Source of the DNA: Candidatus Omnitrophota bacterium
Lineage (GTDB): Bacteria > Omnitrophota > Gorgyraeia > 1-14-0-20-64-10
Reading direction: 5' to 3'
Length of the DNA stretch: 64,000 nt
Assembly: GCA_023248155.1 (NCBI GenBank)
Contig: JAHFFE010000003.1
Span: 80,042-144,041, forward strand
In this document: positions 1 through 64,000 of the stretch, one piece after another
How the letters are laid out: each line of letters begins with the position of its first letter
Numbering within the stretch: the stretch's first letter is position 1
The notes under the pieces: generated by a model
What the model was told of the DNA's origin: nothing
The model's input: the letters and a program-made list of their open reading frames with translations, nothing else
Databases searched by the model: none
Program-made: the position numbers and the translations under genes

Positions 1-1
1 A

Positions 2-406
2 TTGGATAAAGGCGAGATTGACCGGATGGTCCGTGAAGCCGAGCAGTTTGCCAGCTCCGATGTGAAGCGCAAGGAAGAAGTTGAGATGAAGAACCAGGCC
101 GATACGCTGGTCTATTCGACCGAGCGCTCGCTGAAAGATTACGGCGACAAGATTTCCGCTGAAGACAAGGCGCAGATCGAAGAAAAAACAAAAGCGCTGA
201 AAGAACTGCTCAAGGGCGATGATGTCGCGGCGATTAAAAAGGGAATGGATGAGTTGATGTCCGTTTCTCATAAATTGGCGGAAGCCGTTTATAAATCGTC
301 GGCGGAGAAACCGGGTGAAGGCGGAAACGCCGCCGGCGGAGCTGAACCTGAAGCCAAGAGCAAGGATGAAGTGATCGACGCCGAGTTCAAGTCGGAGAAT
401 AAGTAA
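2..406 (+). CDS. dnaK: Molecular chaperone DnaK, C-terminal fragment (5' end outside window)
   Basis: Translation ends in an acidic, GGxP-rich tail (…EVIDAEFKSENK) typical of Hsp70 lid/C-terminus. It lies immediately upstream of dnaJ. The ORF runs off the window start. Confidence 0.85.
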   Translation: MDKGEIDRMVREAEQFASSDVKRKEEVEMKNQADTLVYSTERSLKDYGDKISAEDKAQIEEKTKALKELLKGDDVAAIKKGMDELMSVSHKLAEAVYKSSAEKPGEGGNAAGGAEPEAKSKDEVIDAEFKSENK

Positions 407-409
407 GCA

Positions 410-1573
410 TTGCCTGCGTCGAAAAAAGATTACTACGAAGCATTGGGAGTTGGCCGGAACGCCTCGGAAGATGAAATAAAACAGGCGTTCCGGCGCCTTG
501 CTGTCAAGCACCACCCGGACCGAAACCCCGATAACAAGAAAGCATCCGAGGAGAAGTTCAAGGAAATCTCCGAGGCGTACGAGGTCTTAAGCGACGCCAA
601 GAAAAAATCGGCGTATGACCAGTATGGGCATGAAGGTGTCGGGTTCGGGCATCCGGGCGGATTCCAGTGGCAGGACTTCACGCATGCCCAGGATTTGAAT
701 GATATCTTTGGCGGCGGAGGACTCGAAGATCTTTTCGCCTCGATGGGGCTGGGCGATATCATGGGCGGCGCGCGCGGGGGCGGGCGGCGAGGATCTGGCG
801 CCGGAGCCAATCTGGAATACTCGCTGACACTCGAATTGGCCGAGGCGGCGGTTGGAAAAGAAGTTCCGGTCACATTCCACCGCAAAGAGGAATGTACTGC
901 CTGTAAAGGTCAGGGAACAAAAAGCGGTTCGGGCCGCACGACCTGTTCTGATTGTAAGGGGCAGGGACAAGTACGAATCTCGCAGGGCATTTTCGTGATG
1001 GCGTCGACCTGCCCGCGCTGTCACGGGGAAGGTTCCATCATTAAAGATCCGTGCGCATCCTGCCGCGGACAAGGCCGCGTATCGGCCGAGCGAAAAGTAA
1101 CCGTGAAAGTACCCGCCGGAATTGATTCCGGCATGCGGTTAAAACTGGCCGGTGAAGGAGAGGCCGGCGTTCGCGGAGCGCCTCGCGGCGATCTGTTTGT
1201 GCTGATCCGCGTGAAAGAGCACCCATTTTTTCATAGAGACGGACAGAGTATTATTTGCGAAATTCCGATCAGCATGACGCAGGCTTCACTCGGCTGCGAA
1301 CTTTCAGTCCCCACATTGTCGGGGCCGGTCACGATGAAAATTCCGGCCGGCACACAGCCGGGCCAGGTGCTGCGTCTGCGCGGGCGCGGGATGCCTTCGG
1401 TGCATGGCGGCGGCAAGGGCGATCAGCTGCTGCAGATCCGCGTCGAGATCCCCTCGAAACTGTCGTCTGCGCAAAAGCAACTGCTTGAACAATTTTCCAA
1501 GGAAGGCGATAATACTTCTTTTCCCGGTATTCATAAATTCTGGGACCAAGCCAAACGATGGATGGGTCATTAA
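410..1573 (+). CDS. dnaJ: Molecular chaperone DnaJ (J-domain, G/F-rich region, four CxxCxGxG zinc-finger repeats)
   Basis: Has the [10 protein letters not shown]-domain with HPD motif, and a Gly/Phe-rich linker. The repeats [32 protein letters not shown] are present. The start is TTG at 410, 4 nt after the dnaK stop. Confidence 0.95.
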
Positions 1574-1809
1574 TGCCTACTTACGAATACGAATGCAAAG
1601 CATGCAAGAACCGGTTCGACCTGGTACAGCCGATTACGTCCAAGCCGTCGGCGAAATGTCCCAAGTGCGGCAAAGCGTCGAAGCGATTAATTTCCGCCGG
1701 CGCGGGGCTGCTATTCAAGGGATCCGGTTTCTACATCACCGATAATCGCTCCTCCAGCTACAAAGCGAAAGCCAGCTCCGAATCGGCCAAGCCCAAACCT
1801 AAAGCATAA
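1573..1809 (+). CDS. FmdB-family zinc-ribbon putative regulatory protein
   Basis: [16 protein letters not shown]…CPKCG is a classic FmdB CxxC…CxxC zinc ribbon. The ATG overlaps the dnaJ stop (TAATG). Confidence 0.7.
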   Translation: MPTYEYECKACKNRFDLVQPITSKPSAKCPKCGKASKRLISAGAGLLFKGSGFYITDNRSSSYKAKASSESAKPKPKA

Positions 1810-3065
1810 TGCCGTTCATCAAGCCGTTCCGGGGTCTCCGGTATAATTTGAAAAAAGTTGGATCGATTAATTCGGTCGCAACGCCGCCCTACGACATCAT
1901 CTCTCCCGAACAGCAGCGCGCTTTTTACGCCAAACATCCAAACAATTTTATCCGCGTGGTTTACGGCAAGCCGCTTCCCGGCGATAACGATTCTTCGAAC
2001 ATTTATTCGCGCGCCAAGAAAACATTGGATGCCTGGGTTGCCGGCGGCATTTTATCGGCAGATAAAGAACCAAGTATTTATCCGTATCAGAAGGAATATA
2101 CGATCGGCGGAAAGAAATTTTCGCGGTGGGGAATTGTGACGCTGGTCCGTCTGGACCGGTCGGCCATCTATCCGCATGAAGAAACCCGCACGAAACCAAA
2201 ACAAGACCGGCTGAAACTTCTTGAAACATTGCAGGCATCGCTGAGCCCGTTGTTTGGTTTGATTCCGGACGGCAACCATGCCTACGAGAAACTGATCCGC
2301 GGCTGGGCCGGTAAGAAAAAACCGATGCTGACGGCGCGGCTGGATGGCGTGACGCACCGGGTCTGGGCAGTCAGCAAGCCGGCCGAGATTGCGCGGCTGA
2401 AGAAATTTCTTGCGGCCAAACCGCTGATTATCGCCGATGGACATCACCGCTGCGAAGCGGCGTTCATGTACCGCGACGCAATGAAGGCCAAGCAAAAAAA
2501 ATATTCGGCGGATGATCCGTCTAATTTTGCGATGTTTTATTTGTCAGCGGCCGGAGAAGAAGATCCGGGGCTTCTGCCGACGCACCGTGTTCTGCGCAAA
2601 GCAACGGCGGCCGGGCTAATCCAACTTGAGAAATCTATAACGAAAACTGCGCGGATTACCAAAGTGGCTACCTCGAAAGCGTTGCTGGAACGGCTGCATC
2701 GTTTGCGCGCAAAAGGGAAGGTGGCGGTCGGTTTTTACCGCAAGCGGGCGCCGCACTGGATCCTTGAAAGGAAAGCTGACAAACCCGGACAATTGGATGT
2801 AGAATGGTTGCATAACGATATCCTGATCCCATGGCTGGGATTAGCCGGGGACAAGGAACTCATTACTTTTACCCAGGATCCGCGCGAAGCGGTTGCCTGG
2901 GTAAAAAATAATAGGGCGGCCGCTGTTTTCTTTGTTCAACAGCCCCGCTTGACGGAAGTGTACCGGCGGGCGAAAGCACGGCAGCGGATGCCCCGCAAAA
3001 CAACCTATTTCCACCCGAAACCGCTGGCCGGGCTGGTGGAATATAAATTCGAGTTACCGGAATAA
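1809..3065 (+). CDS. DUF1015-family protein
   Basis: N-terminus MPFIKPFRGLRYN… and the ~420-aa length match the DUF1015 (COG4198) family. The start overlaps the upstream stop. Confidence 0.6.
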   Translation: MPFIKPFRGLRYNLKKVGSINSVATPPYDIISPEQQRAFYAKHPNNFIRVVYGKPLPGDNDSSNIYSRAKKTLDAWVAGGILSADKEPSIYPYQKEYTIGGKKFSRWGIVTLVRLDRSAIYPHEETRTKPKQDRLKLLETLQASLSPLFGLIPDGNHAYEKLIRGWAGKKKPMLTARLDGVTHRVWAVSKPAEIARLKKFLAAKPLIIADGHHRCEAAFMYRDAMKAKQKKYSADDPSNFAMFYLSAAGEEDPGLLPTHRVLRKATAAGLIQLEKSITKTARITKVATSKALLERLHRLRAKGKVAVGFYRKRAPHWILERKADKPGQLDVEWLHNDILIPWLGLAGDKELITFTQDPREAVAWVKNNRAAAVFFVQQPRLTEVYRRAKARQRMPRKTTYFHPKPLAGLVEYKFELPE

Positions 3066-3069
3066 TCCT

Positions 3070-3918
3070 ATGGCATTGTTTGGCAAGCCGAAGTACACGA
3101 TGGTTCAGGTCAAGAAGCGGGACATTCCCGAAGGACTCTGGACCAAGTGCGAAGAATGCGGCGAAATTGTCTACAATAAAGCCCTCGAAGACAACCTCAA
3201 AGTTTGCCCCAAATGCCAGTATCATTTCACGCTGACGGCCCAGGAGCGGATCGATCAGCTGATTGACGCGGGCACCTTCAAAGAACAGGACACCGGACTG
3301 CGCTCGGTTGACCCGCTGAAATTCAAAGGGCCGAAGACCTATGTCGAAAAAATGCAGCTCGACCAGGCGGCGACCGGCATGCATGAAGCGGCCATTTCCG
3401 GCGAAGGAAAACTTGGCGAAAAAACCATCGTCATTACCGTCACCGATTCGCGCTTCATCATGGGCTCGATGGGTTCAGTCGTAGGTGAGAAAATTACACG
3501 GGCGATTGACCGGTCGATCAAACTGCGTGTGCCGCTGGTGATTGTTTCCGGATCGGGCGGCGGCGCGCGCATGTACGAAGGAATGTTTTCGCTGATGCAA
3601 ATGGCGAAAACATCGGTCGCGCTGCAGCGCCACCACGAAGCGGGTCTGCCGTTTATTTCAGTGCTGACCAACCCGACAATGGCCGGCGTCATGGCCAGCT
3701 ACGCGAGTTTGGGCGATATTATTTTAGCCGAACCGAAAGCGCTGCTCGGGTTTACCGGTCCGCGCGTGATTGAGCAGACGATCCGCCAGAGGCTTCCGGA
3801 AGGTTTTCAGAAATCCGAATTTTTGATGGCGCATGGCATGGTGGACCAGGTGGTTCATCGGAAAGATCTTAAAGAGACGATTGGGATGATGCTTGGTTAT
3901 TTTCAGGGGGCTCAATAA
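3070..3918 (+). CDS. accD: Acetyl-CoA carboxylase carboxyltransferase subunit beta
   Basis: Has the N-terminal zinc ribbon CEECGEIVYNK…CPKCQYH followed by a carboxyltransferase fold (GSMGSVVGEKI, SGSGGGARMYEG). Confidence 0.92.
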   Translation: MALFGKPKYTMVQVKKRDIPEGLWTKCEECGEIVYNKALEDNLKVCPKCQYHFTLTAQERIDQLIDAGTFKEQDTGLRSVDPLKFKGPKTYVEKMQLDQAATGMHEAAISGEGKLGEKTIVITVTDSRFIMGSMGSVVGEKITRAIDRSIKLRVPLVIVSGSGGGARMYEGMFSLMQMAKTSVALQRHHEAGLPFISVLTNPTMAGVMASYASLGDIILAEPKALLGFTGPRVIEQTIRQRLPEGFQKSEFLMAHGMVDQVVHRKDLKETIGMMLGYFQGAQ

Positions 3919-3920
3919 GC

Positions 3921-5024
3921 ATGGCACAGGTTCGTCTGGAAGAAGTCTCAAAGGTCTATGACGGCGGCGTCAAAGCGGTTGACCGCGTCAGCATTGATGT
4001 TGATTCAAAAGAATTTATGGTGTTGGTGGGGCCTTCCGGCTGCGGAAAATCAACCACGCTGCGGATGATCGCCGGCCTGGAAGACGCCACCAGCGGAAAA
4101 ATTTTTATCGGCGACCGCCTGGTGAACCATGTGCCTGCGAAAGACCGCGACATCGCGATGGTGTTCCAGAACTACGCGCTTTACCCGCACATGACGGTGT
4201 TTGAGAACATGGCGTTTGGATTGTCGCTGCGCGGATATCCCAAATGGGAAATCGGGAACCGCGTGAAAGAGGCGGCCGACATTCTGGGCATCGCCCGGCT
4301 GCTGAACCGCAAACCGCGCGAACTCTCGGGCGGTGAACGCCAGCGCGTGGCGCTCGGCCGCGCGATCGTGCGCAAGCCGCTGGTCTTTTTGTTCGATGAG
4401 CCGCTTTCAAACCTGGACGCCAAACTGCGCGGGTTCATGCGCACGGAGCTCAATAAACTGCATTTGCGTTTGCAATCGACGATGGTCTATGTCACGCACG
4501 ACCAGATGGAAGCGATGACGCTGGGCAACCGGATTGCCGTGATGAACCAGGGACTCGTTCAGCAGATCGCCGATCCCGCCACGCTTTATGCGAAACCAAC
4601 CAACCGGCTGGTGGCCAGCTTCATTGGTTCGCCGCCGATGAATTTCATTGAAGGCCGCATACTTCGCCGCAACGGGCGGATGTTTTTTGAGGACGCGCTC
4701 TGCAAGGTGAAAGTCGTGGATGAGATGGTGCCGAAGCTGATCCGTTACGACGGAAAGAAAATTACGCTGGGCATCCGCCCCGAAGATATTTACGACAAGC
4801 TGTTTGTTCAGTACGCTCCTCCGGAGAATACCGTGACGGCCACCGTCGAAGTGGTTGAGCCGGTCGGGGCGGAAGTTTATCTGCATCTTCTGGTCGGCGC
4901 GCATCCGGTCACCGCGCGCGTCGGCGGACATGAGCGGCCGCGCGCCGGACAGGACATGGATGTCGTGTTTGACATGGCCAAAGTGCATTTCTTCGATCCC
5001 GAAACGGAAAACGCGGTTCTTTAA
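3921..5024 (+). CDS. ABC transporter ATP-binding protein, MalK/UgpC/MsmX-like (carbohydrate importer ATPase)
   Basis: Walker A GPSGCGKST, signature LSGGERQRVA, Walker B LFDEPLS. Has a C-terminal TOBE/MalK regulatory domain. No cognate permease or SBP genes are adjacent. Confidence 0.85.
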   Translation: MAQVRLEEVSKVYDGGVKAVDRVSIDVDSKEFMVLVGPSGCGKSTTLRMIAGLEDATSGKIFIGDRLVNHVPAKDRDIAMVFQNYALYPHMTVFENMAFGLSLRGYPKWEIGNRVKEAADILGIARLLNRKPRELSGGERQRVALGRAIVRKPLVFLFDEPLSNLDAKLRGFMRTELNKLHLRLQSTMVYVTHDQMEAMTLGNRIAVMNQGLVQQIADPATLYAKPTNRLVASFIGSPPMNFIEGRILRRNGRMFFEDALCKVKVVDEMVPKLIRYDGKKITLGIRPEDIYDKLFVQYAPPENTVTATVEVVEPVGAEVYLHLLVGAHPVTARVGGHERPRAGQDMDVVFDMAKVHFFDPETENAVL

Positions 5025-5029
5025 ACGCC

Positions 5030-6490
5030 TTGACTGCCCCGAACCTTGAAATATCGGGTGCCAGTATTCACGCCACAGCCGCTCAAAAAAAACGGATTCT
5101 TTTTTTTACCGCCGTTATTTTTCTTCTGATTCTTTTTTCTTCCCGCATCGGGCCGTGGGGTCCGCTTCTTCCTAAAGCCGTTTTATTCTGGTCGGCCCAT
5201 CTGTCGCTGCTGCTGTTGTTCATCTCATTTGCCTGGTATGGACCGGTCTGGGGCGTATTAACGCTGCTGGGAACGCTGGCGATTCTGCTGATGGTAGGGT
5301 TGGCCAGCCGCGACTGGTTGATGTTCGCGCTGCCGTTTCAGGCCGCTCTGTTGGGAGCCATTGCCTACTGGGGCGTTGAGCAGCATCGGAAACCATACCA
5401 GGAAACATCGGTGGCTCTGGAGAAGCAGTTGCAGGAAGTCAACAGTTTGCAAAGTGATCTGGCGCATCTGGAAGAATTACACCGGGGATCGGTTCAGCGG
5501 TTGAGCCGCTATCAGCATTTGCGCCGGATTGCCAACGCACTGAACCTGACGCTCGATACGGAAGCGCTTCTGGAAGTCATCGTGCAGTCGAGCAGTGAAC
5601 TGGTCAAAAACGCCGATCATGTGCTGCTCTATTTGGCCGACGACAAGGGGCTGGAGCTGCGTAAAGTCTGGCGGCGCGCCGGAACGCTGACGATTAAAGC
5701 CAAGCGCGGCGATGCGCTGGATCAGTGGGTGATGCGCCACGCACAGCCGCTGCTGGCCGAAGAATTGCGCCACGATTTTCGTTTTCCGGAAATTACGCCG
5801 GAACTGCTGGAACGGCCCTGCGGAGCGGTGCTGGCGGTTCCTCTGGTGAGTGAACACCGTTTTTTGGGCGTGCTGCGGCTGGAATCAGTGCAGGAACGGG
5901 GGCTTTTCTCGGATGACTTGCGGCTGATCCGAATTTTGGGTGACCTGGCGTCATTGAGTATTGAGAATGGCACGCTGTACGAACGGATGGCCCAGCTGGC
6001 GATGACGGATGACCTGACCGGCTTGATGGTTCGCGAGCAGTTCCTGAAGCAGTTCAAGCAGGAAATTCTCAACAGCCAGAAGACCCAAAAACCGTTTGCT
6101 GTCCTGTTGATCGATATGGACCATTTCAAAAGCTACAATGACCGGTTCGGCCACTCGGCCGGCGATAAACTGCTGAAACAGATCGCCCGTATTCTGAATA
6201 ATTTCCGAAGGCCCGGCGACGCGGCCGGCCGCTACGGCGGAGAGGAATTCGTTTCGTTGTTCTGCCAGACCGACCGCGATGAAGCAATCAAGCGGGCAGA
6301 GAACATCCGCGAGCGGATCGCTTCGACGCCGATTGAACTGCGCCGAGAAGTGGCGCAGGTCAGTGTTTCGATCGGCGTTGCGTTTTATCCCGAGGATGGC
6401 ACCGACCCGATGGTGCTGCTCGGGGCGGCGGACAAGCGGCTGTATCAAGCCAAAGCGCAGGGAAGGAATCGCGTATGCCATTCCGGATAA
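5030..6490 (+). CDS. Membrane-anchored GAF-GGDEF diguanylate cyclase
   Basis: N-terminal hydrophobic helices, a coiled-coil, a GAF-like segment and a GGDEF domain. The active site is RYGGEEF and an upstream RxxD I-site (RPGD) is present. The TTG start is uncertain. Confidence 0.8.
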   Translation: MTAPNLEISGASIHATAAQKKRILFFTAVIFLLILFSSRIGPWGPLLPKAVLFWSAHLSLLLLFISFAWYGPVWGVLTLLGTLAILLMVGLASRDWLMFALPFQAALLGAIAYWGVEQHRKPYQETSVALEKQLQEVNSLQSDLAHLEELHRGSVQRLSRYQHLRRIANALNLTLDTEALLEVIVQSSSELVKNADHVLLYLADDKGLELRKVWRRAGTLTIKAKRGDALDQWVMRHAQPLLAEELRHDFRFPEITPELLERPCGAVLAVPLVSEHRFLGVLRLESVQERGLFSDDLRLIRILGDLASLSIENGTLYERMAQLAMTDDLTGLMVREQFLKQFKQEILNSQKTQKPFAVLLIDMDHFKSYNDRFGHSAGDKLLKQIARILNNFRRPGDAAGRYGGEEFVSLFCQTDRDEAIKRAENIRERIASTPIELRREVAQVSVSIGVAFYPEDGTDPMVLLGAADKRLYQAKAQGRNRVCHSG

Positions 6491-7695
6491 CCCGCTACTG
6501 GCTGCTGGTGCTGGTCATCGGGCTTGCGATCAAAACAATTTTTATTCCGGTGCAGTTCATCGGCGTCTGCGTTGACTCGCTGGTGCTGGCCATCGTCATT
6601 ATTGGTTTAATCTATTCGATGAGCCTTGCGCAGTGGCTGGCAGTCGCGATGGCCGGCATTTCTATTTTTCGCGTGATCGAATCGGGGTATCCGGCCTGGA
6701 AACTGGCCGGCCCCTGGACCATCGCTATCGCGCTGATCTTTTTACTGCGCGTAAAAGACCGGCAGATCGCCCTCGTGCTGGATCGCGTCAAAACACAGGA
6801 CCAGGTATCAGTCCGCGAAGCGCTGACTTTCCTGACCGAGCACCGCAAGCAGCTGCGCGCCTCGATTACCGAGAAAGATGAGTTAATTCAGGAAATCAGC
6901 CAATTGTATCAGCTCTCGAAAGAATTTTTGGGAACGCTCGCTCCGGAAGACGCGCTGCGGCTGACGTCCGATTCGCTGGCCCGCCACGTTCCGTCGCTCA
7001 ATGAAACCGACCGGGCCGCCGCTATTGAAAAAATCAGAGCATTGGTGAATCAGGATAAGGTTTCCGTTGAGGCGATTATTCAAATGGTTCCGATGGCCGG
7101 GACCAATTTGCCGGTGCGCGAGCGGTGGGGTATCGTAGCCGGGCAGCTGGCGCTGGGACTGCAGCGCGCTTCCCTTTACCGCCAGGTCCAGGAATCGGCC
7201 ACGCATGACGGGCTCACGAAACTGCTGGTGCGCCGGCACTTTCTGGAACGGCTGACCGAAGAAGTCGGGCGGGCTGCCCGCCGCAGCATGGCGCTTTCGT
7301 TTTTAATGATCGACCTCGACTATTTCAAGCGGATCAACGATACCTACGGACATTTAGTCGGCGATGTAGTTTTGAAGGAAATTGCCGGGTTGATTCACGG
7401 ATCGGTCCGCGAAATGGATTTGGTCGGCCGCTATGGCGGGGAAGAGTTTGCCGTGATCCTGCCGGAAGCCGATCCGGTACTGGCGGTGCAGATTGCCGAC
7501 CGTATCCGATTAATGGTGGAAACCTCCCCGATTCGGGCTTATGATGAAGAGATTCGCGTGACGGTCTCCGTGGGTGTTTCGTCTTATCCGTCGAGCGCTT
7601 CCAGTGTGGAAGAGTTAATTGAGCAGGCGGATCAGGCGATGTACCGTGCCAAAACCGGAGGCCGTAACAAAACCAGCGTGGCATGGGAACCTTAA
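6475..7695 (+). CDS. Membrane-anchored GGDEF diguanylate cyclase (paralog of upstream gene)
   Basis: N-terminal TM helices, a coiled-coil/GAF-like region, a GGDEF domain with RYGGEEF and an REMD I-site. It overlaps the preceding gene by 16 nt. Confidence 0.8.
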   Translation: MPFRITRYWLLVLVIGLAIKTIFIPVQFIGVCVDSLVLAIVIIGLIYSMSLAQWLAVAMAGISIFRVIESGYPAWKLAGPWTIAIALIFLLRVKDRQIALVLDRVKTQDQVSVREALTFLTEHRKQLRASITEKDELIQEISQLYQLSKEFLGTLAPEDALRLTSDSLARHVPSLNETDRAAAIEKIRALVNQDKVSVEAIIQMVPMAGTNLPVRERWGIVAGQLALGLQRASLYRQVQESATHDGLTKLLVRRHFLERLTEEVGRAARRSMALSFLMIDLDYFKRINDTYGHLVGDVVLKEIAGLIHGSVREMDLVGRYGGEEFAVILPEADPVLAVQIADRIRLMVETSPIRAYDEEIRVTVSVGVSSYPSSASSVEELIEQADQAMYRAKTGGRNKTSVAWEP

Positions 7696-9992
7696 ACCTT
7701 AAAACAATCCAATCATTTCTGATGTTGATTCTTTTTCTGGCCAGCCCGATACCGGCGCTGGCGCTTGAAAAAGAACGAGAGCCGGTTATCGTCAAGGCCG
7801 ACCAGGTTGATTACATCGACAGCGCCAAAAAAGTAATCGCGACCGGCCATGTCGAAGCGGTTTACAAAGATATGAAGGTCACCTGCGATGAAGCGACAAT
7901 CTACACGGAAACCAAAGACGCTTATCTGAAAGGCCGCGTCCGCCTGGTACAGATCGACGGCTTGCTCAAGGGCGGAGAGATTTTGTACAACTTTGAAACG
8001 CAAAAGGGAACCATTCTCGACTCCGAGGTGGAAGCCGGGCCCTGGCGCGCGTCCGGCGCCCGCGCAGAAAAAATTTCGAGCGACAGCGTTTTAAATCAGG
8101 ACGGTTACCTGACCAGCTGCGATTTTGAAGATCCGCATACGAAGGTCCGCGCCAAAACAATCCAGGTTTATCTGGGCGACAAGGTTGTTTTAAAGAACGC
8201 GGTGATCTATGTGGGGCATATGCCGCTAATCTATCTGCCGTCCTACACGCATCTGCTCGATGACAAGCGTCCGCGCGTAACGATTACCCCCGGAAATAAA
8301 AAGGACTGGGGCCTGTTCCTGCTGACCTCGTGGCGAATCTACTTTAATGAAAATCTGCAGGGCCGGCTGCACATCGACTACCGCGAACGGCGCGACCTGG
8401 CGACCGGACTGGATTTAAAATACCGGCTGCCGGTCGGCGGCAAAGGCGTTTTTCGCGAATATTACATGAATGAACGGCTTTTTTCGCAGAGCCACCAGTG
8501 GGATCGGCTGATTGATCCTGATAAAAGCAAGCCGACGACGGAAAAAGAACGGTTTCGCGTGCAGGTGCGCCACGTCTGGGATCTCGACGATTTTACGAAA
8601 GCAACGGTGGAATACAACCGCGCGAAAGACCCCACCTTCATTCATGATTATTTTGAGCAGGAATACGATGAAAATACCGCTTCACCGCTGAGTTATTTTC
8701 AGGTCATCCGGACTTCAACCTGGTACGGACTCACTTTTTTAATGAACAAACGAACGAACCGGTTCGATTCGGTGACCGAACAGCTGCCGTTTGTCCGCCT
8801 GGACTTGAGGCCGCTGAAGCTGGACTGGCTGCCGACACTCGACTGGTTTAAACCGTTTCGGCCGGGAATGAGTTCCGGCTACAAGAATCCATCCGGCTGG
8901 TTCTACCAGTCGGCCTACAGCTTCGAGCGGTCAAATGCGGCAAAACCGCTGCTGGGGACCGAGGCGGGGCTGACCACGCTGGACACCACGCAGGAACTGT
9001 TCTACCCGATGCGCGTTTTTAAGAGTGTGAATCTGCGCCCGTTTTTCCAGTTCCGGGAAACCGCGTTTTCTCAGACGCTCAATGACACCGGCGCGAAGAC
9101 GCGGCAGGCGTTCACCAGCGGTTTTGATATGAATACGAAATTCTTCCGCGTTTTTCCATGGGATATTACCGGATACGGCCTCGATATTCACCGCATACGG
9201 CATGTGCTGACGCCGAATTTGCGTTATGAGTACCGGTCCAACCCGACGATCACGCCGAACGAACTGATCCGGTCGGATGGATTCGGAAAAAGCAACATTG
9301 TTACGCCGGGCCTGGAACAAAAACTTCAGACGAAACGGCAGGTCGGTACTCGCAGCAGTACCGTTGATCTGGCGCGGCTGCTGACCTCGATGCCGTTTGA
9401 CATCGAAGGGTTGAACGGCAGCGGATCGGAATGGGATCCTCTGCGTATTGACCTGGAAACGCTGCCGTATCCCTGGCTTCGTTTTGAGACCGATGCCGAT
9501 CTTGACCCGCACATTGGGCAGTGGACCGCCATCAATTTTGATATCGTCGCCCATCCGGTTTTTGAAAATGCATGGAAGGGAACTACCATCGGAGAAACAG
9601 TGAATCAAGAAACCGGCGAAATCAAAGAATTCCCATGGTCGGTGGGCGCTGGATGGCGCTATCAGCGCGAGATCAGCACGCAGCTGACGCTGGAAACCGC
9701 TTTTGACCTAAACAAGAAATGGCGCATCGGCATCTATAATATTTTTGATTTGAAGCGGTTTGAAACCGAGACGCGGGACGGTTCCAACCGCCTCGTCAAG
9801 CAAGTTAACAACTTTTCGGAGATTGAATACCGCCTCCGGCGCGATCTGCACGAATGGTGGGCCGAGCTGGTCTACAGCCACCGCCGCCAGGGCGGCGACA
9901 GCTTCTTGTTATTGTTCCGCTTAAAAGATGCGCCCGAACTTCCGTTCTCGCTTCAGCGCAGCTACCACCAGCCCAAAACACGCCGGAATTAA
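7683..9992 (+). CDS. lptD: LPS-assembly outer membrane protein LptD (OstA)
   Basis: Signal peptide, an OstA-like N-terminal domain (VIVKADQVDYIDSAKKVIATGHVEAVYKDMKVTCDEATIY…) and a long C-terminal beta-barrel region. 769 aa. Confidence 0.85.
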   Translation: MGTLNLKTIQSFLMLILFLASPIPALALEKEREPVIVKADQVDYIDSAKKVIATGHVEAVYKDMKVTCDEATIYTETKDAYLKGRVRLVQIDGLLKGGEILYNFETQKGTILDSEVEAGPWRASGARAEKISSDSVLNQDGYLTSCDFEDPHTKVRAKTIQVYLGDKVVLKNAVIYVGHMPLIYLPSYTHLLDDKRPRVTITPGNKKDWGLFLLTSWRIYFNENLQGRLHIDYRERRDLATGLDLKYRLPVGGKGVFREYYMNERLFSQSHQWDRLIDPDKSKPTTEKERFRVQVRHVWDLDDFTKATVEYNRAKDPTFIHDYFEQEYDENTASPLSYFQVIRTSTWYGLTFLMNKRTNRFDSVTEQLPFVRLDLRPLKLDWLPTLDWFKPFRPGMSSGYKNPSGWFYQSAYSFERSNAAKPLLGTEAGLTTLDTTQELFYPMRVFKSVNLRPFFQFRETAFSQTLNDTGAKTRQAFTSGFDMNTKFFRVFPWDITGYGLDIHRIRHVLTPNLRYEYRSNPTITPNELIRSDGFGKSNIVTPGLEQKLQTKRQVGTRSSTVDLARLLTSMPFDIEGLNGSGSEWDPLRIDLETLPYPWLRFETDADLDPHIGQWTAINFDIVAHPVFENAWKGTTIGETVNQETGEIKEFPWSVGAGWRYQREISTQLTLETAFDLNKKWRIGIYNIFDLKRFETETRDGSNRLVKQVNNFSEIEYRLRRDLHEWWAELVYSHRRQGGDSFLLLFRLKDAPELPFSLQRSYHQPKTRRN

Positions 9993-10001
9993 GCCTCCCA
10001 A

Positions 10002-10009
10002 AGCCCCCT
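10002..10009. repeat. Left copy of 8-bp direct repeat AGCCCCCT (putative target-site duplication)
   Basis: An identical 8-mer lies at 12768-12775, immediately outside the terminal inverted repeats of the AT-rich insertion. Confidence 0.6.
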
Positions 10010-10036
10010 GGTAGTGGGTCAGTTTGAATCAACAAG
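10010..10036 (+). repeat. Left terminal inverted repeat (IRL) of the element
   Basis: See the alignment in the mobile_element entry. Confidence 0.65.
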
Positions 10037-10139
10037 AACTATCAAACTACATCAAATTATAGCAAGATATGGCCAATTGGTATAAAAAGTAGTACAAAGT
10101 GCCATAGCAGATGCTATACTTACTCTGTGGGCTTCTACA

Positions 10140-10388
10140 ATGTCAATTAAAACCATCGAATCTCAAGTAAAACACCAATCTATACTTTTGGCAAAAGAAC
10201 TGCCAAACCTCATTGCTTCTTCTTTGATGGTTGGCAAGTTTATTGCTTTCTTTAATGGTCAAACAGTCATTAAAGACACTCACGAAGAATGTTTTAAAGA
10301 AGCTGAAAAGTATTTCGGAAGCAGTGGCTTTGTTATTTCCGAAGTTACAGTGAAGAAGCTAATGGTTTCTTCGCTTGTAAAGTTTTAA
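10140..10388 (+). CDS. Small hypothetical protein (82 aa), possibly DUF5678-like, translationally coupled to the downstream protease
   Basis: The stop TAA is directly followed by the ATG of the next ORF. The segment VGKFIAFFNGQTVIKDTHEECFKEAEKYFG resembles, from memory, small partner proteins found next to clan-AA proteases. Not verifiable here. Confidence 0.4.
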   Translation: MSIKTIESQVKHQSILLAKELPNLIASSLMVGKFIAFFNGQTVIKDTHEECFKEAEKYFGSSGFVISEVTVKKLMVSSLVKF

Positions 10389-10757
10389 ATGCTGGCTGCT
10401 CGTACCCCGGATGGTCTCTATACTTTCCCGTTAACAATCGCATTTAAAGGCCCTATTAAAAAGCTCACAGGACTTGTTGATACCGGAAGCAATATATGTG
10501 TATGCACATATAAAATTCCTACCACTCTTAAAGCTAGAGCGACCAGCTTCGGTCCAATTTCAAGCGCTGTTTCTACTAAGACAGTCCAGGCATTTGGATA
10601 TTCTTTAAATGTCGGATTTGATGGAAAATCTGTGATGACGCATGTATATCGCCTGCCGTTAAATATGCCCGGCATAGACTTTATTCTGGGAATGCCTATC
10701 CTCTCTAAGTGCAATACTACGATAAAAGCTGACTGTATGGAGATCGAGTGGATTTGA
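10389..10757 (+). CDS. Retropepsin-like (clan AA) aspartic protease, single domain
   Basis: Catalytic LVDTGSN (D-T-G-S) motif plus the downstream hydrophobic-hydrophobic-Gly motif GIDFILGMPIL typical of retropepsins. The 122-aa size fits a homodimeric single-domain protease. Confidence 0.65.
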   Translation: MLAARTPDGLYTFPLTIAFKGPIKKLTGLVDTGSNICVCTYKIPTTLKARATSFGPISSAVSTKTVQAFGYSLNVGFDGKSVMTHVYRLPLNMPGIDFILGMPILSKCNTTIKADCMEIEWI

Positions 10758-10780
10758 GGGTTGCTTCGTAGGTATTTCCA

Positions 10781-11029
10781 GTGTATAGTGTGTTTATGCC
10801 TAAGCGGTCAAGTAAGGAAAAAGACGAGAACGAAATAGCCCGCTCTATCCTAGAGCAGGTAACACAGTCCGCGTCAGATCACCCACAAAAAAATCCTGCT
10901 GCTGTAGCACTCGGGCGCCTTGGCGGCCTCAAGGGAGGCAATGCCCGAGCGGCTTCATTGTCCTCTGAAAAACGAAAATCCATTGCCAAGCGTGCTGCCA
11001 AAGCCCGCTGGTCAAAGAATCAAAGATAG
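10781..11029 (+). CDS. Small basic protein with a C-terminal GGLKGG…ARW (KGG-like) motif
   Basis: LGRLGGLKGGNARAASLSSEKRKSIAKRAAKARW is a widespread motif in small proteins of unknown function from phage and mobile contexts. Which of two in-frame ATGs (10781, 10796) is the true start is uncertain. Confidence 0.5.
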   Translation: MYSVFMPKRSSKEKDENEIARSILEQVTQSASDHPQKNPAAVALGRLGGLKGGNARAASLSSEKRKSIAKRAAKARWSKNQR

Positions 11030-11089
11030 AAAAAATCCTTGCACGAATGAATAAATCTATGTATACTGCATTTCGTGGAGGAATACAAA

Positions 11090-11623
11090 ATGGATATGTT
11101 CAAATTGAGGTTAAAAATCGGTCTCAATGAATTCGAGGCCGAAGGTGATCGTGAAATTGTTCTGAAGCAAAAAGAGTGGTGGTTTGAGAAAGTACAAGTA
11201 GCGCCTGCCGTAGTAGTTCCCCTGAAAACTGGTGTGTTTTCTCCTACATCAAAAAAACATTCTTCCGATGACGCACCTGCGGTTCCTTCTGAATTAGATC
11301 GTGTTCTGTCTGTTCAGAAAGGAAAGGTTGTATTGCAGGCAAAATTACCCGGAGACGGAAAAGAGGGCGATATCATTCTGATGATTTTGCTTGGTTATAA
11401 AGAACTTCTGAATGTAGAGCCCGTTTCTGCGGTTGCTCTTGGAAAAAGCCTTCGTCTTTCTGGGGTAGGGATTTCGAGAGCGGATAAATATATTTCCGAA
11501 TTAAATGAAAAGAAGTTTGTTCTAACATCTGGTTTTCGGGTTGGATCGAAACATACGCTCACTATACCCGGAATTGCTAAAGCTAAGGAATCCGTGAGGG
11601 AGATTATGGCTTTACTAGAATAA
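11090..11623 (+). CDS. Hypothetical protein (178 aa)
   Basis: A strong RBS (GGAGGA) lies 7 nt upstream of the ATG at 11090. The six-frame track starts at GTG 11075. No recognisable family. It is followed by a GC-rich hairpin. Confidence 0.5.
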   Translation: MDMFKLRLKIGLNEFEAEGDREIVLKQKEWWFEKVQVAPAVVVPLKTGVFSPTSKKHSSDDAPAVPSELDRVLSVQKGKVVLQAKLPGDGKEGDIILMILLGYKELLNVEPVSAVALGKSLRLSGVGISRADKYISELNEKKFVLTSGFRVGSKHTLTIPGIAKAKESVREIMALLE

Positions 11624-11649
11624 AAAACCGGGGAGTTCTAGCTCCCCGG
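11622..11649 (-). terminator. Intrinsic-terminator-like hairpin oriented for minus-strand transcription
   Basis: A-tract 11622-11627, then stem CCGGGGAG / CTCCCCGG with loop TTCTAG (11628-11649). On the minus strand this reads as a hairpin followed by UUUUUU. On the plus strand no U-tract follows. Confidence 0.45.
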
Positions 11650-11685
11650 CTAAACCTATAACATTGCACCCTGTGGAGGAATACA

Positions 11686-11745
11686 ATGTTCGCCCTTTTA
11701 TGGGCGGTTGGCTTCATTCATATTCTAGCTAGACCGCCACCATAA
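11686..11745 (+). CDS. Possible 19-aa hydrophobic micro-ORF (MFALLWAVGFIHILARPPP)
   Basis: It is preceded by GGAGGA with a 5-nt spacer. The 14-nt stretch GTGGAGGAATACAA is identical to the translation-initiation region of the 11090 ORF. Speculative. Confidence 0.25.
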   Translation: MFALLWAVGFIHILARPPP

Positions 11746-11774
11746 GTCAACGAGTAGCCTTTGGTTACCTCGGT

Positions 11775-11828
11775 AAAAAAATAAAAGGGGATAGCGGATT
11801 TGCTTTTCTACGGCTGACCGCTATCCCC
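11775..11828 (-). terminator. Strong intrinsic-terminator-like hairpin oriented for minus-strand transcription
   Basis: A-tract AAAAAAATAAAA (11775-11786), then an 11-bp perfect stem GGGGATAGCGG / CCGCTATCCCC (11787-11797 / 11818-11828) with a 20-nt loop. On the minus strand it is followed by a U-rich tract. Confidence 0.45.
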
Positions 11829-11889
11829 ACCCCGAGTGTAACTTGATTGAAATTTACCATAGCCGCCTAATCATTTACAAATGTTTTGT

Positions 11890-11918
11890 TTGACAATGCT
11901 TGAGCGGTCAAGTATAAT
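11890..11918 (+). promoter_or_regulatory. Consensus sigma70 promoter for the transposase (TTGACA-17nt-TATAAT), predicted leaderless transcript
   Basis: -35 TTGACA at 11890-11895, an exact 17-nt spacer, -10 TATAAT at 11913-11918. The ATG at 11925 lies 7 nt downstream of the -10, with no Shine-Dalgarno. Confidence 0.6.
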
Positions 11919-11924
11919 ACTAAT

Positions 11925-12752
11925 ATGAACAAGTTAACCACACAAAAACAAACTGCGATTCTTTCCGCTCTCATAGAGGGGAACTCCATTAGGGCTACTT
12001 GCCGAATGACTGGCGTAGCCAAAGGAACCGTTCTGTCTCTCTTAGGGCGTGTAGGGCTGGCGTGCGCCGAGTATCAGAACATAACTCTTAAGAACCTGAA
12101 CTGTAAGCGGATTCAGTGCGACGAAATCTGGGCGTTCTGCTACGCAAAAGAAAAGAATGTGCCTAAGAAGCTACAGGGCAAGTTTGGCTACGGCGATATG
12201 TGGACTTGGACAGCATTGGACGCTGATAGCAAACTGATCGTCTCTTTCCTTGTAGGGAACCGAGACGCTTACACTGGTCGGATATTTATGCAGGACTTGG
12301 CTTCTCGATTATCCAACAAGGTTCAGTTGACTACGGACGGACACAGGGTTTATTTAGAAGCGGTCGAATATGCCTTCGGTGGGGATATTGATTACGCCCA
12401 GATAGTCAAGATTTACGGAACAGAACCCCAACCCCAGAATACACGCTATAGTCCTTCAAAGTGCTTGGGAACTCAGCAGATTAAAATTAACGGGGAACCT
12501 GATCTTCGGCATACCTCTACCAGCTATGTTGAACGGCAGAACCTAACTATGCGGATGAGTATGCGTCGGTTTACTCGGCTGACCAATGCTTTCTCAAAGA
12601 AGGCAGATAATTTGAAGCACGCCGTAGCCCTGCATTTCATGTATTATAACTTCTGCCGGATTCATCAGACCTTGAGGGTTACTCCGGCTATGGAAGCAGG
12701 CGTTACAAACCGAATGTGGGCGTTAGAGGACATTTTACGGCTTGCTAATTGA
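11925..12752 (+). CDS. IS1-family transposase, single-ORF fused InsA(HTH)-InsB(DDE) form
   Basis: The N-terminal HTH ILSALIEGNSIRATCRMTGVAKGTVLSLL aligns with the IS1 InsA helix-turn-helix. The DDE regions QCDEIWAFCYAK, LTTDGHRVY and YVERQNLTMRMSMRRFTRLTNAFSKK…YYNF parallel IS1 InsB ([42 protein letters not shown]…). Confidence 0.85.
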   Translation: MNKLTTQKQTAILSALIEGNSIRATCRMTGVAKGTVLSLLGRVGLACAEYQNITLKNLNCKRIQCDEIWAFCYAKEKNVPKKLQGKFGYGDMWTWTALDADSKLIVSFLVGNRDAYTGRIFMQDLASRLSNKVQLTTDGHRVYLEAVEYAFGGDIDYAQIVKIYGTEPQPQNTRYSPSKCLGTQQIKINGEPDLRHTSTSYVERQNLTMRMSMRRFTRLTNAFSKKADNLKHAVALHFMYYNFCRIHQTLRVTPAMEAGVTNRMWALEDILRLAN

Positions 12753-12767
12753 AATTGAACCACTACC
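12741..12767 (-). repeat. Right terminal inverted repeat (IRR) of the element
   Basis: The reverse complement matches IRL at 22/27 positions. It contains the transposase stop codon. Confidence 0.65.
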
Positions 12768-12775
12768 AGCCCCCT
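12768..12775. repeat. Right copy of 8-bp direct repeat AGCCCCCT (putative target-site duplication)
   Basis: Identical to 10002-10009. IS1-family elements make 8-9-bp duplications. Confidence 0.6.
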
Positions 12776-12841
12776 CATTTCCTAGACGGCTGTCGTTCGT
12801 CATGATAAAATATTCTTTTTAACCCCGCTCAAGGAGTTTTC

Positions 12842-14149
12842 ATGAATATCTGTGTCGTCGGCGCCGGACATGTGGGCCTGGTCACCGCGGTTGGATTCGC
12901 GGAAATGGGGCATTCCGTTATTTGTATGGATACGGACCCCAAGAAACTGGCTCTTCTACGGAAAGGCAAGCCCTGGTTTTTCGAGCCGGGACTGGCGCCT
13001 CTGCTGGTTAAAAATCTCAAGAAAAAACGGCTTTCATTCACCGATAAAATCGCCGATGGCGTGAAGAAATGTCCGATTTTGTTTATCGCGGTTGGTACGC
13101 CTCCGCTGGCCTCCGGCGAGGCCGATTTAACCGCCGTCGAAGATGTCGTGCGGCAAATTGCCGATTCGGCCACCGAATACCGGTTGATCGTTGAGAAATC
13201 AACCGTCCCGGTGGAAACCGGCCGCCGCGTCAAGCAGGTGCTGGGTCTGGCGATGCGCCGCAAAATACAGATCGACGTGGCCTCGAATCCAGAATTTTTA
13301 CGCGAAGGATCAGGCGTGGAAGATTTCTTCCATCCGGAGCGGATCGTGATCGGCGTCGAAACAGCCCGTTCACGCCAGCTGCTGGAACAGTTGTACAAGC
13401 CATTTAAGGTTCCGCTGGTTGTGACCGATATCGCCAGCGCCGAATTAATCAAGCATTCCTCGAACGCCTTCCTTTCAATGAAAATCTCTTTTATTAACGC
13501 GGTCTCCGTTCTGTGCGATAAAGTGGGCGCTGATGTTTCCCGTGTGGCCGAAGGGATGGGGTACGATTCCCGCATCGGTAAATCATTTTTGAATGCCGGG
13601 GCCGGTTATGGCGGTTTCTGCTTTCCGAAAGACCTTGAAGCTTATATCCGGATCGCCGACAAACTCGGTTATGACTTTCAATTACTGAAGGCGGTCAAGC
13701 AGGTTAATGACGGCCAGCGCAAGATCGTGGTGCAAAAAATCGAACGTGAATTGTGGAACCTGAAGGGAAAAGTGATCGGCGTGCTGGGGTTGTCATTTAA
13801 GCCGGACACTGACGACCTTCGGTTTTCGCCGGCACTGGAAGTGATCGAGATGCTGCTGAAGGCGCAGGCCTCGGTGCGCGTCTATGATCCGGAATCGATG
13901 GCAGGCGCCCGCGCGATGCTGAAGAAAAGCGTTGCCTATGCCAAGGATGCGTACGCGGCCGCGCGCGACGCCGACTGTCTGGTACTGATGACTGAATGGG
14001 CGGAATTCAAAAAACTGGATTTTAAGAAACTGCGCGATTTAATGAAACAGCCGGTGCTGATGGATGCGCGCAACCTGTATGATCCGGACCGGGTGCGCCT
14101 GGCCGGATTACGCTATCTGGGCATGGGCCGCGGGGGCGACTCGAAATGA
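12842..14149 (+). CDS. ugd: UDP-glucose 6-dehydrogenase
   Basis: N-terminal NAD-binding ICVVGAGHVGLVTA, the catalytic Cys region GGFCFPKD, and a UDP-binding C-terminal domain. A perfect AAGGAG RBS lies upstream. Confidence 0.85.
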   Translation: MNICVVGAGHVGLVTAVGFAEMGHSVICMDTDPKKLALLRKGKPWFFEPGLAPLLVKNLKKKRLSFTDKIADGVKKCPILFIAVGTPPLASGEADLTAVEDVVRQIADSATEYRLIVEKSTVPVETGRRVKQVLGLAMRRKIQIDVASNPEFLREGSGVEDFFHPERIVIGVETARSRQLLEQLYKPFKVPLVVTDIASAELIKHSSNAFLSMKISFINAVSVLCDKVGADVSRVAEGMGYDSRIGKSFLNAGAGYGGFCFPKDLEAYIRIADKLGYDFQLLKAVKQVNDGQRKIVVQKIERELWNLKGKVIGVLGLSFKPDTDDLRFSPALEVIEMLLKAQASVRVYDPESMAGARAMLKKSVAYAKDAYAAARDADCLVLMTEWAEFKKLDFKKLRDLMKQPVLMDARNLYDPDRVRLAGLRYLGMGRGGDSK

Positions 14150-14883
14150 AAGGCGTTATTTTAGCCGGCGGTCTGGGTTCCCGCATGCGTCCGCTGACGC
14201 TGGTCACGAATAAACATCTGCTGCCGGTTTACAACCGGCCGATGATCTATTTCCCGATTCAGGCGCTGGCCGATGCCGGCATCGATGAAATTTTACTGGT
14301 AACCGGAGGCAACAGCGCCGGTGATTTTCTGCGATTGATTGGAAACGGCTCTCAGTTTGGATTAAAGCATATGAGTTACGCCTATCAGAAAGGCGAGGGC
14401 GGCATTGCCGAAGCGCTGGGGCTGGCCGAGCATTTCGCTGCCGGGGACCGGATTCTCGTCATGCTGGGCGATAATATCATTCAGGGCAATATCGGGCCGC
14501 ATGTTCGTTCCTATCTGAAGCAGTCGTCTGGCGCAAAAATCCTATTAAAGAAAGTTTCGGATCCAGAACGGTTCGGCGTCGCGGTTCTTAAAGGCAAGAA
14601 GGTAATCGGGATTGAAGAAAAGCCGAAGAAACCGAAATCAAACTGCATCGTGACCGGCATCTACATGTATGACCAGCAGGTATTCCAGATTATTAAAACA
14701 CTTAAGCCTTCAGGCCGCGGCGAGCTGGAAATTACGGACGTAAACAACGCCTATATCCGTATGGGACAGATGTCGTACGATGTTTTAAGCGGATTCTGGT
14801 CCGATTGCGGTACCTTCGAATCGCTGTTGAATGCCACGAACCTGGTTGCCCGCAGTGAAACCCGCAAGGGAAAACGCTCATGA
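14146..14883 (+). CDS. Sugar-1-phosphate nucleotidyltransferase (glucose-1-phosphate thymidylyltransferase-like, short form)
   Basis: MKGVILAGGLGSRMRPLT…NKHLLPV is the nucleotidyltransferase signature. 245 aa. It precedes RmlB/RmlD-like genes. Confidence 0.8.
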   Translation: MKGVILAGGLGSRMRPLTLVTNKHLLPVYNRPMIYFPIQALADAGIDEILLVTGGNSAGDFLRLIGNGSQFGLKHMSYAYQKGEGGIAEALGLAEHFAAGDRILVMLGDNIIQGNIGPHVRSYLKQSSGAKILLKKVSDPERFGVAVLKGKKVIGIEEKPKKPKSNCIVTGIYMYDQQVFQIIKTLKPSGRGELEITDVNNAYIRMGQMSYDVLSGFWSDCGTFESLLNATNLVARSETRKGKRS

Positions 14884-15854
14884 AATTATTCGTCACCGGC
14901 GGCGCCGGATTTATCGGATCGAATTTCGTCCGCTGGATGCTGCGCCGCAATTCGGACCTTCAGATCGTCAACTTCGACAAACTGACCTATGCCGGCAATC
15001 TCGAGAACCTGCGCGAACTTGAGGGAAATGCCCGATACCGTTTTGTGCGCGGCGATGTCGCCAATGCCGCCGAAGTGGAAGAAGCGATGCGCGGCTGTGA
15101 TGCCGCCGTTCATTTCGCGGCCGAAACGCATGTCGACCGATCGATCCGCGACGCGTTCGAATTTCTGCGCACGAATCTGCAGGGCACCTATGTCATGCTC
15201 GAAGCGGCGCGCAAACTGGGCATCAAACGCTATGTCCAGATTTCCACCGACGAAGTGTATGGTTCTCTGCCCGAAGGGGCCGCCGATGAGCAGGGACATA
15301 TCCAGCCCAACAGCCCGTACGCCGCCAGCAAAGCCGGCGCCGATCATCTGGTCCGCTCGTACCATGTCACGTTTGGGCTTCCATGCCTGGTCGTGCGCGC
15401 CTCCAATAATTACGGGCCGTACCAGTTCCCAGAGAAATTTCTTCCACTATTGATCACCAATGCGATGGACAACCAGTCGCTGCCGATTTACGGCGATGGA
15501 AAATATGTGCGCGAATGGCTGTTTGTCGAAGATTTCTGCTCGGCGATCGAGCTTGTTTTGAGCAAGGGTACCGTTGGACAAATTTATAATGTCGGATCTG
15601 AAGTTCATAAAATAAATCTCGATGTTGTTCAGGCCGTCTTGAAGCGGATGGGCAAACCGGAAACGCTGGTACGGCATGTTCAGGATCGGCCCGGACATGA
15701 CCGGCGCTATGCGATCGTTTCGAACAAGGTTCGCGCGCTCGGATGGAAACCCAGCTGCACTTTTGAAGAGGGACTCGATCGAACCATCGCCTGGTATCAG
15801 GCGAATGAAGCCTGGTGGCGGCCGTTAAAGCAGAAGGTTATGTCGGTCGCGTGA
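14880..15854 (+). CDS. rmlB: dTDP-glucose 4,6-dehydratase
   Basis: Extended SDR with [24 protein letters not shown] (YxxxK) and a conserved RmlB-type C-terminus. Confidence 0.85.
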   Translation: MKLFVTGGAGFIGSNFVRWMLRRNSDLQIVNFDKLTYAGNLENLRELEGNARYRFVRGDVANAAEVEEAMRGCDAAVHFAAETHVDRSIRDAFEFLRTNLQGTYVMLEAARKLGIKRYVQISTDEVYGSLPEGAADEQGHIQPNSPYAASKAGADHLVRSYHVTFGLPCLVVRASNNYGPYQFPEKFLPLLITNAMDNQSLPIYGDGKYVREWLFVEDFCSAIELVLSKGTVGQIYNVGSEVHKINLDVVQAVLKRMGKPETLVRHVQDRPGHDRRYAIVSNKVRALGWKPSCTFEEGLDRTIAWYQANEAWWRPLKQKVMSVA

Positions 15855-16771
15855 AAATTGTTTTGACCGGCTGTGCCGGAATGCTGGGGCGGCCGCTCGC
15901 AGAACTGCTCTCGGCAAAGGCGGAAGTGACTGGGATCGTCTTAACGATGCCGGAGGAAAAGCCGAAGGGCGTTTCTCGGTTGATCTCGGGGGATGTAGCC
16001 GATCCGGTCTGGGCCGATGAAATCCGCCGGATTAACCCGGACTGGGTGATTCATTCGGCCGCGATGACCGACGTGGACGGCTGTGAGAAAAATCCGGATG
16101 AAGCACTCCGGGTCAACGGTAAAGCCACGGAAAACTGGGCGAAGATCTGTCGTGATCTGGACAAGCCGCTGCTCTATGTGAGCACCGATTATGTTTTCGA
16201 TGGATCGAAGCAGGGCGCTTATGAGGAAACAGACCCGACTCATCCGGTCAGCGCGTACGGAGCGTCGAAACTGGCTGGAGAAACCGCGGCGCTGGCGCTG
16301 GTACCCAAGGTGCTGGTGGCCCGGACCGCCTGGACCTACGGTGCCGGCGGAAAAAATTTTATCGATCAGATTCTGGCGCGCGCAACGCAAAATCTGGAAC
16401 TGCGCGTGGTAGATGATCAAGTCGGATCACCGTCATATACGAATGATGTGGCTGATGGGATCGTCCGATTAATGGGCGCCTTTGAACAAAACGGTTTTTC
16501 GCCGGAAGCGCGCGGTGTTTATCATATTGTGAACAACGGTTCCTGTTCGCGCTGGGAACTGGCGGTAAAAATTCTGGAATTAACGGGGATCCGGATGCCC
16601 GTGCAGAAAATCGGATCGGCCGAGATTCAGCGGCCGGCGAAACGACCGGCAAACTCGGTATTATCGACCGAGCGGTTTAATCGCCTGACCGGGCAAGCGC
16701 TGCGGCCGTGGCAGGAAGCGCTTTACAGCTATTTACATAAGACAAGGAGGGTTGGAGCGTGCGTGTCTTAA
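15851..16771 (+). CDS. dTDP-4-dehydro-6-deoxyhexose reductase (RmlD family)
   Basis: GCAGMLG…, SAYGASKLAGE and the typical RmlD length. The GTG start overlaps the rmlB stop (GTGA). No RmlC-like gene is present in the locus. Confidence 0.75.
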   Translation: MKIVLTGCAGMLGRPLAELLSAKAEVTGIVLTMPEEKPKGVSRLISGDVADPVWADEIRRINPDWVIHSAAMTDVDGCEKNPDEALRVNGKATENWAKICRDLDKPLLYVSTDYVFDGSKQGAYEETDPTHPVSAYGASKLAGETAALALVPKVLVARTAWTYGAGGKNFIDQILARATQNLELRVVDDQVGSPSYTNDVADGIVRLMGAFEQNGFSPEARGVYHIVNNGSCSRWELAVKILELTGIRMPVQKIGSAEIQRPAKRPANSVLSTERFNRLTGQALRPWQEALYSYLHKTRRVGACVS

Positions 16772-17745
16772 TTACAGGAATCACCGGGTTTGCCGGATCG
16801 CATTTGACCGAATTGCTGCTGAAGAAGGGCGGCATCGAAGTATACGGAATCCAGCGCTGGCGTTCAAAGACGGACAACATTGACCACTTGAAGGGAAAGA
16901 TCCATCTGCTTGAATGCGATTTGCGCGATGCTTCTTCGGTTCTTCACGCGATCGAAAAGATCCGCCCCGAACGGATTTTTCATCTGGCCGCGCAATCGTT
17001 CGTTCCGGCTTCCTGGTCGGCGCCGGCTGAAACGCTTTCCACCAACCTGATCGGCCAGTTGAATATTTTCGAAGCGGTTCGTAAGGCCGGACTTTCGCCG
17101 CGTATCCAAATTGCCGGAAGTTCGGAAGAGTACGGCCTGGTGCTTCCCAACGAAGTTCCGATGACCGAAAACAATCCGCTGCGTCCGTTGAGCCCGTACG
17201 CGGTTTCCAAAGTAGCCCAGGATTTCCTGGGGTACCAGTACCATATGAGCTACAAAATATTTATCGTCCGCACTCGCGGATTCAATCATACCGGACCGCG
17301 GCGCGGCGATGTATTTGCCGAATCAAACTTCGCGATGCAGATCGCGCGCATTGAGGCCGGATTGCAGGAACCGATCATCCGCGTCGGCAACCTGGAAGCG
17401 CAGCGCGATTACACCGATGTGCGCGACATGGTCGAAGGCTATTGGCTTTCGCTGGAAAAGGGAACGGCCGGCGAAGTCTACAACATCGCCAGCGGAAAAA
17501 CCTGGTCGATTCAGAAAACGCTGGATATGCTGCTCAGCCACAGCTCGATCAAGGTCAAGATTATGCAGGATCCCGAGCGGATGCGGCCGTCCGACGTACA
17601 GATTTTGCTGGGCGACAACACGAAATTCGTGCAGGCAACCGGATGGAAACCGAAAATTCCGTTTGAAACAACGCTGAAAGATCTGCTCGACTATTGGCGC
17701 GAAAAAACCAAGTCGTCGGCTGCTCATGCCGAGTCTGCTCGATAA
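16759..17745 (+). CDS. GDP-mannose 4,6-dehydratase-family extended SDR (Gmd/Rmd-like)
   Basis: ITGITGFAGSHL, SPYAVSKV, NHTGPRRG and a Gmd-like overall arrangement. Dehydratase versus reductase cannot be decided. Confidence 0.65.
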   Translation: MRVLITGITGFAGSHLTELLLKKGGIEVYGIQRWRSKTDNIDHLKGKIHLLECDLRDASSVLHAIEKIRPERIFHLAAQSFVPASWSAPAETLSTNLIGQLNIFEAVRKAGLSPRIQIAGSSEEYGLVLPNEVPMTENNPLRPLSPYAVSKVAQDFLGYQYHMSYKIFIVRTRGFNHTGPRRGDVFAESNFAMQIARIEAGLQEPIIRVGNLEAQRDYTDVRDMVEGYWLSLEKGTAGEVYNIASGKTWSIQKTLDMLLSHSSIKVKIMQDPERMRPSDVQILLGDNTKFVQATGWKPKIPFETTLKDLLDYWREKTKSSAAHAESAR

Positions 17746-19054
17746 TTTAAACAAGAAAATCGCCGCCCGCAAAGCCCGGATTGCCGTCATCGGCCTGGGC
17801 TACGTGGGGCTGCCGCTGGCTGCGGCGTTTGCCTCAAAAGGATTTACGGTCTCCGGAATTGATCTCGATGAGGGGCGCGTTAAGCGCCTTCGCCGCAACG
17901 ATTCGTACATTCCCGATCTCGATTCCGGTTTTTTAAAGACGCTTTCGGACTCCGGCCGTTTTTCCGCTTCGCAAAAACCAGACGCGCTGAAAGAAGCCGA
18001 TGCCGTAATCATCTGCGTGCCAACGCCCGTAAAGCTCAACGTGAAAGGGGAGCGGCTCCCGGATCTGCACTGCCTTGAACAGGCAGCCGAACTGGTCGCC
18101 CGGAATTTTAAGCACGGCCAGCTGATTATTCTTGAAAGCACCACTTATCCGGGAACCACCGAAGAAATGATCCCGCCGCTGCTAAAAAAGAAGGGGCTGG
18201 TTCCGGACCGCGATTTTTTCCTGGCGTTCTCACCGGAGCGGATTGACCCGGGCAATCAGCGCTATTCGCTGGAGGCGATCCCGAAAATCGTCGGCGGCAT
18301 TACGCCGAAATCGACCCAGCTGGCCGAAGCGCTCTACGCCACGATTGTTCCGAAGGTGATCGCGGTTTCCTCGAGTATGACCGCTGAAATGGTGAAACTG
18401 CTCGAAAACACATTTCGCATCGTCAATATCGGCCTGGCCAACGAATTCGCGCTGATCTGCCATAAAATGGGCGTCGATGTGTGGGAAGTGATCGAGGCGG
18501 CCAAATCAAAACCATTCGGTTTCATGGCGTTTTCACCCGGGCCCGGAATCGGCGGCCATTGCATTCCGTCCGATCCGCATTATCTGACCTGGCGCGCAAA
18601 GAAGGAAGGCGCAGAGACGCGCCTAATTGATATCGCGGCGCGCGTGAATGCTCAGATGCCGCAGGCGATTGTGACCCGGACCGCGGAGCTGCTGAGCCGC
18701 AAGAAAAAAATCCTGAAAAATTCATCCGTTCTTTTGCTGGGCATGGCCTACAAACGCGATGTCAATGACACGCGCGAATCACCGGCCATTGAAATCTTTG
18801 AAGGGCTGAAAAGCCGCGGCGCCCGCGTGGTTTATCATGATCCCTGGGTGGAGTCGGTCCGAATAGGTAAAGCCACGGTTCGTTCTGCGGTATTAACGCC
18901 GGCGCTGCTGAAAAAAAGCGATTGCGTGATTATCACGACCGATCATTCCGACATTGATTATGCGCTGGTGGCAAAATCGGCGCCGCTGATATTCGATACA
19001 CGAAACGCGTACCGCGAATTTAAAAAGGTCCCGAAAAATGTCGTCCGCCTCTAA
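17726..19054 (+). CDS. UDP-N-acetyl-hexosamine 6-dehydrogenase (WbpA/WecC/TviB family nucleotide-sugar dehydrogenase)
   Basis: IAVIGLGYVGLPLA NAD-fold and a catalytic Cys region GGHCIPSDP. Its ~440-aa length fits the UDP-GlcNAc/ManNAc dehydrogenase clade. Confidence 0.8.
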   Translation: MPSLLDNLNKKIAARKARIAVIGLGYVGLPLAAAFASKGFTVSGIDLDEGRVKRLRRNDSYIPDLDSGFLKTLSDSGRFSASQKPDALKEADAVIICVPTPVKLNVKGERLPDLHCLEQAAELVARNFKHGQLIILESTTYPGTTEEMIPPLLKKKGLVPDRDFFLAFSPERIDPGNQRYSLEAIPKIVGGITPKSTQLAEALYATIVPKVIAVSSSMTAEMVKLLENTFRIVNIGLANEFALICHKMGVDVWEVIEAAKSKPFGFMAFSPGPGIGGHCIPSDPHYLTWRAKKEGAETRLIDIAARVNAQMPQAIVTRTAELLSRKKKILKNSSVLLLGMAYKRDVNDTRESPAIEIFEGLKSRGARVVYHDPWVESVRIGKATVRSAVLTPALLKKSDCVIITTDHSDIDYALVAKSAPLIFDTRNAYREFKKVPKNVVRL

Positions 19055-20186
19055 GACAATGCATGTGCCGTACATTGATCTGGGAATCCAGTACCGGAAC
19101 CTGAAGTCCGAGATCGATCCGCTGATCGAAAAAATTCTTGCCAGCGGGTCGTACATTCTGGGCGAGCATGGCGCTGCGCTCGAAAAAGAATATGCCGCGT
19201 ATCAGGGTGTCGCGCACGCCGTCGGCGTTGCCTCCGGAACCGACGCCATTGAGCTGGCGCTGCGCGCGGCCGGAATCGGAGCCGGCGATGAAGTGATCGT
19301 GCCTTCGTTTACCTTTGTGGCCACGGCCGAAGCGGTGATGCATGTGGGAGCCAGGCCGGTGTTTGTCGATATCGAGCCGGATACCTACGGCATTGATCCG
19401 GCGCAGACTGAAACCGCCGTAACGTCGAAAACTAAAGCGATTATTCCGGTTCATTTATATGGGCATCCCTGCACGATGGAGCCGATTCTTTCGCTGGCCA
19501 AATCAAAAGGATTACAGGTTATTGAAGACTGCGCGCAGGGGACCGGCGCTTCGATCGGAAACAAAAAGGTCGGTTCGCTGGGCCGGCTGGGGGCGTTCAG
19601 TTTTTTTCCGACGAAAAACCTGGGCGCCTGCGGCGACGCCGGCATCATCGTAACTGACCGGGCCGACGACGCCGAAAAACTGCGCTGGCTTCGCAATCAC
19701 GGAAGCCCGAAAAAATATCAGCATGAAATTCTGGGGCGAAACAGCCGGCTCGATGAAATTCAGGCGGCGATCCTGCGCGTCAAGCTGAAGCACCTGGACC
19801 GCTGGAATCAGGAGCGTATTCGCGTCGCCGGTTGGTACGACAAAGCCTTCAAAGCGCTCCCTCCGGCTGTTCTCAAAAAATTAACGCTTCCGTCGACGCG
19901 GTCCGGCCTGTCGCATGTCTATCATATTTACGCGCTGTTAACGGCTCAGCGGGATGCGCTGTGGGAGCATTTGAAAACAAAAACAATTGATGCGGCAGTC
20001 CATTATCCGGAACCGTTGCACCGGCAGCCGGTGATGCGATCGATCGTTTCTGCGGGGCTTTCATTGCCGGTCAGCGAGCGTGTAGCGCGGGAAGTTCTTT
20101 CATTGCCTATTTATCCGGAGATGACGGAAGCGATGGTACTCTATGTCGTGGAGGCCATTCATGACTATTACCGGGCAGGGAATTAG
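19038..20186 (+). CDS. DegT/DnrJ/EryC1/StrS-family PLP-dependent sugar aminotransferase
   Basis: Has the family-wide motifs [25 protein letters not shown] and [14 protein letters not shown]. Confidence 0.85.
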
Positions 20187-20187
20187 C

Positions 20188-21123
20188 ATGCGCGCTGTTG
20201 TTACCGGAGGGGCGGGGTTTATCGGGTCGCACCTTTGCACTCGGCTGCTGCGTGACGGCAATTCGGTCCTCTGTATCGATAATTTCCTGACAGGGCAGGA
20301 GGCCAATATAACGCCTCTGCGCGCCAACGCCCAATTTTCGTTCCTGAATCACGATGTCAGCGAGCCGATTTCCGTTGAGGGCCCGGTCGATCTCATTTTT
20401 CATCTGGCTTCCGCGGCCAGCCCGATCCATTACCAGAAATACCCCATTCAAACACTGAAAGTCGGTTCGCTCGGAACGCATCACGCGCTGGGTCTGGCTA
20501 AATCGAAAAAATCGGCGTTCTTCCTGGCTTCGACAAGTGAAGTGTATGGAGATCCTCTGGTCAATCCGCAGCCGGAAAGTTACTGGGGCAATGTGAACCC
20601 GGTCGGTCCGCGCGGCGTTTACGATGAAGCCAAGCGGTTCGCCGAAGCGATGACGATGGCTTATCACCGGGTTCATGGCGTTAACACGCATATCGCGCGC
20701 ATTTTTAATACGTTCGGCCCGCGCATGCAGGAAGAGGATGGCCGCGTGGTGCCGGCTTTTATCACGCAGGCGCTTACGAACAAACCGCTGACGGTATTCG
20801 GCGACGGCAGTCAGACCCGTTCATTCTGCTATGTGGATGATCTGGTGGAGGGAATCCTGCGGCTGGTCAAGTCGGATGCGCATGATCCGGTGAACCTGGG
20901 TGTTCCGAGCGAGATGACTGTTCTTCAAATCGCGCAAAAGATCATTCAATTGACCGGATCAAAAAGCGTGATCGAATACCGGACGCTTCCAGTGGATGAT
21001 CCTAAAGTACGCCGGCCGGATATCACGCGCGCGCGGCAGCTGCTGGGCTGGGAACCTACGCATCCGCTCGACGACAGTCTGCGCGCCACGATCGCCTACT
21101 TTAAGTCCCGCCTTTCGCGATGA
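20188..21123 (+). CDS. uxs: UDP-glucuronate decarboxylase (UDP-xylose synthase)
   Basis: [24 protein letters not shown] and [11 protein letters not shown] closely parallel UXS1 ([22 protein letters not shown]…[11 protein letters not shown]). The ATG at 20188 lies 1 nt after the upstream stop. Confidence 0.85.
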
Positions 21124-22412
21124 GCCTTCTGGAAGAAATCATCCGGCCCGGCATCTGGATTCTTTTGGGAACGGCGCTGGTCAATGTCGCCAACTTGCTC
21201 TATCAGATTGGCATGGTCCGCTTTCTTTCTCCGGTACAATACGGCGAGCTCAACGCGCTGATGGCATTTCTTGTGGTGATCACCGTTCCGGCCTGCACCG
21301 CGCAAACTACCGTATCGCAGACTGTTTCGCAGCAACTCGCACAAAAAGATCTTTCGCGCATCCATCTGTTTATCCGAAAAATGCTGGCAACCTTCGGCTT
21401 ATTTGGAATTGCCGGGTTTGCGGCGGTGGTTATTTTCCGGCATTCAATTGCCGATTTTCTGCAGCTGGATGATCCGGGTCTTATTTTACCCTGGGGAGCA
21501 GCGGCATTCTTCTTTTTGATTGCGCCGGTTGCGCTGGGATCGTTGCAGGGCCTACAGCAATTTTTCTCGTTCGGCGCCAATACGGCGCTGGGCGGAATTT
21601 TAAAATTAACACTGGGAATCGCGGCGGTCTGGATGGGGCGGGGTGTGTTGGGTGCCATGAATGCGTTTTGGATCGGCGCGCTGCTGACGCTGGCGATCGC
21701 GCTAATCCAGCTGAACGGCGCTTTGTATCGAATGAAGCCGGTGCCGTCCGAACGGCAAGAGAAAGGCTGGCTGCTGTTTTTCAGCGGGTGGATGGAAGAG
21801 GCAGTCGGCGTACTGCGCAGTTCGTGGCGCGTGCCGCACTACACGGCCTGGGCCGCGGCCGGAATTTTTTCGTACACCTGCCTGACCAACCTCGATGTCG
21901 TGCTGGCCAAACATTATCTGGAACCTCAGCAGGCCGGCTATTACGCCATTTCAGCAATGGTGGCGCGCATGGTGCTGTTTTTGCCGTCGGCATTTTCAAT
22001 CATCTTTTTTCCGAAGGTGGCCTATGCCGCCGCGCGCGGGGAACCAACGCAGCCGCTGCTGACTAAAATTCTGACAATCACGGCATTGCTCAGCGGCGCC
22101 GGAGCTGCGCTGCTGTTTTTCATGCCGGCGCTGGGGCTGTCCATATTGACGGGTAAAGCACATTCGGATTGTTTGTCACTGGTACGGATTTTATCCGCGG
22201 GAATGCTCGGCATGGCATTGGCCAACGTGGGACTGGTGTATCTGCTGGGCGTTCAAAAAGTCCGCAAAATAATTCCTTATCTGATCGGAGCGGCCGCGCA
22301 GGCCGCCGGAATCGTCCTGTTTCATCAATCGGCGTTGTCGGTGGCTTGGGTGACTTCATCGATCGCATGGCTGCTGGCACTCTACGCATTCTGGGTGGCC
22401 CGCCGTGGATAA
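21120..22412 (+). CDS. Polysaccharide flippase/transporter (Wzx-like, MOP superfamily)
   Basis: 430 aa with ~12 predicted hydrophobic helices. It sits among glycan genes. Confidence 0.6.
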
Positions 22413-23160
22413 AGCGCTGGAGATTTCAATCGTAATGCCGGCCTACAATGAGGCCTCGCACATTATTCCCAGCATTCGCGAGACCGCCAAAACATTTGAC
22501 GGATTCGGCTGGGATTATGAAATTATCACCGTCGACGACGGAAGCAGTGACGACACCTACAAACACTTGAATGAACTGGCCCGGGAAAACAAACGGATCG
22601 TTCCGGTTCATATTCCAAAAAATGCCGGCAAAGGCAACGCGCTTCGCCAGGGGTTTAAGTCGAGCACGAAAGGGGATCTGGTTGTTTTTCTTGATTGCGA
22701 TCTGGATCTGCATCCGCGGCAAGTCGAGACGCTTGTGCAAATCATGAAACGGACCGGCGCCGATATTGTCATTGGCGCAAAGAGGCATCCCCGGTCAGTC
22801 GTAGAATATCCCTGGCACCGCCGTATCATCAGTTCCATCTATTTTTTTGTTGTTCAAATTTTATTTGGAATGCCTCTGCGAGATACGCAAACAGGGCTAA
22901 AACTGTTCCGCCGGGAAGTGCTCGAAAAAGTTCTGCCGAAACTGCTGGTCAAGCGGTGGGCATTTGATTTGGAACTGCTGGCGCTGGCCCATTATTATGA
23001 ATACCGCATCGCGCACGCACCGGTGATCATTCAATCGCAGCGCGACCGAAGCCGGATTCCAATGACCGCAATGATTCATATGTGCATGGACACCGTAGCC
23101 GTTTTTTACCGCCTGAGAATCATGCGTTGGTACCAGAAACAGGACGATTTTCACGCCTGA
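22405..23160 (+). CDS. GT2-family glycosyltransferase (DPM1-like)
   Basis: SIVMPAYNE, TVDDGSSD and a DCDLD (DxD) motif. Confidence 0.8.
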   Translation: MDKALEISIVMPAYNEASHIIPSIRETAKTFDGFGWDYEIITVDDGSSDDTYKHLNELARENKRIVPVHIPKNAGKGNALRQGFKSSTKGDLVVFLDCDLDLHPRQVETLVQIMKRTGADIVIGAKRHPRSVVEYPWHRRIISSIYFFVVQILFGMPLRDTQTGLKLFRREVLEKVLPKLLVKRWAFDLELLALAHYYEYRIAHAPVIIQSQRDRSRIPMTAMIHMCMDTVAVFYRLRIMRWYQKQDDFHA

Positions 23161-23181
23161 AAATGGTAGAATAGTTTCATC

Positions 23182-24711
23182 ATGAAGATCGCTGTTGCTT
23201 ATGCCCCCATCGAGTCTCCCAAAGGAACCGCTCTGCTTTCGCAGAACCGGCAATTTCAGTATTTTAACGCGCCCACTTATATCTATCCGATGGTCCCGGC
23301 CTATGCGGCAACCCATTTAAAATCAAAAGGTTACGATGTGGTCTGGATGGATGCCATCGCGCAGCGCAAGACCTACGCGCAATTTTTGGAAGAGCTGGAG
23401 CATGAGAAGCCGGACCTGATCATGATGGAAACCAAAACGCCGGTGATCAAGAAGCATTGGAAGCAGATTACCGATCTGAAGGCTCGGTTTCCTGAGATGA
23501 AAATTGTGCTGGTGGGCGACCATGTGACCTGGAACCCCGAAGAAACGCTGCGCGCTTGTCCCGTTGATTACATCCTGACCGGCGGCGATTATGATTTTGC
23601 GATCGTAAATCTGGTGCGCGCGCTGGAAGGCCGCGAAGATATGGAAGGCGGCGTTTACTGGAAAGAAGGCGACCAGATAAAAAATTCCGGCGCGATGAAG
23701 CTGAAAACGCACAAGCTGGACGATCTGCCGATGGTCGACCGAGATCTGACGCAGTGGAAAAATTACGCCTATCATAACGGCAACTACAAATATTTTCCCG
23801 GAACTTACATGTACACCGGCCGCGACTGCTGGTGGAACCGCTGCACCTTCTGTGTATGGGATCACACGCTCTATCCGCAGGGGACTTTCCGCGCGCACTC
23901 TCCGGAACGGGCGCTCGATGAAGTCGGGCATTTAATCGAGAAGTACGGCGTTAAAGAAATCTTTGATGACTGCGGAACGCTGCCGATCGGCGCCTGGCTC
24001 AAGAAATTCTGCGAAGGAATGATCGAGCGGGGCTATCACAAGAAAGTCCGCTACGGGTGCAACATGCGCGTGAACGCATTGACGCAGGCGGAATACGACC
24101 TGATGGGCAAGGCGCGATTCCGGTTTATTCTCTACGGCATTGAATCGGGTAACCAGAAGACGCTGGATATGCTCGATAAGGGCTGCAAGGTTGAAGAGAT
24201 CGAGCAGGGCCTTAAGATGGCCAAGCAGGCCGGACTTGAACCGCACATCACCGTGATGATGGGCTATCCGTGGGAAGATGCCGCCGATTCACAGCGGACC
24301 GTTGATCTGACGCACCGGCTTTTCCGGAAAGGGTATGTTGATACGCTGCAGGGAACGATCGTGGTTCCGTATCCGGGCACGCCGCTCTATAAATTATGCA
24401 AAGAGAAGGGCTGGCTGAAAACCGAGGATTGGGACCGGTACGATATGCGCGAATCGGTGATGCTCAATCCCGTGACGGACGAACAGATTCGCGCGTTCAC
24501 GCAGGATCTTTACAAATCATTCATGAGTCCGCAGTTTATCAGCCGAAAATTAATGTCGATCCGTTCGCTGGATGACATGAAGTTCTTCGCAATCGCCGGA
24601 AAAAAATTCGCGGGACATTTGCTGGACTTCAAGAAGAAGCAGCCGGCTTACCTGGCCGATCAGTCCAGCAGCCATACGCCCGCGATGCCGGTATCGCAAA
24701 CCGCCGCATAA
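23182..24711 (+). CDS. B12-binding-domain radical SAM enzyme
   Basis: An N-terminal cobalamin-binding Rossmann-like domain, then a radical-SAM cluster motif CWWNRCTFC (Cx4Cx2C). 509 aa. Confidence 0.8.
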   Translation: MKIAVAYAPIESPKGTALLSQNRQFQYFNAPTYIYPMVPAYAATHLKSKGYDVVWMDAIAQRKTYAQFLEELEHEKPDLIMMETKTPVIKKHWKQITDLKARFPEMKIVLVGDHVTWNPEETLRACPVDYILTGGDYDFAIVNLVRALEGREDMEGGVYWKEGDQIKNSGAMKLKTHKLDDLPMVDRDLTQWKNYAYHNGNYKYFPGTYMYTGRDCWWNRCTFCVWDHTLYPQGTFRAHSPERALDEVGHLIEKYGVKEIFDDCGTLPIGAWLKKFCEGMIERGYHKKVRYGCNMRVNALTQAEYDLMGKARFRFILYGIESGNQKTLDMLDKGCKVEEIEQGLKMAKQAGLEPHITVMMGYPWEDAADSQRTVDLTHRLFRKGYVDTLQGTIVVPYPGTPLYKLCKEKGWLKTEDWDRYDMRESVMLNPVTDEQIRAFTQDLYKSFMSPQFISRKLMSIRSLDDMKFFAIAGKKFAGHLLDFKKKQPAYLADQSSSHTPAMPVSQTAA

Positions 24712-24721
24712 ACGAATCCGA

Positions 24722-27568
24722 ATGCGGATAGTAATCTTTAACTGGCGGGATGTCCGCAATCCGCTGGCCGGCGGCGCCGAAGTGCTGATGCAGGAATCGG
24801 CGCGCCGCTGGATCGCAGAGGGGCATTCGGTTTCCTGGATCACCAGCCGTTTTCCCGGATCATCCGAACAGGAAACGATCGACGGCGTTCAGGTTTTTCG
24901 TACTGGAAATTCCCGCTCCGTCTACTGGAAAGCGGCCCGCCTGTTTAAACAAAAATTCGCCGGGCAATGCGACCTGGTCATCGATACCGTCAACACGCTT
25001 CCGTTTTTTACGCCCTGGTTTGTCAAAGAGCCAATCGTCATGCATTTCAACCAGCTGGCGCGCGAGGTCTGGTTTTACGAATGCCTCTGGCCGATGGCCG
25101 TGGTTGGGTTCATTCTGGAGCCGCTCTGGCTGAAAATCTACCGCAAGATTTATACGGTAACAATCTCGCGCAGTTCGCGGCTGGATCTGCTGCGGCTCGG
25201 ATTTGATCGGGCACAGGTGCAATTGCTGCCGATGCCGACAAAACCGTATTCGGCTCCCACGACCGATGCGCGCGCCCAAACACCAACATTTATTTATCTG
25301 GGACGGCTGAAGCGATCCAAGCGGGTTCATCATGCCATTATTGCGTTTGCCCGCGTGCATGCCCGGATTCCGAATTCGCGGCTCTGGATCGTCGGCGACG
25401 GTGACCGCTCTTACCGGACTTACCTGAAAAAAATGGTTGAACGCCTGGACCTGGGCCCCTCAGTTACTTTTTTTGGCCAAGTGCCGGAACAGAAAAAAGA
25501 ACGCCTGCTTCAGGAAGCCCACGCGCTCGTGGTTCCTTCGGTACGTGAAGGATGGGGAATCGTTGTTAATGAAGCCAACTCCAAGGGAACACCCGCTATT
25601 GTTTATCCGGTGCCGGGACTGGTCGATTCAATCGATAATCAGGTGACGGGACTGGTTTGTCGGGAACCGACTCCGCGCGCATTGGCCGATCAGATGATTG
25701 ATATGGCGGAAAACAAGGCGCTCTGGAAACGCTTGAGTACGCCCGAGAATTTTTCGAGACCGGCTGTTTCATGGGATGACACGGCCCGGAGTTATCTGCA
25801 ATTTCTCAAATACCGGATGGGCGAAAAGCCTGCGCCGGCCAGTTTCTCAAAATTGTCGATCGTCATTCCGGGCTGTCTTTGGAACGGAACGGTTCGAAGC
25901 GGAGTTCAGGAAGCAGCCCAGCTCGCGGATACGCTGCAGGGAAAGTATGAACTTCTGATCGTAGCCGATCTTTCCGATGACCGGCTGCAGTCTCTTCTGA
26001 AGCAGCGGGGAATTGCGGAAGATAAAATCCGACAGATCGCTCCGGATCGCTTCCTTGGAGAATCGTACTCGCTGGTATTGGCCGCGCGCAAGGCCTCGGG
26101 AGACATGCTGCTGTATGTAGACCCCAACGCGGATATCGCGACAGGCGAATTGCTCGGGTTGATTGAATCATGGAAAGAAACACCGACCGATCTGGTGGTC
26201 GCTTCACGGCGGCACAGTGAAGACTGGCGGCGGCGTCCCTGGTTGTGGCGATTTTTTTCCGATGCCTATCACTCGGCGGTTCGCCGGCTTTTTGGCGCGG
26301 AAATGGGCGATGTGCAGACCGGAATTAAACTGTTCCGCACCCCAATTCTCCGGCAGGTGCTGCAGCGGCTCGTGGTTAAGGAATACGCATTCGATATGGA
26401 GCTGCTGGCTGTTGCGCACCGGTCCGGATTTACAATCGCGGTTTGTCCGATCCGCGTACTGCAGGGAACGCCTCAGCGCCGGGCACATCTGCTGGATATG
26501 TTTCATCTGTTCATGGATACGCTTTCGATCTGGTACCGAATGTTCTGTTTGCGCTATTATGACCGGCCGATCATTGTCCTTCCGCCCAAGCGCACGGTTT
26601 CCATCGTAATTCCGTGCAAAGCGCCAACCCCTTACTTAACGGAATGTTTGCAGGCTTGCTCCGAACTGGATTATCCGAAAGAGTTAATTCAGATCATTGT
26701 GCTGACCGATGAACCGGCAACGCTTCCGTCTCCGCAGGCAGTTTGCGTTCCCAGCGGACCGGTCGGGCCGGGGAAGAAACGGGATATGGCGCTTGCGCAT
26801 TGCACCGGAGAGATCGTGGCATTTATTGATGATGACACCATTCCGCGGTGGGACTGGCTGCGGAACGCCATGCGCTGGTTTGAAGACGAACGGATTGGAG
26901 CGGTAGGCGGTCCGGCGCCGACGCCGGCGACCGATTCTCTGCGCCGCGCCGCCAGCGGAGCGGTTTATTCATCCTGGCTGGTCGCAGGAACGCAAAGCTA
27001 CCGCTATTTTCCGGCAGTCGGACGCTGGGTGGATGATTATCCTTCGTGTAATTTATTTATCCGAAAAGAAGTGCTGACGCAAGTGGGTGGATTCGATACG
27101 GCATTTTGGCCAGGGGAAGACACGATTCTCTGCGCCAAAATTACGCAGGATCTGAAAAAGAAAATCTGGTATGACCCGGACGCGGTGGTTTATCATCACC
27201 GCCGGGCGCTGTTCCGCGGCCACCTCTATCAGATCCAGAGGTACGCCGAGCACCGCGGTTATTTTGTGAAACGATACCCGGCGACCTCGCTGCGGGTTCC
27301 TTATTTTTTGCCGTCCTGTCTGGTCTTTTTCTTTATCTTTGGCGCTTTGCTCGCGGTGATGTTTCCGCCGTTAAGGATTACATACGCAGCGATCGTGCTG
27401 GCTTATCTGACACTCGTAATGCTCTGGGCCGCGCTAAGTCTGAATATCCGGATGGCCGCGCTGGTTTTTCTTGGAATTATTGCAAGCCATTGGGCCTATG
27501 GGATCTATTTTTTAAAAGGTCTTCTGTCAACATCTATGGCCGAGGAGTTTAAGCGTGAACCTGTCTAA
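24722..27568 (+). CDS. Tri-domain glycosyltransferase fusion (GT4 – GT2-like – GT2, C-terminal TM helices)
   Basis: N-terminus with the GT4 EGWGIVVNEANSKGTPAI (E-x7-E) motif. A middle GT2-like domain carries DMELLAVAH. The C-terminal GT2 has SIVIPC…, DDD and a hydrophobic tail. Confidence 0.75.
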   Translation: MRIVIFNWRDVRNPLAGGAEVLMQESARRWIAEGHSVSWITSRFPGSSEQETIDGVQVFRTGNSRSVYWKAARLFKQKFAGQCDLVIDTVNTLPFFTPWFVKEPIVMHFNQLAREVWFYECLWPMAVVGFILEPLWLKIYRKIYTVTISRSSRLDLLRLGFDRAQVQLLPMPTKPYSAPTTDARAQTPTFIYLGRLKRSKRVHHAIIAFARVHARIPNSRLWIVGDGDRSYRTYLKKMVERLDLGPSVTFFGQVPEQKKERLLQEAHALVVPSVREGWGIVVNEANSKGTPAIVYPVPGLVDSIDNQVTGLVCREPTPRALADQMIDMAENKALWKRLSTPENFSRPAVSWDDTARSYLQFLKYRMGEKPAPASFSKLSIVIPGCLWNGTVRSGVQEAAQLADTLQGKYELLIVADLSDDRLQSLLKQRGIAEDKIRQIAPDRFLGESYSLVLAARKASGDMLLYVDPNADIATGELLGLIESWKETPTDLVVASRRHSEDWRRRPWLWRFFSDAYHSAVRRLFGAEMGDVQTGIKLFRTPILRQVLQRLVVKEYAFDMELLAVAHRSGFTIAVCPIRVLQGTPQRRAHLLDMFHLFMDTLSIWYRMFCLRYYDRPIIVLPPKRTVSIVIPCKAPTPYLTECLQACSELDYPKELIQIIVLTDEPATLPSPQAVCVPSGPVGPGKKRDMALAHCTGEIVAFIDDDTIPRWDWLRNAMRWFEDERIGAVGGPAPTPATDSLRRAASGAVYSSWLVAGTQSYRYFPAVGRWVDDYPSCNLFIRKEVLTQVGGFDTAFWPGEDTILCAKITQDLKKKIWYDPDAVVYHHRRALFRGHLYQIQRYAEHRGYFVKRYPATSLRVPYFLPSCLVFFFIFGALLAVMFPPLRITYAAIVLAYLTLVMLWAALSLNIRMAALVFLGIIASHWAYGIYFLKGLLSTSMAEEFKREPV

Positions 27569-30500
27569 GCAAAAAGCTGTTTTCTGGATAAGCCTCGGGA
27601 TTATTTTGTTTTGGGGAATGATCGTTCTGACCTGGTTTAAGCCGGGCCATTTTATTATGGGGCCGGATCTTCATGTGCCGGTCGATATGCACCGGTGGCT
27701 GCGTCAATGCTGGGCATGGAACGACGAGTGGGGAACAGGCCAGGAATGGAGCGTCGGTTTTTCGAATCTGATTTTTTCGGCGGTCTCGGCCGCTGTTTCA
27801 CTCATGACACCGTCGCTGCTGTTCGTTCAGCGAATGCTGTTTGTCTTCTGGTTCGTTCTCCCGGGGCTGACCTGTTTTGCGCTCGCAATGGAACTGGTTC
27901 CCGATCCGAAGAAGTGGGCGTTCCGTCTGGGCATGGTCAATTTTTACATGTTCAACTTGTACCTTCAGGCGCTGTGGGGAGGGAATGAGGCGGGACTGGG
28001 CGCCTACGCGGCGCTGCCGCTAATGATGATGCTTTATCTGCGAGGTTTGCGGACGCGCCGTCTTTTGTTCCACGCGCTTCTATTGGGTCCGACGTCGCTG
28101 CTGCTTTCATCGGCAAGCATGAATATCCCATTAATGGTGGTAGTCTTCATGGCCTGCGGAATTTTTATTCTGGTCTATATCATCCGCGAACAGGTTTACC
28201 GTTCTATCTCCGAAATTTTTAGGCTTCTGATCTACACCGCCGGCGCCGCATTGCTGATGCTTTTATGCAACACATTCTGGGCGCTTCCGCAGCTGCTCGT
28301 CAATACGACAAAAATCCAGGTGCCCGCCTATTCAACCAGCATGATGGCCGAGGCCAGGGGCTGGCTCTATGGAATGAGCAGCGATACAAGCCTGGCCAAT
28401 ATTTTCCGCATGCAGGGGGACTGGACCTGGTATCAGGGGTGGTACGAACCGTACCGCAATTATGCGGCGTTCTACCGGCACAATCCCTGGATGATCGCCT
28501 TAAGCTGGTTCATTCCGGCAATCGTTCTGGTCGGCGCTTTCGTCAGCCGTCAACGGCTGAAAGCGGCGTTCATACTTTTTGCGGTGCTCGGCGTGATTCT
28601 GGGAACCGGCGTCCATGCGCCATTTGAAGCAACCTATCTCTGGCTCGTCGATCATCTTCCGTTCTTCTGGGTTTTTCGCAGTCCCTGGTTTAAGTTCACG
28701 ATTCTGACCTGCCTGGGCTATGCCTTTTTGTTTGGGGAAGGGGCCGAATATCTGGCCGGTCTCATCGGAAAAAACAGGCCGCGCCTGCTGATTTTTTCGT
28801 TCGGTGTATTGCTGGCCGCCAATATGCTGTACGCATTTCCGATCACTTTCGGAAAAATGCATCCCACGGCAGCCGAGCGGCTGAAACTAAAACCGGTTCA
28901 TATCGCCATGCCCTCGTATGAATACGACCTGGCCCGCTGGGTGAACCAGCAACCCGGTTTTTTCAGAGTTCTTTTTATGCCGCTGCGAATGAATTCCACC
29001 TCGGTCTATCCGTGGGGTCTTTCCAGTACAGCACCGGCCGCTTATCCGTTTTTGCGGAAGCCGTTCCTGTTTGATAATTGGGGATCGGCCACCGATTTCG
29101 GAAACCGGCTGACGGGTCTTTTCTGCCGGGCCGTCTATGGACCACGATCGCTGGATGCCACGCGGATCGCTCAGATGATGGGGGCGCGTTATCTGATCCA
29201 GGAGAATGATTTCGATTACGATTATTACGAAGCAACCCCCAACTATCCGTTTTTCGGTGATACGCCCGAGTTTGTGCGGCAACGGCTGGCGCAGCAGAAA
29301 GGACTTCGACTGATCCAGTCATTCGGTCCGCTGGAAATTTATGAAATCGCATCTCCGCGGAACCGATTTGAGTCCGCCTCCAAAGCGGTTGCCGTGCTGG
29401 GACCGCTGGAAAGCATGGCCGATATCGCCGATACTGATCTTCTGCAGGAAGGAAAAGCGCTTATTTTTCTGAATGGCTTGGAAGGGGAGAAAGCGCTTGA
29501 TGCGCTGGAGCGGCTCAATGAATTGGGAATGCTGGATTCCGTCGTTACCGTCGGCCTGCCCGACCCCGAACATCAGGCGCTGGCCAAAAAATGGTCGCAG
29601 AAAGCCTCGTCTGTTTTTGTTTTGCAAACCACTGAAGGTTTCAAGCCGCTGCTTGAAAAGAATCCGTCTGATCTGGTGCCGATTTCCGGAATCAGCGCGC
29701 GGTGGCTGGGCGGGCTTTCAGACGCTGAAGGGTTGGACAACGGAACGGGATGGAAGTGGGTGGAGACCAACCAGAAGGAATCGTTCGCGCATGTGGAACT
29801 GTTCAATGCGCTCGATCATCCGGTCCGCATCAATCTGGGGCTGAATATCCGCTCGTACCAGCGGATGCGGGATCTTTTTCTGTATATGAATGGGGAACTT
29901 TTCACGCCCGCACCGAGAATACTGGCCAATGATCCTCAGGAACTTTTGCTGTCGGAATATATTCTTCCGCCCGGAAAAACGAGCGTGCGGTTTTATACGC
30001 CGTATCAAACCGATCCGTATGGAAATCTTTCTGTCACCTTCGCCGTTCAGCCCGGTTCACTGCGGATCGGCCTGTTGACATACCAGGGCAGCGCCTGGAT
30101 TCCCAACGCAGGATCGTATCAGGTGGTCGTGCAGGCGATTCCTATTCCGGAAACAGTCAGCGGTTCTTTGGAAATGCGCGTCGGTGATGATTCTGTCGTA
30201 TTGCAGGCCGACCCGGAAAATAAGCGCTACGTCGCCAACGACCTTTCATTAAAAGAGGGGATTGTTCCGATTTCTCTCATGCAAAAAACCGTGGGAGGCC
30301 ATTACAGGATCCGCTTCTTCCGCACAAGTTCCGCCGCCGGTCAGGCCGTTGAACCAATGCCGGTACTGAAGGAACTCAAATCGACCCCGGTCCATCATGA
30401 GGTTGCTTTTGAAAATCAGGCGCCGGCGATTTTCATTTTCCATGATTCCTATTTTCCGCTCTGGCAGGCGGCCGACAAAACCACCGGCGAAAAATACAGC

Positions 30501-30680
30501 CGTCATTTTATCGTCAACGGTTTTGCGAACGGATTTCTGGTCGAACGACCGGGAAAGCATCAGGTAGAGATTTCCTACCAGGTTCAGCAGCGGTTTGAGG
30601 TCGGGTGGCGCGTGGCGCTGGCGACAACAATTTTTTGTCTGATCGGCGCCTTGTTTCTAATAAAAAGGACAAATAAATAA
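27555..30680 (+). CDS. Large GT-C-fold membrane glycosyltransferase, AftD/YfhO-like (paralog 1 of 3)
   Basis: 1041 aa. It has an N-terminal polytopic domain with conserved QGDWTWYQGWYEPYRNYAAFY and HAPFE…LPFFWVFRSPWFKF segments. A large beta-rich extracytoplasmic domain follows. The C-terminal motif is SYFPLW…HFIVNGFANGF followed by one TM helix. These features are shared with the other two paralogs. Confidence 0.55.
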   Translation: MNLSKQKAVFWISLGIILFWGMIVLTWFKPGHFIMGPDLHVPVDMHRWLRQCWAWNDEWGTGQEWSVGFSNLIFSAVSAAVSLMTPSLLFVQRMLFVFWFVLPGLTCFALAMELVPDPKKWAFRLGMVNFYMFNLYLQALWGGNEAGLGAYAALPLMMMLYLRGLRTRRLLFHALLLGPTSLLLSSASMNIPLMVVVFMACGIFILVYIIREQVYRSISEIFRLLIYTAGAALLMLLCNTFWALPQLLVNTTKIQVPAYSTSMMAEARGWLYGMSSDTSLANIFRMQGDWTWYQGWYEPYRNYAAFYRHNPWMIALSWFIPAIVLVGAFVSRQRLKAAFILFAVLGVILGTGVHAPFEATYLWLVDHLPFFWVFRSPWFKFTILTCLGYAFLFGEGAEYLAGLIGKNRPRLLIFSFGVLLAANMLYAFPITFGKMHPTAAERLKLKPVHIAMPSYEYDLARWVNQQPGFFRVLFMPLRMNSTSVYPWGLSSTAPAAYPFLRKPFLFDNWGSATDFGNRLTGLFCRAVYGPRSLDATRIAQMMGARYLIQENDFDYDYYEATPNYPFFGDTPEFVRQRLAQQKGLRLIQSFGPLEIYEIASPRNRFESASKAVAVLGPLESMADIADTDLLQEGKALIFLNGLEGEKALDALERLNELGMLDSVVTVGLPDPEHQALAKKWSQKASSVFVLQTTEGFKPLLEKNPSDLVPISGISARWLGGLSDAEGLDNGTGWKWVETNQKESFAHVELFNALDHPVRINLGLNIRSYQRMRDLFLYMNGELFTPAPRILANDPQELLLSEYILPPGKTSVRFYTPYQTDPYGNLSVTFAVQPGSLRIGLLTYQGSAWIPNAGSYQVVVQAIPIPETVSGSLEMRVGDDSVVLQADPENKRYVANDLSLKEGIVPISLMQKTVGGHYRIRFFRTSSAAGQAVEPMPVLKELKSTPVHHEVAFENQAPAIFIFHDSYFPLWQAADKTTGEKYSRHFIVNGFANGFLVERPGKHQVEISYQVQQRFEVGWRVALATTIFCLIGALFLIKRTNK

Positions 30681-30682
30681 CG

Positions 30683-32197
30683 ATGAACTGGCTGATCGGA
30701 ATCGCCGTAACAGGATTAAGCTTCCTTCTGCAGGTAAGGCCGCGCCTGATCAAAAAAGCGTTTGGCGTTGATTCATGGCGGCATTTGGATGAAGCCGATT
30801 ATATCCGCCGGTTCCGCCATCTTCCGCGCGGAATGGCGGAACGGTATTTAATCGATAAACCGTCTGATTATCCGCCGTTTTTGCGGATTGTTCTGGCGCT
30901 GGTCCCCAAAAAAATGCTGGAACAATTTGAGTGGATGGTTGCCCCGATCTTCGACGCGTGCCATATTCTGTTGTTATTCGGAGCCGTTTTGATCTGGACC
31001 GGGCGGGTGGAAATGGCTGTCTGCGCGCAGCTGACGTACGCGCTCAGTCCATTGGTGATCATGGAGAATTCCAATTTGACGACGCGCTCGTTCGCGTCGC
31101 TTCTGTTCACGCTGGGCTGGCTGCCGCTGATGCTTTATCGGGCCGGGCAGGGTACCGAATGGCTGGCCGCCGGTATTTTCTTTTTGGCTGTTCTTTTTCT
31201 GACGCACCGGCTGGCATTGCAGGCGCTCTTTTTTCTTTCGATTGCCTGGTCGATTTTTGAAAAAACCTGGTTCTTTGCCGGAGCCATTTCAACGGCGATT
31301 TTTGCGGCGATGATTTTCTCGGGCGGATTTTATCTGAAAGTGCTCTGGGGCCAGCTGACGATGCTGAACTATTGGAGAATCAACAGCAAGAACCGGTTTG
31401 CCCATCAGATCCGCGGCCTGCCGAAATCCAGCGAACAGGAACCGGATATTGTTTTTCGCATCTATCAGACAATTCGCAAAGCGCCGTTCCTCGCGATTAT
31501 GGGAGCGAATCCATTTATGGTCTTTCTGCTGCCATGGCTTTTTCATCCGGAATGGCTTCATCAGGATCTATTTGGAATTCCGGCCATGGTATTGTCGCAA
31601 TTTTTCTTCTGGGCCTGCGCGCTTTGGGTGATCGGTCTGATCATCCGGCAATGGGAACCGGTTCGTTTCATGGGAGAAGGGGAACGCTACCTGGAATATG
31701 CCTGTTTTCCAACAGCCGTTCTCACAGCTGTTTTACTGGCCAGACAATCGTCAGAACCCGGATTCCTGTTATGGATCGCGGCCTTCGCGGTTGTGGCGAT
31801 CGCCGGCGGATTGATTCCGGGGATATTCCTGCAGCAACAGGTGATCGTTCAAGATACGGAACGTTCTGTAACGCCGGTGCTGCAAAAGGTTTTCGATGAA
31901 TTGAATCGGATGCCGGACGAAGTCAGGATTTTCACCATTCCGCTTTATCTGGCCAGCGCCACGGTTCATTTCACGAAAGATCGTGTGAAGGTTTTGACGA
32001 CCGACAGTTCGTATGCCCATTTGACTGATCTGAAAGATATTCTGCCCGTTTTAAAAATTCCTCTGTCCGAAGTAAGCCAACGGTACCGGTTGACCCATAT
32101 GTTAATCAGTGAACGGTATGTAACGCTAAGCGAACTCGGACTTTCAGAAAAACAGCTGATCTTACGCTCAGGTCAGTTTTGTCTTCTCACGCTATGA
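30683..32197 (+). CDS. Polytopic membrane protein of unknown function (possible glycan polymerase/GT-C)
   Basis: 504 aa with many hydrophobic helices and no recognisable catalytic motif. Confidence 0.4.
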   Translation: MNWLIGIAVTGLSFLLQVRPRLIKKAFGVDSWRHLDEADYIRRFRHLPRGMAERYLIDKPSDYPPFLRIVLALVPKKMLEQFEWMVAPIFDACHILLLFGAVLIWTGRVEMAVCAQLTYALSPLVIMENSNLTTRSFASLLFTLGWLPLMLYRAGQGTEWLAAGIFFLAVLFLTHRLALQALFFLSIAWSIFEKTWFFAGAISTAIFAAMIFSGGFYLKVLWGQLTMLNYWRINSKNRFAHQIRGLPKSSEQEPDIVFRIYQTIRKAPFLAIMGANPFMVFLLPWLFHPEWLHQDLFGIPAMVLSQFFFWACALWVIGLIIRQWEPVRFMGEGERYLEYACFPTAVLTAVLLARQSSEPGFLLWIAAFAVVAIAGGLIPGIFLQQQVIVQDTERSVTPVLQKVFDELNRMPDEVRIFTIPLYLASATVHFTKDRVKVLTTDSSYAHLTDLKDILPVLKIPLSEVSQRYRLTHMLISERYVTLSELGLSEKQLILRSGQFCLLTL

Positions 32198-35100
32198 TTT
32201 CAAAACGGAAATTAGATTGGCTGGAGTTGGGACTGTTACTGATAATGTCCCTCATTCCGCTCATCTGGTTCCGCCACGGTGCATTTCTCGCCTCGGCCGA
32301 TACGCTCTTGCCGCAAACGTGGGCAGACAATCTGGAGTTTCTCGGCCCCTGGAACCGCCACCTCGGTACCGGGACACTCTACATTTTTGACGGGGCCGCA
32401 TTTTTATTTAATCTGCTTCCGGCGATAGTATTGCGGTTAGGAGGTTCTCTCTTGCAGGCGCAGGTGGTTGAATTCTGTTTCTGGTACGGCCTGGCCCTTT
32501 TCAGCATGAATGGAATGATGCGCCTGGTTTATCAGGGAGCTTATCCACGCCTGGCCCGGATTGCCGCCACTGTTTTTTATGCGTCCAACTTTTATGTGGC
32601 CCCGATCTGGACCGGATTCAATAAACCGAACATTGTTCTTTATGCTGTGTTTCCTCTTTTCCTGGCCGGCACTATTCGCATGCTGGAGGGCGAGGGGCGC
32701 CGGCTTTTCCTGCTCGTTTGCCTCGCGCTCTTTTCCATTCTTGCTTCTGCCGTAGGAACCAACACGCCGATTGTCGGCGTCGCCTGGGTCGGATTAGGCG
32801 TCACAACCGTCGTACTGCTGATTTCCAATTTGAGAGCAGGCAAGATTGCGTTATTCGGTAAAAATTTATTAAGCGTGGCACTATTGGTTGCAGCGATCGC
32901 CTGCCTGCACGCATTTTGGATTCTTCCGCAAATTTGGGGAGGATTGACCAGCGCGTCAACGCTTCCGCTGGAAGCGGCGAGGACTCAGTCGCTGGCCTGG
33001 CTGGACGGAATCAGCCGGATGACCAGTTTCTGGAATGTGCTCCGGATTCAGGGAGACTGGTCCTGGTACAGCGGCGTCGGAGATCCGTATGTGCTCTATG
33101 CGGCCCGCTATCTGCATAATCCATTCTGGATTATTTTAAGCTGGTCAATCGCAGGGTTGATGCTGACCGGTATTTGTACAGCCGGAAAAAGAAAAGGGGT
33201 TTTTCTGGCACTGCTGTTGTCCGGACTTTTCTTAAGTATGGGCACGCATCCGCCGACCGGCTGGATTTTCCGATGGGCAGTCATGCATTTGCCGGGTTTC
33301 TGGATGTTCCGAAGCGCTTGGTTCAAATTCATGCTGCTGACCTGCGTGGCCTACGCATTTTTTCTGGGGGCAGGAGTTGCCTGGGCCTGTCAGCGCTTTC
33401 AGCGCTATTCGGCGCGGCGGATCGGCCTGCTGGCGATTTTTCTGATCGCTCTCTACGGAGTTCCGGTCATTGCGGGAACCATGTTCCCAACCGCAAAAGA
33501 CCGGGCAATACTGCCGCCGCTTCAATTCAAAACGCCTGCTTACGTGATACAAACAGCCGAATGGTTCAGAAACCGGCCCGATACCGAACGGGTTTTTGTG
33601 CTGCCCGGCACCGGTGTCGACACGACTCGGTGGGGGTATGCCGGTTTCTTCCCTTATATCCGTTATCTGACCAATCAGCCTTTTGTGTATGCATTTGAAC
33701 CGGCGTTTCAGATGCTGTCGCAAGGAGGGCCTCATCCATCCATCTCAATGATTCTGGATATCCGGCAGGGATTCAATGTCTACGGCGGGGAACTTTCGCC
33801 GCGCATGGACCGGCTGCTGGCGCTTCTGGGCGTGCGCACCATTCTTCATGAAGGTGACTATCGTTACGAACAACTTCCTCAGCACGATACGCCCGAGCAG
33901 ATGCGCGCCCGAATCCTTCGCCATCCGGCCATCACCGCTGTGAAACAATTCGGTCCCTGGGAACTTTATGCAGTCCCCGGAACGCTGCCGCACTGGTTCA
34001 CAGCGAAACAGGCCGCCTGGATTTCCGGGGATTCCAGACAAACGCTTCAGCTCAGCCGTTCTGCATGGTTTGACCGTACAATTCTTTGCTGGGACCGCGA
34101 TATTCCGGCCTCAATAAAAGAAACGCTTTTGAAAAACAATTTTATCCGGCGATCGGTTTTTCTGGAAGGCTCAGCAGCAGGTGAAACGATCCCGGAAGGA
34201 TTCGATGGAGCAGTTTCCCTGATTTTCTCGACGGATAAATCATCCGATCCTGAAAATCTGGTGAGCCGCTGGCCGCCGCGTCTGGAGAAAAACGGAATCC
34301 GGTGGGAGTGGGCGGAAGGATCGAGCTGGCAGAAAAATTCCGATCCGGAATGGCGCTGGCTTGTTTCCGGAAATAATGAGTCGCTTGTCGTATGGAATCC
34401 GCATCCGTGGCCCGTGGCGGTGATGCTCTGCTGTGAAATCAAAACGGCCGGCGGGGTTCCCCGGACACTTTACTTTTTTATGAATGACAAAGCGATCACG
34501 CTGGACAAGGAAAACATATCGCAAACAATCCGGGTCGGCGAAACGATTCAAAAAGTTCTTATCCCGCGAATACCGCTTCAGCCCGGACGAAACGCAATAC
34601 GGCTTGCAACCACCGAACCGTCAATCCGTCAGCCGGAGGCATTACCCGGAGAACCGCAGGAACTTTCGTTTGCATTCCGCGATATTCAATTGGGAGATCC
34701 GGTGATTGAGGCCGTCCAGCACCTGCCGCGCGAGGGCAATTACCGGCTGATTATTTACCCGCAATTTAACGGCGCGGTGTCCGACAGGGAAACCGTCTAT
34801 TTTAAAAATATGCGAACCATCCGGCTGAACGGGCAGCCGGTTTCGTGCACGCTTAAGCAGGATGATTTTAAGTTGCGCTACTGGGAATCCGGTGCCATCG
34901 CACTTCCAAAAGGACCGCTCACAATAGAGATCGGTCCCTATATGGGAGAGCATTATTTATTTGAAATCACCGACGAAGCCGGTCCGGCAGGCGGCGAACT
35001 TGGCAGCGTCAAAGTAAAAAGAGAATCACCGGCATCCTATCGGGCATCGATTGAATTGACGGCGCCCAAGATTTTAGTGTTTAATGAATCGTTCAATCCC

Positions 35101-35328
35101 GGCTGGACGGCCAGCCGCATCGCGCCGGACGGGACCCGCTCGGCCGTCGGGGACCATTTCAAGGCAAATGGTTTCGCAAACGCCTGGGTTATTCCCGAGG
35201 GGACTTACACACTCCATCTGGAATTCGCTCCAAAACGATGGTGGAAACTGGGGCAACAGATCTCTCTTGTAACCGCCGCGGGACTGTTGCTTCTTCTCGC
35301 GGGACTGCTTTTACTGCGGAGGATTTAG
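32179..35328 (+). CDS. Large GT-C-fold membrane glycosyltransferase, AftD/YfhO-like (paralog 2 of 3)
   Basis: 1049 aa. It has QGDWSWYSGVGDPYVLYAARY and HPPTGWIFRWAVMHLPGFWMFRSAWFKF. The C-terminus is SFNPGW…HFKANGFANAW plus a TM anchor. Confidence 0.55.
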   Translation: MSSHAMISKRKLDWLELGLLLIMSLIPLIWFRHGAFLASADTLLPQTWADNLEFLGPWNRHLGTGTLYIFDGAAFLFNLLPAIVLRLGGSLLQAQVVEFCFWYGLALFSMNGMMRLVYQGAYPRLARIAATVFYASNFYVAPIWTGFNKPNIVLYAVFPLFLAGTIRMLEGEGRRLFLLVCLALFSILASAVGTNTPIVGVAWVGLGVTTVVLLISNLRAGKIALFGKNLLSVALLVAAIACLHAFWILPQIWGGLTSASTLPLEAARTQSLAWLDGISRMTSFWNVLRIQGDWSWYSGVGDPYVLYAARYLHNPFWIILSWSIAGLMLTGICTAGKRKGVFLALLLSGLFLSMGTHPPTGWIFRWAVMHLPGFWMFRSAWFKFMLLTCVAYAFFLGAGVAWACQRFQRYSARRIGLLAIFLIALYGVPVIAGTMFPTAKDRAILPPLQFKTPAYVIQTAEWFRNRPDTERVFVLPGTGVDTTRWGYAGFFPYIRYLTNQPFVYAFEPAFQMLSQGGPHPSISMILDIRQGFNVYGGELSPRMDRLLALLGVRTILHEGDYRYEQLPQHDTPEQMRARILRHPAITAVKQFGPWELYAVPGTLPHWFTAKQAAWISGDSRQTLQLSRSAWFDRTILCWDRDIPASIKETLLKNNFIRRSVFLEGSAAGETIPEGFDGAVSLIFSTDKSSDPENLVSRWPPRLEKNGIRWEWAEGSSWQKNSDPEWRWLVSGNNESLVVWNPHPWPVAVMLCCEIKTAGGVPRTLYFFMNDKAITLDKENISQTIRVGETIQKVLIPRIPLQPGRNAIRLATTEPSIRQPEALPGEPQELSFAFRDIQLGDPVIEAVQHLPREGNYRLIIYPQFNGAVSDRETVYFKNMRTIRLNGQPVSCTLKQDDFKLRYWESGAIALPKGPLTIEIGPYMGEHYLFEITDEAGPAGGELGSVKVKRESPASYRASIELTAPKILVFNESFNPGWTASRIAPDGTRSAVGDHFKANGFANAWVIPEGTYTLHLEFAPKRWWKLGQQISLVTAAGLLLLLAGLLLLRRI

Positions 35329-35329
35329 C

Positions 35330-36556
35330 ATGAAGCGTTTTATCTTGGGCGGGCTGTTCCTGATCGCAATACTGTTATCGGTCCAGGCAGCCGCACGGAT
35401 CGTGACTCCTGATTTTTCGCCGTCGGACAAACGGATTGATCTTTCCCGTGAATCGGATACCGCTCTGCTGGGATCCGACTGGGATATTCGTCCCGTTCCA
35501 AAATGGCGCGGCGTCGTGGAAGTCTTTGACCGCGGAAGCCCTGCCGTTATTCCAATTGAACTGCCTTCGGCAAATTCCTGGATGTTCCGTTTCAAACTCC
35601 TTTTCCTTAAACCGGACGCCAAAGTCCGTGTTTCTTTTAACGGAGAACCTCTGGGAACCTGGGAACCCAAACAGGTCGGGCAGGCTGAGAAATTCCAGGT
35701 TTTATTGCCTGCAACAGCGGTCAAGCCAGGGATTAATCAGATTGAGTTCACGCCGGCTGGAACTCCGGCTTCGGTGATTTATGAACAGGTCCGCCTGCTC
35801 AATTTCCGGTCAAAACTATGGAAACATCATCTCTATCTGATTCCCGCGTCCGAGCAAAGCAAGCCGGGGTTCCGGCCGGTTGTTTTCGCCGGTATTTTTG
35901 CGGCTGCCGCGCTGGGCGCTCTACTGCTCTGGTTTTTAACGGCGGGACTGGTCAGCATCATCGGCGCGTGGCAATTTTCCGGTGTCTTTGTAAAGCAATC
36001 GGCCGGATGGGTATTCGTCGCCGCCGTCGCTGCGACTCTCGGATATCTGCCGATTCTGAGCTCCTATCAATTGATTGGATCAGCGCTGGGTTACTGGGCA
36101 ATGATTACACTGATCTGGATCACAGCACAATTGCCGTTTTTTCTGGCGGCTGTCCTGCGTCGTATCAGCCAAATCATTCTAACGGGAAGCCAGCTCATTG
36201 ATGCCTACGGACCCGAAGGCCTGAATGCGCTTCAGCGGCTCGGGCGAATGATTTTCTGGTTTTTGAAACTGCTGCTCATTCTGATTTACCATCTGATTTA
36301 CCGCTTGCTCGTTCAAATCGTTCGCCTGTTCATTTGGGTTGTCCGCTGGATATGGAGAAACCAGCACCCATTCGGATATCTGAAGATGGCCGGCATTTTT
36401 CTCGCGGTTGCGCTGATCAGCCCCATCTTTAAATGGACTGCTTTTCATGACTCGATGTCGCACGCGGCAGGGGTCTGTGTGCTGATTGCCATGACCAAGG
36501 AAGCCCTTCGGTCGCTGAAAGCAGATTCCTCGGACAATCCGTCCGCGGTTCAATGA
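35330..36556 (+). CDS. Membrane partner protein of GT-C paralog 2 (N-terminal anchor, ~150-aa extracytoplasmic domain, C-terminal multi-TM region)
   Basis: 408 aa. It shares architecture and local motifs (…VSFNGEPLGTW versus …ISVNGHPW) with the ORF at 53114-54355, which follows GT-C paralog 3. Confidence 0.5.
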   Translation: MKRFILGGLFLIAILLSVQAAARIVTPDFSPSDKRIDLSRESDTALLGSDWDIRPVPKWRGVVEVFDRGSPAVIPIELPSANSWMFRFKLLFLKPDAKVRVSFNGEPLGTWEPKQVGQAEKFQVLLPATAVKPGINQIEFTPAGTPASVIYEQVRLLNFRSKLWKHHLYLIPASEQSKPGFRPVVFAGIFAAAALGALLLWFLTAGLVSIIGAWQFSGVFVKQSAGWVFVAAVAATLGYLPILSSYQLIGSALGYWAMITLIWITAQLPFFLAAVLRRISQIILTGSQLIDAYGPEGLNALQRLGRMIFWFLKLLLILIYHLIYRLLVQIVRLFIWVVRWIWRNQHPFGYLKMAGIFLAVALISPIFKWTAFHDSMSHAAGVCVLIAMTKEALRSLKADSSDNPSAVQ

Positions 36557-37623
36557 AATCTTCCACCGGACAATACTTTATAACGCTCGACCATGTCAGG
36601 GCTTTGGCGCTCTTCATGGTATTTGCATGGCATTTTACGCATGGCGGCCATGGTTCACCGGTGCCCTATAGTTATACGCCCTCTCTATTTCCGCTTGCGC
36701 TGCTCGATGAAGGCTATACGGGCGTCTCTCTTTTTATGACACTCAGCGGTTATCTATTCGCCAAACTTCTGGATGGCAAGCAGATTAAATACGGCGCGTT
36801 CCTCTGGAATCGGGCGATTCGCCTGCTGCCGCTGTTGATCGTCGTTATTATAATGAAGGGTATTTTTTTGTTTCTAAAAGGGGAGAGCATCGCTTCCTAC
36901 GTCGTATCGATCGGAACGGGAATCATCTTGCCCACGCTTCCGAATGGGGGATGGAGTATCACCACTGAATTTCATTACTATCTGTTATTGCCGATCTTCC
37001 TTTGGATGGTCAGAAAATCCCGCTTCTTGCCGCTCGCTCTGATTGGCGCTGCGATGGCAGTCCGGTTCGCCATCTTTCACTGGCACGGGGAAGTGCAAAC
37101 GTTCGCTTACTGGACAATCGCCGGCCGGATCGACCAGTTCGCGCTGGGAATGCTGGTCTTTCAATTCCGATCTTTTTTTTCGCGGCGCCATCTTTTGGCG
37201 ATCGCCACGCTCTCTCTGTTTTTTGTATTTTACGGGTGGTTCGATCGGCAGGGTGGTTTCTATCATCATCCTTCGTATCCGTCAACCAGCCCAATCTGGG
37301 TTTTTTTGCTGACGCTGGAAGGACTTGCCTACGCGATAGCGATTGCCTGGTATGACAGCTCTTTTACGCCTTCCTCCGATGGTATTTCCGGTTTTATCGC
37401 CAAGATCGGGACGTATACCTACTCGCTCTACCTTCTGCATTTCTTCGTGGTGTTCGACATGGCGAGATTTGTGCACCGGCATATTATGGATATTTCCAAC
37501 TTCTATTGGGCGGTCGCCTGGTCGGCCGTTTGCTTTATTCTGATTATGCCGCTGGGATATCTCAGCTTCCGTTTTATCGAATCACCGTTTTTCAAATTAA
37601 GAACCTCTTATGTCGTCAAATAA
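36553..37623 (+). CDS. Acyltransferase family 3 (OatA-like) membrane O-acyltransferase
   Basis: LDHVRALALFMVFAWHF… with ~10 TM helices, typical of Acyl_transf_3. Confidence 0.75.
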   Translation: MKSSTGQYFITLDHVRALALFMVFAWHFTHGGHGSPVPYSYTPSLFPLALLDEGYTGVSLFMTLSGYLFAKLLDGKQIKYGAFLWNRAIRLLPLLIVVIIMKGIFLFLKGESIASYVVSIGTGIILPTLPNGGWSITTEFHYYLLLPIFLWMVRKSRFLPLALIGAAMAVRFAIFHWHGEVQTFAYWTIAGRIDQFALGMLVFQFRSFFSRRHLLAIATLSLFFVFYGWFDRQGGFYHHPSYPSTSPIWVFLLTLEGLAYAIAIAWYDSSFTPSSDGISGFIAKIGTYTYSLYLLHFFVVFDMARFVHRHIMDISNFYWAVAWSAVCFILIMPLGYLSFRFIESPFFKLRTSYVVK

Positions 37624-38584
37624 AGTCAGCTGTATTCTTTGCGGCGGCAATAATTTCGAAAGAGTGCTGGCCATTTCCAAACCGGACGATCCGTTTCTGC
37701 GCGTTTTAACTCCGGATGGAAACGCCTGGATTGCGCGCTGCACCGGATGCGGCCTGAAAAGAACCGATCCATTTCCTGAAACTGCGAAAATTCCTCTCTT
37801 TTATCCTGAAGAAAGCTATCCGTGCTACCGCGAAGATAAAAACTCCGGACAGTTCAAGCGGACCATCCAGCGCTGGGTAGTTCGCTCAGCGGCGCCGGCC
37901 GGCTGGAATCCTTTCAACTGGCTGCGGAAACTTCTGCTGTTGCCGGTACGCCGGCGGGTGGGCGGTGTTCCAAAAACCAGATTGCAGGAACCCGTACTCG
38001 ATGCCGGCTGCGGCGACGGCACTTTTCTGGATCTGCTTAAAGAGGCTGGCTGGAAGGTTGAAGGCTTTGAGATGAGCCCTAAAGCGGCGGAAGCGGCCCG
38101 ACAACGCGGGTTACCGGTACAAACAGGAACGATTGAATCAATCCAATTCCCGGAGGGACGGTTTGCCGCCGTTCGGTTTTGGCACGTAGTCGAACATCTG
38201 CCCAATCCGGGTGCGGCGCTTGAAAAAGCAAAGCGCTGGATCCGGCCGGGCGGGGAACTGATCCTCGGAATTCCGAATGCCAACTCATTTTATGCCCGCC
38301 TTTTCGGTGCCCGCTGGAGCGCATGGGAACTCCCCCGGCATCTCTACCATTTTACTCCGGAAACAATCCGGCGCCTGCTTGAAAAAAACGGTTTTCATTC
38401 CATCCGGGTGATCCATTGTTCGGTCGGAACCGGCGTCTCGAGCCTCGGAGAAAAAGAAAGCCGTATCCTTCCTCTAAGGGTATTGGGACTTGCCGCCGAT
38501 TTTTTCTTGGACCTTCTGGGCCAGGGCGATTCATTGGAAGTCCGTGCAGTTCGACTAAATGACAAGGGGAATACCCGAACATGA
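37610..38584 (+). CDS. Class I SAM-dependent methyltransferase with N-terminal zinc-ribbon
   Basis: CILCGG…CTGCG ribbon, then SAM motif I VLDAGCGDGTF and a post-I acidic motif. Confidence 0.75.
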   Translation: MSSNKVSCILCGGNNFERVLAISKPDDPFLRVLTPDGNAWIARCTGCGLKRTDPFPETAKIPLFYPEESYPCYREDKNSGQFKRTIQRWVVRSAAPAGWNPFNWLRKLLLLPVRRRVGGVPKTRLQEPVLDAGCGDGTFLDLLKEAGWKVEGFEMSPKAAEAARQRGLPVQTGTIESIQFPEGRFAAVRFWHVVEHLPNPGAALEKAKRWIRPGGELILGIPNANSFYARLFGARWSAWELPRHLYHFTPETIRRLLEKNGFHSIRVIHCSVGTGVSSLGEKESRILPLRVLGLAADFFLDLLGQGDSLEVRAVRLNDKGNTRT

Positions 38585-39261
38585 AGCTCTCAGTGATTGT
38601 ACCCGTTTACAATGAACGTAAAACCATACTGACGGCAATTTCTCGGATCAAAAAAACCCCGTTCGAGAAGGAAATTATCATTGTCGATGATGCTTCGACG
38701 GACGGAACCTACGAACAGCTGGAAACCTTGTCGTCGGACTCCGAGGTAGTCATCCTTCGCCATCCGCGAAACAGGGGAAAGGGCGCGGCGCTTCAAACAG
38801 GTTTCGCCAAGGCAACCGGAGAGATTATCATCACGCAGGATGCGGACCTGGAGTATTGGCCTGAGGATTATCTGACGCTGATCGACTTGATAGACAGAGA
38901 TGCGGCCGATGTTGTCTACGGATCGCGATTTATCGGCCGGCACAGGGTATTTCTGTTTACGCACCGGATGGGCAATTTTTTCCTGAATATGCTGGCAAAT
39001 ATTTTATTCAACACGACGCTGACCGATCTTGAAACTGGATTAAAAGCCTTCCGCCGGGAAGTGCTGACGGGTTTCAATCTTAAATCAAACGATTTCAGCA
39101 TTGAAGTTGAGCTGACTGCTAAGGTCTGCCGGGGCGGTTATCGCCTGTACGAAGTTCCCATTCTCTATACAGGCCGAACTTACGCTGAAGGCAAGAAGCT
39201 GACCTGGCGTGACGGATTTCCGGCTCTCTGGGCGTTATTTCGATTCCGTTTTTGCGATTAA
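38581..39261 (+). CDS. GT2-family glycosyltransferase
   Basis: LSVIVPVYNE, VDDASTDGT and a QDADLE motif. Confidence 0.8.
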   Translation: MKLSVIVPVYNERKTILTAISRIKKTPFEKEIIIVDDASTDGTYEQLETLSSDSEVVILRHPRNRGKGAALQTGFAKATGEIIITQDADLEYWPEDYLTLIDLIDRDAADVVYGSRFIGRHRVFLFTHRMGNFFLNMLANILFNTTLTDLETGLKAFRREVLTGFNLKSNDFSIEVELTAKVCRGGYRLYEVPILYTGRTYAEGKKLTWRDGFPALWALFRFRFCD

Positions 39262-39340
39262 CGGATCACCCAAAAACTGACTTTCAAGAGCCGTTTTAAT
39301 GGGTTATACTCAATCTTTAACCCAGAGGCTGACTTCCCCC

Positions 39341-41131
39341 ATGTTCATCTTAGGAATTCATACCGGACACAACGCGACCGTCGCTTTGATGACAGACGGC
39401 ACGATAATTGCCTGCGCCAGCGAGGAGCGTTTTACCGGGAAAAAAAACTATCAGGGGTATCCCGCCAAGTCGATCGAATGGGTTTTGCGCTTCGGAAACA
39501 TTTCTTCCGCAGATCTGGATGAAGTAGCGCTGATCGGCTCTTTCGGCGCTCCGGTCTACGTTGGAGAAGAACCGCGCGAAAAACCGGTATTGATCCGTCT
39601 GATGGCTCTGCTCTGGAAACCGGCCGGGTGGGTCCGCAAAAGTTTTGATTCGCTGGCTTACCGGTTTTCCGGCATTCGTCCGATCGGGCTCTGGTTCTAC
39701 AACCTCTCCACCGATATCGTCGGAACCGTCGTCGCTGCCCAGGAACGCAAGGATATCGCCCAGAAACTGGGAATTTCTCAAGACCGCGTAAAACTGTATG
39801 AGCATCACTCCTGCCACGCCTATACGGCCGCCTGGGCCTCGCCTTATTCGGGACAGGACCAGCTGGTTCTCACGCTCGATGGTGAGGGCGATAAGTTGTG
39901 CGCGACCGTGAATGTTTTTCGCAATGGCCGGCTGGACCGCATCTCATCGACGCCGCTGGGAAATTCGATCGGCCAGGTTTACCGGAATTTGACCCGGTAC
40001 CTGGGCATGAAAGAGGGCGAACATGAATACAAGGTCATGGGCCTGGCCCCTTACGCGAAGCCGGAGAATGTCGACCGCGTTTACAAGAAAATTGAGAAAT
40101 TAGTCTGGCTTGACCCGAAGAACCCTCTCAAGCACCGGGGACTGATTGATACTCACCAGTCGTACCGATTTATGCGCGAGAAACTGGAACGATGCCGCTT
40201 TGACGATATCGCCGGTGCGTTTCAACGGCTGGTCGAGGAACTGCTTTGCGCCTGGGTGAAAGAAGCGGTGCGCCACACCGGCATTCGAACGCTCGCCGTA
40301 AGCGGCGGCGTATTCATGAATGTGAAGGCCAATCAGAAAATCGCGGAATTGCCCGAGGTCGACCGCCTTTTCGCGACACCGACCTGCGGCGACGAATCCA
40401 ACCAGATCGGCGCGGGATATCAGGCCTATCTTGGATTGTGCCGGCAGCGGGGAATTCATCCTGAAATACCGCCGTTCGACACGCTCTACTGGGGCCCGGA
40501 ATTTACCGATCAGGAAATAGCGGATTTTCTGGAGAAAGGAAACTATTCCCGGCGCTATCATGTTGAGCATGTTCCGGAAATCGAACAGCGAATGGCGCAG
40601 ATACTGGCAAAAGGCGGCGTGCTTGCCCGTCTATCGGGGCGAATGGAGTGGGGAGCCCGCTCTCTCGGGAACCGTTCGATTCTGGCACATCCGTCGGACC
40701 CCGACACGATCCGCATCATCAACGAATATATCAAGAACCGGGACTTCTGGATGCCGTTCGCGCCGTCGATACTCGCGGAACGGGCGGCCGATTATGTGGT
40801 TAATCCAAAGGGGATTCCGGCGCGGTTCATGGCCGTTACATTCGATTCTACGCCGCTGGCGCGCCGCGAATTAAAAGCGGCAATGCATCCGTACGACTTT
40901 ACGCTTCGCCCGCAGCTGGTCGACAGCCAAATGAATCCCGGTTATCACCGAATGATCCGGGAGTTTGAAAAACTGACCGGGATCGGAGCGGTACTCAACA
41001 CCTCTTTTAATTTGCATGGGGAACCGGTGGTGCTCGGTCCGGCCGAAGCGTTGAAGGCATTTGAAGAGTCCGGATTACCCCATTTGGCCATGGGCCACTA
41101 CCTTATTTCCAAAGCTCAGCCCAAGCTTTAA
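39341..41131 (+). CDS. Carbamoyltransferase (NodU/CmcH family)
   Basis: MFILGIHTGHNATVAL… matches the carbamoyltransferase N-terminal (ASKHA-like) domain, and the C-terminal YrdC-like region follows. ~597 aa from the internal ATG. Confidence 0.75.
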   Translation: MFILGIHTGHNATVALMTDGTIIACASEERFTGKKNYQGYPAKSIEWVLRFGNISSADLDEVALIGSFGAPVYVGEEPREKPVLIRLMALLWKPAGWVRKSFDSLAYRFSGIRPIGLWFYNLSTDIVGTVVAAQERKDIAQKLGISQDRVKLYEHHSCHAYTAAWASPYSGQDQLVLTLDGEGDKLCATVNVFRNGRLDRISSTPLGNSIGQVYRNLTRYLGMKEGEHEYKVMGLAPYAKPENVDRVYKKIEKLVWLDPKNPLKHRGLIDTHQSYRFMREKLERCRFDDIAGAFQRLVEELLCAWVKEAVRHTGIRTLAVSGGVFMNVKANQKIAELPEVDRLFATPTCGDESNQIGAGYQAYLGLCRQRGIHPEIPPFDTLYWGPEFTDQEIADFLEKGNYSRRYHVEHVPEIEQRMAQILAKGGVLARLSGRMEWGARSLGNRSILAHPSDPDTIRIINEYIKNRDFWMPFAPSILAERAADYVVNPKGIPARFMAVTFDSTPLARRELKAAMHPYDFTLRPQLVDSQMNPGYHRMIREFEKLTGIGAVLNTSFNLHGEPVVLGPAEALKAFEESGLPHLAMGHYLISKAQPKL

Positions 41132-41175
41132 TTGCTATAATAAAACAGATTCACAACGGAGGCAGACGATACGGA

Positions 41176-42138
41176 ATGATGAATTTGGACGAGATGATGT
41201 TGAGTGTGCGAAGCAATGTACGGGCGGCCGCGCGGTGGCAAAATCACCACGAACTGGCCAAAGGATCTGTTGAGCAGAAGAAACGATTCTGCGCGCTGCG
41301 GAGCCAGTTCCGGTCCCGCCTTGAAGCGCTCGAAAAATTTGATATCAGCCACTATACAACGCCCAATTGGAAGAACTTTAACGAGAAAGTCCGCGCTGCG
41401 CTTTTTCCGGAACCTTCATTCGCGTTCCTGAGAAACCCAACCGTGATGTACACCATGTTCCTGAGCCGCGGCGGAACAGCCATGAAGACCGAGCTGGACT
41501 ATCTTGAATCGAAACTGAAACCAGAAGAATTACAGCGGCTTCTCGCCGAAGACGGCACCGGCGCGCCGCTGCTGCTTAACAGCCGCTACCGGACTTCCCA
41601 TAACACGATCCATCATCTGCATCACCTGATCCGGTTTCAGGAGCGAACCGGCCGCGCGCTGAACAGCATCTCCAGCGTAATCGAGTGGGGCGGCGGCTAT
41701 GGAAATCTGGCCAAACTGTTCACGCGATTGGTGGGAAAACAGCGCACCTACACCATTATCGATACGCCTTTGTTCAGTTGTCTTCAGTGGCTCTATCTGT
41801 CCACGATTTTCGGAGAAGAGAACGTTAATTTGATCCAGAGCCCGCAGCAAACGATCCAGGAAGGGAAGATCAATCTGGTCCCGGTCTGCTTTATTCCTAA
41901 TCTTTCGTTACAGGCAGAACTGTTTATTTCCACCTGGGCGCTGAACGAAAGCTCCGTTGCTTCGCAGGACGCCGTGACCCAGAGGAACTGGTTCGGAGCA
42001 AAGCATCTTCTGCTGGCTTATCTCGAAAACTACCCGGGACTTCCGGATTCGGAAAGAGTCGCCAAAGCGGCTGTGGCGCGCGGAGCTTCCATCGAAGACA
42101 TTGAGTTCCTGCCAAAAAATCATTATGTCTTCTTATAG
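41176..42138 (+). CDS. Putative sugar O-methyltransferase (LIC12133/TIGR04325-like)
   Basis: Has an EWGGGYGNLA glycine-rich SAM-binding motif. Its overall size and its context in an O-antigen-type locus fit. The family call is from memory. Confidence 0.45.
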   Translation: MMNLDEMMLSVRSNVRAAARWQNHHELAKGSVEQKKRFCALRSQFRSRLEALEKFDISHYTTPNWKNFNEKVRAALFPEPSFAFLRNPTVMYTMFLSRGGTAMKTELDYLESKLKPEELQRLLAEDGTGAPLLLNSRYRTSHNTIHHLHHLIRFQERTGRALNSISSVIEWGGGYGNLAKLFTRLVGKQRTYTIIDTPLFSCLQWLYLSTIFGEENVNLIQSPQQTIQEGKINLVPVCFIPNLSLQAELFISTWALNESSVASQDAVTQRNWFGAKHLLLAYLENYPGLPDSERVAKAAVARGASIEDIEFLPKNHYVFL

Positions 42139-43207
42139 TCCGCCGGTATCGGTCATTATTCCGAACTACAACGGCCGCGCCTATCTGCAGGATTGCCTGG
42201 ATTCGTTGTCGCACCAGACATGGCCTGATTTTGAAACGATCCTGCTGGATAACGGCTCGTCGGATGGCAGCGCCGAATGGATCAAGCAATCGTTCCCGCA
42301 TTTAAAACTGATCGAGCTTTCGGAAAATCTCGGATTTGCCGGCGGATGCAATTATGCGGCAGCCCATGCCGGCGGAGAATGGCTCGTCTTTCTCAATAAC
42401 GACACAATCGCCGACCCCCATTGGCTGAAAAATTTAATGACCGCCGTAACGGCGGATCCGAAATCAGGGGCGGGGACCAGCAAGATATTGCTGGTGAATG
42501 ACCACGCGCGGCTCGATTCGATCGGATCGTATCTGACGGCCACCGGTTTTTTAAGCCATATCGGATTACTGGAAGCCGACCACGGCCAGTACGACACCAT
42601 CGAAAAGATTTTCTCGCCGAAGGGCGTTGCATTTGCAATCCGAAAAGACCTTTTCCAAAAGCTCGACGGATTCGATCATCAGTATTTTGCTTACTTTGAA
42701 GAGACCGACCTTTTCTGGCGCGTCTGGCTGGCCGGCTATCAAATTATCTTTGCACCCAAATCAGTGATCTATCACAAGGTGGGCGGAACCGCGTTGTCGT
42801 TTCATTTTTCATTTGTCGACTACCACAGTTTCAAAAACCGGATTCGCACGATCCTGAAGAATGCGCAGGGAACCACGCTGCTCTGGATGCTGCCGTTTCA
42901 TCTGGCCTGCTGCGCAGGCCTCGTGCTTGCCAATATGCTGCGCAGGGAACGCTGGCCGAACGCATGGGCCATTGTGCGCGCATTCGGCTGGAACATCCGC
43001 CATTTGCCGGAAACCTGGAAAGCCCGGCGCGCGATTCAAAAAAGCCGGCGAATCAGCGACCACGAATTATTTAAGAGCGCTCTGCATCCAATTCCGGTCC
43101 GTAATTTCTTTCAATACATGCACTGGATGATTTTTTCGCGCGAAAAACTACGCGCATCGATTCACTCAAAGCCGAATGAAGCGCCCCACGCGGTGGGTCA
43201 TCTTTAA
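42101..43207 (+). CDS. GT2-family glycosyltransferase (rhamnosyltransferase-like)
   Basis: VSVIIPNYNG, LDNGSSDGS and FLNNDT (DxD-equivalent) motifs. Confidence 0.8.
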   Translation: MSSCQKIIMSSYSPPVSVIIPNYNGRAYLQDCLDSLSHQTWPDFETILLDNGSSDGSAEWIKQSFPHLKLIELSENLGFAGGCNYAAAHAGGEWLVFLNNDTIADPHWLKNLMTAVTADPKSGAGTSKILLVNDHARLDSIGSYLTATGFLSHIGLLEADHGQYDTIEKIFSPKGVAFAIRKDLFQKLDGFDHQYFAYFEETDLFWRVWLAGYQIIFAPKSVIYHKVGGTALSFHFSFVDYHSFKNRIRTILKNAQGTTLLWMLPFHLACCAGLVLANMLRRERWPNAWAIVRAFGWNIRHLPETWKARRAIQKSRRISDHELFKSALHPIPVRNFFQYMHWMIFSREKLRASIHSKPNEAPHAVGHL

Positions 43208-43209
43208 AC

Positions 43210-44385
43210 ATGGAAGCGCTCATTCCTTCGAGCGTGATTCTGACGGCGCATTTGCTGGTAACGGGGCCGGCGCAGGAACTACAGCATTTCCTGAAAGACC
43301 GGTGCAAAAAGATCGTGCTGATTACGCATCCGCTGCAGCCGTTTACGCCTGTGGGCGACCACCGATCGGTCTGTCAGGTAGTGCGGAACGGGACCGTGGA
43401 ATCCGAGCGGTCGGTGGAACAATGGGCTTTACCGGCTTCGAATTGGGCCGAGTTGCTTTTTTTTGTCCGGCATTCGCTCTGGTCTTTTTCATGGTCGATT
43501 CGATACGGACGGGGAACCGAGCTTTTCGTCGGCATCAATCCACTTAACGCGTTCGTGGGTCTTTGCCTGAAACGGCTGGGCTGCGTTCAGCGCGTTGTTT
43601 ATTACACGATTGATTATGTTCCGAACCGTTTTTCAAACAAGCAGTTGAACCGGTTTTATCATTGGATCGACCGGACCTGCGTGCGCGGCTGCGACCAGAC
43701 ATGGAATCTTTCTTCGCGAATGGTAACGGCCCGGGAATCGCGCGGTATTGGAGCCGAATTCCGAAACAAGCAGATCACTGTCCCGATCGGAACCGATCTG
43801 CGCGTTCAACCGCTGCCGGTCGAGCAGATTGACCGAAACGCGATCGTTTATTTCGGGGGACTGATGGAAAAGCAGGGAGTCCAGCTGGGAATCGAAGCGT
43901 TGGCGCTTCTGCGCCGTTCCGTGCCGCAGGCGCGCATGGTGGTAATCGGCGGAGGTTCGCCCGACCGGATGAACCGGTTAAAAGAAATGGCGCGGTCGCT
44001 GGGAGTCGCGGATCAGATAGAGTTTACGGGCGTGATTGAAGACCATAGCGAGGCGCTGGAACGGATTTCTCGCGGCGCAGTCGGTATCGCGCCCTACACG
44101 GATGATCCGGATAATTTTACGCAATACACCGACCCGGGAAAACCGAAGGCCTATCTGGCCGCCGGACTGCCGGTGGTAATGACCGGTGTACCGGAAGTCG
44201 CGCAGACAATCGCGCAGGCCGGGGCCGGATTTGTGGTTCCATACGATGCGCAGGCGCTGGCTGACAGCTTAAGCCGCCTGCTGACCGATGAACTTCTTTT
44301 TGTTTCCTGCAGACAGAAGGCGCGTCTGCTGGCCGAGCAATACGACTGGGAAAAACTTTTTAATAACGCGTTTGAGCGGAGGTAA
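43210..44385 (+). CDS. GT4-family glycosyltransferase
   Basis: C-terminal GT-B nucleotide-binding domain (…GGLMEKQGV…, E-x7-E region). Confidence 0.7.
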   Translation: MEALIPSSVILTAHLLVTGPAQELQHFLKDRCKKIVLITHPLQPFTPVGDHRSVCQVVRNGTVESERSVEQWALPASNWAELLFFVRHSLWSFSWSIRYGRGTELFVGINPLNAFVGLCLKRLGCVQRVVYYTIDYVPNRFSNKQLNRFYHWIDRTCVRGCDQTWNLSSRMVTARESRGIGAEFRNKQITVPIGTDLRVQPLPVEQIDRNAIVYFGGLMEKQGVQLGIEALALLRRSVPQARMVVIGGGSPDRMNRLKEMARSLGVADQIEFTGVIEDHSEALERISRGAVGIAPYTDDPDNFTQYTDPGKPKAYLAAGLPVVMTGVPEVAQTIAQAGAGFVVPYDAQALADSLSRLLTDELLFVSCRQKARLLAEQYDWEKLFNNAFERR

Positions 44386-44388
44386 TTC

Positions 44389-45360
44389 ATGGCATCCATT
44401 CTGGTAACAGGCGGCGCAGGTTTTCTGGGTTCGTTCATTTGCGAGAAATTGCTCGCAATGGGGCATCAGGTCGTCGCATACGATATGTCGAACGGCGAAA
44501 AGATTGAGCACTTAATCGACAAGCCGGGCTTCCGGTTCGTGCAGGATTCGATCCTGAACTTCAGCTCCATGGAACGGGAGATTGATCGCGCCGATATCGT
44601 GGTCCATTTCGCGGCAATCGCCGATCCGAAACGGTATGTGCAGGAACCGTTGGTGACGATGGAAATCGATCTGCAGGGCGCCTTGAATGTTTTCAAGCTG
44701 GCCTCGAAAAAGAAAGCGAAGGTCTGCTTTGCTTCCACCTCCGAGATCTACGGAAAGAATCCGGCGATCCCGTGGAAAGAAGATGCCGAACGGGTGCTGG
44801 GCTCAACGCATATCAACCGGTGGTGCTATGGAACCGCCAAGGCCGCCGCCGAGCATTACTGCTATGCCTACGCGCATCAGGAAGGGATGCCGTTCGTCAT
44901 CTACCGGTTCTTTAATGTCTACGGCCCGCGGCTCGACGATCTCGGTTCCGGGCGCGTGCTTCCGATTTTCCTGAAGCAGTGTTTGCACGACGAACCGATT
45001 ACGATCCACGGTGACGGTCTGCAGACGCGCACGCTGGTTTACATTGAGGATGCCGTCGACTGCGTGGTTCGCGCAATCTTTAACGAAAAAGCAGTGGGCC
45101 AGGCGTTTAATATCGGAACCTCGCAGGAATTGAGCATGAAAGATCTCGCCTTAAAATTAAAAGAGGTCGGCGGATTCAAATCGGAAATCGTTTATGTTCC
45201 GCACAAGGAAGTATTCGGCGCCAGTTACGAGGATGTGCCGCGGCGCGTTCCGGATGTTTCAAAAGCCAAAAAACTTCTGGGTTGGGAAGCAACAACGACG
45301 CTGGAAGAAGGTCTTAAAAAGACAATCGCTTACTACAAGGAACAAATCGCGAACCGATGA
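44389..45360 (+). CDS. UDP-glucuronate oxidative decarboxylase, ArnA C-terminal-domain-like (UDP-4-keto-pentose forming)
   Basis: FVQDSILNF…ADIVVHFAAIADP…KVCFASTSEIYGK and YGTAKAAAE…FVIYRFFNVYGPRLDD closely track E. coli ArnA residues ~350-520 (FVEGDISIH…STSEVYGM…YSVSKQLLD…RPFNWMGPRLDN). Confidence 0.65.
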   Translation: MASILVTGGAGFLGSFICEKLLAMGHQVVAYDMSNGEKIEHLIDKPGFRFVQDSILNFSSMEREIDRADIVVHFAAIADPKRYVQEPLVTMEIDLQGALNVFKLASKKKAKVCFASTSEIYGKNPAIPWKEDAERVLGSTHINRWCYGTAKAAAEHYCYAYAHQEGMPFVIYRFFNVYGPRLDDLGSGRVLPIFLKQCLHDEPITIHGDGLQTRTLVYIEDAVDCVVRAIFNEKAVGQAFNIGTSQELSMKDLALKLKEVGGFKSEIVYVPHKEVFGASYEDVPRRVPDVSKAKKLLGWEATTTLEEGLKKTIAYYKEQIANR

Positions 45361-46115
45361 TTGAAAAACTGGATTGGGATACGCGCCATTTCGGTGTCCC
45401 GATGGGGCGGTTCAATTGGTCTGAGACCGGTCAGCCGCATACGGAATCAGTAGCAGCCGCAACGCAGCAGGCAAAACAGCTGGGACTGAAACAGTTGATG
45501 GCGCGCGCACACCCATCCGAGATGGAAAAAATCCACGCATTGGAAGCCGGCGGTTTTCGTCTCGTGGATACGCTGGTTACATTAACGATTGATTTGCGTA
45601 AAAATCCGCCGCCGTCGGCGAAGGATTCTTCCGTGCGAACCGCTCGCGCACAGGACCTTCCTGGGTTGACGGCCCTGGCGAAAACAGCGTTCGCCGACCG
45701 CTCGATCTGGCTGGACCGGTTTCACGCCGATCCGAAAATCCCGGAAGGGAAAGCCGACGCGCTGTACGAAGAATGGGTCCGTAACTCCGTTGCTCCGGCT
45801 TCAGCCGCCGCGTCGATGGCAGACCAGACATTCGTTTCGGAAATCGACGGAAAAATTGCCGGTTTTCTAACCTGCGTCCGCGGTTCCGAAACCGTTTACG
45901 GAAAAGTATCGCTCAACGCGGTTGACTCATCATTTCGGAAGAGAGGCATCTACCGGGCGATGATTGACCATGCGCTGGCCTGGTTTCTGCGTGAAAAGAG
46001 CCCTCTGGTCTCCGTAAGAACCAGTATTTTCAGCCATGCCGTTCAGCGCGCCTGGATCCGCATCGGCGCTGTCCCGTCAGATGTCGAGCACACCTTTCAC
46101 TGGTGGACCGACTGA
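45357..46115 (+). CDS. GNAT-family N-acetyltransferase, WecD (dTDP-fucosamine acetyltransferase)-like
   Basis: The N-terminal LDWDTRHFG resembles WecD (LTWENAFFG). A C-terminal acetyl-CoA-binding region is RKRGIYRAMIDHAL. Confidence 0.5.
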   Translation: MIEKLDWDTRHFGVPMGRFNWSETGQPHTESVAAATQQAKQLGLKQLMARAHPSEMEKIHALEAGGFRLVDTLVTLTIDLRKNPPPSAKDSSVRTARAQDLPGLTALAKTAFADRSIWLDRFHADPKIPEGKADALYEEWVRNSVAPASAAASMADQTFVSEIDGKIAGFLTCVRGSETVYGKVSLNAVDSSFRKRGIYRAMIDHALAWFLREKSPLVSVRTSIFSHAVQRAWIRIGAVPSDVEHTFHWWTD

Positions 46116-46118
46116 TTC

Positions 46119-47984
46119 GTGTGCGGCATTTGCGGAATCTTCGATCCCGATAAGATCAGCGACTCCTCAATTTCCTCTTTAATCCGGATGCGCGACCGGC
46201 TGCGCCTCCGCGGTCCCGATGATGAAGGGCTCTACCGCGATGAATCCGTCGCGCTGGGAATCCGCCGCTTAAGCGTGATTGATCTTAAAACCGGCCGTCA
46301 GCCGATTGCCAACGAAGATGACTCGGTCTGGGTGGTTCTCAACGGCGAAATCTACAATTACCGGGAACTGCGCCGCGATCTGGAACAAAAAGGCCACCGG
46401 TTCCGCACGCAGTCCGACACCGAAGTACTGGTCCATCTCTACGAAGAATCGGGAGAACGGTTGGTCGAATCGCTTCGCGGCATGTTCGCGTTTGCGCTTT
46501 GGGACAAACGCAAAAAAATGCTGATGCTGGCCCGCGACCGGTTCGGCATCAAACCTCTTTATTACGCGCAGCAGGGAAGCCGGCTGATTTTTTCTTCCGA
46601 ATTGCGCTCGCTGCTGCAGCATCCTGAAATTTCCCGGGAAACCGATCCGGATGCCGTTGATCTTTATCTGACGACCGGCTATATTCCATCGCCGCTTTCA
46701 ATCATCCGCGGAATTCAAAAAGTTCCGCCGGCAACGGTACTGACGGCCACCGCGCAAAAAATCGAACTTAAAAAATACTGGGCTCCCTCATTGCCGCAAC
46801 CGGATCTGAAATTGGATATTCCGGAACTCCAACAGCAGTTGAGCCGGCATCTGGCCGATTCGGTTGCTCTGCATCTGCGCAGCGACGTTCCAGTCGGCGT
46901 ATTGTTAAGCGGCGGACTCGATTCTTCGCTGATTCTTTCCGAAGTGGTGAAAGCATCCCAAAAACAGGTGACCGCGTTTACGATCGGCTTTGAAGAAGCC
47001 AGCTTCGACGAAACCGCGGCCGCCGCGCAGATTGCGCGCCATTTCGGGGTAGACCACCAGATTGAAACGATCGGAACCCGCGAACAGCTCGACCGCATTC
47101 CTGAAATCCTCGGCGCCTGCGATGAACCTTTGGCCGATTCGTCGGTAATCCCCACCTGGTTTTTAAGCCGGCTGGCCAAACGATCGGTCACCGTGGCGTT
47201 AAGCGGAGACGGCGGAGATGAGCTGTTCGGCGGATACCCCACCTATGCGGCACACCGGATCGCGCAGCGATTGGGTATTTTACCGCAACCGTTCTGGGCC
47301 GCGGCCCAATGGGCAGCGAACCGGCTGCCGGTATCGGATAAAAATTTCAGTTTTGATTTTATCGCCGGACAATTTTTACGCGGAGCGGGCCAGCCGCTGG
47401 TTCAGCGGCATTTCAGCTGGATGGGAATTTTTTCGGCGGACGAAAAAACAGCCTTAACAGGATCGGCGGGAGGGGCTTCAACCGCTTGGATTAAGAAACA
47501 ATCGGAAGAGCTGGCCGCATTTACTTTATCCGATCCGGCAGATGCCGCCGCCGGGCTCGATCAAAAGACTTATCTGCCGGATGACTTGCTGTTTAAAACC
47601 GACCGGCTCAGCATGCAGCACAGCCTGGAGCTGCGCGTTCCGCTGCTGGATCATCCGCTGGCTGAATTTGCCGGGACCATTCCGTCCCTGTTAAAAATCC
47701 AGGGAAGTTCCACGAAAATTTTGTTTCGCAAACTATTGGAAGAACGCATTCCAGGTTCGATTGCGCGTCATCCAAAAAAAGGATTCGGAGCGCCGGTGGC
47801 TGCCTGGCTGCGCGGGCCGCTGAAAGAATGGTCGGCCGATACGCTGGAAACCGCGCTGCACTCCAATAAATACGGGTGGAACAAAACCTATGTGCGAACA
47901 CTGCTGAAAGAACATGCGCAGGGCCGCCGCAACCATGCGCGGCGAATCTGGGCGCTGCTGGCGCTGGAGCAATGGCAATCATGA
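46119..47984 (+). CDS. Asparagine synthase-family glutamine amidotransferase (AsnB-like)
   Basis: N-terminal nucleophile (M)CGICGIF, and the synthetase-domain PP-loop SGGLDSS. GTG start. Confidence 0.85.
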   Translation: MCGICGIFDPDKISDSSISSLIRMRDRLRLRGPDDEGLYRDESVALGIRRLSVIDLKTGRQPIANEDDSVWVVLNGEIYNYRELRRDLEQKGHRFRTQSDTEVLVHLYEESGERLVESLRGMFAFALWDKRKKMLMLARDRFGIKPLYYAQQGSRLIFSSELRSLLQHPEISRETDPDAVDLYLTTGYIPSPLSIIRGIQKVPPATVLTATAQKIELKKYWAPSLPQPDLKLDIPELQQQLSRHLADSVALHLRSDVPVGVLLSGGLDSSLILSEVVKASQKQVTAFTIGFEEASFDETAAAAQIARHFGVDHQIETIGTREQLDRIPEILGACDEPLADSSVIPTWFLSRLAKRSVTVALSGDGGDELFGGYPTYAAHRIAQRLGILPQPFWAAAQWAANRLPVSDKNFSFDFIAGQFLRGAGQPLVQRHFSWMGIFSADEKTALTGSAGGASTAWIKKQSEELAAFTLSDPADAAAGLDQKTYLPDDLLFKTDRLSMQHSLELRVPLLDHPLAEFAGTIPSLLKIQGSSTKILFRKLLEERIPGSIARHPKKGFGAPVAAWLRGPLKEWSADTLETALHSNKYGWNKTYVRTLLKEHAQGRRNHARRIWALLALEQWQS

Positions 47985-48715
47985 GTGACGCGCGCAACAT
48001 CCAAAATGAGCAGGATCATTTCGATCAGGCTGCGCTTCGGTACCGATCTTCCTGGTGGGGGCAGAAAACGGCCGCGGGGCAGGTTCGTTTGCGCAAGCGG
48101 TATGCCCGGATTAATTCCGCGCTCGATCAAGCCGGCGCGAAAATAATTCTGGAGATCGGCTGCGGTTCCGGAATCCTGACCGAGGGAATCAGCCGGCCCG
48201 GGCGCCGGATATGGGCGCTCGATCTTTCGCAGGAGCTGCTGAGAATTGCGCGGGGGCGGCCGCTTTCCAATACGCTCTGGCTTCGTTCACTGGCCGACCG
48301 GCTGCCGTTTCCGGATCAATCATTCGACGCCGTCGTCGGAGACGGGATCCTGCACCACATTATTCCATTGGAGCCGGTGCTGGCTGACTTAAAGCGGGTT
48401 TTAAAACCATCCGGGTCCGGTTTCTTTTTCGAGCCGAACATGGCCAATCCGCAAATCTTCCTGGAACGAAAGATCGAGTGGATCCGGCGGCTGCATCAAA
48501 CGCCGGATGAAACCGCTTTTTTACGAGGTTCCATTCGAGCTCGACTTTTGAGATACTGGAAGCAGGTATCCGTCGAGCCGTTTGACTTTTTACACCCGTC
48601 TATTCCTCAGCCGCTGATCGGCATCGCGGAATCGCTCGGCGGAACACTGGAGCATTGTCCGGGAGTCCGGGAATTGGCCGGTTCTCTTCAAATTCAATTT
48701 AAGGAATCACGATGA
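47981..48715 (+). CDS. Class I SAM-dependent methyltransferase
   Basis: SAM motif I ILEIGCGSGIL and motif II FDAVVGDGILHH. The ATG overlaps the asnB-like stop (ATGA). Confidence 0.75.
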   Translation: MSDARNIQNEQDHFDQAALRYRSSWWGQKTAAGQVRLRKRYARINSALDQAGAKIILEIGCGSGILTEGISRPGRRIWALDLSQELLRIARGRPLSNTLWLRSLADRLPFPDQSFDAVVGDGILHHIIPLEPVLADLKRVLKPSGSGFFFEPNMANPQIFLERKIEWIRRLHQTPDETAFLRGSIRARLLRYWKQVSVEPFDFLHPSIPQPLIGIAESLGGTLEHCPGVRELAGSLQIQFKESR

Positions 48716-49692
48716 GTTCATTTTGGAAAGACAAGAAGGTGCTGGTGACCGGCGGTGCGGGGTTTATCGGAAGCTTCGCCACCGAACAACTGGTTGAGTC
48801 AGGCGCCCAGGTGACTGTGGTTTGCTACTCCGGAAAAGAAACGCCGGCCCGTCTTGCATCGGTAAAAGATTCCATTACGGTTTTGCATAAAGATTTACGG
48901 CGCAAAGAAGATTGCCGCGAGGCCCTCAAGGGAAACTCGATCGTGATCAACATGGCCGCGCGCGTCGCCGGTGTAGAATTTAACTCCAAGCATCCGGCCA
49001 CGATGCTGATGGAAAACGCCGTCATGGACATGAACCTTCTGGAAGCGGCGCGTGAAACAGGCGTGGAACGGTTTGAGGTGGTCAGCTCCGCCTGTGTTTA
49101 CCGCCGCAACTGCCTGATCCCGACACCGGAGAGCGAGGGGTTCATCGATCATCCGGAGCCGAGCAACTTCGGTTACGGATGGGCCAAGCGGATCGCTGAA
49201 GTGCAGGCGATGGCCTATGCCGAAGAGTATGGGATGAAAATCGGCATCGTCCGGCCCTACAATGCCTACGGTCCGCGCGATCATTTCGATCCGGCCATCT
49301 CCCATGTCATTGCCGCGCTGATCCGCCGTGTCTATGAGGGGGAAAATCCACTGAAAGTCTGGGGCAGCGGCGAGCAGACCCGAGCGTTTCTGTATGTTGA
49401 AGATTTCGCGCGCGGTGTTCTGGAAGGGGCCGAAAAATATCCGCAGGCCGATCCCGTCAATCTGGGAACCAGCGAAGAGGTGACTATCAAGGAACTGGTC
49501 CGGATGATCCTGGAGATTTCCGGGAAAAAACCGGAAGTGATTTTCGATACGACCAAGCCGGCCGGACAACCGCGCCGCAATTGCGACACGCGGAAGGCGG
49601 AAGAGAAGCTCGGCTTTAAACCCAAATTCTCTCTGCGCCAGGGACTCGAAAAAACAATCCGCTGGTACGAAAAGAACAAGGGTATCGCGTGA
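48712..49692 (+). CDS. GDP-L-fucose synthase-like NAD(P)-dependent epimerase/reductase (Fcl-like)
   Basis: [12 protein letters not shown], then MAARVAGVEFN…, VSSACVY, GYGWAKR and PYNAYGPRDHFDPAISHVIAALIRR parallel E. coli Fcl (AAKVGG…GSSCIYP…YAIAKI…[25 protein letters not shown]). Confidence 0.6.
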   Translation: MSSFWKDKKVLVTGGAGFIGSFATEQLVESGAQVTVVCYSGKETPARLASVKDSITVLHKDLRRKEDCREALKGNSIVINMAARVAGVEFNSKHPATMLMENAVMDMNLLEAARETGVERFEVVSSACVYRRNCLIPTPESEGFIDHPEPSNFGYGWAKRIAEVQAMAYAEEYGMKIGIVRPYNAYGPRDHFDPAISHVIAALIRRVYEGENPLKVWGSGEQTRAFLYVEDFARGVLEGAEKYPQADPVNLGTSEEVTIKELVRMILEISGKKPEVIFDTTKPAGQPRRNCDTRKAEEKLGFKPKFSLRQGLEKTIRWYEKNKGIA

Positions 49693-52600
49693 CACGATTC
49701 CTGCGCCAGCATGGACTGAATCTCTTATTTATTCTGCTGATCGGAATGATCCCGCTGCTCTGGTTCGGGCGCGGGGAACTGATCACCGGCGGCGATGTCG
49801 TCTATCCGCTGGATCCGGCCGGGTGGGTCTCCTTCCGGACGCATATGTGGAATTACCGGGTCAACGCCGGATTCGCGGCAGCCGTGAACGCCACGACGCT
49901 GATCTTTCACAGAATCCAGGCTTTCTTTGTTGGTCTGGGCTGCTCCGTACCGTGGGCACAGCGGTGGAGTTACGTATTCTGGAATCTGGCGATCTGCAGT
50001 TCCATCTACAGCCTTCTTTGGGTCACGCGGCCGGCTAAATCATCGGGGCGGCTTTATCTGGCAATCGGCATTTTACTTTACGCATTTAATCCATTTCTGT
50101 TTAACAGCTGGGAATCGGGCAAGGCCTCGATCCTTTCGGCTTTTTTCGCATTTCCGGCGATCCTCACTATTTTAATCGGCATTTTTCAGCGGCAGTGGCG
50201 GGTTTTGCCGTCATTGGCCTGCGTGGTGCCGGTGGCCATCGTGGCCGCGAGCATTGGCGCCGATCCTCCGGTTTGTGCGCTGTTACTGCTGCTGGTGGCG
50301 ATTTCGGTTCTTGTACTGGGCTGGCCCGGCAAAAACGAACCGAAACCGCTGCGGACGATATCACGCCTGATCTGGATTGGCATTTGGCTGATCGTTGTTT
50401 TACTGGCAGCCAGCAGTTCGTGGCTGATTCCTTACGGATGGGAATTGGCATTCAAAGCTAGCGCCTCAGCAGGATCCGGACTGGCCGTTTTTCAGATGGC
50501 CGACTGGCTGAAAGGGATCAGCACGCATACGAGCCTTTTTAATGTGTCCCGGCTTCAAGCCACCTGGGATTGGTACTACACCTGGAATAACGAACCGTAC
50601 ATTTCATACGCGGCACGTTATTTCAGCAATCCGTTTCTGATTGGCATCAGCATACTCTGGCCGTTACTGGCTTACGGCGCATTATTCGGCGTGCGCGACC
50701 GGGTCCTCTGGCTGTTCAGCATCCTGGCGCTGATCGGCACCTTCGGCGCGGCCGGCGCTCATCCGCCCAGCGGGGGAGTTTTCCTCTGGCTGGCCGATCA
50801 TTGTCCCGGATTTTTCGTTTTTCGCAGTCCGTACTATAAATTCGGAATTTTGGTTCCGCTCGCGTACGCCGTTCTGGTTCCGCGCGGATGGGAATGGATC
50901 AGCGCGCGTATTCAAAAGCCATCGAAGAAAATCGTGGGAATCGCGCTGCTGCTGTGCAATCTGGTTTACGCCTATCCGTTATTCAGCGGCGAAATCGTCT
51001 ATACGCACGAGAAACTGGCATCGATTCGGCTTAAAGTTCCCGGTTATATTTATCAGGTTAGTGACTGGCTCCAGCACGAAGCCGCTCCCGGGAAAATTTT
51101 ATCGCTGCCGCAGGAAGGCGCCGACATGTATACCTGGCGATACGGCTCGCTGGCGCATCTGTTGACGCTGATCTCCGACCGGGCTGTTTTTCACGGGATC
51201 GCCGACAACGAACCGGGCGGAAAAATACGGAACCTCTGCGTGCAAGCCGTTTATCAGGGGTTGACGCCGTACGCGGCCCATATGCTCGACTGGCTTGGCG
51301 TCCGCTATCTGTTGATCCGAAAAGACAGCTGGTATGATTTCTACGGTGACACCGATTCTCCCGCATGGATCGCCGGGCAGCTTCAGCACCAGCAGGGAAT
51401 AACTCCGGCGCGATCGATCGGTCCTTGGGAATTCTATACGGTAGAATCGCCCGCCCATAAACCGCTGATGATCCATTCGTCGTTGTCGGTCTGGTCCGGT
51501 TCCGCCGACGGGCTGTATGCCGCTTCGTATCCGGTCATCCGGCAATCACTGCAATCTCTTCTTTTACTGAACCGTCCGGAAAACAAAACAATTGTTGAAC
51601 AACTGAACGTTGGTTCTCCGGAATCACTGCGCTGGATTTTCTACTCCAGCAGTCCGGCCGACCTGGGCCTTGAGTTGGTTTCTTCCGGATTGCGCATCCC
51701 GTACGATTCAAAAAAACACCAGTGGGAATTTTCTATTAAAAATCCGGGGTATTACGAAATCTGGATCGTTCGTCCCGATGCGCCGGCCCGGCTCGATTTT
51801 TCAGCGCTGCTTCTGGATGAGCAGCAGCTGCTTCTGCCGGACGCCCATTCCGAATTCGCGAAAATTCCAAGTTTCTGCTGGATCCGCCTGACTCCCAAAT
51901 ATCTCATTCCGGGAAATCATCTGCTCCGGCCGCTGGAACCGACGTTAATGGATGAGATGCCGGGAATCGTGGCAGTGCCCCGGAACGACCTGCTGGAGTC
52001 GGTCCAGTTCTTCGCGAAATCAGTCGAAGCATCGCCGCATCCGTTAACCTATATTCAAAAAACAGAACCCTGCTTCGAGCGGCCGACACGGCCGATGGTT
52101 TCGGCCGTGGTCGCCCAGCCGTTCGGATTCGAACCGGGCGGTAAAACGATACAGGGGCATGGCAACGGATGGCAATGGCTTCATATCAACGCCGGATACC
52201 GCATCCATAATCAATCCAGCGAACCGGTCATTACCCATTTTCAGGCTGAAATCTTCGCGCCGCTGGATCGCACGCTGTATATGAATATGGACGGCCAGCT
52301 GATTAAACATTTCCGGTTAAAGGCAGGGACGGTGTTCCCGCTCATTTTTGACACGCTTTCGATTCCTCCCGGGGAACACAAGCTGACTTTTTATGTTTTG
52401 GAAGGCGGGTTTCTTCCTGACGGTATTTCGCCGGCCAATGCGACCGAAGCGGATTTGCTGACATTGGCGGTGCGCGCGCCCGGTTTCGATTCGGCCGATC
52501 TACAGGCCGATTTTCAAATCGGACGGAGCGGGGAGTACGCCGCTCATTTTTATCCGTTCCCTATTGCTGGAAATGGGCAGCTGGATCGCGGCAACCGGGT

Positions 52601-53117
52601 CGCCGATCTGGATGGGAAATCAATTTCTCTGAATTCAGAGGATGCCGCTTCTTCGGCATGGACCGCCGGACCGGTCCAACTGGAAAAAGGGGTCCATCAA
52701 ATACGGATTCCGCAGCAGGGATCGGAACGCTACTGGATTATTCTTCAGGAACAGCTGCCGGAAAAGCTGCCGGCAATGGATGCATCGGCCTGGCAATCGG
52801 ATGACCCGACTCGTTATCGGGCCGGTCCGCTTCCGGCCGATCCATCGATCCGCTTTCTGGTAACGCAGGATGGCTATGATCCTGCCTGGCGGGTAAAAAT
52901 GATTCCGGAGGAAAGAGCGGGGACCGCGCTCTCCGATCATTTTGAAGCGAACGGCTATTCCAATGCCTGGATTATCGATCCGACAGAGGAACCGGCGCGG
53001 ATTGAAGTCGATTATTTTCCGCAACAGTTATTCCGGATCGGAAGCGCGATTACAACGGCGGTCGCGGCCATTGCCATTTTTATCCTGCTGGCCGCGCTGG
53101 TGAAGAGGCCTCGATGA
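49689..53117 (+). CDS. Large GT-C-fold membrane glycosyltransferase, AftD/YfhO-like (paralog 3 of 3)
   Basis: 1142 aa. It has QATWDWYYTWNNEPYISYAARY and HPPSGGVFLWLADHCPGFFVFRSPYYKF. The C-terminus is GYDPAW…HFEANGYSNAW plus a TM anchor. Confidence 0.55.
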   Translation: MTRFLRQHGLNLLFILLIGMIPLLWFGRGELITGGDVVYPLDPAGWVSFRTHMWNYRVNAGFAAAVNATTLIFHRIQAFFVGLGCSVPWAQRWSYVFWNLAICSSIYSLLWVTRPAKSSGRLYLAIGILLYAFNPFLFNSWESGKASILSAFFAFPAILTILIGIFQRQWRVLPSLACVVPVAIVAASIGADPPVCALLLLLVAISVLVLGWPGKNEPKPLRTISRLIWIGIWLIVVLLAASSSWLIPYGWELAFKASASAGSGLAVFQMADWLKGISTHTSLFNVSRLQATWDWYYTWNNEPYISYAARYFSNPFLIGISILWPLLAYGALFGVRDRVLWLFSILALIGTFGAAGAHPPSGGVFLWLADHCPGFFVFRSPYYKFGILVPLAYAVLVPRGWEWISARIQKPSKKIVGIALLLCNLVYAYPLFSGEIVYTHEKLASIRLKVPGYIYQVSDWLQHEAAPGKILSLPQEGADMYTWRYGSLAHLLTLISDRAVFHGIADNEPGGKIRNLCVQAVYQGLTPYAAHMLDWLGVRYLLIRKDSWYDFYGDTDSPAWIAGQLQHQQGITPARSIGPWEFYTVESPAHKPLMIHSSLSVWSGSADGLYAASYPVIRQSLQSLLLLNRPENKTIVEQLNVGSPESLRWIFYSSSPADLGLELVSSGLRIPYDSKKHQWEFSIKNPGYYEIWIVRPDAPARLDFSALLLDEQQLLLPDAHSEFAKIPSFCWIRLTPKYLIPGNHLLRPLEPTLMDEMPGIVAVPRNDLLESVQFFAKSVEASPHPLTYIQKTEPCFERPTRPMVSAVVAQPFGFEPGGKTIQGHGNGWQWLHINAGYRIHNQSSEPVITHFQAEIFAPLDRTLYMNMDGQLIKHFRLKAGTVFPLIFDTLSIPPGEHKLTFYVLEGGFLPDGISPANATEADLLTLAVRAPGFDSADLQADFQIGRSGEYAAHFYPFPIAGNGQLDRGNRVADLDGKSISLNSEDAASSAWTAGPVQLEKGVHQIRIPQQGSERYWIILQEQLPEKLPAMDASAWQSDDPTRYRAGPLPADPSIRFLVTQDGYDPAWRVKMIPEERAGTALSDHFEANGYSNAWIIDPTEEPARIEVDYFPQQLFRIGSAITTAVAAIAIFILLAALVKRPR

Positions 53118-54355
53118 CTTTAAATCGAATACGTATAACAGTGATTGCGCTCATTGGCTGGCTGCTGCTGCAATGGACTGTTTCGTTCACCTTTAATCCG
53201 CAAGAGTTCAGCCTTGATCTGAGTATGATATCCAACCAGTCTCATCTGAAAGAAAACTGGAAAATTATCCCATCGCTCGCTTTCAAGGGAGTTATGGATG
53301 TTTCTGTTTCGCAGGCCCCCGGCGCGATTGATTTTTCCTTAAAAGAAGCGGACACACAGTATGTCCGGATTAAGGCCCGCCTTTTGGATCCAAAACAGGA
53401 ATTATCCATTTCCGTAAATGGACATCCTTGGAAAAATCTGCGCATCGGCCGAAAACCGGGCGTCCAGAAATGGTCGGGAACCGTTCCACCCGACATGCTC
53501 AACCAGGGCAAGAACCGGATTTTTTTTCAGTCGAGCACGCCGGCGCCGATCTTTATTGAAAAAGTCAGCATCCGGAATTATCGCTCCGATCCGGACATCT
53601 CCCGGTTCTTTATCGGGCTGGATCAGTCATTCCGCGGAAAACGATGGCTCTCCATCCAGTGGAATTCTTTTCCGTGGCTGCTGATATTGGCGCTGTTCCT
53701 TTGCGGCGTGGAACTCATTACAACCTACTTCTGGAACCATATTTACCGCGTACGAAAAGAAGTTTCGACCCAGCAAATTATCTGGACCGGGTTCATAGTA
53801 CCGCTTTTCCTATTTTTTGTTTTTATCTGCATTTCCTCGTTTACGCCCTATCTGGTTCTTCTGACAATGCCGACCTACTGGATGATCTGGGGGGCAGGGA
53901 TAGTCGCCGTTCATCTGATCTGCGCTTTGATAGGAATGATCCGCCGCTGGCTGGAACAGCTGGCTTTTTTCCTGGAGCAATCGTTCCTATCATCATCCAA
54001 GGTTTTTTCAAGCCGCCTCCATCGTTGGGCAGGATCGCTGCTTTTTCTCGGAAAATGGCTGTTTAAACGCCTTAAGCTGCTCGTTCAAAAAATCACACTC
54101 AATCCCCCGGGGGTCTACCGGATCTACGCGGGCAGTATGATTTTTGCCGCGGCCTGTCTGATTTTTCAGGCGCTTTTCTATCTTCTTCTGGTGGCTGATC
54201 CCGGAAAAATCGTGGACGCGCACGGAGCCTATCCGTTCCTGCGAAAAACCGCGGAAATGGTCGCCGACCTGGGAACGCTGCTGCTTCCGATTCTTGTTTT
54301 TACCAGTTTTCTCTCAAGAAATCGCCCTCAGTCCGATAAAAATTCGCTACAATAG
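53114..54355 (+). CDS. Membrane partner protein of GT-C paralog 3 (paralog of 35330-36556)
   Basis: 413 aa with the same architecture as the partner of paralog 2. Its extracytoplasmic domain contains …SISVNGHPWKNLRIG…. Confidence 0.5.
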   Translation: MTLNRIRITVIALIGWLLLQWTVSFTFNPQEFSLDLSMISNQSHLKENWKIIPSLAFKGVMDVSVSQAPGAIDFSLKEADTQYVRIKARLLDPKQELSISVNGHPWKNLRIGRKPGVQKWSGTVPPDMLNQGKNRIFFQSSTPAPIFIEKVSIRNYRSDPDISRFFIGLDQSFRGKRWLSIQWNSFPWLLILALFLCGVELITTYFWNHIYRVRKEVSTQQIIWTGFIVPLFLFFVFICISSFTPYLVLLTMPTYWMIWGAGIVAVHLICALIGMIRRWLEQLAFFLEQSFLSSSKVFSSRLHRWAGSLLFLGKWLFKRLKLLVQKITLNPPGVYRIYAGSMIFAAACLIFQALFYLLLVADPGKIVDAHGAYPFLRKTAEMVADLGTLLLPILVFTSFLSRNRPQSDKNSLQ

Positions 54356-54360
54356 AAGGC

Positions 54361-55308
54361 ATGTCTTTAGACCTTTCGCTGATCATTCCCGTCTATAACG
54401 AGCGGGACAATCTGGAAAAACTGCTGGCCGAGCTTCAGTCTGCCCTTCAACCGACTGGATGGACTCATGAAATCATCCTGGTCGACGATGCCAGCACCGA
54501 TGGAAGCACCGAACTGCTCAAAACACTGCAGAACCGTTATCCGGCACTGCGGCTGCTGCGGCTCATGCGGCACAGCGGCCAAACGCCGGCGCTGGCCGCC
54601 GGTTTCGATGCGGCGCGCGGGGAAGTGATCGTTACGATGGACGCCGATTTACAAAATGATCCGCGCGATATTCCGTTACTGGTGAACACGCTGCAGTCCG
54701 GCTACGATGTTGTCAGCGGCTGGAGAAAAGACCGCAAAGATTCCTGGCTGCGCTGTTTTATCTCGCGAATGGCCAATCGGATTTTGCGCCGCGCAACCGA
54801 GGTTGATCTGCACGATTTCGGGTGCAGTCTAAAAGCCTACCGCCGCTCGGTACTGCAGGGAATCGTTCCGTACGGGGAAATGCACCGGATTCTGCCGGCC
54901 TATCTGGCGGCGCTCGGATCACGAATTTCAGAGAAAGAAGTGCGCCACCGTCCGCGATTAAGCGGAAAATCAAAATACGGATTCGGCCGGACGCTGAAGG
55001 TGCCGTTTGATATCCTGGCCGTTTCGTTCTTGCTTCGCTATTCACGCACACCGATGCGCGCGTTGGGCGGTCTGGGGCTGTTGGGCCTGACCGGCGCCGC
55101 ATTGATAACGCTCTATGTTACGGTGCGCGCGCTGTTCTGGGGAGGCATCTGGGTCAGCCCGCTGCTGTTCGTCTCCACCATCCTTGCGCTGTTTGGGTTG
55201 CAATGCATCGCTTTGGGAATGTTCGCGGAAATGCTGCTCTGGATGCAGGCTACCGATCCGAAAAACCGGACTTATTCAGCAGAAGAGCTAAAACATGCGT
55301 CGAATTGA
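54361..55308 (+). CDS. Polyprenyl-phosphate sugar synthase, ArnC/GtrB-like GT2
   Basis: The N-terminal GT2 has LSLIIPVYNE, VDDASTDGS and DADLQND. It also has the two C-terminal TM helices characteristic of ArnC/GtrB. Confidence 0.75.
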   Translation: MSLDLSLIIPVYNERDNLEKLLAELQSALQPTGWTHEIILVDDASTDGSTELLKTLQNRYPALRLLRLMRHSGQTPALAAGFDAARGEVIVTMDADLQNDPRDIPLLVNTLQSGYDVVSGWRKDRKDSWLRCFISRMANRILRRATEVDLHDFGCSLKAYRRSVLQGIVPYGEMHRILPAYLAALGSRISEKEVRHRPRLSGKSKYGFGRTLKVPFDILAVSFLLRYSRTPMRALGGLGLLGLTGAALITLYVTVRALFWGGIWVSPLLFVSTILALFGLQCIALGMFAEMLLWMQATDPKNRTYSAEELKHASN

Positions 55309-56491
55309 ATTGGGATTTTTGCAGATCAGCGATACGGCAAAAGCCAATGTGGCGGAAGCGCTCAATAACAACCGGCTTTCCACCGGAAAATTCATTCAGG
55401 AATTTGAGCGGCTGTTTGCCGCGGCGCATGGATGCAAGCATGCGATCTTCTGCAACAGCGGAACCAGCGCTCTGCAGATCGCATTAGCCGCGCTCAAAGA
55501 AAAATACAATTGGGCGGATGGCGATGAGGTCCTGGTGCCGGCGCTCACATTCATCGCCAGCAGCAACATCATTCTACAAAACAACCTGAAACCGGTTTTC
55601 GTCGACGCCGATCCGGTCTATTACAACATCGATCCGCTTCAAATTGAACGGCACATCACGCCGCGCACGCGCGCCATAATCCCGGTTCATCTGTTTGGAC
55701 AGTCCTGCGACATGGATCCGATCCGCGCCATCGCCAAGAAACGGAATTTGAAGATCCTCGAGGATTCCTGTGAAACCATGTTCGCCCGTTATAAAAACGA
55801 ATGGGTCGGTTCGATGGGGGACCTGGCCTGTTTTTCAACCTATGTCGCGCACCTGCTGGTGACCGGCGTAGGCGGCCTGGTCACCACCAATTCTGACGAG
55901 CTGGCGCTGATGTCGCGCAGCATCATGGCGCACGGCCGGGATTCCATTTATCTGACAATCGACGACGATGATAATTTGAAAGACAATCAGGCGCTGCGCC
56001 GCATCATCGAGCGCCGCTTCTCGTTCGTCCGCATGGGCTACAGTTTCCGGGGAACCGAGCTGGAAGGGGCGCTCGGTGTCGCCGCGATGCAAAGCAAAGA
56101 CGCCATGATCGCGCGCCGCAGGGAAAACGGCCGGATCCTGACTGAAAAATTAAAGTCGTTGGAAGAGTACTTGCAGCTTCCCAAAATTCTTCCGGGAGCC
56201 GAGCATTCGTTTATGATGTTCCCGGTCGTGCTCAAGCCCGGCCTGGACCGCGGCGCTTTCCTGGATTATCTGGAAACCAACGGCATCGAAACCCGCTACC
56301 TGATGCCGCTGTTAAGCCAGCCTTACTACCGGGAGCGGTTCGGTCCGATCGAAAACGATTATCCGGCCGCCAAGCATTTGAGCGGGCAAGGTTTTTACAT
56401 CGGCTGCCACCAGGGATTAAAAACCGAAGACCTCGATTACATCGCGCATGTCTTTGCCGAATATTTCAGGCATGCCAAACTTCCTGCCTAA
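55295..56491 (+). CDS. DegT-family PLP-dependent aminotransferase, ArnB-like
   Basis: AIFCNSGTSALQIAL, VPALTFIASSN. Lies directly downstream of the arnC-like gene. Confidence 0.75.
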   Translation: MRRIELGFLQISDTAKANVAEALNNNRLSTGKFIQEFERLFAAAHGCKHAIFCNSGTSALQIALAALKEKYNWADGDEVLVPALTFIASSNIILQNNLKPVFVDADPVYYNIDPLQIERHITPRTRAIIPVHLFGQSCDMDPIRAIAKKRNLKILEDSCETMFARYKNEWVGSMGDLACFSTYVAHLLVTGVGGLVTTNSDELALMSRSIMAHGRDSIYLTIDDDDNLKDNQALRRIIERRFSFVRMGYSFRGTELEGALGVAAMQSKDAMIARRRENGRILTEKLKSLEEYLQLPKILPGAEHSFMMFPVVLKPGLDRGAFLDYLETNGIETRYLMPLLSQPYYRERFGPIENDYPAAKHLSGQGFYIGCHQGLKTEDLDYIAHVFAEYFRHAKLPA

Positions 56492-58286
56492 AATCGGGAC
56501 TCGCAAGTTTTTCGCAGGAATTCTTTTATTCATTTTCTTCCTGATTTTTTATGCGTTCTGGCTCTGGCCGCTGCCGATGGAAATGAGCCGCCGCATTTTG
56601 TATCTCACCAACCCCGGTGATGCGTTTAATTCCATATGGTCCACCTGGTGGTGGAAACATGCACATGAATTCGGCCAATCATTCTCCGATTGCCGCGTGG
56701 TTGGTTATCCGCTGGGCGTTCAACTTGGATTAAGCCCGGCGCAGCCGCTGCTGGAACCGTTTCTGCGCGGTTCGGCTTTTTTCCTTTCTGAAATCAGTGC
56801 GTACAATCTCTGGATTCTGCTGAGCGGCGCTCTCTCCGCGCTTTCGATGACCTGGCTGGCCTGGCTGCTGACGCGGGATCTGCCATCATCGGTGATTGCA
56901 GGGCTGGGGTTTCTCTGCGCGCCGTACCGGGCCGCCCATCTGCCGCAGATCGGACTGGCAGCGACTCATTGGATTCCGCTGACGCTGGCGACTTATTGGA
57001 ATGTAACTCAATCCGTCCGGCCGGCACGATGGGGGATTGGTCTGGGCATCGCGCTGGCCTGCACAGCGCTCTCCAATTATTATTACGGTTATGTGGCCGG
57101 AATAGTGCTGCTGCTGGCGCTGGTTTCTGATGGACTGCTGCGGATGCGCGCAGAACCGGCCGCTTATAAAAGAACGGTGCGCGCGGCGGCAACGGGAATA
57201 GTTCTGGCGGTTGTCATCGTCGGCGCGTTCGTGGCAGCCGCTCCTCAGGGTCTTTCACAAATATCAAAAGGACTTGCCGGTTATGCCCAGAAAGATCTTT
57301 TTGTTTTCTCGGCCAAACCGTGGGACTATCTGCTGCCGCCGGCGAACCATCCCTGGCTGGGCCGGTGGACGGGGCCGTTTATCCAATCCCATTTATACGG
57401 AAGTAATCTGACCGAACAAACGCTCTATCTGGGCTGGACATTACTGTTCTGCGCAATAATTCTGTTGTGGCTGCGCGCACGCAATAAACTTCCGGCAGAG
57501 CAGCAGACTGCCGTCGCCTGGTTGTCGCTGATCGCGCTGGGAGGAATTCTCTGGTCATTTCCTCCGTTTATCCCCATCGGGCCATTCGAAGTGATCAACA
57601 ACGAAATCATCTGCCGGTGGAAGTGGCCTTTTCCTTCTTATCTCATGCACCGGATTCTTCCGATGTTCCGCGTCTACAGCCGGTTCGGCATTATTCCGTT
57701 GATCGCGCTCTGCGCGCTGCTGGCCGTCGGGCTGGCTCAGCTTCGAAAAAAACAGGGGATGGTTCGCCGATGGGCTCTGCCCGCACTGGTCGCTCTCGTC
57801 ATGCTGGCGGAATTCAGCCTTCGGTTAACTACGTTTGACGCATCGGCCGTTCCGCCGGTGTACGAATGGCTGAAAAACCGGCCGGAAACCGGAGCCATTG
57901 TGGAATATCCGTGGCGCGAATCAACCCATTATGAAAATTACCGCTACCAGTTTTTTCAGCGGATTCACCGCCGGCCGATGCTCAATGGCGGCTGGCCTGG
58001 TTCTATGTCGGATAAAATCAGAATTCAATGCCGCAACATTGAGGATCCTGCCGTCGTTCCGATTTTGGAAAAATGGGGCGCGCGGTTCATCATCGTTCAC
58101 GCGGATGCGTATCGCTGGGACGAAGACATTCTGCCTTCTTCTTTTTCAGCGTTAGGGAAGTCATTCCCGATCAAGCCCAAACGGCTGCAGGAACAGCTCC
58201 CGCCGCCATCCAAAAACAGCAATCGCGCTCTGCGTTTAATCGCTGAATTTGGCGAGACCTGGGTTTACGAACCGGCTATCGAATGA
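56448..58286 (+). CDS. Polytopic membrane protein with C-terminal extracytoplasmic domain; candidate GT-C glycosyltransferase (ArnT-position)
   Basis: 612 aa. The N-terminal ~400 aa are highly hydrophobic and a soluble domain follows. It comes after arnC-like and arnB-like genes. No motif confirmation. Confidence 0.35.
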   Translation: MSLPNISGMPNFLPKIGTRKFFAGILLFIFFLIFYAFWLWPLPMEMSRRILYLTNPGDAFNSIWSTWWWKHAHEFGQSFSDCRVVGYPLGVQLGLSPAQPLLEPFLRGSAFFLSEISAYNLWILLSGALSALSMTWLAWLLTRDLPSSVIAGLGFLCAPYRAAHLPQIGLAATHWIPLTLATYWNVTQSVRPARWGIGLGIALACTALSNYYYGYVAGIVLLLALVSDGLLRMRAEPAAYKRTVRAAATGIVLAVVIVGAFVAAAPQGLSQISKGLAGYAQKDLFVFSAKPWDYLLPPANHPWLGRWTGPFIQSHLYGSNLTEQTLYLGWTLLFCAIILLWLRARNKLPAEQQTAVAWLSLIALGGILWSFPPFIPIGPFEVINNEIICRWKWPFPSYLMHRILPMFRVYSRFGIIPLIALCALLAVGLAQLRKKQGMVRRWALPALVALVMLAEFSLRLTTFDASAVPPVYEWLKNRPETGAIVEYPWRESTHYENYRYQFFQRIHRRPMLNGGWPGSMSDKIRIQCRNIEDPAVVPILEKWGARFIIVHADAYRWDEDILPSSFSALGKSFPIKPKRLQEQLPPPSKNSNRALRLIAEFGETWVYEPAIE

Positions 58287-59119
58287 GCGCCCATCCGCGC
58301 GTTTCACTCATTCTCGTTAATTACAACACCACCGACTGGCTTGCAAACTGCCTGGATTCATTAAAATCCGGACTGGATCTCCCGCATGAGATTTTCGTGG
58401 TCGATAACGCGTCAACCAACAGGGAAGCCATATCGGGCTTGATGGCTCTGCATCCAGAAGCCCGATTTATACAAAATGATTCCAACCGCGGATTCGCTGC
58501 GGCCAATAATCAGGCACTGCCGCTTTGTTCCGGAGACTGGATCTGGCTGCTTAACCCTGACACCAAAATCGGCGGCGGCTCATTACAACAATGGCTGGAA
58601 CCGCTGGAACAGGATCCAAAGATCGGGATCGCCGGCAACACGCTCCGTTATCCGGAAGGGCATATCCAGGTGTCGTGTGGAAAAATGCCCGGACTGGTTT
58701 CGGAATTCTTTCAGAAAAATTTCTGGAATAAAAAAGAAGCGAGCCCGGCCGGCCGGCAATGGCTGGAACGCTATGCGCAAACCGGACGGGAGGTTGACTG
58801 GGTGCTGGGCGCCAGCCTGTTTATCCGCCGGAAAACATGTGAAACCATCGGCCCGCTCGACGAACAGTTTTTTATCTATTTTGAGGAAACCGACTGGTGC
58901 GCGCGCGCAAAAAAAGCGGGCTGGAGCGTGGTCTACCAACCGGGATTTACCGTGATCCATTGGCGCGAACGGGCCACTTCGCAGAAACCCCGGGAAATGG
59001 GGCAGGCCTACCGGAAAAGTCAGCTTCTTTTCTACCGGAAACATCACGGAATAATTCAGGCCGCCGGGCTTGCGCTCTATTTGCGCATTAAATATGGTTT
59101 CAAAAGGGCTCTTCCATGA
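58283..59119 (+). CDS. GT2-family glycosyltransferase
   Basis: VSLILVNYNT, VDNASTN and NPDTKI motifs. Confidence 0.8.
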   Translation: MSAHPRVSLILVNYNTTDWLANCLDSLKSGLDLPHEIFVVDNASTNREAISGLMALHPEARFIQNDSNRGFAAANNQALPLCSGDWIWLLNPDTKIGGGSLQQWLEPLEQDPKIGIAGNTLRYPEGHIQVSCGKMPGLVSEFFQKNFWNKKEASPAGRQWLERYAQTGREVDWVLGASLFIRRKTCETIGPLDEQFFIYFEETDWCARAKKAGWSVVYQPGFTVIHWRERATSQKPREMGQAYRKSQLLFYRKHHGIIQAAGLALYLRIKYGFKRALP

Positions 59120-60237
59120 AGCGAGTCGTGCTGGATGCCCGGATGATCGGCCATACCGGAATCGGCCGATACCTTCAATGTTTAATCCCTGAACTGGATG
59201 ATCCGGCCTACCGGCTTGAACTTTTAGGCGATCCTGATCGATTGTCGGTGGTTGGGGGCGGGGACCGGAGAATCCTCCATCCTCTGTCGACACCGGTTTA
59301 CGGGTTATCCGAATTGTGGAGCGTATCCAGCGCAGCGGCCGGAGCAGATCTCCTGCATTGCCCGCACTTTAATATTCCATTATCGATCCCGAAGAAAACG
59401 CGGCTCGTCGTTACAATACACGACCTGATTTATGTCAGGATCCCTGAATCGATGCCGTCGCCGGCGGGGCGATGGTATGTCCGAACCCAGCTGATGCGCG
59501 TCGCGCGCCGCGCCGATGAGATTATCGCGGTCTCCGAATTCACGAAAAACGATTTTTGTGATTATACCGGGTGCGATCCGTCCAAAGTAACCGTCGTCCA
59601 CTCGGGGGTATCCGAAGAGCTGCGTCCGGTAACCGATCCGGCCTTAAGAGAAAACCAACGGCGCGCGCTGAATCTGCCGGCCCGCTATCTTCTCTGGGTC
59701 TCGGCCATCAAGCCGCATAAAGATCTGCCTCTCATGGCTGAAGCATTCCGCCGCATCCGAGAAAAAGATTCGCAACTGCACTGGGTCATCATTGGGAAGC
59801 CGGATAAACTGATGCAGACTTATTTTGAGCAGCTCTTAAAAGACCCCGCGCTGGCGCCGGCGATTCACTGGTTCCCAAGCGTTGAACCAGAAAAACTGCT
59901 CTGGTTTTATAATCTGGCGGAACTGTTCGTAACGCCTTCGCGGTACGAGGGGTTCGGTTTTCCTCCACTGGAGGCGATGGCCTGCGGCGTTCCGGTAGCG
60001 GCAGCAAAAACCGCATCACTTCCGGAAATTCTGGGTGAAGCGGCCGCCTGGTTTCCGCCGGGAAACATTGAAGCGCTCGTCGAAACCGTCTATAATGTTC
60101 TATCTGACCCGACCGTACGGCAACGGCTGATCGAGCGGGGAACAGAGCAAGCCCGGCGTTATTCCTGGAAACAAACCGGCCGGGCGACGCGACAAATCTA
60201 TGAGCGATGGCTTTCCCGAGGTAGCGTTCGTCCATGA
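59116..60237 (+). CDS. GT4-family glycosyltransferase
   Basis: Has the GT-B C-terminal domain with the [18 protein letters not shown] motif. Confidence 0.8.
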
Positions 60238-61324
60238 CTGGCTGGTTACGATGCGCGGCGGAGAACAAGTTCTGGCGATTCTCCATCGCAACTGGCCGGA
60301 TGCTCCCATTTACACACTTCTTTCCGACCGCAAACGACTGACATCGGGCCTGAAAAACGCCGATCTTCGGCATTCCTATCTGCAAAAAATTCCCGGACTC
60401 AGCCGGTTCCACCGATGGCTGCTTCCGTTTTATCCGGCGGCCGCTAAAAAACTCCAAATCAATACGGGGCCCTCCATTGTCATCAGCGTCAGCCATTCGT
60501 TCGCCAAGGGGGTTCCCAAACCGTACGGAACATTTCACCTTTGTTACTGCCTGACGCCGATGCGCTACGCCTGGCAGCATCCCGAACTTTATTTTCCAAA
60601 ACCGCTGCAAATCCTCGGGATCTCAAATCGGTGGAGCCGGAAACTCAAGCAATGGGATCTGGAATCCAACCGGAATGTCGACCGGTTTGTGGCGATATCA
60701 ACCGTCGTACAAAAACGGATTAAAGAATGGTACGGCAGGGAATCAGATCTGATTTATCCGCCGGTTCATACCGAACGATTTCTGCACGCGGAAAGAGCGC
60801 CTCAGGATTTCTATCTGGTGGTCAGCGCGCTGGTGCCGTACAAACGAGTCGATCTGGCGATAGCCGCCTGCAAGCGGCTGGGCAAGAAACTGGTGATTGC
60901 CGGCGACGGACCCTGCCGCAAGGCGCTGCAGATTCAGGCGCAGGGATCGGAAGTGGAATTCCTCGGTTATTGCCCGACGCAAACGCTCGAATCGCTCTAC
61001 GCAAAAGCGAGGGCGCTGATCTATCCTCAGGAAGAAGATTTCGGAATCGCCTCCGTTGAAGCGCAAGCGGCCCGCTGTCCCGTCATAGCGTTCCGGGCGG
61101 GCGGAGCGTTGGATACCGTCATCGAAAACGAAACCGGCCTCTTTTTTGATTATCAGTCCGATGAATCGCTGATGGACGCCATGGAACGTTTCGAAAAGAC
61201 AGCGTTCGATCCATGGGCGATCCGGCGCAACGCGTTCCGGTTTGATGAAAAAGTGTTTGAGCAATCGTTCCGGGAATTAGTCCGCAAAATCCGGGACGGG
61301 AGCCTGCGCTCCGATGTCGGATAG
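60200..61324 (+). CDS. GT4-family glycosyltransferase
   Basis: Has the EDFGIASVEAQAARCPVIA E-x7-E motif. Confidence 0.75.
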   Translation: MSDGFPEVAFVHDWLVTMRGGEQVLAILHRNWPDAPIYTLLSDRKRLTSGLKNADLRHSYLQKIPGLSRFHRWLLPFYPAAAKKLQINTGPSIVISVSHSFAKGVPKPYGTFHLCYCLTPMRYAWQHPELYFPKPLQILGISNRWSRKLKQWDLESNRNVDRFVAISTVVQKRIKEWYGRESDLIYPPVHTERFLHAERAPQDFYLVVSALVPYKRVDLAIAACKRLGKKLVIAGDGPCRKALQIQAQGSEVEFLGYCPTQTLESLYAKARALIYPQEEDFGIASVEAQAARCPVIAFRAGGALDTVIENETGLFFDYQSDESLMDAMERFEKTAFDPWAIRRNAFRFDEKVFEQSFRELVRKIRDGSLRSDVG

Positions 61325-62717
61325 ATTCCGCCGAACACCCGCCGCCCCGATTTTCCTGCTGATCGCTCTGGACACGGCCAGCATCGTCACCGGTGTATTG
61401 GCATCCTACTGGATCCGCTTTTTCAGCGGAAAAATTCCGCTGCTTCTGGCAGTTCCGCCGCTGGAATGGTACACGCGGGCGCTTGGCATTATCACCGGCG
61501 TATTTCTTCTGGCGCTGCATTCAGAACAACTGTACAACATGGACCGTCCGCGCAGCGCGTCCGAAGAATGCGGCGCTGTTTTCTGGGGCGTAACCAAGGC
61601 TGTTTTCGCGTTGATGGCGCTGACATTTTTGGCGCGCGAATTTTCTTACTCCCGCGCGACGCTGATTCTCGCCTGGGGGCTGATCACCGGATTCCTGATC
61701 ATTGAACGGCTCTTGTTCGGAAGATTTTTTTCCGCCTGGAAAAATGCTCGGGGGCAAGTCCGCCGCGTTCTGCTGGTGGGACAAAATCCTGCCGCCGGGC
61801 GGATTCTGCAGCAGCTTCAAAACAACCCGCGCTGGGGATACCGTTTGATCGGCCGCGTTGAAACCGAATCGGCCAAGCCCGCTTCCGGAACAGGACTTCG
61901 TTCACTGGGCAGTTTAGCCCATATACCGGAAATACTGCAGCAGCATCAGGTCACCGATCTGCTGCTGCTTGACCCATTATTGCCGCGCGAACAGATCGGC
62001 TCGATCGTGCTGGCCTGCGAAAAAGAAATGGTTTCTTTCCGGATGCTTCCGGACATCATCGGCATGATGACAATCCCGCTGTCCGTTGAACAGTGGACCG
62101 GCCTTCCGCTGCTGGGAATCAAAATGCCTCCATTGGATGATCCCTGGAATCGTTTTCAAAAACGGGTAATGGACATCACCGTTTCATTGATCGCGCTGGT
62201 CATTTTACTGCCGTTGCTTATTCTGATCGCGCTGGCGGTCCGTTTCGAATCCAACGGACCGGTTTTTTACCGGCAGGAACGGCTCGGGCAGGACGGAAAA
62301 ATATTCCGGATCCTAAAATTCCGGACCATGCGCGCCAATGCCGAAGCCGCGACCGGACCGGTCTGGGCCCAACAAAACGATCCGCGGCGCACGGCGCTGG
62401 GCGGATTTCTGCGCCGCACCAATCTGGATGAACTGCCTCAACTGTGGAATGTACTGTCGGGTGAAATGAGCCTGGTCGGACCCCGCCCCGAACGGCCGCA
62501 TTTCGTGAATCAGTTCAAGGAAGAGATCCCGCGGTACATGGCGCGGCACCGGATCAAATCGGGTATCACGGGCTGGGCGCAAATTCACGGATTGCGCGGA
62601 GACACCTCGATTGAAGAGCGAACCCGGTACGATCTTTATTACGCGGAGCGCTGGTCTCTGACGCTTGATCTTCTCATTATGGCCCGTTCCCTCGGAGCGG
62701 TCAAAAATGCCTATTAA
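61314..62717 (+). CDS. Polyprenyl-phosphate hexose-1-phosphate transferase (WbaP/EpsB-type bacterial sugar transferase)
   Basis: N-terminal TM helices plus the C-terminal catalytic domain YRQERLG…KFRTM…DELPQLWNVL…MSLVGPRP. Confidence 0.85.
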   Translation: MSDRFRRTPAAPIFLLIALDTASIVTGVLASYWIRFFSGKIPLLLAVPPLEWYTRALGIITGVFLLALHSEQLYNMDRPRSASEECGAVFWGVTKAVFALMALTFLAREFSYSRATLILAWGLITGFLIIERLLFGRFFSAWKNARGQVRRVLLVGQNPAAGRILQQLQNNPRWGYRLIGRVETESAKPASGTGLRSLGSLAHIPEILQQHQVTDLLLLDPLLPREQIGSIVLACEKEMVSFRMLPDIIGMMTIPLSVEQWTGLPLLGIKMPPLDDPWNRFQKRVMDITVSLIALVILLPLLILIALAVRFESNGPVFYRQERLGQDGKIFRILKFRTMRANAEAATGPVWAQQNDPRRTALGGFLRRTNLDELPQLWNVLSGEMSLVGPRPERPHFVNQFKEEIPRYMARHRIKSGITGWAQIHGLRGDTSIEERTRYDLYYAERWSLTLDLLIMARSLGAVKNAY

Positions 62718-63936
62718 ACAGGCGGAACGCTGGGCGGCACGTTGGTTTGAATTCTGCCTTTACTTGATCCTGATCGGAATCCCCGTCTCGCGCGCGCTCG
62801 TTGAAATCGGGTCGACGGGTGCTTTGGCCGGATGGATTTGGCTTGGATTCATCCGAAAAAACTGGGGGTTCCGGTCATCACCGGTCTTCTGGCCTCTGCT
62901 GGGCTATACGCTTTTTTCGGGACTTTCTTATTTCTGGAGCGGACACCGCGACGCGACGCTTTCATCCTGGGTAGGAAAAACAATTCAATATTCCGGACTT
63001 TATCTGGCTGCCTGGGGCGGACTGCGCGACTTAAAAACGATCCGGCGGCTGCTCTGGGCAACACTGGTCATCGCCGCGATCATCTGCGCGGACGGTCTCT
63101 ATCAGATAGCGACCGGACATGATTTTTTTCTCGGTTACGGAGCCGGTCTGCTCGCGGAGGGCCGGCGAATGACGGCGACGCTGAAATATCCAAATGACCT
63201 GGGCGCTTATCTGGGTTTTGTTTTCTGGATCGGAGCCGGAATTCTGTGGGCCGACCTGCGCGCGAAACGAGTCCGTTGTCTGATGCTGTCATTGCTGTTG
63301 ACCATCATCGCCGGTTGCGTGGTGCTGACCTATTCGCGATCGGCCTGGATGGGTTTGGGTGCCGCGCTGTTTTTCTTCACGCTTTTAAGCCGCAAGAAAA
63401 AAATGGCCTGGATCGCGGCGATCGGCCTGATGACGCTGGCCGCGCTGCTTCCGACCCGCTTCATGAACCGCGGTTCCGGTTTTTTTGACATTCACGCCGG
63501 TTCCTCTTCTGAGGAGCGCCTGCTGGTCTGGGATGCCACCTGGAAAATGATCCAGGACCGTCCCGTCGCCGGAAGCGGATTAAATACGTTCAACGCCGAA
63601 TTTCGCAAATACAAACCGGAACAGGTCTGGGGAAATCCATACGTCCACAATTCCTATCTGCAGATGACGGCAGAGCAGGGGTTCATCGGGCTGATCCTTT
63701 TCCTATCGATCCTCGTCGGTTTTTTTTCATACGGCCTGGTGATCAATCCCGGACTCTCGATCGAAGGACGGCTGGCGCATGGCCTCTCGGCCGGACTGGT
63801 CGGTTATCTGGTCCATAGTTTCTTTGATTCAAATCTCTATATCCTTCCGCTGGCCGCGCTGTTCTGGACTTTTATGGGAATCACCAGCCGCCTGCACGCG
63901 CTGGCCGCCGTGAGCACCCGTCCGGAAAAATCATGA
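62707..63936 (+). CDS. O-antigen ligase/polymerase-family membrane protein (Wzy_C domain)
   Basis: Polytopic, with the TYSRSAWMGLGAALFF segment typical of O-antigen-ligase domains. It overlaps the upstream stop by 11 nt. Confidence 0.65.
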   Translation: MPIKQAERWAARWFEFCLYLILIGIPVSRALVEIGSTGALAGWIWLGFIRKNWGFRSSPVFWPLLGYTLFSGLSYFWSGHRDATLSSWVGKTIQYSGLYLAAWGGLRDLKTIRRLLWATLVIAAIICADGLYQIATGHDFFLGYGAGLLAEGRRMTATLKYPNDLGAYLGFVFWIGAGILWADLRAKRVRCLMLSLLLTIIAGCVVLTYSRSAWMGLGAALFFFTLLSRKKKMAWIAAIGLMTLAALLPTRFMNRGSGFFDIHAGSSSEERLLVWDATWKMIQDRPVAGSGLNTFNAEFRKYKPEQVWGNPYVHNSYLQMTAEQGFIGLILFLSILVGFFSYGLVINPGLSIEGRLAHGLSAGLVGYLVHSFFDSNLYILPLAALFWTFMGITSRLHALAAVSTRPEKS

Positions 63937-64000
63937 ACCGGATCGCGGTGATCCGCACCGACCGGATCGGGGACCTGTTAATGACGATGCCGGCCGTCGG
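63934..64000 (+). CDS. GT9 ADP-heptose:LPS heptosyltransferase, N-terminal fragment (continues beyond window)
   Basis: MNRIAVIRTDRIGDLLMTMPAV matches the GT9 heptosyltransferase N-terminus. The start overlaps the upstream stop (ATGA). Confidence 0.55.

What the first reader, a model, noticed from the sequence alone, without database searches (positions are those of the whole stretch)
10002..12775. IS1-family element that carries passenger genes, with intact TIRs and 8-bp target duplication
The AT-rich 2.76-kb block between lptD and ugd is bounded by identical AGCCCCCT 8-mers. Immediately inside them are imperfect inverted repeats that match at 22/27 positions and begin GGTAGTGG. The only transposase is an IS1-family fused InsA-InsB ORF at the right end, whose stop lies in IRR. 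IS1 makes 8-9-bp duplications, so the whole block looks like one transposable unit. It is about three times the size of canonical IS1 and carries four non-transposition ORFs, including a retropepsin-like protease. Passenger-carrying IS1 relatives are not commonly described.
Basis: seen in the sequence. Interest (0 to 1): 0.7.

Follow-up and report, generated by a model that had tools for sequence, protein, structure and literature searches.

The report
IS1-family transposon carrying passenger genes
The 2.76-kb AT-rich block between lptD and ugd is a complete IS1-family mobile element that carries extra genes, and it is a typical member of a large, little-described group of such cargo-carrying elements found in more than ten bacterial phyla.

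Summary
The element spans 10010-12767 (2,758 bp). It has 27-bp terminal inverted repeats (22/27) that begin GGTAGTG, a perfect 8-bp target duplication AGCCCCCT, and a single-ORF IS1-type transposase whose stop lies in IRR. A related Omnitrophota genome has lptD followed directly by ugd, so the block is an insertion.

It is not a one-off. Of 69 related loci with both ends present, 60 have the same ends (GGTAGTGGGTCAGTTTGAA) and a perfect 8-bp duplication. Their lengths are 1.8-5.0 kb, and none is a bare IS.

The shared backbone is IRL, a conserved ~77-aa basic protein ("orf77"), a cargo slot, the transposase, an optional second cargo slot, and IRR. In many elements both core genes have near-leaderless promoters with the same palindromic operator. 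So orf77 is a core gene, not a passenger.

Cargo is highly variable and includes many toxin-antitoxin and defence-like genes (Rosmer RmrA, P63C, Panacea, RES/Xre, methylases). The window carries orf82 plus a retropepsin-like protein, and an orphan 177-aa protein with a 19-aa mini-ORF and a predicted antisense RNA.

It is a new variant of a known kind (transporter IS). Interest is moderate.

The parts
10002..10009 (.). Left copy of the 8-bp target-site duplication, AGCCCCCT
   Evidence: It is identical to 12768-12775, and 60/69 related elements also have perfect 8-bp duplications.
10010..10036 (+). IRL. The first 19 nt are GGTAGTGGGTCAGTTTGAA, identical to the clade consensus.
   Evidence: I1; end consensus
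10140..10388 (+). orf82, an 82-aa passenger ORF of unknown function. It directly abuts the next ORF (TAA then ATG).
   Evidence: no hit in Pfam, NCBIfam, PADLOC or PHROGs; absent from all related loci
10389..10757 (+). Retropepsin-like aspartyl protease passenger ORF (122 aa, DTGS motif)
   Evidence: Pfam RVP PF00077, E 4e-5, 24.3 bits against a cut-off of 20.7; no close relative in JGI metagenomes
10760..10788 (+). Promoter-like site for orf77 (TTGCTT, 17 nt, TATAGT). The ATG lies 7 nt downstream.
   Evidence: read from the sequence; the same kind of promoter sits next to IRL in many related elements
10796..11029 (+). orf77, a conserved small basic protein (77 aa, ...KNPAAVALGRLGGLKGGxARA..L....R..IA..AA.ARW). 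It is the second core gene of the clade. An operator-like 16-mer lies at 10797-10812.
   Evidence: 4,913 cluster representatives with E<=1e-3; operator
11090..11623 (+). ORF177, an orphan passenger protein (177 aa)
   Evidence: 78% identical to the ORF at the same position in the L002 element; only one homologue cluster among 5.8 billion proteins; no family hit
11626..11651 (.). GC-rich hairpin that is terminator-like, with a T-run on the minus strand
   Evidence: conserved in L002
11686..11745 (+). Mini-ORF of 19 aa, MFALLWAVGFIHILARPPP*, preceded by a GGAGG Shine-Dalgarno sequence
   Evidence: conserved in L002 with 5 synonymous and 2 non-synonymous changes
11618..11716 (-). Predicted ~99-nt antisense RNA. 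Its promoter is TTGACT (11750-11745), 17 nt, TAGAAT (11727-11722), and it ends at the hairpin. One stem-loop contains a CCUCC anti-SD sequence.
   Evidence: promoter; fold -44.1 kcal/mol, z -5.9, and z -6.2 in L002. Not shown to be transcribed.
11787..11828 (+). Conserved hairpin GGGGATAGCGG...CCGCTATCCCC
   Evidence: z -5.1; L002 z -6.9, same stem, different loop
11890..11918 (+). Transposase promoter, a perfect TTGACA-17-TATAAT. The palindromic operator TGCTTGAGCGGTCAAG (11897-11912) lies in the spacer, and the ATG is 6 nt after the -10 hexamer.
11925..12752 (+). Single-ORF IS1-family DDE transposase (275 aa) with an N-terminal HTH
   Evidence: NCBIfam IS1 NF033558 E 2e-16; Pfam DDE_Tnp_IS1 above cut-off; more than 8,000 homologues; HTH aligns with the IS1 InsA HTH
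12741..12767 (-). IRR, 22/27 to IRL. It overlaps the transposase stop codon.
12768..12775 (.). Right copy of the 8-bp target-site duplication, AGCCCCCT
   Evidence: an independent contig (L007) begins exactly here

Best explanation
The block 10010-12767 is one autonomous IS1-family transposable element of the 'transporter IS' or small unit-transposon type. It inserted into the short lptD-ugd spacer of an Omnitrophota genome and duplicated the 8-bp target AGCCCCCT.

The proposed mechanism is inferred from the IS1 family. The single-ORF DDE transposase combines an InsA-like HTH with an IS1-type catalytic domain. It binds the GGTAGTG... terminal repeats and joins both ends to a target cut with an 8-bp stagger. 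Everything between the repeats moves with it.

The element belongs to a large clade with a fixed backbone: IRL, orf77 (a small basic protein), a cargo slot, the transposase, an optional second cargo slot, and IRR. In many elements both core genes have strong, almost leaderless promoters that carry the same palindromic operator. This suggests (not shown) autoregulation by an element-encoded DNA-binding protein.

The slots hold fast-changing cargo, including many toxin-antitoxin and anti-phage-like genes. In this copy the cargo is:
- orf82 plus a retropepsin-like protein, placed in an unusual slot between IRL and orf77;
- ORF177 plus a 19-aa hydrophobic mini-ORF with a predicted antisense RNA, between orf77 and the transposase.

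These cargo functions are unknown. An addiction or defence-type role is the best guess.
For: Shown:
- The TIRs and TSD are present, and the block differs in composition from the host.
- The transposase's best family match is IS1, and homologues are named 'IS1 family transposase' by NCBI and JGI.
- The lptD-ugd adjacency with a 48-bp spacer in a relative whose LptD is 59% identical serves as a synteny-level empty site.
- A sister element (L002, transposase 72% identical) sits at a different site with a different 8-bp TSD (CCTAGGCT). It shares orf77, ORF177, the mini-ORF, the hairpin and the transposase (70-76% nt identity) but has a different left-end cargo.
- Of 69 related elements from more than 10 phyla, 60 have perfect 8-bp TSDs. 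Lengths are 1,817-4,969 bp (median 3,138) and none lacks cargo.
- A complete 3,370-bp copy with TSD CGCTGGTG lies on a plasmid of cultured Mesorhizobium loti.
- orf77 starts about 65-90 bp inside IRL in nearly all elements.
- The operator motif lies upstream of the transposase in 35/60 elements and near IRL in 27/60. It is 13 times denser inside elements than in their flanks.
- Cargo is mostly singletons. Pfam and PADLOC hits include HTH+Peptidase_M78/RmrA, P63C/PD-Lambda-2_B, SocA_Panacea, Gp49, YdaS, NYN, DUF3800 and DNA methylases, and a RES/Xre pair.
- Elements with similar transposases usually carry unrelated cargo, and the reverse also holds.
Against: - No second copy occurs in the window, and no copy of this exact element was found at another site. 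The three other assemblies that contain it show the same site.
- IRR differs from IRL at 3 of the first 19 positions. This is at the high end for the clade, where only 7/60 elements have 3 or more differences, so this copy could be sluggish or inactive.
- The transposase scores below NCBIfam's IS1 cut-off (60.5 against 100 bits) and only just above Pfam's.
- No nucleotide-level empty site was found, because the nearest relative is only 59% identical in LptD.
- Activity, regulation by the operator, the role of orf77 and the cargo functions are all inferred.
- The 80 loci sampled are those most similar to this transposase, so 'always with cargo' may not hold for the wider family.
Confidence: 0.9

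Rival explanations
1. The element is a fossil. It arrived as a unit but can no longer move, and it is now a fixed, perhaps domesticated, insertion between lptD and ugd.
For: It is a single copy in the window, and only the same site is seen in three other assemblies. IRR has 3 mismatches to IRL in the first 19 nt.
Against: The transposase ORF is intact and keeps every residue that is invariant in the 25-sequence family alignment. Its promoter is a perfect sigma-70 consensus. The TSD is undecayed. The GC content is still about 10 points below the host's, which argues for a recent arrival.
Confidence: 0.25
2. The block is not one unit. On this reading, a ~0.9-1.3-kb IS1-like element lies next to unrelated horizontally acquired genes, and the left repeat and 8-mer identity are coincidental.
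For: The left 786 bp (orf82 plus the retropepsin-like gene) has no counterpart in any related element. There is no second copy in the window.
Against: No internal IRL-like sequence lies upstream of the transposase. The first 19 nt of IRL equal the clade consensus exactly. An identical 8-mer directly abuts both ends. The same layout with a perfect TSD recurs in 60/69 related loci. L002 shows that the orf77-to-transposase segment travels inside the repeats.
Confidence: 0.03
3. orf77 is simply another passenger, for example a nucleoid-associated or antitoxin-like protein, and not part of the transposition or regulation machinery.
For: It has no similarity to IS1 InsA and no match to any solved structure, by sequence profile or by fold search of the predicted model. 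A homologue is annotated 'histone H1'. Its C-terminal motif also occurs at the N-terminus of P63C-domain cargo proteins.
Against: It is present in almost every element whatever the cargo, usually 65-90 bp from IRL and on the transposase strand. It shares the operator and promoter design with the transposase gene.
Confidence: 0.3

Closest known systems
Canonical IS1 (E. coli IS1A and relatives; IS1 family)
   Same: The ends fit the family pattern GGnnnTG (here GGTAGTG). The target duplication is 8 bp. The DDE transposase is of IS1 type, and its N-terminal HTH aligns with the InsA HTH. The end pattern and the 8-9-bp duplication of IS1 are taken from my own knowledge of ISfinder.
   Different: The element is 2,758 bp against 768 bp. 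It has one transposase ORF with no insA/insB' frameshift and no InsA zinc finger. It has a separate conserved 77-aa gene unrelated to InsA. It carries cargo genes. Its promoters are internal and carry a shared operator.
Single-ORF and ISMhu11 subgroups of the IS1 family as listed in ISfinder
   Same: From memory of the ISfinder/TnPedia family table, these are IS1-family elements without the classical organisation. ISMhu11-group lengths are listed up to about 4.6 kb, which implies extra genes.
   Different: I could not check this. No paper in the library mentions ISMhu11, and ISfinder is not available here. I do not know whether this clade, its orf77 or its operator is described there.
Transporter IS (tIS) of the IS1595 and IS66 families
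   Same: Both have an IS-like structure (one transposase, TIRs, TSD) with passenger genes inside. The concept is stated in PMC7986276, PMC9330008 and the TnCentral preprint 10.1101/2021.05.26.445724.
   Different: The transposase family differs: IS1 is the best match and IS1595 scores only E 0.0017. [quoted passage not shown] In the present clade, cargo was found in every complete element examined.
Tn3-family transposons carrying toxin-antitoxin pairs
   Same: Small unit transposons in which toxin-antitoxin genes sit next to the transposition genes and travel with them (my own knowledge; not checked here).
   Different: The transposase family and mechanism are unrelated (Tn3 uses TnpA plus a resolvase and makes 5-bp duplications). 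Tn3-family elements are also much larger.

Membership tests
IS1 family | DDE transposase homologous to IS1 InsAB' | tested here: met
   IS1 is the best NCBIfam hit (NF033558, E 2e-16, 60.5 bits, below the 100-bit cut-off). Pfam DDE_Tnp_IS1 scores 26.2 bits against a cut-off of 24.1. Homologues are named 'IS1 family transposase' by NCBI and JGI. This is a divergent member.
IS1 family | Terminal inverted repeats with the GGnnnTG start | tested here: met
   Both ends start GGTAGTG. This is conserved in 59-60 of 60 elements. The family pattern is from my own knowledge.
IS1 family | 8-9-bp target-site duplication | tested here: met
   The window has an 8-bp duplication, and 60 of 69 related elements do as well.
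IS1 family | insA/insB' organisation with a programmed -1 frameshift and an InsA zinc finger | tested here: not met
   There is a single 275-aa ORF. The N-terminus has no CxxC pairs, and only the HTH aligns with InsA. To my knowledge, single-ORF subgroups are accepted within the family, so this does not exclude membership.
Transporter IS (tIS) / small unit transposon | Non-transposition genes lie inside the TIRs, and the TSD flanks the whole unit | tested here: met
   orf82, the RVP-like ORF, ORF177 and the mini-ORF lie between IRL and IRR, and the TSD lies outside both. The same holds in the related elements.
Transporter IS (tIS) / small unit transposon | The cargo demonstrably moves with the element (same cargo at different sites) | tested here: inconclusive
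   The window and L002 share the orf77-ORF177-mini-ORF-transposase segment at different sites with different TSDs, but they are only 70-76% identical. No near-identical copy was found at a second site.
Composite transposon | Two IS copies flank the cargo | tested here: not met
   There is only one transposase gene and only two end sequences in the region.
Type I toxin-antitoxin module (for the mini-ORF and antisense pair) | A small hydrophobic peptide gene overlapped by a cis-antisense RNA with its own promoter and terminator | tested here: inconclusive
   There is a 19-aa hydrophobic ORF under apparent purifying selection. A conserved antisense promoter and a terminator are present. The predicted RNA is strongly structured. 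Only two sequences are available, there are no expression or toxicity data, and there is no Rfam match.

The most novel reading that the evidence does not exclude
This element represents an undescribed, phylum-spanning IS1 clade that always carries cargo. It would be a minimal 2-5-kb shuttle with two core genes (the transposase and the 77-aa basic protein), both driven by near-leaderless promoters under one shared palindromic operator. Its two cargo slots turn over faster than the transposase diverges and are filled largely with toxin-antitoxin and anti-phage modules. In this copy the cargo includes an orphan protein with an sRNA-controlled 19-aa peptide that may be a new type I-like addiction module.
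Probability: 0.4. Interest if true: 0.65.

Novelty: new variant of a known kind. Interest (0 to 1): 0.5.

Why it matters
IS elements are usually treated as transposase-only parasites, and IS1 is the textbook minimal example. This IS1 lineage carries cargo in every complete copy examined and occurs in Acidobacteriota, Nitrospirota, Omnitrophota, Planctomycetota, Chloroflexota, CPR bacteria, Proteobacteria and other phyla.

Its cargo includes recognisable defence and toxin-antitoxin systems such as Rosmer-type RmrA, PD-Lambda-2-like proteins, Panacea and RES/Xre. If that pattern is general, the 2-5-kb elements are a simple vehicle for spreading such systems. The unannotated cargo, such as ORF177, orf82 with the retropepsin-like gene and the mini-ORF, would then be a list of candidate new systems.

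The conserved orf77 and the shared operator also offer a tractable model for how an IS regulates itself. For genome annotation, the practical point is that these elements are several times longer than an 'IS1 family transposase' label suggests.

Tried and rejected
- **Exact-sequence look-ups.** Look-ups of the 275-aa transposase, the 182-aa version of ORF177 and the 769-aa LptD found nothing, because the gene callers used other start codons. The shorter versions P0001 and P0121 worked.
- **Nucleotide-level empty site.** None was obtainable. The closest LptD is 59% identical, and the JGI metagenome scans found no relative of the retropepsin-like protein and only the already known L004 contig for the conserved intergenic motif.
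- **Contig L007.** It begins exactly at the right TSD. This fits a filled/empty polymorphism in a de Bruijn assembly, but the partner contig L088 ends 97 bp earlier, next to SNPs. I therefore treat this only as a hint.
- **ORF177.** There is no Pfam, NCBIfam, PADLOC, PHROG or PDB hit, and only one homologue cluster. The AlphaFold model had pLDDT 38, so it was not used.
- **orf77.** A sequence profile found nothing in the PDB. The model (pLDDT 74.5, four helices, pTM 0.34) had no Foldseek match in the PDB, and there is no similarity to InsA.
- **RNA searches.** Rfam found nothing credible in the element or the window, and no tRNA lies in the window.
- **Multi-copy check.** The Omnitrophota transposase P0098 showed the same site in all 10 places, so it gave no evidence of multiple insertion sites.
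- **Literature.** No paper in the library mentions ISMhu11 or IS1-family elements with defence or toxin-antitoxin cargo. Two attempts to open the 2014 FEMS IS review failed.
- **Composite-transposon and internal-end readings.** Both were rejected.


Full report
**1.

The sequence shows AGCCCCCT at 10002-10009 and again at 12768-12775. Directly inside these copies lie IRL (10010-10036, GGTAGTGGGTCAGTTTGAATCAACAAG) and IRR (12741-12767, reverse complement GGTAGTGGTTCAATTTCAATTAGCAAG), which match at 22/27 positions. This pair is the longest inverted repeat in the region (I1).

The end motif occurs nowhere else in the window at two or fewer mismatches. The 8-mer occurs three times in 64 kb. The block has GC 0.36-0.46 against about 0.53-0.57 around it and is the only compositional outlier in the window.

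- 10140-10388 (82 aa).
- 10389-10757 (122 aa). Pfam RVP scores 24.3 bits against a cut-off of 20.7.
- An 82-aa ORF whose real start, judged from homologues, is the ATG at 10796 (77 aa).
- 11075/11090-11623 (177 aa from the conserved ATG).
- The transposase at 11925-12752, whose TGA stop lies within IRR.

**2. The transposase**

Its best family match is IS1: NCBIfam NF033558 at E 2e-16 (below the curated cut-off), and Pfam DDE_Tnp_IS1 just above its cut-off. IS1595, IS6 and IS481 score far worse.

It is a single ORF. The InsA zinc finger is absent.

More than 8,000 homologues of 59-72% identity and about 275 aa exist in public data. Many are named 'IS1 family transposase'.

**3. It is an insertion**

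The host is an Omnitrophota bacterium, judging from the names given to the LptD homologues. In the closest available relative (LptD 59% identical; GCA_023248095.1 and an ENA contig), lptD is followed by ugd after 48 bp, with the same gene order on both sides. The 2.76-kb block is therefore absent from the ancestral arrangement.

The same filled site occurs in three other metagenome contigs. One of them (L007) begins exactly at the first base of the right TSD. This is what a filled/empty polymorphism would produce in a de Bruijn assembly, but I treat it only as a hint.

**4. A sister element proves that the internal genes travel**

The transposase P0002 (72% identical) lies in a 2,594-bp element in another Omnitrophota-like contig (L002). 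That element has ends beginning GGTAGTGATAAAGTTT and an 8-bp TSD, CCTAGGCT.

From orf77 to IRR the two elements are collinear at 70-76% nucleotide identity. ORF177 is 78% identical at the protein level. The mini-ORF and two hairpins are conserved.

The left ends differ completely. The window has orf82 plus the retropepsin-like gene. L002 has a 145-aa membrane-like ORF on the other strand, and also a tRNA-Ser(ACU)-like gene upstream of the transposase promoter. The flanking host DNA is unrelated.

**5. The whole clade has this build**

A scan of one genome per species found at least 591 loci, and the 80 best were fetched. They come from Acidobacteriota, Nitrospirota, Thermodesulfobacteriota, Zixibacteria, Planctomycetota, Omnitrophota, Chloroflexota, a CPR bacterium, Verrucomicrobiota, Bacteroidota, Ignavibacteria and Proteobacteria.

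I called ends with the consensus GGTAGTGGGTCAGTTTGAA and found both ends in 69 loci. Sixty of these have a perfect 8-bp duplication. Lengths run from 1,817 to 4,969 bp with a median of 3,138. None is a bare IS.

Cargo lies between orf77 and the transposase. In about half of the elements more cargo lies between the transposase and IRR, up to about 2.7 kb among the TSD-confirmed elements. A complete 3,370-bp copy with TSD CGCTGGTG sits on a plasmid of cultured Mesorhizobium loti.

The TSDs show a weak palindromic preference, CAAA...TTTG.

**6. orf77 is a core gene**

A homologue of the window's 77-aa protein is present in almost every element. It usually starts 65-90 bp inside IRL, on the transposase strand. 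The family has 4,913 cluster representatives at E<=1e-3 and no Pfam model. One member is annotated 'histone H1'.

The model is four helices, with pLDDT 74.5 and no structural match. The protein is unrelated to InsA. Its C-terminal motif also forms the N-terminus of P63C-domain cargo proteins.

In the window, orf77 lies 786 bp from IRL, because orf82 and the retropepsin-like gene sit in between. This placement is unusual; it is also seen in L019 and L033.

**7. Shared regulatory design**

Upstream of the transposase, the window has a perfect TTGACA-17-TATAAT promoter (11890-11918), and most related elements have a similar TTGACA/TATAAT-type promoter there. The palindrome TGCTTGAGCGGTCAAG lies in the spacer, and the ATG follows the -10 hexamer by 6-10 nt, so the mRNA would be nearly leaderless.

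The same motif lies in the orf77 promoter or over its start codon (window 10797-10812). At four or fewer mismatches in 16, the motif is found upstream of the transposase in 35/60 elements and near IRL in 27/60. It is 13 times denser inside elements than in their flanks. I infer common control by an element-encoded DNA-binding protein. Which protein this is remains unknown.

**8. Cargo**

Of 179 cargo ORFs, most are singletons. Among the 143 ORFs of at least 100 aa, hits include:
- Pfam: HTH_3 (16), Peptidase_M78 (9), P63C (6), SDH-type protease (4), proteasome-like (4), SocA_Panacea (3), DUF3800 (3), DNA methylase (2), NYN (2), Gp49 (2), YdaS (2) and RhuM (1).
- PADLOC: Rosmer RmrA (7, E down to 1e-144), RmrT, capP/capH, PD-Lambda-2_B (6) and type II methylases.
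- A RES/Xre pair in Acidiphilium.

Elements with transposases 75-88% identical mostly carry unrelated cargo. Elements with homologous cargo have transposases no more alike than random pairs. Two elements in one Terriglobia genome share a 96% identical transposase but differ in much of their cargo. Cargo therefore turns over faster than the backbone diverges.

The window's own cargo proteins match no defence or phage family.

**9. The ORF177 region**

Downstream of ORF177 there is a GC-rich hairpin (11626-11651) with a T-run on the minus strand. Next comes a 19-aa ORF (11686-11745, MFALLWAVGFIHILARPPP). It is conserved in L002 with five synonymous and two non-synonymous changes.

On the minus strand there is a conserved promoter-like site: TTGACT-17-TAGAAT here, and TTGACT-17-TAAGAT in L002. 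The resulting ~99-nt antisense RNA would fold very stably, with z -5.9 here and -6.2 in L002. One of its stem-loops contains a CCUCC sequence.

The 14-mer GTGGAGGAATACAA that forms the mini-ORF ribosome-binding site is repeated exactly at the ORF177 ribosome-binding site (D17), and this is also true in L002. The RNA could therefore act on both genes. This resembles a type I toxin-antitoxin arrangement, but it rests on two sequences and on no expression data.

**10. Comparison with what is known**

The element meets the IS1 criteria of transposase homology, GGnnnTG ends and an 8-bp duplication. It does not have the insA/insB' frameshift organisation. To my knowledge, single-ORF subgroups are accepted in the family.

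IS elements with passenger genes (tIS) are an established concept (PMC7986276, PMC9330008). [quoted passage not shown] From memory, ISfinder lists an IS1 subgroup (ISMhu11) with lengths up to about 4.6 kb. I could not verify this or its relation to the present clade.

I found no paper that describes IS1-family elements with defence or toxin-antitoxin cargo, a conserved orf77-type gene or the operator.

**11. Verdict**

orf77 is a core gene, and cargo carriage is the rule in this clade.

For this single copy, mobility is inferred rather than shown. It is a single copy and its IRR is slightly diverged, so it may be sluggish. Its intact transposase gene, perfect promoter, undecayed TSD and foreign GC content argue that it arrived recently.

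I rate it a new variant of a known kind, of moderate interest. The main value lies in the clade-level picture and in the unannotated cargo.

Noticed in passing
window 11618-11750 (both strands): A 19-aa hydrophobic mini-ORF ending in RPPP-stop is overlapped by a predicted ~99-nt antisense RNA with its own conserved promoter and terminator (z about -6). The RNA's CCUCC-containing stem-loop is also complementary to the identical 14-nt ribosome-binding region of ORF177 (11075-11088 and 11673-11686). It may be a type I toxin-antitoxin-like or sRNA-controlled module.
   Followed up: partly
window 11787-11828; L002 4295-4340: A conserved 11-bp-stem hairpin, GGGGATAGCGG...CCGCTATCCCC, lies between the mini-ORF and the transposase promoter. 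The loop differs between the two elements and there is no T-run. Its function is unknown.
   Followed up: partly
L002 4362-4453 (also L004 3136-3227): The sister element carries a tRNA-Ser-like gene with the unusual anticodon ACU, inside the element just upstream of the transposase promoter. The window's element lacks it.
   Followed up: no
window 11890-11924 and 10760-10812; related loci: In many elements both core genes appear to be almost leaderless, with the ATG 6-10 nt after the -10 hexamer. They share a palindromic operator, TGCTTGAGCGGTCAAG. In some elements the operator overlaps the orf77 start codon, so that it encodes the N-terminus M-P/L-K-R-S.
   Followed up: partly
L013, L019, L022, L026, L038, L043 (cargo ORFs of 337-387 aa) and L059 (a 400-aa ORF carrying the same motif): P63C-domain / PD-Lambda-2_B-like cargo proteins in several of these elements begin with the same GG.ARA..L....R..IA..AA.ARW motif that forms the C-terminus of orf77. 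L026 and L043 lack a separate orf77.
   Followed up: no
L002 (element 2808-5401) and L095 (transposase 6001-6825): Two different lineages of the clade (transposases P0002 and P0098) both sit just upstream of a CT398_CC/Zn_ribbon_9 gene followed by mraZ in Omnitrophota genomes. This could be an old shared insertion or a preferred site.
   Followed up: no
60 related elements: The 8-bp target duplications show a weak palindromic preference, C-A-A-A...T-T-T-G. The window's AGCCCCCT does not fit it.
   Followed up: partly
L007 position 1 = window 12768; L088 end = window 12670: In assembly ERZ27280021 one contig starts exactly at the right TSD, and the lptD contig stops inside the transposase gene next to two SNPs (12659, 12665). 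This suggests strain heterogeneity or a filled/empty polymorphism at this locus.
   Followed up: partly
L092 2575-2784 (CP050295.1, Mesorhizobium loti plasmid): The orf77 homologue of a complete 3,370-bp element in a cultured rhizobium is annotated 'histone H1'. The cargo there is an HTH-domain protein plus a hypothetical protein.
   Followed up: partly
window 6475-7695 and upstream; 12842-15854: The insertion lies between a GGDEF-protein/lptD block and a ugd-rfbA-rfbB nucleotide-sugar (envelope polysaccharide) cluster. A promoter-like site for ugd (TAGACG, 17 nt, TAAAAT, 12783-12811) remains downstream of the insertion.
   Followed up: no

Follow-up and report, generated by a model that had tools for sequence, protein, structure and literature searches.

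The two adjoining small genes at 10140-10757 of a 64,000-nucleotide stretch of Candidatus Omnitrophota DNA (hereafter the window) raise the question of whether a retropepsin-like protease and a small partner protein are genuine cargo of a mobile element, and of what such a pair might do there. A preliminary description of this locus had proposed that the pair rides on a mobile element and has an addiction, defence or processing function. It had also suggested an HMM search against aspartic-protease families and a survey of homologous loci for the co-occurrence of the two ORFs. In this study, we analysed both genes, their carrier element and their homologues in other genomic contexts.

The gene pair and its protease

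The small partner gene occupies 10140-10388 on the plus strand and runs from ATG to TAA (82 aa). The protease gene follows at 10389-10757 on the same strand (122 aa). At the junction, the sequence is ...AAG TTT TAA ATG CTG..., and therefore the stop codon of the small gene abuts the protease start, with zero spacer and no Shine-Dalgarno sequence. The direct contact of TAA and ATG had been claimed before and was confirmed by this reading. Neither protein has a transmembrane segment, and no signal peptide was found in the protease. The window pair is a two-gene operon in which a DUF5678-like 82-aa protein is translationally coupled to a cytosolic 122-aa protease.

In a single comparison (L005 versus L010), the sole pair of loci unsaturated at synonymous sites, the small gene had a dN/dS ratio of 0.053 and the protease gene one of 0.070. 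Strong purifying selection on both genes was thus observed in this one unsaturated comparison. Both ORFs are real genes because the protease matches the Pfam RVP profile, both proteins have homologues and both ratios are low; chance ORFs were ruled out on the same grounds. The identity matrices of the two genes correlated at 0.70. As the value fell to 0.17 once a single close pair was removed, co-variation was dropped as evidence.

The 122-aa translation contains both the DTGS active-site motif and the ILG-type motif FILGMPIL of the preliminary description, within LVDTGSNIC (D31-T-G-S34) and GIDFILGMPIL (G95-IDFILG), respectively. In the HMM search, Pfam RVP (PF00077) matched residues 23-112 at E 4e-5 with 24.3 bits, above its gathering threshold of 20.7, and this upheld the assignment to an aspartic-protease family; RVP_2 and Asp_protease_2 matched below their thresholds. 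A search of 5.8 billion clusters returned 11 protease homologues at 50-66% identity, a rare and patchy distribution. DTGS and GIDFILG were invariant across 10 full-length aligned homologues. The protease forms a single beta-rich domain of retropepsin fold with a C-terminal hydrophobic-hydrophobic-Gly (ILG) helix motif, and its fold matches were retropepsins, including ApRick and retroviral proteases. No solved structure matching either family by sequence was found. As judged from its motifs and profile match, the 122-aa protein is a predicted single-domain retropepsin-like aspartic protease of clan AA. Neither the viral contigs of IMG/VR nor the metagenome contigs of JGI yielded a confirmed relative when searched with the protease profile (A2), and tblastn with the protease gave no match in 72,556 plasmids or 50,697 phages. 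Two homologues that had appeared to be decayed (L008 and L011) were both intact, and their short versions were gene-caller artefacts.

Retropepsins act as homodimers. The size of the window protease would fit an obligate homodimer, as in retroviral proteases. It shares the RVP match and the fold with the HIV, EIAV, HTLV and RSV proteases and with the DDI1 domain. However, it is a stand-alone protein with neither a polyprotein nor UBL/UBA domains, and its identity to these proteins is 7-15%. Among bacterial enzymes, retropepsin-like proteases have been described as APRc/ApRick in Rickettsia (PMC4140852, PDB 5c9b) and as osmotic-stress proteases in Pseudomonas aeruginosa (PMC11957051, PDB 9g59). 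Those are membrane-anchored or secreted, chromosomal and without a dedicated small partner gene, whereas the window protease lacks both a signal peptide and a transmembrane segment, is borne on a mobile element and is always paired.

The small partner protein and DUF5678

The small protein is predicted to consist of an N-terminal helix, a beta-hairpin, a helix, a strand and a conserved C-terminal tail ending in ...MVSSLVKF (structure model pLDDT 75.6). A profile search retrieved 22 homologues. Family alignments A1 and A3 were built, together with a wide set, A4, of 71 members. The tail (...VSxLVKL/F) is conserved and hydrophobic, and it is predicted to be unstructured from the alignments and the model.

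A link to DUF5678 had been guessed earlier. No Pfam family matched the window protein itself, even at E 10. However, Pfam DUF5678 (PF18929) matched 2 of 6 close homologues at E 0.075 and 11 of the 71 profile-retrieved relatives (best E 9.7e-10). The best match to the small protein in a viral fold library was also a DUF5678 protein (probability 0.99, TM 0.58). The guess therefore holds through transitive profile and fold evidence, which places the 82-aa protein in the DUF5678 superfamily as a divergent member, but not through a direct Pfam match of the window protein. Our literature search found no paper on DUF5678, and the family has no known function. In our searches, the small protein showed neither a recognisable DNA-binding domain nor one of the sensor type. 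No fusion to a protease occurred among the long matches of its profile, and P0065, a DUF5678-type tandem protein, had no match in plasmids.

Loci of the wider family were located with a hand-made degenerate DNA pattern. This DUF5678-like family is also present without a protease at two of them (L095 and L096), so the tail may not be protease-specific. These observations bear on one alternative, in which the two proteins form a non-toxic processing pair and the small protein is a dedicated substrate or pro-factor whose tail, for example, is cut to release or activate something. Maturation of partner polypeptides is the classical role of retropepsins, and the strict pairing and coupling of the genes and the properties of the tail agree with such a role. 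However, the tail is retained at L096, where the protease is missing. The contexts in which the pair was found had neither a downstream target nor a third conserved gene in common, and the repeated collection of the pair by insertion sequence (IS) elements and prophages, described below, would be left unexplained. We consider a processing pair unlikely.

The carrier insertion sequence

Both genes lie inside an element that spans 10010-12767 (2,758 bp). It is bounded by inverted repeats of 27-29 nt with 83% complementarity. The left repeat, GGTAGTGGGTCAGTTTGAATCAACAAG, lies at 10010-10036 on the plus strand, was recognised as an inverted repeat and is the sole match within the window. The right repeat lies at 12741-12767 on the minus strand, was placed by the inverted repeat and by comparison with relatives, and overlaps the 3' end of the transposase gene. 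Two identical 8-bp copies of the target-site duplication AGCCCCCT, both read directly, flank the element at 10002-10009 and 12768-12775. The left copy lies 10 bp past the stop codon of an upstream lptD-like gene, and the site sequence expected without the insertion is ...TAAGCCTCCCAAAGCCCCCTCATTTCC... Inverted repeats and identical direct repeats thus enclose both genes, in agreement with the proposal that they ride on a mobile element. The insertion sequence carries the pair as true cargo, and it inserted 10 bp downstream of the lptD-like gene. The G+C content of the element interval is 34-52% versus about 54% in the flanks. No tRNA was found in the element, and the search for Rfam families gave none, with one chance snoRNA match.

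The transposase is an IS1-family DDE enzyme of 275 aa encoded by a single ORF (11925-12752, plus strand). It scored 26.2 bits against Pfam DDE_Tnp_IS1 (cut-off 24.1), and its best NCBIfam model was transpos_IS1 (E 2e-16) with 60.5 bits, below the cut-off of 100. Its relatives at 60-70% identity numbered more than 555 and came from many phyla. A predicted sigma-70-type promoter, TTGACA-17 nt-TATAAT, lies ahead of the gene on the plus strand (11890-11918) and agrees with the consensus at 12 of 12 positions. IS1 elements have ends of the form GGnnnTG, and classical IS1 is 768 bp long and makes its transposase from two overlapping ORFs through a programmed -1 frameshift. The window element resembles the family in its DDE_Tnp_IS1 domain, its 8-bp duplication and its ends, which start with GGTAGTG and fit GGnnnTG. 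It begins at its ends with GGTAGTGGGTCAGTTTGAA, which is typical of its IS clade, and the termini GGTAGTGGGTCAGTTTGA are common to both ends of related elements. In contrast to classical IS1, its transposase is a single ORF without a frameshift, and elements of its clade measure 2.0-3.4 kb and contain passenger ORFs, some conserved and others variable. The window element fits the single-ORF IS1 subgroup rather than classical IS1. IS elements with passenger genes are termed 'transporter IS' in ISfinder usage.

Two further ORFs lie between the pair and the transposase gene, both on the plus strand. A basic 77-aa protein (MPKRSSK...KGGNARA...KAAKARW) is encoded at 10796-11029 and is the conserved first passenger ORF of the IS clade; its ORF as listed opens at GTG, 10781. 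An ORF of 182 aa (11075-11623) takes the variable middle position. It had no match in Pfam, NCBIfam, PADLOC or PHROG, and its only relative among the related IS loci was in L075. A G+C-rich hairpin directly after it (11626-11651) was found by consensus scan only and is terminator-like for the minus strand. Passenger ORFs other than the pair are normal for this IS clade.

The gene pair was found in none of 80 related IS copies. A homologue of the 77-aa passenger was detected by tblastn in about 25 of the 80 loci. In 21 of 28 relatives, the first passenger ORF lies 64-104 nt from the left repeat, versus 786 nt in the window, and in most relatives the ATG of the 77-aa passenger lies about 65 nt from that repeat. 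Relatives such as L056 and L064 have matching termini and 8-bp duplications, and other cargo of the clade includes an OMP decarboxylase and a NYN-domain protein. The pair has been added to a variable slot beside the left end and does not belong to the standard make-up of the element.

Other contexts and possible functions of the pair

We read the pair in the window, L004, L005/6, L007, L008, L009, L010/11, L012/13, the P0010 contig and L115. Roughly 14 pairs are known. In every locus read, about 10 contexts besides the window, the pair is intact and the small gene lies directly upstream of the protease gene; the survey of co-occurrence thus found the two ORFs always together. Their junctions were abutting, overlapped by 1 or 4 nt, or were separated by a gap of 5-6 nt. 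L115 is an IS1595-family element that carries a homologous pair and has 40-nt inverted repeats and an 8-bp duplication, GTGGAGGG. Its transposase is unrelated to that of the window IS1-family element, and both elements hold the 0.6-kb module just inside one end. The pair was captured independently by two unrelated IS families, IS1 and IS1595. Elsewhere, it directly follows an integrase gene in a prophage integrase context (L004 and L008), adjoins genes for HigB and an HTH protein (L005/6) or AbiEii/AbiEi (L010), or stands beside an ordinary phosphoesterase gene in a chromosomal setting (L012).

Since the pair lies beside other passenger ORFs inside two IS elements, we considered that the protease might process the transposase or the conserved passenger proteins, as the retroviral protease does within its own element. 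Against this analogy, all 80 related IS copies do without the pair, the transposases of its two carriers are unrelated, and its other contexts share no partner gene. The middle ORFs are not detectably similar either: no significant similarity was found among the window 182-aa ORF, the 143-aa ORF of L115 and the middle ORFs of L056 and L062. Such maturation within the element is highly improbable. It is somewhat less improbable, although still quite unlikely, that the pair is a neutral hitch-hiker, or a housekeeping protease with its chaperone, trapped in the IS by chance. The unrelated cargo of the IS clade and the ordinary chromosomal setting of L012 would agree with chance capture. However, a second IS family captured the pair independently, mobile-element, toxin-antitoxin and Abi neighbourhoods recur, and the pair is extremely rare and patchy. 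Its G+C content far below that of the host and the strong purifying selection also speak against a neutral passenger.

The addiction, defence or processing function proposed in the preliminary description rests on context, that is, on the two IS families, the prophage integrases, the HigBA and AbiE neighbours and a weak PDC-M08B match. The pair is a candidate addiction or defence module because a strictly kept pair recurs on a second IS, in prophages and beside toxin-antitoxin genes. We tentatively favour, at somewhat less than even confidence, a toxin-antitoxin-like or abortive-defence module in which the protease is the effector and the small protein its neutraliser. The pair would then be a self-contained mobile module, and the protease homodimer would harm the cell or an invading phage by protein cleavage. 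The co-translated small protein would restrain it. The C-terminal strand of the small protein (...VSxLVKL/F) may occupy the substrate cleft as a pseudo-substrate; alternatively, it may block dimerisation at the terminal beta-sheet. The protease would be set free once the small protein is lost or displaced. Such a module might stabilise the element or pay the host for keeping it, which would explain its pick-up by two unrelated IS families and prophages.

The pair shares several features with type II toxin-antitoxin systems, namely two small co-directional genes that overlap or abut, the smaller upstream, and a patchy distribution on mobile elements beside other toxin-antitoxin pairs. Most type II antitoxins have a DNA-binding domain, whereas none is recognisable in the window small protein. 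We know of no aspartic-protease toxin family; none turned up in our literature searches, and nothing was found that links a retropepsin with toxin-antitoxin systems. A more specific proposal is a new toxin-antitoxin or abortive-infection class with a cytosolic retropepsin toxin and a DUF5678-type inhibitor acting through its C-terminal strand, which prophages and at least two unrelated IS families would recruit for addiction or defence; this is possible but rather doubtful.

Another alternative is direct, non-suicidal defence or counter-defence. The protease would cut an invader protein or, when phage-borne, a host defence protein, and the small protein would be an adaptor, sensor or activator. 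The prophage and integrase-proximal positions and the AbiE and HigBA neighbours are in line with this, as is the similarity to PDC-M08B. PDC-M08 is a PADLOC phage-defence candidate from a guilt-by-embedding study (Payne et al. 2024, bioRxiv 10.1101/2024.01.29.577857). It is the cassette FAM_03167>>FAM_00414, has 381 RefSeq v209 instances and sits in systems of the BREX, DISARM or type I RM kind. The supplement of that study lists the cassette code without domains (10.1101/2024.01.29.577857), and our literature search on PDC-M08 found nothing and no reported experimental test. The PDC-M08B profile matched 7 of 10 protease-family members weakly (E 8e-5 to 0.02). The window protease matched over residues 94-120 only (E 0.0073), while residues 5-119 of P0006 aligned to positions 4-124 of 127. 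Both systems are two-gene cassettes, and the weak match between the B profile and the protease family is collinear along the full length, including the DTG and C-terminal GIDFILG regions. However, with E values up to 1 allowed, the A component (PDC-M08A) matched neither the window small protein nor any of the 71 sequences in A4, and in none of the loci read is the pair embedded in BREX, DISARM or RM systems.

Direct defence is further favoured by the Saci_1895 family of Sulfolobales, retropepsin-domain proteins of about 100 aa that occur next to type III CRISPR loci (PMC3973734). This family resembles the window protease in its description: both are small, stand-alone prokaryotic retropepsins linked to immunity by genomic context only, whereas the Saci_1895 family is archaeal and CRISPR-associated, with no such partner described. 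Direct defence or counter-defence is nevertheless unlikely in our view, given that no match was found in the 50,697 phage genomes or IMG/VR contigs and that our searches recognised no sensor-type domain in the small protein.

The module may be of wider interest if the toxin-antitoxin or abortive-defence reading is true. To our knowledge, protease effectors in bacterial immunity and toxin-antitoxin systems are serine, cysteine or metallo-enzymes. A stand-alone aspartic effector of the retropepsin type that has its own dedicated partner protein would extend this range by a new class. DUF5678 would gain its first function, and a functional handle would also be provided on the candidate PDC-M08. 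Expression of retroviral protease is toxic to E. coli, and the pair would be a prokaryotic, inhibitor-controlled counterpart of this toxicity. The module is small enough for easy direct testing. Its capture by IS1 and IS1595 elements also bears on how simple IS elements acquire and retain passenger genes, and parallels the toxin-antitoxin pairs that are integral passengers of Tn3-family transposons (PMC7157771). In total, the module comprises 204 codons.

The small gene, the protease gene and their junction

The pair lies on the forward strand as an 82-aa ORF at 10140-10388 and a 122-aa ORF at 10389-10757, at the positions and lengths that the preliminary description had given. The motifs it had reported in the 122-aa protein, LVDTGSNIC and GIDFILGMPIL, are present. 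This protein matched the Pfam family RVP (PF00077, retroviral aspartyl protease) with 24.3 bits against a gathering score of 20.7 (E 4e-5). RVP_2 and Asp_protease_2 matched more weakly, below threshold, and none of the NCBIfam models matched. Among the 5.8 billion protein clusters searched there were only 11 relatives, all unnamed, at 50-66% identity. D31, T32, G33, S34, C37, VYRL and G95-IDFILG were invariant across an alignment of 10 full-length relatives. The AlphaFold model, computed from the alignment of relatives, was of medium confidence (pLDDT 69.8), and no transmembrane segment was found (maximum 19-residue Kyte-Doolittle mean 0.95). Given the RVP match, the invariant motifs, the model and the lack of a transmembrane segment, the protein is, judged from its sequence, a soluble, single-domain retropepsin-like aspartic protease. 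As a member of this family, it should work as a homodimer.

The 82-aa protein had no match in Pfam or NCBIfam, and a single-sequence search returned only the protein itself. The genes 5' of the protease homologues encode clear homologues of it at 43-60% identity. Among six sequences, L17, G32, A36, G40, T47, H48, C51, F52, A55, G60, F64, V76, S77 and L79 were invariant. A profile from these sequences matched 22 proteins; with E no higher than 1e-3, it also matched 75 proteins among 1.84 billion cluster representatives. Pfam DUF5678 was found in 11 of 71 of those profile-matched proteins (best E 9.7e-10). Two of the six close homologues matched DUF5678 at E 0.075, and the six matched no other Pfam family. 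The model (pLDDT 75.6) opens with a long helix at the N-terminus and continues through a beta-hairpin and a further helix to a strand; the C-terminal tail (...VSxLVKL/F) has low model confidence, yet is conserved. In the viral structure library, the best match was a Pandoravirus "DUF5678 domain-containing protein" (probability 0.99, TM 0.58, E 0.05). By these profile and fold matches, the earlier assignment to DUF5678 was correct at the superfamily level. DUF5678 has no known function, and our literature search gave no paper discussing it. PHROGs contained no match for either protein.

The junction was read as AAG TTT TAA ATG CTG, in which the stop codon abuts the start codon with 0 spacer and a Shine-Dalgarno sequence is absent. 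The two genes are coupled, and the layout is that expected for termination-reinitiation. In the one comparison that was unsaturated at synonymous sites, dN/dS was 0.053 for the small gene and 0.070 for the protease gene, showing, at the level of sequence, strong purifying selection on both. Co-variation of identity between the two proteins gave no signal once one close pair was removed. We consider it improbable that the pair is a neutral or housekeeping passenger.

The IS1-family carrier and its cargo slot

The flanks have about 54% G+C; inside the element the value drops to 34.5% for the small gene, 42% for the protease gene and 47.5% for the transposase gene. An inverted-repeat search located repeats at 10010-10036 and 12741-12767, and these are bordered by identical 8-bp direct repeats, AGCCCCCT, at 10002-10009 and 12768-12775. 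Two fixed positions would agree at 8/8 bases by chance once in 65,536. Therefore, the 2,758-bp unit transposed as one piece. Since the repeats and the duplication enclose both genes, the pair is insertion-sequence cargo, as had been proposed. The same insertion was found on contigs of three other samples (99.96-100% identity). The insertion point is 10 bp past the stop codon of an upstream lptD-like gene. On the 5' side (5030-9992) are two diguanylate-cyclase genes of the GGDEF type, one of which also has GAF domains, and this 769-aa lptD-like outer-membrane gene; on the 3' side are a gene resembling UDP-glucose dehydrogenase and others resembling dTDP-sugar pathway genes. The element lies between these two blocks, in the intergenic gap.

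The 275-aa transposase (11925-12752) exceeded the Pfam cut-off for DDE_Tnp_IS1; its best NCBIfam model was transpos_IS1, with a score under that model's cut-off. A perfect TTGACA-17-TATAAT promoter lies 5' of the gene. We also observed a 40-nt direct repeat of 73% identity (10775-10814 and 11875-11914), through which the 5' end of a 77-aa ORF (ATGCCTAAGCGGTCAAGTA) resembles the transposase promoter region (ATGCTTGAGCGGTCAAGTATAAT). Motifs like ATGCTTGA(G/C)CG(G/C)TCA occur close to the left end of three related elements (L064, L071, L089), and the repeat and motif could be a shared regulatory site.

More than 555 transposase relatives at 60-70% identity were found in genomes of many phyla. Their hosts include Acidobacteriota, Thermodesulfobacteriota, Omnitrophota, Planctomycetota, Patescibacteria, Cyanobacteria and others. 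The related elements carry GGTAGTGGGTCAGTTTGA at both ends, as in the window, and 8-bp duplications (for example AGATATCG at L056 and AAAAATTT at L064). They measure about 2.0-3.4 kb, so passenger ORFs are routine in this clade. The usual order begins with the left inverted repeat; about 65 nt further on comes a conserved basic protein of 77 aa, followed by a middle ORF that varies, the transposase and the right inverted repeat. The 77-aa protein (10796-11029 in the window) also occurs in about 25 of the 80 related loci L015-L094. Its motif, KNPAAVALGRLGGLKGG.ARA..LS...R..IA.KAA.ARW, is a clade marker; the C-terminal motif matches PHROG 2384 (E 4.6e-5), and the protein may bind DNA.

In 21 of the 28 relatives with both landmarks located, 64-104 nt separate the left repeat from the 77-aa ORF. 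This distance is 786 nt in the window, and the pair accounts for the excess. The pair was absent from all 80 related loci and is extra cargo of this element. Maturation of element-encoded proteins by the pair is very unlikely. In three relatives this slot likewise exceeds 1 kb, but its cargo is unrelated to the pair and consists of an NYN-domain protein, an OMP decarboxylase or a 248-aa ORF accompanied by a weak PIN-like ORF. The same three bear predicted tRNA genes between the middle ORF and the transposase gene (L056:3746-3820, L062:2246-2320, L042:3837-3927), comprising two 75-nt tRNA-Ser(ACT) and one tRNA-Leu(CAA). The equivalent spacer in the window (11624-11924) has hairpins and no tRNA.

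The pair at other loci and in an IS1595-family element

The small gene was immediately 5' of the protease gene in every readable locus, so the pairing put forward earlier is strict in all loci read. The junction abuts in the window, L008 and L009, overlaps by 4 nt in L005/6, L007, L010/11 and the P0010 contig, overlaps by 1 nt in L012/13, and has a gap of 5-6 nt in L004 and L115. L004 is a phage-like contig of 39 kb that encodes NinG, an N6/N4 methyltransferase and DUF559, and here the pair comes after the 3' end of an integrase-like ORF; at L008 it is immediately 3' of a phage integrase gene. At L005/6, genes for a HigB toxin and an HTH protein lie 360 bp downstream of it, and AbiEii/AbiEi are about 1.5 kb away at L010/11. 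A faint holin-like ORF is near it at L009, and at L012/13 it is downstream of a phosphoesterase gene. Protease pseudogenes at L008 and L011 were considered and rejected; both genes are intact.

L115 came from a search with a degenerate DNA pattern that represents a remote branch of the small-protein family. This locus contains a complete IS1595-family element of 3,437 bp (L115:8647-12083) that encloses an 83-aa small protein and a 131-aa protease with DTGS (E 8e-31 against the protease-family profile). Its 40-nt inverted repeats (8647-8686 and 12044-12083) are 85% complementary, and a perfect 8-bp duplication, GTGGAGGG, flanks it. The transposase matched DDE_Tnp_IS1595 (E 9.6e-38) and has an IS1595 zinc ribbon. 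Besides the transposase, the element carries an RHH-like 66-aa ORF and a 143-aa ORF. The carrier in the window belongs to the IS1 family; therefore, the same module was captured by two unrelated IS families. In both elements the pair is just inside the transposase-distal end, reading inward. The pair is horizontally mobile, and its independent capture makes it a good experimental target.

Candidate function of the pair

PADLOC-DB gave one relevant match, PDC-M08B, a 127-position profile. The window protease matched it weakly (E 0.0073, C-terminal 27 residues). Seven of 10 protease-family members matched (best E 8e-5), collinearly from the N-terminus and DTG region through the C-terminus; residues 5-119 of the homologue P0006 align to positions 4-124. 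PDC-M08, whose cassette FAM_03167>>FAM_00414 has 381 instances in RefSeq v209, is classed as a two-gene "phage defence candidate". It was proposed because genes of this kind occur inside BREX, DISARM or type I RM systems, with no experimental test reported (bioRxiv 10.1101/2024.01.29.577857). The small-protein family did not match PDC-M08A, so by these profiles the pair would be at best a distant variant of PDC-M08, not a member. That the pair acts directly and non-suicidally in defence or counter-defence, its small protein serving as adaptor, is an unlikely alternative.

Retroviral protease is toxic in E. coli. We tentatively favour the reading that the pair is a toxin-antitoxin-like or abortive-defence module, in which the homodimeric protease would be the effector and the co-translated small protein would restrain it. 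Restraint might act via the conserved C-terminal strand, as a pseudo-substrate or dimerisation blocker. Weak points of the module reading are that the small protein has no recognisable DNA-binding domain, that the link to PDC-M08 is weak, and that co-variation is lost without the one close pair. Our literature search found nothing on a retropepsin combined with toxin-antitoxin. According to one survey, retropepsin proteins of roughly 100 aa adjoin type III CRISPR loci in Sulfolobales (PMC3973734). Tn3-family transposons have toxin-antitoxin pairs as integral passengers (PMC7157771). The pair is rare and unannotated; prokaryotic retropepsin-like proteases, DUF5678 proteins, two-gene mobile modules and passenger-carrying IS elements are kinds already known. 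Overall, the structural part of the first interpretation is supported, and the functional part is plausible as a candidate role.

A dedicated processing pair appears unlikely. The two genes are strictly paired at the protease loci read, and the wider DUF5678-like family is sometimes without a protease partner; a solo member at L096 retains the C-terminal tail. A different partnership of the same small domain was observed on the minus strand at L095:1254-2251, on a 416-kb viral contig (IMGVR_UViG_3300027896_005002). There, a 90-aa DUF5678-like gene without the conserved tail comes after a 134-aa membrane-protein gene, which it overlaps by 4 nt, and before a 184-aa DEDDh-type exonuclease gene; L103 and L113 contain the same sequence. 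In two further DUF5678-type proteins, P0065 (174 aa) and P0091 (180 aa), the domain is duplicated in tandem.

What the first reader, a model, noticed from the sequence alone, without database searches (positions are those of the whole stretch)
11622..11925. 300-nt gene-free gap with two minus-strand-oriented intrinsic terminators, a duplicated translation-initiation region and a 19-aa hydrophobic micro-ORF
Every annotated gene in the window is on the + strand. Yet this gap has two GC-rich hairpins whose U-tracts are on the minus strand (11622-11649 and 11775-11828, the latter an 11-bp perfect stem). The 14-mer GTGGAGGAATACAA, the RBS region of the 11090 ORF, recurs exactly at 11673-11686 in front of a 19-codon ORF (MFALLWAVGFIHILARPPP). 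Together this is compatible with an antisense or small RNA on the minus strand. It is also compatible with a small hydrophobic peptide resembling type-I toxin/antitoxin loci that often sit on mobile elements. Alternatively these are decayed remnants of a duplicated gene 5' end.
Basis: partly seen in the sequence, partly recalled or inferred. Interest (0 to 1): 0.5.

Follow-up and report, generated by a model that had tools for sequence, protein, structure and literature searches.

The report
Antisense small-RNA gene inside a transposon
The "empty" gap lies inside a jumping-gene element and most likely encodes a small backward-reading RNA, built on a copy of the neighbouring gene's ribosome-binding region, that can pair with and silence that gene.

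Summary
All four observed features are real. The gap is the cargo/transposase junction of a 2.76-kb IS1-family transposon (10008-12769).

Hairpin 1 with its T-run, a minus-strand promoter (TTGACT-17-TAGAAT) and the duplicated 14-mer together define a predicted ~95-nt minus-strand sRNA (about 11715 to 11620).

Four other lineages carry the same module downstream of homologues of the 177-aa winged-helix gene (31-78% aa identity):
- The three helices are kept through compensatory changes (11 of 24 pairs).
- The promoter geometry is kept.
- The downstream copy changes in step with each gene's own ribosome-binding region (GTGGAGGAATACAA; GGGGTACGCTATG; GGGAGGCGCTATG/GGGAGACGCTATG).
- In three lineages the terminator loop also matches a 5'UTR hairpin loop.

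This has the topology of par(pAD1) RNA I/RNA II and resembles FinP/traJ. The likely target is a DNA-binding protein, not a toxin peptide.

Hairpin 2 is a leftward terminator. In relatives it sits just upstream of a tRNA gene that this copy has lost.

The micro-ORF keeps an ILARPPP motif in 4 of 5 lineages, with synonymous changes. It is not conserved as a hydrophobic peptide, so the type-I toxin reading is not supported.

No expression data exist; every RNA is predicted.

The parts
10008..10036 (.). Left terminal inverted repeat of the IS1-family transposon (CTGGTAGTGGGTCAGTTTGAATCAACAAG)
   Evidence: Inverted match to 12741-12769. The same GGTAGTGGGTCAGTTTGAA ends are found in at least 25 related loci. 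The low-GC island spans 10000-12800.
11039..11067 (+). Predicted promoter of the 177-aa gene (TTGCAC-17-TATACT). The inferred start near 11074 puts the 14-mer at the very 5' end of the mRNA.
   Evidence: Read from the sequence. L005 has TTGTGT-16-TAGAAT at the same place. It scores below the scan tool's threshold. Inferred.
11075..11088 (+). Copy 1 of the 14-mer: Shine-Dalgarno region (TIR) of the 177-aa gene and proposed target of the sRNA
11090..11623 (+). 177-aa cargo gene: N-terminal beta-hairpin/helix domain plus C-terminal winged helix (MarR/AspA/F-93-like). Member of a family with no Pfam entry.
   Evidence: No Pfam, NCBIfam or PHROG hit. 551 representatives at E<=1e-3. AF2 model pLDDT 86.5. 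Foldseek hits to winged-helix regulators.
11620..11715 (-). Predicted ~95-nt antisense sRNA. From the 5' end: hairpin A, hairpin B with the anti-SD at its apex, terminator hairpin 1, U-run.
   Evidence: MFE -44.1 kcal/mol, z = -5.7. The same architecture folds independently in L005, L134, L149 and L151. Compensatory pairs.
11622..11649 (-). Hairpin 1 plus T-run: intrinsic terminator of the sRNA, directly after the stop codon of the 177-aa gene
   Evidence: minus strand, 10 pairs, 7 GC. 96.8% identical in L005 with only a loop change. Replaced by different but perfectly paired stems in L134, L149 and L151.
11660..11690 (.). Hairpin B: inverted repeat AACATTG (11660-11666) / CAATGTT (11684-11690) enclosing copy 2 of the TIR. 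The SD lies at the apex and the ATG in the stem.
   Evidence: The analogue ATAGCG..CGCTAT is at the same place in L134/L149/L151.
11673..11686 (+). Copy 2 of the 14-mer. Its complement lies in the sRNA.
   Evidence: A copy sits about 50-60 nt after the stop in all five lineages (49-51 nt in WIN, L005 and L134) and matches each lineage's own TIR.
11686..11745 (+). 19-codon micro-ORF MFALLWAVGFIHILARPPP*
   Evidence: Open and the same length in L005, with 5 synonymous and 2 non-synonymous differences. ILARPPP is kept in L149 and ILPRPPP in L151, with Arg encoded by AGA, CGT or CGA. Absent from L134.
11691..11706 (.). Hairpin A (CGCCC-TTTTAT-GGGCG)
   Evidence: Replaced by TTAGCC/GGCTAA (L134) and CAGCC/GGCTG (L149, L151).
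11722..11750 (-). Predicted sRNA promoter: -35 TTGACT (11750-11745), 17 nt, -10 TAGAAT (11727-11722)
   Evidence: 10 of 12. The same position and exact 17-nt spacing hold in L005 (TTGACT/TAAGAT), L134 (TTGCAG/TATGGT), L149 (TTGTAG/TAAGAT) and L151 (TTGCAG/TAGAAT).
11775..11828 (-). Hairpin 2 (11-bp stem, 20-nt loop) plus T-run: leftward terminator at the boundary between the cargo and the tRNA/transposase module
   Evidence: The stem is 100% identical and the loop 20% identical in L005. Analogous A-run plus hairpin lies 0-25 nt upstream of a + strand tRNA gene in at least 10 related loci, and 44 nt upstream in one more.
11829..11889 (.). Spacer left by loss of a tRNA gene. L005 has about 124 extra aligned bases here, including a 92-nt tRNA-Ser(ACU). 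Contains a weak leftward promoter candidate, TTGTAA-18-TAAATT (11880-11851).
   Evidence: The promoter candidate is read from the sequence (8 of 12) and is inferred.
11890..11924 (+). Transposase promoter TTGACA-17-TATAAT, with near-palindrome CTTGAGCGGTCAAG (11899-11912) in the spacer. The -10 ends 6 nt before the ATG, so the mRNA is leaderless.
   Evidence: 12 of 12. The block is 88-100% identical in many loci from different phyla. 58 of 79 loci have a -10-like hexamer 5-8 nt before the start codon.
11925..12752 (+). IS1-family DDE transposase, single ORF, 275 aa
   Evidence: PF03400, 26.2 bits against a cut-off of 24.1. NCBIfam transpos_IS1 gives 2e-16 but falls below its curated cut-off. 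More than 8000 homologues.
12741..12769 (.). Right terminal inverted repeat

Best explanation
The gap is the junction between cargo and transposase inside an IS1-family transposon (10008-12769). It holds two leftward (minus-strand) transcription terminators that have different jobs.

(1) Between the stop codon of the 177-aa winged-helix cargo gene and position ~11750 lies a small convergent gene for a ~95-nt antisense RNA. Its promoter is TTGACT-17-TAGAAT (11750-11722), the inferred start is near 11715, and the terminator is hairpin 1 plus the U-run ending near 11620. The template of this RNA is a direct copy of the cargo gene's own 5'UTR/ribosome-binding region. The RNA therefore carries, at the apex of its middle hairpin, a 14-nt sequence (UUGUAUUCCUCCAC) perfectly complementary to the Shine-Dalgarno region of the 177-aa gene's mRNA. 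Inferred mechanism: the sRNA pairs with that region and blocks ribosome binding. It is also fully complementary to any read-through 3' extension of the same mRNA. Because the two promoters face each other, transcriptional interference could add switch-like behaviour.

(2) Hairpin 2 ends a second leftward unit coming from the transposase-promoter side. In relatives that unit runs antisense across a tRNA gene that this copy has deleted. Here it is probably a leftover insulator.

The 19-codon ORF arises because the copied region includes an SD and an ATG. Its C-terminal ILARPPP motif is conserved, so it may be translated, but it is not a conserved hydrophobic toxin.

Shown: the sequence features, their conservation, the compensatory changes and the co-variation of the two copies. 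Inferred: transcription of the sRNA, its 5' end, the pairing, and repression.
For: Context:
- Inverted repeats at both ends.
- Low-GC island.
- IS1 DDE domain.

sRNA signals in the window:
- Minus-strand promoter scoring 10 of 12 and a minus-strand terminator.
- Fold z = -5.7.

Conservation against L005, whose 177-aa gene is 75% identical at the DNA level:
- Hairpin 1: 96.8%.
- Pre-ATG block: 91.4%.
- Micro-ORF: 88.3%.
- Adjacent spacer: 53.6%.
- Hairpin-2 loop: 20%.

Three more lineages have the same layout after homologues only about 27-31% identical to the window protein (L134 Nitrospira, L149, L151).
- Their minus-strand RNAs fold independently into the same helices, z -4.0 to -5.2.
- On the structure-guided alignment 100% of 85 cells pair and 11 of 24 pairs change on both sides. 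0 of 500 shuffles reach this, and slid controls pair 31-47%. With five sequences, 14 of 24 pairs are compensatory.
- Promoter geometry is identical in all five: TTGnnn, exactly 17 nt, TAnnnT, 11-15 nt from hairpin A.

Co-variation of target and copy:
- WIN 14 of 14 (GTGGAGGAATACAA); L005 16 of 16.
- L134 13 of 13 (GGGGTACGCTATG).
- L149 and L151 12 of 13, where the one difference gives a G-U pair.
- In L134, L149 and L151 the terminator-loop 7-mer equals the loop of a 5'UTR hairpin: GGACAAG, GTGCAAG, GTGCAAT.

The 177-aa gene uses an SD-led start, whereas the element's core genes are leaderless.

Hairpin 2: the stem is invariant while the loop is unconstrained. An equivalent A-run plus hairpin lies just upstream of a + strand tRNA in at least 11 relatives, and leftward promoter candidates lie between the tRNA and the transposase in 12 of 21.

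The par(pAD1) topology is taken from PMC4147584.
Against: - There is no transcript evidence of any kind.
- Only about three independent lineages exist (WIN/L005, L134, L149/L151). The alignment used for the pair counts was built with the structure in mind.
- The three core helices contain only Watson-Crick pairs, so they fit either strand. The strand call rests on promoter and terminator signals.
- The sRNA promoters in L134, L149 and L151 are weak (7-8 of 12) and would not pass the scan tool's threshold.
- Six other lineages with homologues of the 177-aa gene lack the block (L070, L140, L141, L144, L145, L147), so it is dispensable.
- The ILARPPP conservation, with Arg encoded by AGA, CGT or CGA, is not explained by an sRNA-only model and suggests the + strand is translated.
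- Hairpin 2 has a 20-nt loop, atypical for intrinsic terminators, and no strong leftward promoter precedes it in the window.
Confidence: 0.6

Rival explanations
1. The functional product is the micro-ORF on the + strand. It would be a small protein or a polyproline ribosome-arrest or leader peptide, co-transcribed with the 177-aa gene. The hairpins would be mRNA structures or insulators, and no sRNA would be made.
For: The ORF has a strong SD (GGAGG, 6-nt spacing). It is open in all five lineages. ILARPPP is identical in WIN, L005 and L149, and L151 has ILPRPPP, with many synonymous differences and Arg encoded by AGA, CGT or CGA. Between WIN and L005 there are 5 synonymous and 2 non-synonymous differences, P about 0.025 under random placement. 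What follows PPP is variable (stop, +6 aa, +46 aa), as expected after an arrest point.
Against: - The L134 peptide is unrelated (MLAFRLSGKFTIAK), yet the RNA architecture and the TIR copy are kept.
- The SD and AUG are sequestered in hairpin B on the + RNA.
- No convincing + strand promoter lies between hairpin 1 and the ORF (6 of 12).
- This model does not explain why the copy must track the upstream gene's TIR, why the terminator loop tracks the 5'UTR loop, or why the T-runs are on the minus strand.
- It is compatible with the sRNA model rather than exclusive of it.
Confidence: 0.15
2. The repeated motifs and palindromes are DNA operators for the winged-helix 177-aa protein (autoregulation). 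They are not RNA pairing elements.
For: The 177-aa protein has a MarR/AspA-like winged helix. Hairpin B (AACATTG..CAATGTT; ATAGCG..CGCTAT) and hairpin 2 are inverted repeats of the kind that dimeric regulators bind.
Against: - At the gene's real TIR only one half of the palindrome is present. The shared part is the SD-containing stretch, not the palindrome arms.
- Compensatory changes preserve pairing rather than a fixed recognition sequence.
- Operators do not need flanking T-runs or a TTG-17-TAnnnT promoter at a fixed distance.
Confidence: 0.1
3. A type-I toxin-antitoxin module: the hydrophobic 19-aa peptide is a membrane toxin repressed by the overlapping antisense RNA. It would serve as an addiction module for the transposon.
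For: The window peptide is hydrophobic (GRAVY 1.25) and 19 aa long, like Ibs. The predicted sRNA overlaps its SD and first 10 codons. The SD and AUG are sequestered in the + RNA. The module sits on a mobile element.
Against: - Hydrophobicity is not conserved: L005 has R4, and L149/L151 have GRAVY about 0 with 3-4 charged residues.
- The hydrophobic run is at most 15 residues.
- Length varies from 14 to 64 aa.
- The conserved part is ILARPPP, not a transmembrane segment.
- The L134 peptide is unrelated.
Confidence: 0.07
4. A non-functional relic: a decaying duplication of the gene's 5' end plus chance hairpins.
For: The block is recognisably paralogous to the 5'UTR of the 177-aa gene (about 36 nt of similarity around the 14-mer). 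Six lineages do without it.
Against: It is more conserved than the adjacent CDS. It is retained across about 27-31% protein identity with compensatory changes and co-evolving copies.
Confidence: 0.03

Closest known systems
par locus of plasmid pAD1 (RNA I / RNA II, Fst type-I toxin-antitoxin)
   Same: The mRNA and a short sRNA converge, and their 3' ends meet at one terminator stem-loop. Complementarity at the ribosome-binding site is created by direct repeats present in both genes, and pairing there blocks ribosome binding (PMC4147584). Here the 14-mer direct repeat, and in L134/L149/L151 also a loop 7-mer, play the role of DRa/DRb.
   Different: The regulated gene is a 177-aa winged-helix protein, not a ~33-aa Fst/Ldr membrane peptide. 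The terminator has a U-run only on the sRNA side. There is no sequence or Rfam relationship. The host is an IS1-family transposon of environmental bacteria. Toxicity and addiction are not indicated.
FinP / traJ antisense control of F-like plasmids
   Same: A ~80-nt antisense RNA made of stem-loops plus a terminator. Its loops are complementary to stem-loops of the target's 5'UTR, which contains the RBS of a regulatory protein gene. The target is a regulator, not a toxin. (From general knowledge of the system.)
   Different: FinP is encoded opposite the traJ 5'UTR itself (cis). Here the sRNA gene lies at the 3' end of the target gene and reaches the 5'UTR through a duplicated copy. The Rfam FinP match is chance level: 15.1 bits against a gathering score of 45, E = 2.6.
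IS10/Tn10 RNA-OUT
   Same: A transposon-borne antisense RNA that blocks ribosome binding on a transposon mRNA. (General knowledge.)
   Different: RNA-OUT overlaps the 5' end of the transposase mRNA. Here the transposase mRNA is predicted to be leaderless, with nothing for an antisense RNA to cover. The sRNA is directed at an accessory gene.
IS1 family, single-ORF subgroup with passenger genes (the ISfinder 'ISMhu11' group, recalled from memory)
   Same: DDE_Tnp_IS1 domain, single-ORF transposase of ~275 aa, terminal inverted repeats, variable passenger DNA.
   Different: I found no paper describing any of the following: the conserved 77-aa leaderless accessory gene, the palindrome-bearing leaderless transposase promoter, the tRNA cargo or the sRNA module. 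The searchable library is incomplete.

Membership tests
Type-I toxin-antitoxin system | Small (<60 aa) hydrophobic, membrane-active toxin peptide conserved among homologues | tested here: not met
   GRAVY is 1.25 (WIN), 0.74 (L005), -0.16 (L149) and 0.05 (L151). The L134 peptide is unrelated. Length ranges from 14 to 64 aa.
Type-I toxin-antitoxin system | Antisense sRNA that pairs with the toxin mRNA's translation-initiation region | tested here: inconclusive
   A predicted sRNA overlaps the micro-ORF's SD and AUG. This is prediction only, and the co-varying repeat points at the 177-aa gene instead.
Type-I toxin-antitoxin system | Toxicity of the peptide when the sRNA is absent | not testable with these tools
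   Needs expression experiments.
par(pAD1)/Fst-RNA II family | Convergent mRNA and sRNA sharing a terminator stem-loop | tested here: inconclusive
   Hairpin 1 lies directly after the stop codon of the 177-aa gene and ends the predicted sRNA. A U-run is present only on the minus strand, so termination of the mRNA there is doubtful.
par(pAD1)/Fst-RNA II family | Direct repeats in both genes that give complementarity around the RBS | tested here: met
   Repeats of 14, 16, 13, 12/13 and 12/13 nt in five lineages, co-varying between lineages.
par(pAD1)/Fst-RNA II family | The target encodes an Fst/Ldr-type peptide | tested here: not met
   The target is a 177-aa winged-helix protein.
FinP (Rfam RF00107) | Match to the covariance model at the gathering score | tested here: not met
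   15.1 bits against 45, E = 2.6. No Rfam family reaches its gathering score anywhere in the window.
Rho-independent (intrinsic) terminator | GC-rich stem with a short loop, immediately followed by a U-run | tested here: met
   Hairpin 1 on the minus strand: 10 pairs, 7 GC, 6-nt loop, tail TTTTATTCTA directly after a stem that ends in TT.
Rho-independent (intrinsic) terminator | The same criteria, applied to hairpin 2 | tested here: inconclusive
   11-bp perfect stem and tail TTTTATTTTTTT on the minus strand, but a 20-nt loop. Relatives have the same type of hairpin, with 16-21-nt loops, in several loci.
IS1 family insertion sequence / transposon | Transposase with the DDE_Tnp_IS1 domain | tested here: met
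   PF03400 scores 26.2 bits against a cut-off of 24.1. The NCBIfam IS1 model gives 2e-16 but 60.5 bits, below its cut-off of 100. Sources name homologues 'IS1 family transposase'.
IS1 family insertion sequence / transposon | Terminal inverted repeats and a target-site duplication | tested here: inconclusive
   The inverted repeats are clear (24 of 29). CCCC flanks both ends, but a 4-nt C-run is weak evidence for a duplication. No empty site was examined.
Polyproline ribosome-arrest / leader peptide | A conserved run of three or more Pro at or near the end of a short ORF, with what follows being unconstrained | tested here: inconclusive
   RPPP is conserved in 4 of 5 lineages with variable continuation. 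Arrest itself cannot be tested here.

The most novel reading that the evidence does not exclude
The module is a three-layer switch not described before. A winged-helix transposon regulator is controlled by a convergent sRNA that is templated on a co-evolving copy of the regulator's own 5'UTR. The sRNA promoter is embedded in a conserved polyproline (ILARPPP) arrest micro-ORF. Translation state (EF-P or proline supply) and read-through transcription would then decide whether the sRNA is made. All of this rides on a very broad-host-range IS1-like transposon family whose core genes use leaderless mRNAs and which carries tRNA genes with anticodon/body mismatches.
Probability: 0.2. Interest if true: 0.8.

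Novelty: new variant of a known kind. Interest (0 to 1): 0.6.

Why it matters
If the sRNA is real, it is a clear natural case of trans-acting antisense specificity created and maintained by duplicating a gene's own ribosome-binding region. It was recognised here purely from co-variation between two sites about 600 nt apart.

It would also give a regulatory handle on an uncharacterised winged-helix accessory protein. That protein family has about 550 representative clusters (at 50% identity) at E<=1e-3 and no Pfam entry, and in 7 of the 11 lineages examined here it sits next to an IS1-family transposase.

The transposase family is itself notable. It is 60-70% identical across Acidobacteriota, Nitrospirota, Thermodesulfobacteriota, Patescibacteria, Planctomycetota and others, with a near-invariant leaderless promoter. 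That could be a mechanism for host-independent expression.

The work also shows that a 'gene-free gap' in such elements can hold the element's control circuitry.

Tried and rejected
- Rfam at gathering thresholds over the whole window gave nothing. At E<=10 on the gap it gave only chance hits: a snoRNA and FinP at 15 bits.
- tRNA/tmRNA scan of the window: none.
- Exact-protein look-ups gave three contigs identical to the window across the gap, so they carry no comparative information.
- A metagenome scan for the 19-mer TGTGGAGGAATACAATGTT gave 10 hits, of which 9 are chance and 1 is the already known L006 contig.
- Viral-contig scans: the hairpin-2 pattern gave 0 hits. The 16-mer gave 34 hits that I did not examine; I assumed they are chance.
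- BLAST of the gap against 80 related transposase loci matched only the promoter block 11881-11930 outside L005.
- The minus-strand 37-aa ORF (11604-11717) is interrupted by a stop in L005.
- The long-range + strand pairing of 11607-11622 with 11721-11742 seen in the MFE is not conserved in L005.
- A dedicated + strand promoter for the micro-ORF reaches only 6 of 12.
- The apparent direct copy of the right IR at 11843-11866 is better explained as the scar flanking the tRNA deletion.
- The similarity of the hairpin-2 loop to the transposase 3' end (11806-11815 against 12733-12742) has the opposite polarity in L005, so it is chance.
- RNAduplex energies are too noisy to rank targets, so I used contiguous complementarity instead.
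- MAFFT alone could not align the divergent sRNAs. I had to pad a structure-guided alignment with N to obtain the tool's pair counts.


Full report
**1. The observation**

- Hairpin 1 is CCGGGGAG-TTCTAG-CTCCCCGG (11628-11649). On the + strand it is preceded by six A (11622-11627), which form a T-run after the stem on the minus strand. The scan tool calls it a minus-strand terminator.
- Hairpin 2 has an 11-bp perfect stem (11787-11797/11818-11828) and a 20-nt loop. On the minus strand it is followed by TTTTATTTTTTT.
- GTGGAGGAATACAA occurs exactly twice, at 11075-11088 and 11673-11686.
- The micro-ORF runs from ATG 11686 to TAA 11745.

Taken alone in one window these features are not beyond chance. 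The scan finds 3 terminator-like sites where 2.1 are expected. Everything below rests on comparison with other elements.

**2. Where the gap sits**

The gap is inside a mobile element.
- A low-GC island (36-45% against about 54% in the flanks) runs from about 10000 to 12800.
- It lies between an LptD-like ORF and a UDP-glucose-dehydrogenase-like ORF.
- It is bounded by 29-nt imperfect inverted repeats at 10008-10036 and 12741-12769.
- The last gene (11925-12752) is an IS1-family DDE transposase with thousands of 60-72% identical homologues.

In 80 related genome loci from many phyla the same end sequence, GGTAGTGGGTCAGTTTGAA, follows the transposase stop. In at least 25 loci it recurs 0.9-2.6 kb upstream of the transposase ATG. 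The family therefore carries 1-2.5 kb of cargo.

In the window the cargo is:
- an 82-aa ORF;
- a 122-aa retroviral-type aspartyl-protease-like ORF;
- a 77-aa K/R-rich ORF, which is present in most family members;
- the 177-aa ORF.

The gap is the junction between the 177-aa cargo gene and the transposase.

**3. First comparator**

A groundwater element (L005 and its duplicates) has the same 77-aa/177-aa/transposase order in a different chromosomal site. Identity by segment:

| Segment | Identity to L005 |
|---|---|
| 177-aa CDS | 75% |
| Hairpin 1 | 96.8% (the one substitution is in the loop) |
| 35 nt before the micro-ORF | 91.4% |
| Micro-ORF | 88.3% |
| Following spacer | 53.6% |
| Hairpin-2 stems | 100% |
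| Hairpin-2 loop | 20% |

L005 also has about 124 extra aligned bases between hairpin 2 and the transposase promoter, including a 92-nt tRNA-Ser(ACU) gene on the + strand. The window has lost it.

**4. A minus-strand sRNA gene**

The scan finds TTGACT-17-TAGAAT on the minus strand at 11750-11722 (10 of 12). A transcript starting near 11715 and ending at the U-run of hairpin 1 would be about 95 nt. It folds into hairpin A, hairpin B and the terminator, with z = -5.7. Hairpin B carries UUGUAUUCCUCCAC, the exact complement of the 14-mer, around its apex.

**5. Deeper comparators**

A full HMMER search showed that the 177-aa protein belongs to a family with no Pfam entry, with 551 representatives. 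Its C-terminal half models as a winged helix (pLDDT 86.5; MarR/AspA/F-93-like hits).

Looking up contigs for homologues gave three more lineages with the same downstream layout:
- L134, Nitrospira sp. CP054184.1, with the same transposon type;
- L149 and L151, which sit next to an IS1-family-like transposase that in L149 is called as two ORFs.

In all five lineages the order is:
1. stop codon;
2. A-rich run;
3. GC-rich hairpin;
4. (C)TAAACC...;
5. an inverted repeat enclosing an SD, with the ATG in its 3' arm;
6. a second small hairpin;
7. 11-15 nt of spacer;
8. the complement of TAnnnT;
9. exactly 17 nt;
10. the complement of TTGnnn.

The stems differ in sequence but always pair:
- Hairpin 1: CCGGGGAG, GGCCAACCAG, GGGCTGATC, GGGCTGGTCAG.
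- Hairpin B: AACATTG against ATAGCG.
- Hairpin A: CGCCC, TTAGCC, CAGCC.

Each minus-strand RNA, folded on its own, gives the same architecture (z from -4.0 to -5.9).

On a structure-guided alignment the tool counts 100% of 85 cells paired and 11 of 24 pairs changed on both sides. 0 of 500 shuffles reach this, and slid controls pair 31-47%. With the fifth sequence, 14 of 24 pairs are compensatory. Two caveats apply. I built the alignment with the structure in mind, and there are only about three independent lineages.

**6. The decisive point: the copy tracks the gene's own ribosome-binding region**

| Lineage | Gene's TIR | Downstream copy | Match |
|---|---|---|---|
| WIN | GTGGAGGAATACAA | same | 14 of 14 |
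| L005 | CTGTGGAGGAATACAA | same | 16 of 16 |
| L134 | GGGGTACGCTATG | same | 13 of 13 |
| L149, L151 | GGGAGGCGCTATG | GGGAGACGCTATG | 12 of 13; the difference gives a G-U pair in an RNA duplex |

The copy lies about 50-60 nt after the stop codon in every lineage: 49-51 nt in WIN, L005 and L134, slightly further in L149 and L151.

In L134, L149 and L151 the 7-nt loop of hairpin 1 also equals the loop of a hairpin in the gene's 5'UTR: GGACAAG, GTGCAAG and GTGCAAT respectively.

The two sites are identical on the same strand, so they cannot pair with each other. An RNA transcribed from the opposite strand of the copy pairs with both. Lineages with the homologous gene but without the block show only 5-8-nt chance matches.

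This is the topology of par of pAD1. There, convergent RNAs meet at a terminator, and direct repeats provide the complementarity that blocks ribosome binding (PMC4147584). It also resembles FinP/traJ in using loop-loop contacts on a regulator's 5'UTR. The target here is a winged-helix protein, not a toxin peptide.

Within the element this gene is the one that uses an SD. The core genes, the transposase and the 77-aa ORF, have a -10 hexamer 5-8 nt before the start codon in 58 of 79 and 24 of 28 loci respectively, against a background of 8%. They almost never have an SD, so they are predicted to be leaderless.

**7. The micro-ORF**

It exists in all five lineages because the copied region contains an SD and an ATG.

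| Lineage | Peptide |
|---|---|
| WIN | MFALLWAVGFIHILARPPP* |
| L005 | MFARLWAFGFIHILARPPP* |
| L149 | MSALRLFEWQPILARPPPHYNFK... (64 aa) |
| L151 | MSALRLFEWQPILPRPPPLCNLKA* |
| L134 | MLAFRLSGKFTIAK* |

- Hydrophobicity is not conserved, so the type-I toxin reading fails.
- ILARPPP is kept in WIN, L005 and L149 through synonymous changes: Ile ATT/ATC, Leu CTA/TTA, Ala GCT/GCC/GCA, Arg AGA/CGT/CGA, Pro CCG/CCA. L151 has Pro (CCT) in place of the Ala.
- Between WIN and L005 there are 5 synonymous and 2 non-synonymous differences (P about 0.025).
- The same bases also form the sRNA promoter's -10 and spacer. The -10 alternates between TAGAAT and TAAGAT, and both encode Ile-Leu. The signal is therefore confounded, but an sRNA-only model does not explain the Arg codons.
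- I consider translation of the micro-ORF plausible (roughly even odds) and its role open. A polyproline arrest motif is one possibility.

**8. Hairpin 2**

This is a different feature. In about 21 of the 80 related loci a + strand tRNA gene lies 80-350 nt upstream of the transposase ATG. In at least 10 of them a GC-rich hairpin preceded by an A-run lies 0-25 nt upstream of that tRNA, and in one more 44 nt upstream. That arrangement is a minus-strand terminator, and several have 16-21-nt loops like hairpin 2. Leftward promoter candidates lie between the tRNA and the transposase promoter in 12 of the 21, whereas + strand promoters in front of the tRNA are seen in only 4.

Hairpin 2 therefore marks the left boundary of the tRNA/transposase core. 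It most likely stops leftward transcription coming from the divergent promoter region. In the window the tRNA is gone and only a weak leftward promoter candidate remains (TTGTAA-18-TAAATT, 11880-11851). Why the leftward unit runs antisense to a tRNA is not explained.

**9. Verdict**

The best explanation is a par/FinP-like antisense control module for a winged-helix accessory gene of an IS1-family transposon, plus a family-wide leftward terminator. Confidence is about 0.6, because every RNA is predicted and no expression data exist. It is a new variant of a known kind.

Noticed in passing
window 11890-11927, and the same block in L010-L089: The transposase promoter TTGACAATGCTTGAGCGGTCAAGTATAAT is conserved at the DNA level (88-100% over 29-41 nt) in elements from many phyla whose transposases are only 60-70% identical. 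It contains a 14-bp (near-)palindrome, CTTGAGCGCTCAAG, between -35 and -10. The -10 ends 6-7 nt before the ATG with no SD, so the transposase mRNA is predicted to be leaderless.
   Followed up: partly
window 10761-11029: The 77-aa K/R-rich ORF (true start ATG 10796) is a core gene of the transposon family, found in most of the 80 loci. It also looks leaderless (TTGCTT-17-TATAGT, then 6 nt, then ATG). Its first 19 nt (ATGCCTAAGCGGTCAAGTA) resemble the spacer of the transposase promoter (11896-11914, 89%). Some tRNA-less relatives carry a second, minus-strand partial copy of this gene 100-270 nt upstream of the transposase.
   Followed up: partly
L005 4355-4446; L012, L018, L019, L021, L023, L028, L031, L037, L038, L040, L051-L053, L055, L057, L068, L081, L144 (upstream of the transposase): About a quarter of family members carry tRNA genes inside the transposon, and many look mismatched. 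Some are 73-75-nt class-I bodies with Ser anticodons GCU or ACU. Others are 91-97-nt long-variable-arm bodies called Ile(UAU) or Leu(UAG/CAA). Several are followed by a T-run. Whether they are charged, and with which amino acid, is unknown.
   Followed up: partly
L028, L036, L045, L051 (upstream of the called tRNA); L052 (downstream): A second tRNA-like element that ARAGORN does not call recurs next to the tRNA: ...CCAGTTCGGGGTTTGCACCC...GGGGTTCGATTCCCCGGCGCTCCA(CCA).
   Followed up: no
window 10140-10757: The window's element has two extra cargo ORFs absent from L005: an 82-aa ORF and a 122-aa ORF that matches the retroviral aspartyl protease domain (PF00077, 4e-5). L005 instead has a 145-aa minus-strand ORF there.
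   Followed up: no
window 11798-11817; L031 (hairpin upstream of its tRNA): The long loops of hairpin-2-type hairpins in the window and in L031 share the 9-mer TTTCTACGG, although the stems are unrelated. Loops of 16-21 nt recur in L005, L012, L031, L040, L055, L068 and L134. This is unusual for plain terminators.
   Followed up: no
L149 2190-2560; L151 1540-1700: In L149 and L151 the 177-aa-like gene and its sRNA block sit upstream of an IS1-family-like transposase gene. In L149 it is called as two ORFs (103 + 169 aa), and L151 is cut at the contig end. The SD of this gene is buried in a hairpin (GGGGCCTCC-gtcaa-GGAGGCC). The winged-helix/sRNA module is therefore shared by two IS1 subgroups.
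   Followed up: no
window 10002-10007 and 12770-12774: CCCC flanks both inverted repeats and could be a 4-bp target-site duplication. In L005 the similarity between the two ends extends about 18 nt beyond GGTAGTG (GAAGGG..GCCTAGG), and the element sits about 60 nt upstream of a host tRNA-Val gene.
   Followed up: no
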